A stretch of 18,501 bases of DNA from Bdellovibrionota bacterium (lineage in GTDB: Bacteria; Bdellovibrionota_C; UBA2361). Under the pieces are notes generated by a model, which did no database searches, was not told the origin of the DNA, and saw only the letters and a program-made list of their open reading frames with translations. Positions 1 to 18,501 of this stretch are shown here, piece by piece. Numbering within the stretch: position 1 is the stretch's first letter; each line of letters starts with the position of its first letter. The stretch is from contig JBILDU010000061.1 of NCBI GenBank assembly GCA_044352465.1, positions 1 to 18,501 on the forward strand. The letters are read 5' to 3'. Both the position numbers and the translations under genes were made by a program.

Positions 1-101
1 AGTTTTTTCACTCCCGCGGAGTGAAAAACTAACTCAGGACTAGTGGTGAGCATAAATTCTATTACCTTGCAGGTGAAAGAATTTAATGGTCGAACCACTA
101 G
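1..101. repeat. CTAG-bounded palindromic repeat doublet (REP/MITE-like), copy 1, truncated by the window start
   Basis: Bases 1-101 are the exact reverse complement of 10222-10322 (checked base by base). Contains hairpin AGTTTTTTCACTCC-cgc-GGAGTGAAAAACT (1-30) and a CTAG...CTAG bounded palindrome (40-101). Confidence 0.95.
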
Positions 102-117
102 TACTCTAACCGGATAG

Positions 118-135
118 TTTTTCACCTGAGAGCCG
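118..135 (+). repeat. 18-bp direct repeat TTTTTCACCTGAGAGCCG, related to the repeat family core
   Basis: Identical to 10496-10513. Both copies lie close to the doublet repeat. Confidence 0.85.
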
Positions 136-345
136 TCCCGCGGCGTCGGAGTGCGAACCCGCTCCCCATCTGAGGGTGGGCAGTGCGGCGTAGCCCACAA
201 GCAGGGTTGTAAAAAGCTCACATTCATGGTTTTTTCACGCAATCGGAGCGCTTGGCGAGCTATTCGTTCCCATTTTTCGTTCCGTTTTGTGCGGGGGCCT
301 GTGTTGGCGTCAGCCTTCGAGAGGCCCGTATTCACGAGGGAAACT

Positions 346-1032
346 GTGCGTTCTATAGTTGCTTGTCTGCTCGGAAGCGTTGTTTTTTTCACCGTTGTTG
401 CCACTCAAGGTGCTCATGGTGCCGACGGTCTACGCGTTGGTCCTTGTCCAATGAGCTGTCGGACATTGGGAATCGATAAGCGGCATTGCCGTGACTGGCG
501 CGAAGGGAATACCTGCTATGTGGAGGATACCCGCTACAGTAGCGGCAATCGCCCCTCCCGCCCGATCAGCCCCCCACCGACCCCAACATTCGCCCCGATA
601 CGCCCGCCGAGTTCCCTTTATCCCGATCGCCCGAGCCAATCGGGGCCAGGATATGAGGAGTGTCGGCGGATGAATCGGTTTGATATTTCGCGTCCCTATA
701 TCAACATCGCGCGGGTACGACCGACCGGGAACGTATTCGGCTCGAAGTATAAGGTGTTCGGCTCAGTTGAAGGGATGTGTCTCGTGGAGGCGGGCTATTT
801 TGAGGGTGGACGTAAGGTCAGCAATATTCCGGTCGCCCCAACGCGTGATTTCAGGCGTTTTGAGTTCGAGGTGACTATTCGGGGAGACGAGTTCCCTGAG
901 TTGCGGGCTTATACAATAAACGGCGACCGCGAGGTCCGTCAGCTCGATCGAAGTGACCTTGAGGGGGATTACCGCGACCGTCGGGAGGATGACCGGTACG
1001 ACCGCTACGACCGCTGGGATTCGCGGCGCTGA
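346..1032 (+). CDS. Hypothetical secreted protein: signal peptide, small 4-Cys module, Pro-rich linker, beta-rich domain, D/R/Y-rich tail
   Basis: ORF 151..1032. The GTG at 346 follows GAGGG (336-340) and gives a Sec-like signal MRSIVACLLGSVVFFTVVATQGAHGA. Start site is inferred. Confidence 0.75.
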   Translation: MRSIVACLLGSVVFFTVVATQGAHGADGLRVGPCPMSCRTLGIDKRHCRDWREGNTCYVEDTRYSSGNRPSRPISPPPTPTFAPIRPPSSLYPDRPSQSGPGYEECRRMNRFDISRPYINIARVRPTGNVFGSKYKVFGSVEGMCLVEAGYFEGGRKVSNIPVAPTRDFRRFEFEVTIRGDEFPELRAYTINGDREVRQLDRSDLEGDYRDRREDDRYDRYDRWDSRR

Positions 1033-1322
1033 GCGTCAACGATAATCCGTCCCGCGACCCGAACCGTGTGGTGGCGGTAACTGCCAGTGACGCAGGCGAG
1101 GGTGCCAAAGCGTAATTCGCCGAGAATCGCCGTATCGGGAGTAACCTCGAAATCAACGCCGTTGATTGCGTAGGCAGTGGCTTTGCCCGCGCTCAGTGGT
1201 CCAGTAAGGGAAAACCGTGGCCGTGCACCGGCCGGCGACGAGCCTTGGCGTAACGCGAGGTTACGACTGACCAGGATGCGATACAGGCCGAGAAGCGATT
1301 CGACGGGGTTGAGCGACTGCAC
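1005..1322 (-). CDS. Small DUF5666-like (OB-fold-like) domain protein
   Basis: Pattern LTGPL..YAINGVDFEVTPDTAILGELRFG..CVTG..VAGRI resembles DUF5666. RBS AGAGAGGA (rc of 1330-1337). Overlaps the convergent gene end by 28 bp. Confidence 0.65.
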   Translation of the reverse strand: MQSLNPVESLLGLYRILVSRNLALRQGSSPAGARPRFSLTGPLSAGKATAYAINGVDFEVTPDTAILGELRFGTLACVTGSYRHHTVRVAGRIIVDAQRRESQRS

Positions 1323-1368
1323 GAAGATATCCTCTCTTTAAGAAGTTGGTGTGGCTAACCGTGTGAGT

Positions 1369-1384
1369 TGCACGAGTTATGCCA
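1369..1384 (-). promoter_or_regulatory. sigma54 (-24/-12) promoter candidate for the DUF5666-like gene
   Basis: Minus strand reads TGGCATAACTCGTGCA, with GG-N10-GC spacing, about 47 nt upstream of the start codon. Confidence 0.6.
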
Positions 1385-1598
1385 TAGCTACAACGTCAGA
1401 TTTCCGGGGGCGCTTGAGGTGGTTGTGCTGAAACTGAAGCCCTTACACCACCGCTCGCTGTTCAAAGCTAGCGAGAGTATTACCCATGACCCTTGCAATC
1501 TTTGCAGCGCTGCGCTCGGTTCAGGGGTGGTCGGGCATACGGAGACATGGAAGGATCGGCTTCGGTTGGCAGCGGTTAAGTGGGGAGGGGAATTCTCG

Positions 1599-2849
1599 AT
1601 GGATGCCGTCATGGGGATTATAACGAGTCGGCGGATGCGGGTGGTTTTGCTCCTCGGCATCTCCTCAGGCTTACCACTGGCGCTGGTTGGGGGAACCCTT
1701 CAGGCGTGGATGAAAGCGGTGGGAGTTGACATAACGGTCATCGGGTTATTCGCCCTGACCGGCTGGCCCTACGCGGTCAAGTTCCTCTGGGCCCCGTTTC
1801 TTGACCGTTACACACCAGGGTTCGGGCCGCTCAGGGGGTTTGACCGACGACGAGCGTGGATGCTCCTCTCGCAGATCGGTTTGGTTGGGGTTTTACTTGG
1901 ATTAAGTTTGGCTCGCCCGGAGGTTGACCCATGGACGGTCGCTGGGCTCGCCTTCCTCACCGCACTCTTTTCAGCAACCCAAGATATCGCTATCGATGCG
2001 TATCGAGCGGAGGTTCTTAAGCCTGAGGAGTACGGCTTAGGAGCAGCAAGCGCTATTCTGGGCTATCGCATCGGCATGATCGTTTCCGGTTCCTTTGGGC
2101 TCATTTTGGCTGATCTGTTGCCGTGGTCGACGGTCTATCAGGTGATGGCCGGAATAATGGCGCTGGGACTACTCGCCACCATCATCGCGCCCCCGCCCGA
2201 CGCAACGCGCACCCGGGTACCCCAGACTTTGCAGCGGGCGATCGTGGATCCCTTTCGTGATTTCTTTCGCCGTCCGGGAGCGCTCGAGATAATCGCCTTT
2301 ATCATTCTTTACAAAGTGGGGGATGTTGTCGCCGCCGCCCTGAGCACCCCCTTTATGCTCGATATCGGATTCTCGCGCACAGAGATAGGTGCGGTATCGA
2401 AGGGGTTTGGGTTGATGGCCACTATCGTTGGCGGCCTGGTGGGGGGCGGATTGATGTTGCGGCTCGGTCTCAGGCGCGCCCTTCTCTACTTCGGGATCTT
2501 GCAAGCGGTATCAACGCTCTGTTTCTATCTTCTCGCCGTGGTTGGTCGAAGCTCGGAGATGCTTATTGTCGCGATCGGTGTCGAGAATCTGTGTGGTGGC
2601 TTTGGGACGGCGGCGCTCACCGCTTTTCTTATGTCGCTCTGTCATCCGAGTTTTACAGCGACCCAATACGCCCTTCTTTCGAGTGTGACGGCGCTCACCC
2701 GGGTATTCGCTGGGGCGGTAACGGGGGCGATGCAGGTGGCGCTTGGATGGCAGTACTTTTTTCTTGTTGCCACGGTGCTCGCGCTCCCGGGGTTAGTGCT
2801 CGTGGGGCGCCGCTTCGATCGATGGGGTGTGAATGCCTCGCGGGAGTGA
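1599..2849 (+). CDS. ampG: AmpG family muropeptide MFS permease
   Basis: Motifs LLLGISSGLPLAL, KFLWAPFLDRY, RRRAWML, FSATQDIAIDAYR, YRIGM, FTATQYALLSS. ATG at 1599 follows GGAGGG (1584-1589). Confidence 0.93.
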   Translation: MDAVMGIITSRRMRVVLLLGISSGLPLALVGGTLQAWMKAVGVDITVIGLFALTGWPYAVKFLWAPFLDRYTPGFGPLRGFDRRRAWMLLSQIGLVGVLLGLSLARPEVDPWTVAGLAFLTALFSATQDIAIDAYRAEVLKPEEYGLGAASAILGYRIGMIVSGSFGLILADLLPWSTVYQVMAGIMALGLLATIIAPPPDATRTRVPQTLQRAIVDPFRDFFRRPGALEIIAFIILYKVGDVVAAALSTPFMLDIGFSRTEIGAVSKGFGLMATIVGGLVGGGLMLRLGLRRALLYFGILQAVSTLCFYLLAVVGRSSEMLIVAIGVENLCGGFGTAALTAFLMSLCHPSFTATQYALLSSVTALTRVFAGAVTGAMQVALGWQYFFLVATVLALPGLVLVGRRFDRWGVNASRE

Positions 2850-2987
2850 CATGCCTTACGTCGCCGCCAGATTCGTTTGGCCCTCCGTAGTCAGGTCCCG
2901 CGACTTCGCGTGGGGCGTTTGCTCTGTCGCTATATTTTGTAAGATGCATTATTTTTAAGTTCTCTAAGCCTTTTGTGAGGATTTTTT

Positions 2988-3473
2988 ATGCCGTCGTTCG
3001 ACGTTGTCTCTGAAGCTAATATGCAAGAGGTGAAAAATGCTGTGGACCAGGTTCATCGAGAGATAACGACGCGCTTCGATTTCCGGGATTCGAAGTCGTC
3101 AATCGAACTTGAGGAGATGAACATTAAGCTGTTGGCTGATGACAAGATGAAGCTTGCGGCGATTCAAGATGTTCTGCGGCAGAAGCTGGCGAAGCGAAGC
3201 GTGAGCCTTAAAACGGTCGAATTTAAGGATCCTGAGCCGGCGGGCGGAGACATGATTCGTCAGCTCGTCGTGGTAAAGCAGGGGCTATCAGACGATGAGC
3301 TGAAGAAGATCAATAAAGCTATCAAGGCGAGCAAGCTTAAAGTTTCATCCCAAATTCAAGGCGTGCAGATCCGTGTGACCGGTAAAAAACGGGACGATCT
3401 GCAGCTGGCTATTGCGGCCCTCCGAAGTGAGTTTAAGGACCTTGAGCTTCAGTTCACCAATTTCCGCGAGTAG
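2988..3473 (+). CDS. yajQ: YajQ family nucleotide/cyclic-di-GMP-binding protein
   Basis: MPSFDVVSE..EVKNAVDQ..RFDF, RVTGKKRDDLQ, QFTNFRE; 161 aa; GAGGA RBS. Confidence 0.96.
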   Translation: MPSFDVVSEANMQEVKNAVDQVHREITTRFDFRDSKSSIELEEMNIKLLADDKMKLAAIQDVLRQKLAKRSVSLKTVEFKDPEPAGGDMIRQLVVVKQGLSDDELKKINKAIKASKLKVSSQIQGVQIRVTGKKRDDLQLAIAALRSEFKDLELQFTNFRE

Positions 3474-3697
3474 GGGCGTCGGTCCTCGTGGGGGCGTCCA
3501 AGGCCTGCCTTCCGGGGGGCAAGGGCTCATCGTGGTGGTGTCTCAGGGAGATTTCGGGCGGCCCCCGCAATTCGATAATTGCAATAATATCAGATATTTA
3601 AGTCTCGCCTAGAGATGCCGACGAGGTAATTATCGTGCCGGAGGGCTGGAAAATCTAGGGCGAACGTGTGTAGATTTAAACCCTCGATTTTCCCTTT

Positions 3698-3704
3698 AGG
3701 AGGT
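3698..3704 (+). promoter_or_regulatory. Strong Shine-Dalgarno site of the histone gene
   Basis: AGGAGGT 4 nt upstream of the ATG at 3709. Confidence 0.85.
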
Positions 3705-3708
3705 ATGT

Positions 3709-3930
3709 ATGAACGATGCAGCACTCGAGCAAGATGTCTTGGTAGTCGTCTCCAAGCTTAAGAATTATATCCGCGCTAGATCGGGGCTTAACACCTCGGG
3801 CAACGTCGCGAGCGTCCTCTCGGAGATCGTCCGTCGCGAGTGCGACCAGGCGATTGAGAAGGCTAAGTCCGATGGCCGTAAGACGGTCATGGATCGTGAC
3901 TTCCCCGGTTCGGGAGAGGCGATGGCTTAA
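3709..3930 (+). CDS. Bacterial histone (single histone fold, Bdellovibrio Bd0055/HBb-like)
   Basis: VLVVVSKLKNYIR..GLNTS..V..VLSEIVRRECDQAIEKAKSDGRKTVMDRDF. Carries the histone-fold L2 RKTV-x3-D motif and the LVVxSKxK and NTS signatures recalled from Bd0055. Strong RBS and downstream terminator. Confidence 0.9.
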   Translation: MNDAALEQDVLVVVSKLKNYIRARSGLNTSGNVASVLSEIVRRECDQAIEKAKSDGRKTVMDRDFPGSGEAMA

Positions 3931-3969
3931 GGAGCCTCACCTTTTCGGGGGGGACCCCTCGGTAGTCAG

Positions 3970-4010
3970 CGGCCCTAAGGCTTCAATAGAAGCTTTAGGG
4001 CCGTTTCCTT
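3970..4010 (+). terminator. Intrinsic terminator after the histone gene
   Basis: CGGCCCTAAGGCTTC-aata-GAAGCTTTAGGGCCG (15-bp stem with one G-U pair) followed by TTTCCTT. Confidence 0.8.
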
Positions 4011-4262
4011 GTGCGATTGATTCGAATTAGGCACGACGTCAGCTCCCTCGTCTCCCGTCCGGTAACTTTTTCACCTGCCAGAGGTTTCGGGGGCGGGACA
4101 CGAGTACGGCGAGGATGGTCGCGCAGCTTGCCGCGGGCGAAGTCTCGACCGGCTCTTCTATGAAAGAACTTTCTGTTCTGATGGCGAGATACTCAGACCG
4201 ACCAGAGCACGGAGCTAAACTCACACTAACTCCCGGCGAGGCAAAGGGGCTGGCCTATCAGG

Positions 4263-5333
4263 CTACTCTCTCTCCTCCCGCCTCGGGGGGTGGACCAGTC
4301 GGCAAGGGGGGTAGCCAACGCGTAACAATCGGCGATCCTCCTTGAGCGGTGGAAGATCGCGGAGCATCTCTTTTGGTAAGCCGAAAATTCTGACGGTTTC
4401 ACGGATGCTCAGATTCAGATTTTCAAGCAGCGCAAAATTCTCCCGCGAGCGCTCCTCCGATGTGTAGTAACGGAACTCGGCGAGGGCCGTTTTCACTGCG
4501 TCGCGTGCGACCGGTTGAAGGTGGCGGCGTATTGTTTTGAAATCAACGCACTCGTCTGCAGTCAAGCAAGCTCCCGCTAGGTCGCGGCGTTTGAGCGCGG
4601 CCTCGATGCGATGCTCGACTATCGCCAGGAACGGGCTCGCCTTAAAGAAGTCGCTGAGCATAAACATTTCGCTTAACGCATAACCATCAGAGAGACTCCC
4701 TCCTGCGGTCACGTAACGGAGGATGCCAGCCTCGACATCTGAGCGGGTTCGAAAGATAACCTTGTCGGGTATTTGGACGCCGGTGTCGACCAGATTCACT
4801 AGTTTGCCGATATCATCCCGCTCAATGTGTGACACGATCGTCCGGGCGAGCGCGTCGCAATACTTATCTCGATGGAAGAAAAAGGCATCGAGCGTCGTCC
4901 CGAGCTCCATGGTCCCACTCAGTTGATTCGACTTAATCGCGGAGATGATCTCGAACTCGGCGAGAGGCTTGATTTCATCTCGCACCCTTCGCGAAATCGG
5001 GAGCTGCGCGCTGTTAAGTAGCTGCGCTGCTAGCTCGAGCCGTTGATCGATCAGCAATGTGGTCAGTGCATCGAGGTAGGCCTCATCTTGGACGGTCTGG
5101 GGAACCGATGGGTGCGCCTCGTGAAGAAAGCGGGCGATATGATTAATATACTGGGGTAACGCTTGGCGGGCAGCCAGAGTTACCTGCTCATGCGTCGGGC
5201 GGATGCCTTGAAGCTCAAGCTCCTCTCGAGCGAGTTGGGGAGACCCGGCTAGATAGTCTCGCACGAGTTGGCGAAAATGAGTGCCGCTATCGAAATGCGA
5301 GGTGCTGCTGAGGCTTGAGGAGAGGTGCGCCAT
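4263..5333 (-). CDS. Hypothetical alpha-helical protein (no recognised family)
   Basis: Long ORF (4263..5351) with natural composition and amphipathic helical patterning. The ATG at 5333 (MAHLSS) is preferred as start. Confidence 0.7.
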   Translation of the reverse strand: MAHLSSSLSSTSHFDSGTHFRQLVRDYLAGSPQLAREELELQGIRPTHEQVTLAARQALPQYINHIARFLHEAHPSVPQTVQDEAYLDALTTLLIDQRLELAAQLLNSAQLPISRRVRDEIKPLAEFEIISAIKSNQLSGTMELGTTLDAFFFHRDKYCDALARTIVSHIERDDIGKLVNLVDTGVQIPDKVIFRTRSDVEAGILRYVTAGGSLSDGYALSEMFMLSDFFKASPFLAIVEHRIEAALKRRDLAGACLTADECVDFKTIRRHLQPVARDAVKTALAEFRYYTSEERSRENFALLENLNLSIRETVRIFGLPKEMLRDLPPLKEDRRLLRVGYPPCRLVHPPRREERE

Positions 5334-5609
5334 AACCGGTACTCTAAACAAAACTTGGGTGGATTTGAACGCCGAAATTCAACAAATCGCTCCCCGTGAG
5401 CGAGATGGAAAAACACCTTCAAACCGCCCCGACGATTCCTCGTCGAGTCTTGAAAACCGGGTGCGCGGCCCCTTTTGCCTTTACAGGAGCTGTGCGTAAT
5501 CGATGAGCGACTATACGATGTTCGGCTAAGGGGATTCGATGCGCGGGGATTGGCCCTGCCAAGATGTGGGTAAGGTGCTGATCTATATATGGAAAATATG
5601 AAGCTGCCC

Positions 5610-5638
5610 TTGACCATTTGAGGGGCGAGGAGTAGCCT
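5610..5638 (+). promoter_or_regulatory. sigma70-type promoter candidate for trhO
   Basis: TTGACC-N17-TAGCCT, ending 8 nt before the ATG at 5647. Confidence 0.55.
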
Positions 5639-5646
5639 GCGAGAAT

Positions 5647-6585
5647 ATGTACCGGATCGCGGCCTTCTATAAGTTCTCTCCCCTTACCGCTGAACGGGTG
5701 ACGGAGTTAAAAAAGGGACTCGAGGGGGCCGCTGCCCGCACGGGAGTGCTGGGGCTCCTGCTGCTTGGCCCTGAGGGGTGCAATGCGACTGTGGCTGCAC
5801 CGACCAAGGAGGGGCTGGCCGAATTCTTAGGTGCGGTGCGTGAATTTCCGGAGTTCGCGGATCTCGAACATAAGGAGAGCGAGTCGGTAAAGCGCCCGTT
5901 TCGCCGATTTAAGATAGACCTTCGGGCGGAGCTCATCACGATAAAGAAGTCGACGCCACCTCCCCCCACTGAGACCTATTTGAGCCCCCGTGAGTGGCAT
6001 AATCGTTTATCGGAGGGTGGGGGGCGACTGCCGGTGGTACTCGATGTGCGTAACGACTACGAGACTGCACTCGGGGTCTTTAAGGGGGCGGTTACCTTAC
6101 CGATCGATAAGTTCAGTCAGTTCCCCGAGGCTATCAACGCGGCGTCGATCCCTAAAGACAGTCCGGTTTTGATGTATTGCACCGGGGGGATTCGGTGTGA
6201 GAAAGCGATCGTTGAGTTACAGCAGCAAGGCTTTCAGGAGGTCTATCAGCTGCACGGCGGGATCTTAAAGTACATGGAGGAGTTCCCGGAGGGGCATTTC
6301 CAGGGGGAGTGCTTTGTCTTCGACCACCGGGTAGCGGTTGATACCCATTTGCAGCCAACGAAACGTTATGCGCTGTGTCCGCATTGCGGTGACCCCGCCG
6401 AGCGGCGGATCGTGTGCCGCGAGTGTGGTGTTGAAGCGATCGTATGCGACGCGTGTTTAACGAGCGCCGACAGGTACTCCTGCTCCAAAAATTGCGCTTA
6501 TCACCAACGTCGTCATGCGGCGCGTCTTGAAGCTGGAGAGCAGTTCGATCCAAAGATTCGTGAGTTAAACGTGGGGAAGAAATGA
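5647..6585 (+). CDS. trhO: Rhodanese-related tRNA uridine(34) hydroxylase TrhO (YceA/UPF0176)
   Basis: FYKF, EGCNAT, LDVRNDYE..GVF.GA, MYCTGGIRCEKA, YQLHGGILKY, CFVFDHRVAV, C-terminal Cys cluster. Confidence 0.92.
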   Translation: MYRIAAFYKFSPLTAERVTELKKGLEGAAARTGVLGLLLLGPEGCNATVAAPTKEGLAEFLGAVREFPEFADLEHKESESVKRPFRRFKIDLRAELITIKKSTPPPPTETYLSPREWHNRLSEGGGRLPVVLDVRNDYETALGVFKGAVTLPIDKFSQFPEAINAASIPKDSPVLMYCTGGIRCEKAIVELQQQGFQEVYQLHGGILKYMEEFPEGHFQGECFVFDHRVAVDTHLQPTKRYALCPHCGDPAERRIVCRECGVEAIVCDACLTSADRYSCSKNCAYHQRRHAARLEAGEQFDPKIRELNVGKK

Positions 6586-7088
6586 AGACAGGAAGGTTTG
6601 TAGGACTCTTTGCGATGACCTATTTCCTTCTGATTGTGGTCTACGTTCTTTCCGCCACCGTAATGGCGCTCTACGATCAAGCCCCCGCAGCCGATCGACT
6701 TTTGGCTCTCGGGGGCATACTCGCTGACACTACTCTCTCAATCTTTCGGGATTCCACCCGCTGGCTTCTCGGGAGCGATGGGCTGTACAGTTTTATGCCG
6801 ACCCTCGCCCTCATCAATAGCACTGATAGCTTTCGTTCCCTGGTGCCCCATGTGTTAGTCCAACTCATGACGTTCGGGTTTGTGGGGTCCTTCGCCGCTT
6901 CGAAAGGGTGCTCGCTGACGATGGCGCTGTTGCTCCCCGGATGCCTTCTCGGTTTGACCATGAGTCTCTTACAAGCGCGGTTGCTCCTCGTGAGCCAGTA
7001 TAATCTGACGACCGTCTGTTTTGTGGTGGCGTGTCAGTTTATCGGAATTTTTCTGGGGTCGGTGGTGTATTCGACCCGACTTAGATGA
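6582..7088 (+). CDS. Hypothetical integral membrane protein, translationally coupled to trhO
   Basis: ATGA overlap with the trhO stop; about 4 hydrophobic segments; ends overlapping the convergent pfk stop. Confidence 0.7.
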   Translation: MKTGRFVGLFAMTYFLLIVVYVLSATVMALYDQAPAADRLLALGGILADTTLSIFRDSTRWLLGSDGLYSFMPTLALINSTDSFRSLVPHVLVQLMTFGFVGSFAASKGCSLTMALLLPGCLLGLTMSLLQARLLLVSQYNLTTVCFVVACQFIGIFLGSVVYSTRLR

Positions 7089-8256
7089 CCGGTACGATAG
7101 CATTCTCCGAGCGAACCATGAAGCTTTGGGCGACGCGGTAGGTGTCTGAGGTAAGATTTACCTGACGAGATATCATCGCCCCTGATGAGTCGATCAGATC
7201 CCCGAGGGGAATAGCTCTCATCGTATCGAAATCGCGTGTGACCATCACATCGGTTTGTCCCTCAAGTAACAGGGTGACCGCGCCATGCCCCAGGAATCGA
7301 GTGTATTCGATGTCGAACGATGTCGGCGCGTGGCAGCGCAGCTCGTAGCCGATATTTTTGGTAAGCACCTTAATATCAAGACCTGCCGCTGCGCAAAGCC
7401 CGCGCAGTGGTGGTGCGATAACCTCGCCGAGCTCAACGTGGGAGTAATTTATCCTTCCGAGTTCGTCGCGAGGGCATTGCTCGAGGAGCGGTGACGACGT
7501 TGGATCGAGAACGTCAAGGAGCCCTTCAGCCAGTAGGGCTACACCATATTCCTTGCCGTGTTTAGCCCGAGCAGCGATGCTTTGAAATATCATCGCCGCG
7601 ACCGCCGCGGTACTTTGTCGGTTGCCCTTAAACTCCTCGGGAATAATCGTGAGCGTTGCTCCCGCGGCGACGCCAAGACCGAGGGCGAGAAAACCGGCTT
7701 TGCGCCCCATCGATGTGACGATGAACCATCGACGGCAGGTTCGCGCATCGGTGAGAAGAGTTTTGATGATCCCGGTGCCCACCTCGCGAGCGGTCTCAAA
7801 CCCGAAGCTAGGATAATTTTGAGGGAGGGGGAGGTCATTGTCGATCGTCTTCGGTACGTGGACAACCTTGAGGCCGGGGATCTCTTGGGCGCAACGGTGT
7901 GATAGCCACGCCGAGCCTTCTCCCCCGATAACGACGAGGTGATCGATGCCGTGGGTAGCAAGTCCCGTCGTGAAGCTCTCGCGGGTAGCAAGGTCTTTAA
8001 ATGGATTGAATCGCGAGGTCCCAAGAATCGAGCCCCCATCGTGCGCGGATGGAGTAACCTCATCCACCGCAAGGTCGATTACTGAGTTGGGGAGTCCGAG
8101 GGATATTCCTTTAAAGCCACGTCGGAGTCCCTTCACCCGTAAGCCGTGGTGATGGGCGGCGATCACAACGGCGGCGATAACAGAGTTAATGCCGGGGGCT
8201 GGCCCACCACTTACCACGATGCCGATAGTCCCCTTTTGGGCCTGATGTCTGGTCAC
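7081..8256 (-). CDS. 6-phosphofructokinase (PfkA family, PPi-PFK-like clade, atypical GGEGS motif)
   Basis: GGPAPGINSVI, GGSILGTSR, IGGEGS, PKTIDND, MGRKAG, NIGYELRC motifs. Confidence 0.93.
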   Translation of the reverse strand: MTRHQAQKGTIGIVVSGGPAPGINSVIAAVVIAAHHHGLRVKGLRRGFKGISLGLPNSVIDLAVDEVTPSAHDGGSILGTSRFNPFKDLATRESFTTGLATHGIDHLVVIGGEGSAWLSHRCAQEIPGLKVVHVPKTIDNDLPLPQNYPSFGFETAREVGTGIIKTLLTDARTCRRWFIVTSMGRKAGFLALGLGVAAGATLTIIPEEFKGNRQSTAAVAAMIFQSIAARAKHGKEYGVALLAEGLLDVLDPTSSPLLEQCPRDELGRINYSHVELGEVIAPPLRGLCAAAGLDIKVLTKNIGYELRCHAPTSFDIEYTRFLGHGAVTLLLEGQTDVMVTRDFDTMRAIPLGDLIDSSGAMISRQVNLTSDTYRVAQSFMVRSENAIVPVI

Positions 8257-8468
8257 GTTAATCCCAAAAAAATAAGCAAAATCAAATTGTTATCGTTTGC
8301 CTTCGAACTCGTGATCTTTTACAGTTACGAGCGTGCAACGATGGTATTAAATGCTTCCAAGATACCTTATGACCATCCGCAAGCGTAGGCTTGTTCGTGC
8401 GGCCTCGCCGTCCGGTCAGGGGGTCCCGCGGGATGCGAGAGGAAATAGTGGCACGAAATGAGGTGGGT

Positions 8469-9704
8469 ATGAGGGGCGATTTGGCGCGGCAAAAGTCTCC
8501 GTTTTCTCGCCGTTTGATAAGGGTCTGTCTTGCGGCTTGGATAGTTGGGCAGGCGTATGTCGAGTTTGCCGCAGCCGCAGATGTGACTGGGGGATCTGCT
8601 TCGAGCGTGCACGACGTCCGTACGAACATGGCAACGGTAGCCCGCGCTTACCAGGAACTTCAGCCGTACCTTCTGTCACGCGAAAAGTTTGAGGCTCAGG
8701 AGAATGAGAAGGCGATCGCTGCGCTCTTGGAGACTCTGAGTGCAGGATTCCATCGAATCGAATCAGCTCCTCCTCGTCTTCGTCAAGAGCCGGGTTTCGC
8801 CGGCACGCTTACCTTGTTGAACGATCTGCTGGCGGATTCCCGGAATCGATTTAATGAGGGTAGTAAGGGGTACGTATTATGGCGACTCCGAAACTCGGTC
8901 GACTACTGTGTGACCTGTCACACTCGCCACGAGGTGAAAGTTGATTTTCTGGCTCCTGAACCGGAGCCAGCAGCGCTCAACAGCTATCAGCGGGCTGAGT
9001 TTCTGCTGGCAACGCGGCAATTTGATGCTGCCGCGGAGACATTCCTGAACTCGGTCCGAACCCCGCCGAATGGCCATCTTCGCATCGATGCGTTGCGTCG
9101 TTGGCTGCTGATCTCCACGCGGGTACATCCCGATCCGCGAAAGGCGTTAAGTGTCTTAACGACGTCGCGTCGCCAGGTCTCATTTTCGAAGCCGGAAGAC
9201 GAGGAGTTGCAGGGCTGGGTCGAGTCGTTGCGCCGTTGGAATAACGAGAGTCGGCTTATCGAGGTAACGCCAATTCGGCGGGCTGAACACCTCATTCAAC
9301 AGGCGCTCGCGCTCAAACAACCGCTCGTGGGACGAAATGGAACGGTGGAGCTTTTCCGGGCGACCGGAATATTGCATCAGGTGCTTGAAGATGGTCGGCC
9401 GGAAGCTACCGCTCTCCGCGCTCGGGCGCTCCGACTTTTAGGAGTTGCCTACAGCGAGATCCCTTTTCTTTTCGTAGCGGATCTCCCGACATTGTTTCTC
9501 GAAGAGTGTATCCGGGAGTTTCCGGGGGGTGAGGATGCGCGGAAAGCGTATCAACTTTATCAGCACCTGGTTACCTTGGAATACACCGGGAGTGGTGGCA
9601 CCGGTGTGCCTCCCGATGTAGAGGCGACTCTCCGGGAGTTGTACGATTTGGCTTATAAGAGCCCAGGGGAGACCGAGTTCGCGGCCTCTCCGGGACGTCT
9701 TTAA
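8469..9704 (+). CDS. Exported putative monoheme c-type cytochrome with C-terminal TPR-like helical region
   Basis: CVTCH (8907-8921); hydrophobic signal-like segment RRLIRVCLAAWIVGQAYVEFAAAA; TPR-like helices (YQRAEFLLATRQFDAAAETF; EECIREFPGGEDARKAY). Start uncertain (8391, 8433 or 8469). Confidence 0.75.
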   Translation: MRGDLARQKSPFSRRLIRVCLAAWIVGQAYVEFAAAADVTGGSASSVHDVRTNMATVARAYQELQPYLLSREKFEAQENEKAIAALLETLSAGFHRIESAPPRLRQEPGFAGTLTLLNDLLADSRNRFNEGSKGYVLWRLRNSVDYCVTCHTRHEVKVDFLAPEPEPAALNSYQRAEFLLATRQFDAAAETFLNSVRTPPNGHLRIDALRRWLLISTRVHPDPRKALSVLTTSRRQVSFSKPEDEELQGWVESLRRWNNESRLIEVTPIRRAEHLIQQALALKQPLVGRNGTVELFRATGILHQVLEDGRPEATALRARALRLLGVAYSEIPFLFVADLPTLFLEECIREFPGGEDARKAYQLYQHLVTLEYTGSGGTGVPPDVEATLRELYDLAYKSPGETEFAASPGRL

Positions 9705-9775
9705 TGAGTGCATAGGATTGAGCTCGTTGTTGCGAGTGGTATGGCTCCGGAGTAAGGTTTTTAAATTGAGGCCCA

Positions 9776-10183
9776 ATGATCTTCAGTCGAAAAGCTAAAT
9801 ACAAGCTCCCGAAGTTTCCAGGAAGTGTGATCCCGGCGTTTCGACAACTGTGCCGGGAGATTCCGGTCGATCAAGTTGACGCGGTGCGGGCGGAGGTTGA
9901 GCGGTGCATCGGAACCCTGCGGGAGCGGGCGCCTGAGCGGCCCAACCTCAACTTGCCGCTGGCGGAAGAGATTGCGGCGCGGTGTTTTGTGTTGCTCGAT
10001 CGCTTCCCGGACTATGATGTCGAGAAGCGCAAGCTTGTTATGGGAGCCGTCTCTTACTTCGTTGTTGATGGTGATGGGGCCGAGGACGACTCCTTTGCGA
10101 CGGGCTTCGATGATGACGCTCGGGTGATGAATTATGTCCTTCAGCAGGTAGGGATCGAGGACCAGTTTATCGATCTCCGTTAG
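9776..10183 (+). CDS. YkvA/DUF1232-like small protein
   Basis: C-terminal GAVSYFV..GD...D.....GFDDDARV resembles the DUF1232 Y....DxxPD...GxxDD motif. Confidence 0.7.
   Translation: MIFSRKAKYKLPKFPGSVIPAFRQLCREIPVDQVDAVRAEVERCIGTLRERAPERPNLNLPLAEEIAARCFVLLDRFPDYDVEKRKLVMGAVSYFVVDGDGAEDDSFATGFDDDARVMNYVLQQVGIEDQFIDLR
10014..10183 (+). repeat. 170-bp direct repeat, copy 1 (3' end of the DUF1232-like gene)
   Basis: Ungapped match to 13558-13727 at 159/170 positions (manual alignment). Confidence 0.95.
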
Positions 10184-10221
10184 TAGCTTTCGTTGCGCTA
10201 TCTCCTCTTTCTGTGGCCATC

Positions 10222-10340
10222 CTAGTGGTTCGACCATTAAATTCTTTCACCTGCAAGGTAATAGAATTTATGCTCACCACTAGTCCTGAGTTAGTTTTTC
10301 ACTCCGCGGGAGTGAAAAAACTTATTGGTCGAAGGACTAG
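10222..10340. repeat. CTAG-bounded palindromic repeat doublet, copy 2: unit A 10222-10283 and inverted unit B 10280-10340 sharing one CTAG
   Basis: A = CTAGTGGTTCGACCA...CTCACCACTAG; rc(B) = CTAGTCCTTCGACCA...CTCAGGACTAG. Inverted copy at 1-101. Confidence 0.92.
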
Positions 10341-10365
10341 CCGCGCTCATCTCCCGCCCGAGAAA

Positions 10366-10511
10366 GCTCCCGCAGGTAAAAAACTTTCTGAAAACGACAC
10401 TAGCCCGCATTGCCCATACTCAAATGGGCAATGCGGTTTGAAAGCGAGGTGAGGCCGACACTGTGTCGGTGGCTGTCGTGCTTCGACAAGAAAGTTTTTT
10501 CACCTGAGAGC
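10366..10511. repeat. Nested inverted-repeat (multibranch) element
   Basis: 10373-10389 pairs with 10489-10506 (one bulged C); 10394-10399 pairs with 10474-10479; perfect 13-bp hairpin 10405-10436; 6-bp hairpin 10455-10469. Confidence 0.75.
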
Positions 10512-10667
10512 CGGTCCGGGGGCTGAGCAGGTCTGATACCAAGCTGTGAAACATGCAAGCGCATTTCATGATAGCACCCCAGACCATAGCATGTTATTGC
10601 TGAGGAGGTTCACTTCATGCCGGAGTGAAAACTAAATTCTACTCCGAATCAAAACTGGTGTGGTCGT

Positions 10668-12077
10668 ATGTGGCGGTCCCGCGCTTCGTCTGTCTTCTTG
10701 TCGTTCGTCTTTGCTCTGATCGTCCACTCGTTGTTCCCCGGTAGCGGCGCCTGCGCGCCGACAGTAAAGGAGGGGGAGGGAGGTGCAGTACGAGCGATCG
10801 CTCAGGAGGCGTGGCTGTATGCTTATGCGCCGTTACAAGGTTATCAGACCCTCTACAACCAGGCGTTGAACAAAGACTTCCCCGGGTACGTAGGCGGGTT
10901 CAACCGTTTTCGACACTATTCGCGGCTCTCGACCCCTACCGACACCGATATCGTAACGCCAAACAACGACACGCCCTACTCATGGGCGTGGCTCGATCTC
11001 CGTGCTGAACCGATCGTCCTCTCGCTCCCCGCCGTACCCGCACCCCGGTATTACGTGAACCAGTGGTTTGATTTGTATACCCACAACTTTGCCTACACCG
11101 GGGTTCGCGCGACCGGGCGGGGCGCGGGCAACTACCTCTTCGCCGGTCCAAACTGGAAGGGTACCGTGCCGCCCAACATCACCGCGGTCTTCCGGGCTGA
11201 AACCGAGATTGTGGGCACCCTCACCCGAACCCAGTTAGACGGCGAGGACGATCGTGCCGCGATGCAAAAGATTCAAGCGCAGTATCTTCTTACTCCGTTG
11301 TCGGCGTTCCTCGGCGATCCACCGCCACCACCTTTACCCCCGATCACCCTTCCTGCGTGGGATAAGACGGTGGGAGAGGGAATCGGATTTATCGGGTATC
11401 TGAACGCGCTCCTCCCCTATATGCCAACCGTGCCCTCTGAAAATGAGGCCTTCGCGCGTTTCGCTACCATCGGCATCGGCGCGGGTAAGCCGTTCGATGC
11501 AGCGGCGTTACCACCCGATATGCGGGCCGCCATCGAAGCCGGCGTGGCTGACGCTACCAAGCTGCTTCAGGACACCGCCCTCGTGCAAAAAGACTCGAAG
11601 CAACTCTTTGGAACCCGCAGCAAGCTCGGAGAAAATTACATTATGCGCCGTTCCCTCGGAGCGATGCTCGGGATTTACGGAAACTCTAAAGAGGAAGCGA
11701 TCTACGGGAGCCAACAGACCGATCCCGCTGGCAAGGTGCTCGATGGAAACAAGCGGTGGGTACTCCGCTTCGAAGCGGGGCAGCTTCCGCCGGTAGATAT
11801 TTTTTGGTCGATCACCATGTATAGACTTCCGGAGCGATTCCTCGTCGAGAATAGGCTGAACAGATATTCGCTGGGCGACCGGTCACCGAGCCTAAAACCC
11901 GGGGCTGATGGTTCGCTTGAGATCTATCTGCAGAGCGAGGAGCCGAGCCCCGAGAAGATCGGCAACTGGCTCCCCACTCCACCGGGGCCCTTTTTCTTTG
12001 TAGCCCGCTTTTACGGACCCCAAGCTCCCCTCATTAACGGTACGTGGACCTTACCTTTGTTAAAGGAGATCCGATGA
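10668..12077 (+). CDS. Exported DUF1254/DUF1214 domain protein
   Basis: IVTPNNDTPYSWAWLDLRAEP, RYYV.Q..DLYTHNF, GNYLFAGPNW.G, FWSITMY, NWLP.P.GPF...R.YGP; N-terminal signal. Confidence 0.9.
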   Translation: MWRSRASSVFLSFVFALIVHSLFPGSGACAPTVKEGEGGAVRAIAQEAWLYAYAPLQGYQTLYNQALNKDFPGYVGGFNRFRHYSRLSTPTDTDIVTPNNDTPYSWAWLDLRAEPIVLSLPAVPAPRYYVNQWFDLYTHNFAYTGVRATGRGAGNYLFAGPNWKGTVPPNITAVFRAETEIVGTLTRTQLDGEDDRAAMQKIQAQYLLTPLSAFLGDPPPPPLPPITLPAWDKTVGEGIGFIGYLNALLPYMPTVPSENEAFARFATIGIGAGKPFDAAALPPDMRAAIEAGVADATKLLQDTALVQKDSKQLFGTRSKLGENYIMRRSLGAMLGIYGNSKEEAIYGSQQTDPAGKVLDGNKRWVLRFEAGQLPPVDIFWSITMYRLPERFLVENRLNRYSLGDRSPSLKPGADGSLEIYLQSEEPSPEKIGNWLPTPPGPFFFVARFYGPQAPLINGTWTLPLLKEIR

Positions 12078-13543
12078 AAAATAACTACTTCTCCCTCCTC
12101 CATGTAGTCTTTACGGCTGGGGTGCTCGCGCACACGCTTCTGGACACGAAGCCGGCTTCGGCTCAAACCGTCGACACAAGGATCGGGAAGCTCCAACTTG
12201 AGAACGGTTACCCGTCGGCCGAGGCGGTCGAAAAGCTCTACACCGAGATGGATTTCCAGCGCGCAACGCAGATCTATCTATGGGGGCTTCCTGCTGTCGG
12301 CTTCTACGGACTACGGCAGGCACACCGAAGAAACTTCGGCGCTCAAGACGGCGAGGTCGTGTTGTACCAAACTCCGAAAGATAAGGCCGGGATGTTGACC
12401 CCGAACCTTACGACACTGTACGCCTTCACCTTTTGGAACATGGCCGAGCAGGGTCCTCTCGTGGTGGAAGTCCCAGCTGGCGCCACCGCCGGTGGTGTGG
12501 ACGACATCTGGCAACGCCCTGTCATCGACACCGGCCAAACCGGCCCCGATAAGGGCCAAGGGGGAAAGTATTTGATCCTGCCCCCTGGTGCGCCCGACTT
12601 GAATCCACCGGGGTATTTTGTCGCTCGATCCGCCACGAATCAAATCTGGTTCGGGACGCGGGGGCTCTCCTCCGAGATCGCCGACGCCGAGGTGACCGTG
12701 CGGAAACACCGCATCTATGGATGGAACGATCGCGCCACCCCTAGAACCACGAAGTACATCCCGGTCGGTGGACGCGCGTGGGCCTCGTGGCAACCAAACG
12801 ACATCTCGTATTTCGAGCAGCTGAAGGAGATCTTAGACCCGGAGCCGCTGGAGCGCCACAACGGATATTTCGCTGCGATGCTCCGCTCACTCGGGATCGA
12901 AAGGGGAAAACCCTTTGAGCCAGATGAGAAACGTCGAAAGGTGCTTGGAGAAGCCGCTGTGACCGGGGAATTGATGGCGCGAGCGAATGCGTTTGCCAAA
13001 CGCTACCCCGACTCGACGGTCTTTGCCGGCACTCACTGGGAGTACGCCAATATGGTCGAACTCGATCAACAGACGAAAGACTTCTCTCAGCTCGACGAAC
13101 GCGCCTCATGGTTTTACGAGGCGATCGGCAATACCCTCGGCATGCAAGGACGAGTTGTTGGGTTCGGTCAGGTGTATCTTGAAACCGCGCGGGACAGATC
13201 TGGCAAATGGCTCGATGGTGCCAAGAGCTACCGACTCCGCGTTCCGCCGAATGCCCCGGTGAAGCAGTTCTGGTCCGTCACGTTGTATGAGAATGTGACA
13301 CGCGCACCGCTCCAATCGCCGGGGGGCACCGCGGATATCTCCTCGCGTAAGTCCGGCCTTGAGATCAATCCGGATGGTTCGGTCGATCTATTCTTTGGTC
13401 CGCGTAAACCATCTGGCTCACCGACGAACTTCGTTCAGACAGTCCCGGGTAAGGGCTGGTTCGTGTATTTCCGACTCTACGCCCCGACAGAGCCGTACTT
13501 TAATAAGACGTGGGCGCTGCCCGATATCGAGGAGATTCGCTAA
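12074..13543 (+). CDS. Exported DUF1254/DUF1214 domain protein (second subtype)
   Basis: DFQRATQIYLWGLP, LTPNLTTLY, GPDKGQGGKYLILPP, FWSVTLYE, NPDGSVDLFFGP, FRLYAP. ATG at 12074 overlaps the upstream TGA and has an AAGGAG RBS. Confidence 0.9.
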   Translation: MKNNYFSLLHVVFTAGVLAHTLLDTKPASAQTVDTRIGKLQLENGYPSAEAVEKLYTEMDFQRATQIYLWGLPAVGFYGLRQAHRRNFGAQDGEVVLYQTPKDKAGMLTPNLTTLYAFTFWNMAEQGPLVVEVPAGATAGGVDDIWQRPVIDTGQTGPDKGQGGKYLILPPGAPDLNPPGYFVARSATNQIWFGTRGLSSEIADAEVTVRKHRIYGWNDRATPRTTKYIPVGGRAWASWQPNDISYFEQLKEILDPEPLERHNGYFAAMLRSLGIERGKPFEPDEKRRKVLGEAAVTGELMARANAFAKRYPDSTVFAGTHWEYANMVELDQQTKDFSQLDERASWFYEAIGNTLGMQGRVVGFGQVYLETARDRSGKWLDGAKSYRLRVPPNAPVKQFWSVTLYENVTRAPLQSPGGTADISSRKSGLEINPDGSVDLFFGPRKPSGSPTNFVQTVPGKGWFVYFRLYAPTEPYFNKTWALPDIEEIR

Positions 13544-13557
13544 AAGTGATGTCGTCG

Positions 13558-13727
13558 ATGACGTCCAGAAGCGGAAGCTTGTTATGGGAGCCGTTTCTTA
13601 CTTCGTTGTTGATGGTGATGGGGCTGAGGACGACTCCTTTGCGACGGGCTTCGATGATGACGCTCGCGTGATGAATTATGTCCTTCAGCAAGTAGGGGTC
13701 GAGGATCAGTTTATCGTTCTCCGCTAG
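13558..13727 (+). pseudogene. Orphan 3' fragment of the DUF1232-like gene (170-bp direct repeat, copy 2)
   Basis: Encodes DVQKRKLVMGAVSYFVVDGDGAEDDSFATGFDDDARVMNYVLQQVGVEDQFIVLR*. Lacks the first ~80 codons and begins 14 bp after the upstream stop. Confidence 0.88.
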
Positions 13728-13897
13728 AGGTTGTCCGAATCTGATCTTCCCCTGCTTTGATTGACTGCCTCAGCGGTAGGCGTGTTCCGTCCGATCCCTC
13801 AGTCGCCTGATAAGTGGTACGCGACAGATGCACCCTGAGTCACCTGACCCTACGAAATACTCGTATATTCTGGGCCTGTTAGAGGATTTTCCTAACG

Positions 13898-13910
13898 TTT
13901 TTTTTTTTTT
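13898..13910. repeat. T13 homopolymer upstream of the Cys-rich gene
   Basis: 13 consecutive T ending 38 nt before the ATG at 13949. Confidence 0.9.
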
Positions 13911-13948
13911 GAACGATGCAGTTCTTACACGGGCGGAGGCGGGAGTGT

Positions 13949-14734
13949 ATGAAAGCAGCAAAAATCGTATTTCTCATCCTTTTGGCGACGTCTCTGCAAA
14001 GTCTTGCCTACGCACAGTCGGGCGCACCGGAGATGCTGAATACTCCTCAGATGTTCAACCTCATTCAAAGTGATGATCAGACCGACCCGTCGGGCGGTTC
14101 GGGTGGCCAAGACTTATGTGTCAGCCCAAAATTATCTAAAGATGGGTGTTACCAAGTGCCCACCATGTCTTTGGAGAAACTCTCTAGCGCGTTTCCGCTT
14201 GCAGGTTTGTCGCGGCCTCCATTTCTGTTGCCCAGCATACCCTCTGACCCTTACTCCCGCGGCCCCTGCGCTCCCTTGAATGAGGATTTTTGCGAGGCAC
14301 TACGGCGTATGCCGTTGCATGACGTCGAGTGTAAGGCCCTTTGGCTACCGAGACATACTATTCCACTGTTTTGCTTCTCGAATGCAGCGGCCGAGAGAAC
14401 CTGTTGTCTCCATGAGCCTCAGACTGGCTTTGCGGTTTGCAGTCCTTATGAAGATTGGTTCGAATCTGATGGTAGTCTGACCGAGAGGTTTGGAGTGATT
14501 TATCAATGGTTATGCCTGAAATATTACGGCAACTGCGAAGAGGACTGTAAGACCGCGGCGGGCTTCAGGGTCCTCTACCCTCTTTGCAACGATCCACAGC
14601 GTGGGCGGGGGGGATCCTGCCGCGGTCAGGGGGAAACAAACGAATGTATCGGTGTGAATATGCCACCTCAGGATTCTGGAAGCATCCACCCGTTAACATG
14701 CGAATGCACAATCGCAGGCTGCGTTTGGTCTTGA
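13949..14734 (+). CDS. Hypothetical secreted cysteine-rich protein (18 Cys)
   Basis: Signal peptide MKAAKIVFLILLATSLQSLAYA-Q; GGAGG/GGGAG RBS; 18 Cys counted in the mature region. Confidence 0.8.
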   Translation: MKAAKIVFLILLATSLQSLAYAQSGAPEMLNTPQMFNLIQSDDQTDPSGGSGGQDLCVSPKLSKDGCYQVPTMSLEKLSSAFPLAGLSRPPFLLPSIPSDPYSRGPCAPLNEDFCEALRRMPLHDVECKALWLPRHTIPLFCFSNAAAERTCCLHEPQTGFAVCSPYEDWFESDGSLTERFGVIYQWLCLKYYGNCEEDCKTAAGFRVLYPLCNDPQRGRGGSCRGQGETNECIGVNMPPQDSGSIHPLTCECTIAGCVWS

Positions 14735-15080
14735 GCTAACCGGCCGAAAACTAATCCATCGGATGGCATTGTATTTAGGCCGTCCGTGGGTGGCCCTTGC
14801 ACGGTCTAGCCAGAGCGCGCAGCTTCGTGAATGTGGGTATGAAGTTAAGCCTCCAAGGGCCCCGAGACGTGATTGGACGACAGATACACTAATCGTTCCC
14901 TTCGTCAGGTCGGGTGTGATTCCGCGAAGCGCCGGCTTCCTCGTCTTCCCCCGTACCTTTTGGCGCCAGAGGCAGAAGTTCTTGTTGTTGAGACGCCGCT
15001 CGTTATCTTTAATCTCCTGCGCATGTCGCCTACTTTCAAAACCGAATGGGTTTCGGGCGCCAGGTGAATCAAGTGGGTGG

Positions 15081-15163
15081 TAAAGAAACAGGCGAGGCCC
15101 AGCGTCCCAAAGGTCGCTGGAGCCCCGCCTGTTTTCCTAGGAGCTCTCCCTCGAGGGGAGAGC
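15081..15163 (-). terminator. Terminator hairpins downstream of the DsbA-family gene (possibly bidirectional)
   Basis: AAACAGGCG (15086-15094) pairs with CGCCTGTTT (15126-15134) around an inner CCAGCG/CGCTGG stem, with a TTTCTTT tail on the minus strand. Second hairpin GCTCTCCC/GGGAGAGC at 15143-15163. Confidence 0.7.
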
Positions 15164-15184
15164 CTCTACAGTGCGATTCCGCCC

Positions 15185-15958
15185 TTACCCGTTGGCTGAC
15201 GCCGCTGGGGTCTTCTTCAAGATGCGGTCGATGATCATCTGGAAGTGGGACTGCGGATAGGCACCTTTCACTGCGACGCCGTTCACGAAAAAGCCGGGGG
15301 TTCCTTGGATCCCGTTCTTCTCCGCAATCGCCATGTCGGCCTTGACCGCGGCTTCAGCTGCTTCCGAGTTCATGTCTTTCTTGAACTTGTCCATATCGAG
15401 ACCGAGCTTTTTGGCGGTGGCCTCATAGAAATCCGCGCCAAGGCTCTTTTGGTTCTCAAACAGGGCGTCGTGCATCTCCCAGAACTTCCCTTGCTGCTGT
15501 GCTGCATATGAGGCCTTCGCCGCAGGCATCGCCTCGGGGTGGAAGGGGAGCGGGAGGTGCTTAAAAACGAGCTTGATGTCGTTTGGGTTCGCCTTCATGA
15601 GGTCGCTCATCGTTGAATTCCCTTTGGTACAGAATGGGCACTGAAAGTCAGAGAACTCAACGATTGTAATCTTGGCGTTCGCCGGACCTTTCACCGGGCT
15701 TTTGCCGATATCGACCGAGACAGGGTTCTTAAACTGCTCCTCGAGCTGGGCCTTGGCCATCTCATCTTGCTTCTTGCGGGCATCTTCTTGGCGCTTCTTG
15801 ACGTAGTTCTCCATAGCCTTACCAACCATATTTTGGCCGGCTTCAGAGTTGAGATACTTCTCCATCTGGGTCTCAAACGTTTTATCGGAGACCTCTGCGA
15901 TGGCTACCCCAGCACCGAGCAGGAGAATGGTGCCCAACGCAACAACACGATTTACCAT
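15185..15958 (-). CDS. DsbA family thiol-disulfide oxidoreductase (BdbD/Com1/ScsC-like) with N-terminal helical extension
   Basis: EFSDFQCPFC active site; FKHLPL; QGKFWEMHDALF; cis-Pro loop GIQGTPGFFVNG; signal peptide. Confidence 0.92.
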   Translation of the reverse strand: MVNRVVALGTILLLGAGVAIAEVSDKTFETQMEKYLNSEAGQNMVGKAMENYVKKRQEDARKKQDEMAKAQLEEQFKNPVSVDIGKSPVKGPANAKITIVEFSDFQCPFCTKGNSTMSDLMKANPNDIKLVFKHLPLPFHPEAMPAAKASYAAQQQGKFWEMHDALFENQKSLGADFYEATAKKLGLDMDKFKKDMNSEAAEAAVKADMAIAEKNGIQGTPGFFVNGVAVKGAYPQSHFQMIIDRILKKTPAASANG

Positions 15959-16269
15959 AGATTATCCGTTTATTTAGAGTTATACCGCCGGACCGTGAGA
16001 GAACCTTCAAATCAAGAAACGTCGTCAGAAAACCGAAAGACCGACGCCTTGCAGCACTTTTTTTGTAAGTACCGCCAAGGTTCGATCTGTAGGTTGTCCC
16101 TGCGCCGGTAAAAAAGCTTTGGCTTCACTCGGACGGCGAGATACCCAAAGATATTCAATCAGTCATTTGAAGAGCAAGCACTTTTCCGCTCACAGGCCCT
16201 TCCGTCCGAGGGGGGTGGATACTATGCTATCGAGGGCTTACCCACTTTTTAATTGAAGGAGACCACTGT

Positions 16270-16851
16270 ATGCGGGGAAGTTTATTAGCGTTATTGCCTG
16301 CGTTTGCGATGGTAGCGGGTCCGGCGGGAGCGGCTGCGACACCCCTCACGGCGACGATCGAGACCTCAAAGGGGACCATTGAAATCGCCCTGACCCCGGA
16401 CAAGACCCCGGTAACGGTCGCGAATTTCGTAAATCTCGCGACGCGGGGGTACTACGACGGTTTAACCTTTCACCGCGTTATCCCCGATTTCATGGTCCAG
16501 GGCGGTGATCCCGAGGGGTCCGGCCGCGGGGGACCTGGCTATACTTTTAAGGATGAATTCGACCCCTCCTTGCGCCATTCGGGACCCGGAGTTTTGTCGA
16601 TGGCGAACGCTGGCCCGGGCACGAATGGAAGCCAATTCTTCATCACCCATGTTGCAACCCCGTGGCTTGATGGGAAGCATTCGGTTTTTGGGAAGGTGAC
16701 GAAGGGTCAAGATGTTGTCGATGCTATCCAGCAGGGGGACAAGATCTCAAAAGTCACGATCGTTGGAGACTCAGCCGCAGCGCTGCAGGGAGCGGGCGAC
16801 TCAGTGAACCAGTGGAATGCGATTTTAGATAAGCGCTATCCGCGGAAGTGA
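16270..16851 (+). CDS. Exported cyclophilin-type peptidyl-prolyl cis-trans isomerase
   Basis: [59 protein letters not shown]; signal peptide; AAGGAG RBS. Confidence 0.95.
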
Positions 16852-17115
16852 TCCATTGGCCCCGTTGTCAGTCTCACCTGACTTCGACTTGCAACGGGGC
16901 CATCCTCGAGCACCCGAACTTGGATAGCGCCACGATACCGTCTCGACATGGTATCGGTCTCCATGTGGAGTCCCGATTGGAAAAGGTCCGCATCCAGAGA
17001 GCTCGAAATCGCAGAGAAATGTGACCTCCGCTTCGCGCTTCAAGAGAGCCTACGCGCGGGGCCGTGAGGAGCGATTCCGCCTTTATCAAAAAGCTGCTCG
17101 GATCGCCTTTGGCAA

Positions 17116-18147
17116 ATGAGATATCGAATGACTAAGCCCGGGCGATTTTCAAAGGTTCCCCAGCTTCTTTTGAGTTTTGGGGTCAGTGTAGCTCTGGTGG
17201 TCTGGCTCGCCTACAGTATCGATTGGGCGCAGGTTTGGGACGCTCTCGGGCACGTCCGGTACGGCCTTATTATACCGTTAACTGGGCTTTTGATAGCCCA
17301 TTTTGTCATCCGAGCTATACGGTGGAATTTCTTATTGCCACCTCCCGCTCAAGGAACGAGGGTTCCTCTCATGACGCGGTTTGACGCTATTCTCGTCGGC
17401 GCATTCGCTACTTTTATCTTGCCTCTCCGAGCGGGGGAGCTCGTAAGGCCCCTGATGCTTTCGCGGCAGACCTCGTACCCTTTCGGAGTCACGTTCGCAT
17501 CGGTCGTTATCGAACGTTTTTTTGACCTATCGATGGTGCTTGTTTCGTTTGGGCTCATGTTGCCGCACATCCCCGGTGTCCCGAGTTGGGTTGAGCACGG
17601 CGCCTTTCTGCTGACCGTCCTCGCAGGCGCGCTCCTCGTTTTCTTGATCGTTGGGGGACTTTTTCCTGAGCCTTTGGGAGCGCTGATCGAGCGGTGTGGT
17701 GCACCTCTCCCCACCCGTTTGGGTCAGCCGCTCCTTCGCTTCGCCCGGGGTCTGCTTGCGGCGACCGCGGTTTTGCGAAGTCCGACACGTTTAGTTGCGA
17801 TCGTATGCTTGAGCGCACTGGTATGGATCTCAAGCTATCTGCTCTCGTGGGGCTATCTGTGGCTTTTCGGTATCGAGGGTTCGGTTTCATTCGCTGTCGC
17901 GATAGGGGTCATTATCGCACTTGCGGTGGCTGCGCCGAGCGCGCCTGGTTTCATCGGGGTTTATCAAACTGCGTGCCTCGCTGCTTTCGCATTATTCGCC
18001 TATTCTGAAGAGACCGCGATCGCGTATTCTCTCGTTTCGCATGCGCACCAGTACGTAGCCTTCGTCGCGTACGGGATCTGGGTTATGTTCAAGTACAACC
18101 TCTCATTCCGGGAGCTGCGTGGGGGCTCGTCGACCTCACGGGCTTAA
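17116..18147 (+). CDS. Lysylphosphatidylglycerol synthase TM / UPF0104 flippase-like membrane protein
   Basis: RAIRW, LPLRAGELVR, SVVIERFFD, PSAPGFIGVY motifs; multiple TM helices. Confidence 0.88.
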   Translation: MRYRMTKPGRFSKVPQLLLSFGVSVALVVWLAYSIDWAQVWDALGHVRYGLIIPLTGLLIAHFVIRAIRWNFLLPPPAQGTRVPLMTRFDAILVGAFATFILPLRAGELVRPLMLSRQTSYPFGVTFASVVIERFFDLSMVLVSFGLMLPHIPGVPSWVEHGAFLLTVLAGALLVFLIVGGLFPEPLGALIERCGAPLPTRLGQPLLRFARGLLAATAVLRSPTRLVAIVCLSALVWISSYLLSWGYLWLFGIEGSVSFAVAIGVIIALAVAAPSAPGFIGVYQTACLAAFALFAYSEETAIAYSLVSHAHQYVAFVAYGIWVMFKYNLSFRELRGGSSTSRA

Positions 18148-18159
18148 GATACCTCTTCC

Positions 18160-18175
18160 TGGCAAGCTATTTGCT
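18160..18175 (+). promoter_or_regulatory. sigma54 (-24/-12) promoter upstream of flgE
   Basis: TGGCAAGCTATTTGCT, near-consensus TGGC-N7-TTGC with exact GG-N10-GC spacing. Confidence 0.75.
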
Positions 18176-18346
18176 CATTATTCGTGGGTGCGGTAGGGCG
18201 CCTACCGGTGCGGCAGCTGTTGCCGCCTTGTTTGAGCGTGCGGTTAATAGCTAACGCCCTGAAAAAGCGGGCGTCGTAGCCGGGCCGGGAGGACGTCAGC
18301 GGCCCGCAGTGGGGTATATTTTGCCGTTACGGCAGAGGCAGGAACG

Positions 18347-18501
18347 ATGCGACTCGAAACAGCGATGCTTGCGGGGCGGGAAGGGATCAACGCGCATGGT
18401 CAGGCCATCTCGGTCATCGGAGATAACATTTCAAATGCGAACACGACAGGGTATAAGACCTCGCGAGTAGAGTTCGTTGACCTTCTCGGCGATGTGCATC
18501 G
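18347..18501 (+). CDS. flgE: Flagellar hook protein FlgE, 5' part (runs off the window; not in the ORF track)
   Basis: Translates as MRLETAMLAGREGINAHGQAISVIGDNISNANTTGYKTSRVEFVDLLGDVH, the rod/hook N-terminal NIxNxNTxGYK motif. Only 51 codons are visible, so a rod paralog is not excluded. Confidence 0.8.
   Translation, partial: MRLETAMLAGREGINAHGQAISVIGDNISNANTTGYKTSRVEFVDLLGDVH

What the first reader, a model, noticed from the sequence alone, without database searches (positions are those of the whole stretch)
3709..3930. Bacterial histone gene with strong expression signals
Seen: 73-aa ORF with a perfect AGGAGGT RBS and a 15-bp-stem terminator, the layout expected of an abundant protein. 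Established (recalled, not searched): Bdellovibrio Bd0055/HBb is an essential, abundant, non-nucleosomal histone with VLVVxSKxK, NTS and AKxDGRKTVMxRD motifs, all present here. This version adds a short acidic N-terminal extension (MNDAALEQD) and a C-terminal tail (FPGSGEAMA). Inference: this organism has histone-based chromatin, and the gene would likely be auto-annotated as hypothetical.
Basis: partly seen in the sequence, partly recalled or inferred. Interest (0 to 1): 0.85.

Follow-up and report, generated by a model that had tools for sequence, protein, structure and literature searches.

The report
HBb-type bacterial histone gene
This small gene encodes a genuine miniature histone of the kind already characterised in the predatory bacterium Bdellovibrio, here in an uncultured relative, so the call is correct but the protein belongs to a known and widespread family.

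Summary
A 73-codon ORF (3709-3930, +) follows AGGAGGT by 4 nt, and a 15-bp hairpin follows the ORF.

The protein is a sequence homologue of Bdellovibrio HBb/Bd0055 (PDB 8cmp, E 2.4e-11). Its model superposes on HBb at 1.5-1.8 A. A handshake homodimer is predicted (score 0.59, best control 0.00).

It keeps the RKT/RD clamp, the S-K motif and 8 of 10 HBb DNA-contact residues. It lacks the residues that archaeal or face-to-face histones use to form tetramers. So it is a "bacterial dimer" (alpha3-truncated) histone, most likely a non-specific DNA-bending nucleoid protein.

- Selection is strongly purifying (dN/dS 0.029).
- The 65 nt upstream are 88% conserved in a congener, against 51% at third codon positions.
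- Codon adaptation is at ribosomal-protein level.
- The gene is single-copy and coexists with HU/IHF genes.
- Half of the genomes of its phylum carry it (62 of 124).

The acidic N-tail is the family norm, not a speciality of this copy. DNA binding and abundance remain untested. This scan has reported HBb-type histones before on other DNA. Verdict: new member of a known kind; low interest.

The parts
3644..3708 (+). Conserved upstream block: candidate promoter plus 5' leader. Candidate -35 TGGAAA at 3647-3652, 18-nt spacer, candidate -10 TAGATT at 3671-3676.
   Evidence: It is 88% identical to the same-genus relative (94% over the last 47 nt). The distal intergenic DNA is 38% identical and third codon positions are 51% identical (38/74) (alignment). 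The hexamers are my reading of the sequence, 8 of 12 matches to consensus. The consensus scan needs 9 of 12 and did not flag them.
3698..3704 (+). Shine-Dalgarno sequence AGGAGGT, 4 nt before the start codon.
   Evidence: It is identical in the congener. Only 57 such heptamer-plus-start-plus-ORF (50 aa or more) arrangements occur in the 3.13-Mb genome. GGAG or GGAGG precedes the orthologue's start in most same-phylum relatives.
3709..3930 (+). Histone gene: 73-aa HBb-type ('bacterial dimer', alpha3-truncated) histone. Acidic N-tail residues 1-9, invariant-length core 10-65, C-tail 66-73.
3970..4013 (+). Terminator-like hairpin (3970-4003, 15 bp, loop AATA) with a weak T-rich tail (4004-4013).
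   Evidence: The hairpin is positionally conserved with changed stem sequence in the congener, and canonical terminators follow orthologues in other relatives. It was not flagged by the consensus scan and is not a dispersed repeat.

Best explanation
The gene encodes a member of the HBb/Bd0055 'bacterial dimer' class of alpha3-truncated histones.

Shown or predicted here:
- The fold is two long helices (alpha1, alpha2) joined by loop L1, then loop L2 and a single-turn alpha3.
- Two chains are predicted to interlock head-to-tail. The alpha2 helices cross at V41, and L1 of one chain is paired with L2 of the other.

Inferred from HBb:
- The dimer binds the DNA backbone without sequence preference. 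It does so through the paired L1-L2 loops (N28, S30, K58, T59, R63) and the start of alpha1 (S15, K16, K18, R22).
- It bends DNA locally, acting as an abundant nucleoid-associated protein alongside HU/IHF.
- It does not build nucleosome-like tetramers, because it lacks the residues that make them.

The gene is a stand-alone unit with its own conserved promoter/leader block, an unusually strong ribosome-binding site and its own terminator hairpin. This layout is consistent with high expression. The acidic N-tail, a family-wide trait, brings the net charge from +4 (core) to 0 and may temper DNA affinity; that last point is inference only.
For: Sequence.
- phmmer against PDB chains: HBb 8cmp E 2.4e-11 and 8fvx 2.6e-11, ungapped over residues 9-65. 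HLp 9qt0 scores 6e-6 and HTkC 9f2c 0.22.
- Family: 1837 proteins at E<=1e-3 among proteins of 40-128 aa, with JGI's name 'histone H3/H4'. There are 556 cluster representatives at E<=1e-3.

Fold.
- AF2 with a 50-row alignment: mean pLDDT 86.9, helices 3-25 and 31-54, one turn at 61-63.
- Foldseek PDB: the five best hits are all HBb entries (rmsd 1.5-1.8 A, 45-48% identity, TM by target 0.76-0.79). HLp, MHF/CENP-S and HTkC follow.

Dimer.
- Score 0.59, best of 3 controls 0.00. The mark was reached by 20 of 30 proteins solved as pairs of one chain and by 1 of 23 solved as single chains.
- The runs agree in at least 93% of contacts, and the partner's pLDDT is at least 74.
- Lowest-error contacts are 28:59, 29:60 and 41:41, i.e. 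L1-L2 pairing and an antiparallel alpha2 crossing.
- HBb dimers are solved, so this pass may be from memory. It shows likeness, not binding.

Residues.
- Mapped through the alignment onto the HBb contact list in PMC11317129 (passages read), 8 of 10 DNA-contact residues are identical, K16 becomes R22 and T8 becomes V14.
- The RD clamp R51/D58/D49 corresponds to R57/D64/D55.
- S15, K16, K18, N28, T29, R57, K58, T59 and D64 are invariant in 50 relatives.
- Against tetramers: the position of HBb A48 (HMfB H49) is S54. The face-to-face triad R49/N53/R55 (PMC12701072, passages read) maps to K51/D55/R57.

Selection and expression proxies.
- dN/dS is 0.029 with dS 1.66 against the congener.
- The histone is 93% identical to the congener's. 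Its neighbours are 55-92% identical.
- The upstream 65 nt are 88% identical.
- CAI is 0.741, the 98.8th percentile of 1314 long ORFs. The ribosomal/EF leave-one-out median is 0.689.
- The SD arrangement is rare in the genome.

Genome context.
- Single copy by protein, by Pfam model and by family profile.
- HU/IHF genes are present.
Against: - No DNA-binding, abundance or expression measurement exists for this protein.
- Curated models do not reach their cut-offs: PF00808 scores 15.3 bits against 21.4, PF09123 12.8 against 21.8, and NCBIfam archaea_histone 18.1 against 50.
- The whole protein is charge-neutral (11 K+R, 11 D+E, pI 6.2). That is less basic than expected for a bulk DNA-coating protein.
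- One HBb DNA-contact residue differs (T8 becomes V14). One HBb dimer-core residue named in PMC11317129 (L38) aligns to E44.
- The monomer model runs alpha1 from residue 3, whereas in HBb alpha1 starts at T8 (paper passage). The N-terminal geometry is therefore uncertain.
- The codon-adaptation signal is borderline against length-matched chunks: 5.05% of 20,000 chunks reach it.
- The consensus scan flagged neither a promoter nor a terminator, and the T-tract is interrupted.
- HBb's own binding mode is disputed in print: end-on coating (PMC10627809) versus bending (PMC11317129).
Confidence: 0.85

Rival explanations
1. Same protein family but a different DNA-binding mode. Dimers bind end-on and polymerise into a sheath around straight DNA (a nucleohistone filament), as proposed for Bd0055 from its first co-crystal, rather than bending DNA.
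For: PMC10627809 (abstract and passages read) reports this mode for Bd0055 in vitro. The residues shared with HBb would serve either mode. The absence of tetramerisation residues fits both.
Against: PMC11317129 (passages read) reports bending for the same protein from a second crystal form, tethered-particle motion, circularisation assays and MD. The longer acidic N-tail here (net -3) lies next to the alpha1 DNA-contact site and could disfavour close packing. That is inference.
Confidence: 0.2
2. It is a tetrameric, DNA-wrapping face-to-face (HLp/HTkC-type) histone rather than a dimeric one.
For: HLp is the next-best solved relative: E 6e-6 and rmsd 1.7 A. F65 and R57 match HLp F63 and R55. 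K51 is a conservative stand-in for R49.
Against: Only 1 of the 3 conserved tetramer residues is identical (R49/N53/R55 map to K51/D55/R57). Position 51 varies in the family (K/N/R/S/H). D55 is the HBb-type residue that caps the RD clamp. Similarity to HBb is five orders of magnitude better in E-value. No tetramer prediction was run.
Confidence: 0.05
3. It is a histone-fold protein that has lost bulk DNA binding and serves as a protein-protein adaptor or specific regulator.
For: The whole protein has net charge 0 and pI 6.2. PMC10627809 (discussion passage read) notes that some histone folds work outside DNA binding.
Against: The 56-residue core is basic (+4, pI 9.7). It keeps the invariant RKT, RD-clamp and S-K DNA-contact residues. 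No conserved neighbour gene suggests a partner: synteny holds only with the same-genus relative.
Confidence: 0.05
4. The ORF is spurious and not a real gene.
For: It is short (73 codons) and no curated model passes its cut-off.
Against: dN/dS is 0.029 at dS 1.66. Codon positions 1/2/3 are identical at 72/70/38 of 74. There are 1837 homologues and a confident fold.
Confidence: 0.01

Closest known systems
HBb / Bd0055 of Bdellovibrio bacteriovorus (PDB 8cmp, 8fvx, 9ezz, 9f0e); 'bacterial dimer' category of alpha3-truncated histones (PMC11390915), 'bacterial singlet' of PMC10627809
   Same: - Ungapped 57-residue alignment (E 2.4e-11).
- 45-48% identity and 1.5-1.8 A rmsd to the model.
- Same core length, S-K motif, NTS loop L1, DGRKTVM-RD loop L2 with RD clamp, and a conserved Cys in alpha2.
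- No tetramerisation His.
- A predicted handshake dimer.
- A lineage labelled Bdellovibrionota.
- Coexistence with HU/IHF genes.
   Different: - Only about 48% identical to HBb, yet 57-93% identical to same-phylum orthologues and 60-80% identical to homologues in records labelled Planctomycetota, Nitrospirota and Eisenbacteria, among others. It therefore sits in a more tightly conserved sub-cluster than HBb itself.
- The acidic N-tail is 6 residues longer.
- After RD the sequence is F-PGSGEAMA instead of HBb's short hydrophobic end.
- T8 becomes V14, and the interface residue L38 becomes E44.
- The whole protein has net charge 0.
- Function is untested.
HLp of Leptospira perolatii (PDB 9qt0-2) and HTkC of Thermococcus kodakarensis (9f2c): face-to-face tetrameric alpha3 histones
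   Same: Truncated alpha2 and alpha3, the RD clamp, and the F after RD. Structural match at rmsd 1.3-1.8 A.
   Different: The tetramer network residue N53 is replaced by D55 and R49 by a variable K51. Sequence similarity is weaker (E 6e-6 and 0.22). The query has K-T in loop L2 (RKT) like HBb, where HLp has R-T-T (alignment).
Archaeal nucleosomal histones (HMfB/HTkA; Pfam PF00808)
   Same: Histone fold, RKT-xxxx-D motif and handshake dimer.
   Different: Below the Pfam cut-off (15.3 against 21.4 bits). Shorter alpha2, a one-turn alpha3, and no His at the four-helix-bundle position (S54). No hypernucleosome is expected.
ZZ-histones and HBb-type tandem doublets
   Same: They carry the same histone core at 58-72% identity to this protein.
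   Different: They carry an N-terminal Cys-rich (ZZ-type) domain or two cores in one chain. The protein here is a plain singlet, and no second copy is found in its genome.

Membership tests
Bacterial dimer histones (HBb/Bd0055 type) | Sequence clusters with HBb. The category is defined by sequence clustering (PMC11390915, methods passage). | tested here: met
   E 2.4e-11 to 8cmp and 2.6e-11 to 8fvx, ungapped over residues 9-65. HBb chains are the five best Foldseek hits.
Bacterial dimer histones (HBb/Bd0055 type) | Histone fold with shortened alpha2 and alpha3 reduced to about one turn. | tested here: met
   The AF2 model has helices 3-25 and 31-54 and a 3-residue turn at 61-63, with pLDDT 86.9. 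The core length of 56 residues is invariant in 110 of 110 parsed relatives and aligns to HBb without gaps. This is a prediction only.
Bacterial dimer histones (HBb/Bd0055 type) | RKTxxxxD motif / RD clamp in loop L2. | tested here: met
   R57-K58-T59 and D64 are invariant in 50 sequences, and D55 corresponds to HBb D49.
Bacterial dimer histones (HBb/Bd0055 type) | Conserved Ser-Lys at the start of alpha1, and lysines on alpha1. | tested here: met
   S15, K16 and K18 are invariant. R22 stands at HBb K16.
Bacterial dimer histones (HBb/Bd0055 type) | Head-to-tail handshake homodimer. | tested here: met
   Score 0.59 against best control 0.00. The mark was reached by 20 of 30 solved homo-pairs and by 1 of 23 single chains. 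At least 93% of contacts are shared between runs, and the partner's pLDDT is at least 74. L1-L2 pairing and a 41:41 crossing are seen. This is a prediction and may be from memory of solved HBb dimers.
Bacterial dimer histones (HBb/Bd0055 type) | No residues for higher oligomers (no His49-type bundle, no face-to-face R/N/R network). | tested here: met
   S54 stands at the HBb A48 / HMfB H49 position. K51/D55/R57 stand at HLp R49/N53/R55 (alignments with residue lists from PMC10627809 and PMC12701072 passages). Oligomeric state itself was not predicted beyond the dimer.
Bacterial dimer histones (HBb/Bd0055 type) | Non-specific DNA binding and bending; high abundance. | not testable with these tools
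   Only proxies are available: CAI at the 98.8th percentile, a rare strong SD and a conserved leader.
Face-to-face (FtF) histones (HLp/HTkC) | Conserved tetramer-interface residues R49, N53, R55 (HLp numbering). | tested here: not met
   They map to K51, D55 and R57, so 1 of 3 is identical (alignment; PMC12701072 passage).
Archaeal/eukaryotic-type histone domain (Pfam PF00808 CBFD_NFYB_HMF) | Score at or above the curated gathering cut-off. | tested here: not met
   15.3 bits against 21.4 (E 0.024), matching only residues 33-64. NCBIfam archaea_histone scores 18.1 against 50.
DUF1931 / Aq_328-type pseudodimeric histones (PF09123) | Score at or above the cut-off; two folds in one chain. | tested here: not met
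   12.8 bits against 21.8. The protein has a single fold. No PF09123 match was found anywhere in the genome at E<=10.

The most novel reading that the evidence does not exclude
The family-wide acidic N-tail may be a built-in regulator of DNA binding. It is net-negative in 109 of 110 parsed relatives, with E or D directly before the hydrophobic VLVVV segment, and here its charge is -3. It would be an 'anti-histone-tail' that folds back on the basic alpha1/L1-L2 surface and tunes or gates DNA affinity, so that this charge-neutral histone (pI 6.2) behaves differently from HBb. For example it might bind only at high concentration, at certain ionic strength or after tail processing. Together with the 56-residue core kept at 60-80% identity in records labelled with at least nine phyla, this would mark a distinct, more constrained histone sub-class than the one type member studied so far.
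Probability: 0.15. Interest if true: 0.45.

Novelty: new member of a known kind. Interest (0 to 1): 0.22.

Why it matters
Bacterial histones are rare: fewer than 2% of genomes in the survey of PMC10627809 carry one. Only two, HBb and HLp, have been studied structurally and functionally (PMC12701072, discussion passage).

This copy adds no new principle, but it is a clean example from an uncultured Bdellovibrionota-labelled lineage. It has an intact stand-alone transcription unit, very strong purifying selection, and translation signals stronger than those of the organism's own ribosomal-protein genes. That supports the view that HBb-type histones are major nucleoid proteins well beyond Bdellovibrio itself.

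Two by-products could be of use to the field:
- the invariant 56-residue core paired with an almost always acidic N-tail;
- the patchy presence within the phylum (62 of 124 genomes, one family 0 of 36).

Both give comparative handles on what these proteins do and on when they can be lost.

Tried and rejected
1. RNA evidence. No RNA holder was listed for window 2900-5400, so no reads were laid. This says nothing about expression.

2. Consensus promoter/terminator scan of 3400-4300. It found 0 sites of either kind. I keep the hairpin as terminator-like on fold energy and on its positional conservation with changed stem sequence. The promoter hexamers are only candidates.

3. Rfam scan of 3400-4300 at E<=1. 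No match. The fold of the leader 3644-3730 is not significant (z -1.40, 20 of 200 shuffles as stable).

4. Hairpin as a REP/BIME-type dispersed repeat, a lead from earlier notes on this genome. Rejected: only two partial matches at E 0.066 elsewhere in the genome.

5. Sigma-54 reading of TGG-N10-GC at 3647-3661. Rejected, because the GC element lies in the 6-nt patch that is not conserved in the congener.

6. Conserved operon partner. Rejected: the window's neighbours recur only beside the same-genus copy among 100 loci.

7. Phylogeny of 62 core sequences. 10 of 71 named loci were not parsed by my pattern. The tree is unresolved (39 of 59 inner branches open, 4 starred). Vertical descent against transfer between phyla cannot be decided.

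8. Disulfide or metal site at the invariant Cys45. Not supported: in the dimer model C45 touches alpha1 residues 17, 20 and 21 of the partner, not the other C45.

9. A second, divergent histone in the genome. Not found with the protein, PF00808, PF09123 or the family profile, in an assembly 94.9% complete.

Full report
**What is in the sequence**

Window 3709-3930 (+) is a 73-codon ORF. It translates to MNDAALEQDVLVVVSKLKNYIRARSGLNTSGNVASVLSEIVRRECDQAIEKAKSDGRKTVMDRDFPGSGEAMA. The open frame is only 76 codons, so there is no alternative upstream start.

AGGAGGT lies at 3698-3704, four bases before the ATG. A hairpin begins 39 bases after the stop codon. It spans 3970-4003, has 15 pairs including one G-U, and has the loop AATA. 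The tail TTTCCTTGTG follows. The fold gives z -4.41 and -3.33, with 0 of 200 shuffles as stable.

**Is it more than chance?**

The heptamer alone is not. The window has 3 copies against 2.0 expected, and 66 of 200 shuffles reach 3. The simple consensus scan flagged no promoter and no terminator in 3400-4300.

Comparison with a same-genus genome (locus L007 = L078; histone 93% identical) decides the matter.

| Region | Identity to the congener |
|---|---|
| Codon position 1 | 72 of 74 |
| Codon position 2 | 70 of 74 |
| Codon position 3 | 38 of 74 |
| 65 nt before the ATG | 88% |
| Last 47 nt before the ATG | 94% |
| Distal intergenic DNA | 38% |
| DNA beyond the hairpin | 42% |

- dN/dS is 0.029 at dS 1.66.
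- The congener's hairpin is in the same place, but its stem is only 53% identical and still pairs (-51.4 kcal/mol, z -8.74). It is followed by AUUUCGCUUUUU.
- Orthologues in other relatives are followed by textbook terminators, for example L079.
- The hairpin is not one of the REP-like repeats noted elsewhere in this genome.
- Within the genome, only 57 AGGAGGT heptamers precede, by 3-9 nt, a start codon that opens an ORF of 50 aa or more. None of 27 ribosomal-protein/EF genes in the str-S10-spc-alpha region of contig C13 has even GGAGG upstream. Those genes were named from gene order anchored on the EF-G/EF-Tu hits, not verified one by one.

So the gene and its signals are real, and the ribosome-binding site is exceptional for this organism.

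**What the protein is**

*Sequence.* A sequence search of all PDB chains gives these hits:
- HBb/Bd0055 of Bdellovibrio bacteriovorus, 8cmp at E 2.4e-11 and 8fvx at 2.6e-11, ungapped over residues 9-65;
- the Leptospira perolatii histone HLp, 9qt0 at 6e-6;
- HTkC, 9f2c at 0.22.

Curated models do not reach their cut-offs. PF00808 scores 15.3 bits against 21.4. PF09123 scores 12.8 against 21.8. NCBIfam archaea_histone scores 18.1 against 50.

*Fold.* An AlphaFold2 model built on 50 relatives has mean pLDDT 86.9. It has helices at 3-25 and 31-54 and one turn at 61-63. Foldseek against the PDB returns HBb entries as the five best hits (rmsd 1.5-1.8 A, 45-48% identity). HLp, MHF/CENP-S and HTkC follow.

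*Dimer.* A two-copy prediction scores 0.59 against 0.00 for the best of three controls. The mark was reached by 20 of 30 solved homo-pairs and by 1 of 23 single chains. The runs share at least 93% of contacts, and the partner's pLDDT is at least 74. The lowest-error contacts are L1 (27-30) with L2 (58-60) of the other chain, and V41 with V41. That is the histone handshake. HBb dimers are solved, so this pass shows likeness and may come from memory.

**Residue-level comparison**

I used the alignment (query residue = HBb residue + 6) and the contact list from the MD analysis of HBb in PMC11317129 (passages read).

| HBb role | HBb residue | Residue here |
|---|---|---|
| DNA contact | N22 | N28 |
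| DNA contact | R57 | R63 |
| DNA contact | S9 | S15 |
| DNA contact | T53 | T59 |
| DNA contact | S24 | S30 |
| DNA contact | K10 | K16 |
| DNA contact | K12 | K18 |
| DNA contact | K52 | K58 |
| DNA contact | K16 | R22 (conservative) |
| DNA contact | T8 | V14 (changed) |
| RD clamp | R51 / D58 / D49 | R57 / D64 / D55 |

- Eight of the ten contacts are identical. V14 is itself at least 90% conserved in the family.
- S15, K16, K18, N28, T29, C45, A48, A52, R57, K58, T59 and D64 are invariant in the 50-sequence alignment.
- The position whose change to His helped HBb wrap DNA (A48, equivalent to HMfB H49; PMC10627809 passages) is S54 here.
- The conserved tetramer residues of face-to-face histones (HLp R49, N53, R55; PMC12701072 passages) map to K51, D55 and R57.
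- Of the HBb dimer-core residues named in PMC11317129 (V11, L31, I35, L38, I59), four are hydrophobic here (L17, L37, V41, F65). L38 aligns to E44, which is a variable family column.

The protein therefore meets every testable feature of the 'bacterial dimer' category of alpha3-truncated histones (PMC11390915 passages). It fails the defining feature of the face-to-face class.

**The tails**

Relative to HBb the protein has six more N-terminal residues and a different, slightly longer C-terminal end. This is not special to this copy.

I parsed 110 singlets out of the 120 best database hits. Ten were skipped because my patterns did not match once each, doublets among them. Among the 110:
- the core is 56 residues in all of them;
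- the N-tail has a median of 9 residues (range 5-45) and is net-negative in 109;
- E or D stands directly before the hydrophobic strand in 109;
- C-tails range from 0 to 20 residues (median 4) and are mostly neutral.

Here the core carries +4 (pI 9.7). The tails bring the total to 0 (pI 6.2).

**Genome and lineage**

The window lies in a 3.13-Mb, 170-contig assembly estimated 94.9% complete.

- The histone is single-copy by protein, by PF00808, by PF09123 and by a family profile.
- HU/IHF-family genes are present. There are four PF00216 matches, two of them cut by contig ends. The histone is therefore not the only architectural protein.
- Codon adaptation to the ribosomal/EF set is 0.741. That is the 98.8th percentile of 1314 ORFs of 300 aa or more, and above the leave-one-out median of the reference genes (0.689). 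Against length-matched 72-codon chunks, 5.05% reach it.
- In the collection's 124 genomes of the same phylum, 62 have a match at E<=0.001. Among good-quality genomes the count is 38 of 73, and by genus it is 44 of 64. In the window's own family it is 3 of 4 other genomes. One family has 0 of 36.
- Sixteen of 29 same-phylum loci are sequence-identical to named records. Ten carry Bdellovibrionota, Bdellovibrionales or Oligoflexia labels, four say only 'bacterium', and two carry older proteobacterial labels, the congener's among them. This agrees with earlier notes of this scan on the same genome.
- Gene neighbours recur only beside the congener's copy: YajQ/DUF520 at 92%, PFK at 79%, and others at 55-66%. 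There is no operon partner.

**Family breadth**

The word-indexed search found 1837 proteins of 40-128 aa at E<=0.001. JGI names many of them 'histone H3/H4', and NCBI names them 'hypothetical protein'.

The exhaustive search of 50%-identity representatives found 556 at E<=0.001 and 260 at E<=1e-10. Many carry two histone cores or long N-terminal regions. Examples read are tandem doublets (P0121, P0003, P0123) and Cys-rich ZZ-like fusions (P0146, and P0122 with two cores).

Homologues at 60-80% identity come from records labelled Planctomycetota (including anammox genera), Nitrospirota, Nitrospinota, Eisenbacteria, Krumholzibacteria, Latescibacterota and Myxococcota. A tree of 62 cores is essentially unresolved, with 39 of 59 branches open. 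I draw no conclusion on transfer.

**Mechanism**

*Shown or predicted here:* a real, strongly constrained gene; an HBb-like fold; a handshake dimer; retention of the DNA-contact and clamp residues; absence of tetramer residues; and strong translation signals.

*Inferred from HBb:* non-specific backbone binding at minor grooves through the L1-L2 loops and the alpha1 start, local bending of DNA by a dimer, and high abundance beside HU/IHF. The literature disagrees on HBb's mode: an end-on sheath in PMC10627809, bending in PMC11317129. I rank bending first and the sheath as the main rival.

*Not shown:* any DNA binding, abundance or essentiality for this protein. No RNA run was listed.

**Novelty**

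- Bacterial histones of this type are catalogued (PMC10627809, PMC11390915).
- The type member is solved and characterised (PMC11317129).
- A Bd0055 homologue is reported in 67% of Bdellovibrionota genomes (PMC10627809 passage).
- Chromatin of a histone-bearing Bacteriovorax has been mapped (PMC11789641, abstract read).
- This scan has itself reported HBb-type histones on other DNA: 71 findings hold the words. None is on look-alike sequence of this protein.

This is a correct call and a new member of a known kind. The modest additions are the regulatory-region conservation, the genome-relative strength of the SD, the family-wide acidic N-tail with a fixed 56-residue core, and the patchy distribution within the phylum.

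Noticed in passing
window 3648-3655 and 3686-3693: An 8-bp inverted repeat, GGAAAATC / GATTTTCC, brackets the candidate -10 region inside the conserved upstream block. Both arms are identical in the same-genus relative, while the 6 nt just after the first arm vary. It could be an operator or a leader stem. The fold is not significant on its own (z -1.40).
   Followed up: partly
database proteins P0121, P0003, P0123, P0122, P0146: The HBb-type core also occurs as tandem doublets in one chain (126-149 aa, up to 67% identical to this protein). It also occurs fused to an N-terminal Cys-rich ZZ-like domain, once with two cores (274 aa). Many of the best cluster representatives have two matched stretches.
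   Followed up: partly
same-phylum genomes: Presence of the histone is patchy: 62 of 124 genomes overall, but 0 of 36 in one family of the same order. Several genomes hold a second, weaker match inside open frames of 170-260 aa, which are probably domain-fused paralogues. The window's genome has none.
   Followed up: no
window 2988-3473 (+): The upstream neighbour is a YajQ/DUF520 protein (E 3.5e-58). It is 92% identical to the congener's copy, as conserved as the histone, while the other neighbours are 55-79% identical. The adjacency is not kept outside the genus.
   Followed up: partly
window 10668-12077 and 12044-13543 (+): Two adjacent, slightly overlapping paralogous genes each encode a DUF1254 + DUF1214 protein.
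   Followed up: no
window 4263-5351 (-), 8391-9704 (+), 13916-14734 (+), 151-1032 (+): Long ORFs with no Pfam family at E<=0.01. The 362-aa one, convergent with the histone gene, is only 55% identical to the congener's copy.
   Followed up: no
genome contig C13, 2572-21416: Ribosomal-protein and EF genes of this organism use weak Shine-Dalgarno sequences. Of 27 genes, 0 have GGAGG, 17 have only a 4-mer core and 10 have none within 20 nt. Overall codon bias is also weak: the reference median CAI is 0.689 against a background of 0.644.
   Followed up: partly

Follow-up and report, generated by a model that had tools for sequence, protein, structure and literature searches.

What kind of element is formed by the two CTAG-bounded hairpins of this contig, and which enzyme moves it? 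The window analysed here is the whole stretch of 18,501 nucleotides from the genome of a Bdellovibrionota bacterium (G000). The first-pass annotation had described a family of hairpin repeats of about 61 bp, bounded by CTAG and carrying compensatory base swaps. The CTAG-bounded hairpins and the swaps stand, the monomer as the unit does not: the mobile unit is the whole doublet of units A and B at 10222-10340, which measures 119 bp including both outer CTAG and corresponds to a net insertion of 115 bp. Collecting the copies genome-wide by BLAST, as had been proposed, gave 21 doublets in G000 with 96.6-100% identity, 19 of them full length and 2 cut by contig ends. Their flanking DNA is unrelated; the doublet is dispersed, multicopy and devoid of a transposase gene. 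No A-only or B-only hairpin was found in G000, all 21 copies being doublets; a 22nd BLAST row, on contig C7, consists of a single B-type end of 28 nt that lacks the hairpin.

In the region of the doublet, CTAG occurs at 10222, 10280, 10337 and 10400. The tetramer is rare in G000 (0.59 of expectation), and the spacings between neighbouring CTAG in this genome peak only at 57, 58 and 115. The boundaries are also seen in four assemblies of lake metagenomes, in which the doublet is covered at a depth of hundreds to thousands compared with 5-10 for the flanks, and in which loose read ends cluster at 10221-10225 and 10337-10341. The CTAG at 10400 had been counted as a member of the series, but it belongs to an older repeat; 10337-10403, tried as a third unit, folds no better than shuffled sequences (z 0.84 and 0.38) and was rejected. 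The coordinates of the features are compiled in Table 1.

Table 1. Coordinates, strand and supporting observations for the doublet and its surroundings in the window.
Feature	Position	Strand	Observation
Second copy of the doublet	1..101	-	100% identical, cut by contig start
Left target tetramer CTAG	10222..10225	.	CTAG at 46/52 distinct left junctions
Left 25-bp terminal inverted repeat, outer arm of unit A	10226..10250	+	24/29 against the right end, CTAG included
Hairpin unit A, basal TGG/CCA	10226..10279	- (TGAG...CGAA strand)	Folding, covariation, alignment
Central CTAG common to both units	10280..10283	.	CTAG in 10/18 families
Hairpin unit B, basal TCC/GGA	10284..10336	+ (TGAG...CGAA strand)	Folding, covariation, alignment
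Right 25-bp terminal inverted repeat, outer arm of unit B	10312..10336	-	Best IS630 end match 22/25
Right target tetramer CTAG	10337..10340	.	CTAG at 49/52 distinct right junctions
Older degenerate repeat, right part, receiver of the insertion	10341..10403	-	Terminates with an old IS630-type end plus the CTAG at 10400

The central CTAG is not needed for movement. The other 8 of the 18 families have CGAG, CAG, CTA, CAAG or CGCG in its place, and in several copies of the congener G001 it is mutated, more often than the neighbouring bases, which is in line with the avoidance of CTAG by the host. A T follows the right CTAG in 12 of 18 cases in G000, with a weaker excess at other sites (12/33).

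The receiver of the insertion is itself a repeat. Where the window reads CTAG-doublet-CTAG, its paralogs read CTGG, TTGG or ATAG, and these paralogous empty sites hold one tetramer. At one G000 site orthologous to a doublet site of G001 (contig C118, anchored on the left side) a single CTAG stands at the matching place. The search for empty CTAG sites that had been suggested was therefore answered by paralogs and by one ortholog, but not from the same species, since four metagenome runs contained no empty site at the window locus. Old IS630-type ends are frequent in G000, with 106 occurrences compared with 13 in a reversed-genome control.

Some further features of this neighbourhood should be mentioned. 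Decayed IS630-type ends of the degenerate repeat family lie at 102-126, 4051-4075 and 10479-10503 of the window, with about 100 genome-wide, and a strong short hairpin (10405-10433, z -6.7) with related copies near other repeats directly follows the old repeat. The last 170 nt (10014-10183) of the ORF at 9776-10183 are repeated with 94% identity at 13558-13727, behind a DUF1254/DUF1214 gene pair (10668-13543). In G001 a DsbA-like gene, found at 15185-15958 in the window, lies no more than about 400 bp behind the same ORF, so the intervening block looks like a G000-specific insertion.

That the element is selected for its structure had also been proposed, and this holds. Units A and B each fold better than 200 of 200 shuffled sequences on both strands (z -4.4 to -7.3), and a comparison of A with the reverse complement of B reveals swaps of GG/CC to CC/GG and of AATTCT/AGAATT to AGTTTT/AAAACT. 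Further doublets were collected with search patterns that fixed the TCGAC/CTC/GAG/GTCGA core, so the conservation of this core is by design; the basal three bases, the unlike pairing and the symmetry of the ends were left free. The claim of covariation rests on a permutation test over 18 families, in which the basal stem pairs within the unit in 32 of 36 units, compared with a shuffled mean of 9.0 and a maximum of 20 in 20000 permutations. Structural selection of the hairpins is supported by this covariation within units. The two units of one doublet never have the same basal stem (0/18 families), although about a quarter would be expected to from the observed frequencies. In addition, the outer ends match each other at 8.6 of the 16 positions from 10 to 25, compared with 6.2 across families, a value reached in 1 of 20000 permutations. 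Together with the pairing of the basal stems within units, this reveals two overlapping constraints, the symmetry seen by a transposase and the pairing of the hairpins. The long inner stem is missing from several units and is thus not required family-wide, and the inner stems have neither a strand bias (DNA, 17 lower and 17 higher) nor a strand bias of G.U pairs.

Both units keep a mismatch, TGAG opposite CGAA, on one strand, the strand of this G.A form having been assigned from the motif and not from the inner stems. Where the pair adjoining GA/GA changes from T-A to C-G, both sides change, in 7 of 7 cases. Tandem G.A pairs prefer a pyrimidine-GA-purine context. The mismatch is predicted to form tandem sheared G.A pairs, a type of pairing that leaves DNA stems undisturbed, as stated in PMC11014236.

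Which transposase recognises the outer ends? At locus L017 an end of the doublet type directly follows the 3' fragment of an IS630 transposase gene and agrees with end B in 22 of 25 positions, with 20 consecutive identical bases (positions 9-28). L017 is a fragment of about 150 nt and not a full element, and its transposase fragment agrees at 57% over 30 aa with L032, a full element in which CTAG and perfect ends of 29 nt enclose an IS630 transposase of NF033545. A second complete element, L029, encodes an NF033545 IS630 transposase as well; of its two ends, the left one (L029:906-935) is shorter by 2 nt. The right outer end of the doublet matches L029, L032 and L309 at 16-17 of 25 positions, and the left outer end matches the ends of the same IS630 subgroup at 14-18 of 25, whereas eight ends of other IS630 elements reach only 7-13 of 25 against the doublet ends. 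Since the likeness is to one IS630 subgroup, with 22 of 25 as the best match, the doublet is most likely a MITE driven by IS630. Four relatives carry plain MITEs that have the same ends but lack the hairpins. Those of G019 (L013, L018 and L022) and G034 (L007, L012 and L021) measure about 186 and 196 bp and have long internal palindromes, and G019 contains 187 candidates of this end type.

An IS630 transposase gene was not found in the assemblies of G000 and G001, which are 95% and 78% complete, respectively. Among 11 other carrier genomes, also incomplete assemblies, one has an IS630 transposase, with different ends (9-10/25), and 21 of 91 genomes of the order have a match to DDE_3. A full IS630 element with the exact ends of the doublet was found neither in 124 genomes of the phylum nor in viral contigs, in which 15 matches were due to chance and lay in coding DNA. 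IS870 is a member of the IS630 family. CTAG specificity is reported for IS870 in PMC13630536; for IS630-family elements in general, insertion at TA with duplication of TA is described in PMC2170065, and a title in the reference list of that paper concerns CTAG targeting by IS630.

The same doublet has been active in a second species of the genus. The congener G001 has at least 60 A-B junctions, and its doublet consensus differs from that of G000 in 1 of 119 bases; alignable orthologous DNA of the two genomes is 68-81% identical. The insertion site of the window is empty in G001, and of 14 doublet sites of G001 that were tested, the 8 with an alignable flank in G000 carry no element there. From these comparisons we infer independent recent bursts in G000 and G001 after horizontal transfer; the doublet would thus have crossed recently between the two species.

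Beyond the genus, pattern scans revealed the same doublet plan in genomes titled Omnitrophota and Planctomycetales, in G109, a genome belonging to the same class as the host but to a different order, and in 42 stretches of metagenome sequence; a pattern scan of viral contigs detected none. The scan gave at least 107 stretches, many of which are chance or short REP-type matches that were excluded from the doublet counts. All loci together comprise at least 81 distinct doublets in at least 18 sequence families from several lineages, which are mutually unalignable. The units are modular, as in G095, where a single B unit is combined with several different A units, and monomers bounded by CTAG are present in G091 and G092. 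A comparison of L099 with L104, both of G092, shows a copy in which unit B has the opposite orientation, giving a head-to-tail doublet. Other single cases are a doublet located at the CTAG that terminates a different IS630 element with unrelated ends (L207:1440-1550) and a lone A-like hairpin in G019 (L006:1500-1560, 83% identical), which has compensatory changes in the inner stem and lacks CTAG ends.

Hairpins with the motif of the doublet are also found beside a gene. In G000 a 94-aa GIY-YIG gene (L237, contig C43, about 42950-43490) is followed by them; the protein matches PF01541 and UPF0213 structures weakly, and the tree is poorly resolved with respect to membership in cd10448. The hairpin cassette of L237 is duplicated, with a far end resembling the tmRNA end of L280, and close copies of L237, 86-87% identical, are present in a different family of the same order, which suggests transfer. 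The hairpin motif was present at 15 of 30 GIY loci (homologs of L237 in the order), of which L275 enters by a doubtful distant match, compared with none of 30 IS630 loci. A stricter near-gene test, in which L275 has none, found a tail-to-tail pair, 12-93 nt apart, at 15 of 58 GIY loci; L294, L383 and L389 are likely chance among its 22 labelled loci. The two hairpins are unlike in 15 of 15 pairs, and 3 are the same combination of TGG and TCC as in A and B. By their C-terminal motif, all 15 pair-flanked GIY proteins, one of them truncated, belong to one subtype; in the tree, built on few alignment columns, the hairpin-flanked proteins do not form one clade (8 changes). Some of the cassettes abut the 3' ends of tRNA or tmRNA genes, as confirmed by Rfam for L280 and L363. 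In 9 related loci Rfam recognised only tRNA or tmRNA and left the hairpin unmatched, and the window itself gave no Rfam match at E<=1, in agreement with the earlier view that the repeat is not a described family. The open-access literature, excluding the supplements of PMC11893778 and PMC3733652, contained no description of the element or of a cassette of hairpin, GIY gene and tRNA. GIY genes are not neighbours of the doublets, apart from one case at a distance of about 550 bp (L389). The hairpins of the doublet likely derive from the hairpin pair of the GIY-YIG genes, and the hairpin type common to both suggests a possible link between two separate selfish-DNA systems.

Taken together, we consider the doublet to be a non-coding, CTAG-bounded MITE that is moved in trans by an IS630 transposase and was built from a nuclease-associated hairpin pair, and we give this reading a probability of roughly 0.7. 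The 5' arm of the hairpin (T-NN-YTCGAC) fits the first nine bases of the ends of CTAG-targeting IS630 elements, so that capture would be easy, and a compact pair of hairpins with loops that absorb the rest of the IS630 end would become a transposon. The transposase would bind the two outer 25-bp ends, cut out the doublet and insert it at the TA within CTAG; the target duplication would be TA in the case of a 113-bp element or CTAG in the case of a 111-bp element. Compared with a full end, the inner arms of both units lack 3-4 nt; this shortfall would account for movement of the doublet alone in the family of the window. When the DNA is single-stranded, one hairpin per strand would contain tandem sheared G.A pairs, likely the recognition site of the nuclease, and with unlike basal stems, folding into two short hairpins would be favoured over a single long one.

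How much of this is owed to the nuclease is a matter of weighing the same observations. Tentatively, it may be an active partner in addition to IS630: an undescribed tRNA-linked GIY-YIG nuclease would recognise the G.A hairpins in single-stranded DNA, bind or nick them next to the inward-facing central tetramer and shuffle the units or help to spread them, and IS630 would do the final insertion. The doublet would then be a parasite of two enzymes, whose hairpin pair, taken from the nuclease system, acquired IS630 ends in many lineages. The exchange of units in G095 and the inverted B of G092 speak for such a role, as does the persistence of basal pairing where everything else is unalignable, although this retention could simply reflect ancestry from recent, repeated captures. 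SsnA, according to PMC11893778, cuts single-stranded DNA beside its own hairpin, but the hairpin motif described here fails the SRM consensus. A hairpin-flanked GIY gene was found in 8 of 13 genomes with doublets or monomers, and not in the other 5, compared with 12 of 89 other genomes of the order, a comparison that mixes lineages and in which the loci covered are 30 of 43 and 30 of 33 matches. That the nuclease system moves the doublet alone, in the manner of RAYT and REPINs, the likeness to IS630 ends being incidental, we regard as improbable. It would account for the failure to find an IS630 gene in G000 and G001, both of which carry a hairpin-flanked GIY gene (L237 and L280), and the doublet has the same architecture as the native hairpin pair of the GIY genes. 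It would leave aside the match of 22 of 25 positions with 20 identical bases in a row, the end-to-end symmetry at positions 10-25 and the hairpin-less MITEs with the same ends; moreover, the target of the doublet is strictly CTAG, whereas the native pairs sit at tRNA and tmRNA ends.

Selection of the hairpins as RNA, for instance as terminators or stabilisers in read-through transcripts that make insertions near gene ends tolerable, is a little less improbable but still unlikely. Seven of the 21 copies in G000 lie on TAG stop codons of ORFs of at least 100 aa, in both orientations, and with two hairpins on opposite strands one G.A hairpin would be correctly folded whichever way the element is inserted. 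However, the stop-codon sites follow from the CTAG target, a strand bias of G.U pairs and an Rfam match are both lacking, and the associated protein has the fold of a DNA nuclease; SsnA is inactive on RNA, as reported in PMC11893778. The enzymes that had been suggested at the outset have the least in their favour. RAYT-like genes are present in G000 and the doublet is REPIN-like, yet none of 10 RAYT-like loci examined is flanked by a doublet, and 4 carry another REP; the genes have their own GTAG-type REP or nothing similar beside them, and only one is on the same contig as a doublet, at a distance of 15.9 kb. As for an IS5 or IS701 transposase, G000 has no match to PF01609 or PF13546. Movement by any of these enzymes is largely refuted and very improbable. 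From the earlier view of a MITE that targets CTAG, the target remains, as is evident from the junctions in Table 1, and the mover is most likely an IS630 transposase instead.

As an IS630-moved MITE the doublet has a precedent in the RUP element of Streptococcus pneumoniae, which goes with IS630-Spn1 (PMC2229807). RUP-type MITEs, as described there, are likewise non-coding, about 110 bp long and present in many near-identical intergenic copies, and the doublet also has in common with IS630 MITEs the IS630-type terminal inverted repeats, the TA within CTAG at both ends and the frequent location at stop codons. It differs from them in its two unlike hairpins, in basal stems that pair within the unit and not end to end, in end positions 2-4 that never match (0/18) and in a plan that recurs in unalignable families of several lineages.

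The hairpins resemble, in turn, the NTS and SRM repeats of the Ssn enzymes, small GIY-YIG proteins that cut single-stranded DNA beside their own hairpin (Chenal et al. 2025, PMC11893778). Both are short repeats tied to small single-domain GIY-YIG genes, and both have a specific orientation, one side carrying an unpaired tag. Still, the SRM consensus given in PMC11893778 matches none of the 18 doublet families and none of 13 close GIY loci; the core of the doublet, TCGAC...GCTC with a mismatch inside the stem, is different, and the pair described here is mobile between IS630 ends.

With REPINs and BIMEs the doublet shares the dispersed, inverted arrangement of two unlike palindromes (Di Nocera et al. 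2013, PMC3733652), and the earlier comparison with them was apt in this respect; a preference for heterodimers is also reported for REPs in PMC3733652. Unlike GTAG and CGTC REPs, the doublet lacks a GTAG or CGTC tag and reads CTAG at its ends and centre. Its units have 30-60 nt compared with 20-40 nt in REPs, it has a fixed CTAG target on both sides and 25-bp terminal repeats, and it has no link to RAYT genes. The RAYT-like genes themselves, about 325 aa in length and accompanied by tandem arrays of the GTAG-type REP, were seen at L001 and L003 and on contigs C146 and C59 of G000, and several homologs that are broken or further diverged lie on C144, C28, C45, C96 and C38.

IS630 MITEs are ordinary elements, and their interiors are expected to drift freely. 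In the present case, two unlike hairpins with compensatory changes are retained across 18 unalignable families, the hairpin is traceable to a specific gene neighbourhood, and the doublet of the window is a clear case of a MITE burst common to two species through recent transfer. How CGTC REPs gain mobility is a question left open in PMC3733652; the doublet offers a testable route to mobility for REP-like hairpins that lack a transposase of their own. At the same time, the hairpin is a substrate prediction for many uncharacterised GIY-YIG proteins of about 90 aa that stand near the Ssn family, which is of interest for tools acting on single-stranded DNA. Should the nuclease indeed act together with IS630, then the stem, the mismatch and the inward-facing tag would define the substrate of a new subfamily of site-specific single-strand DNA nucleases.
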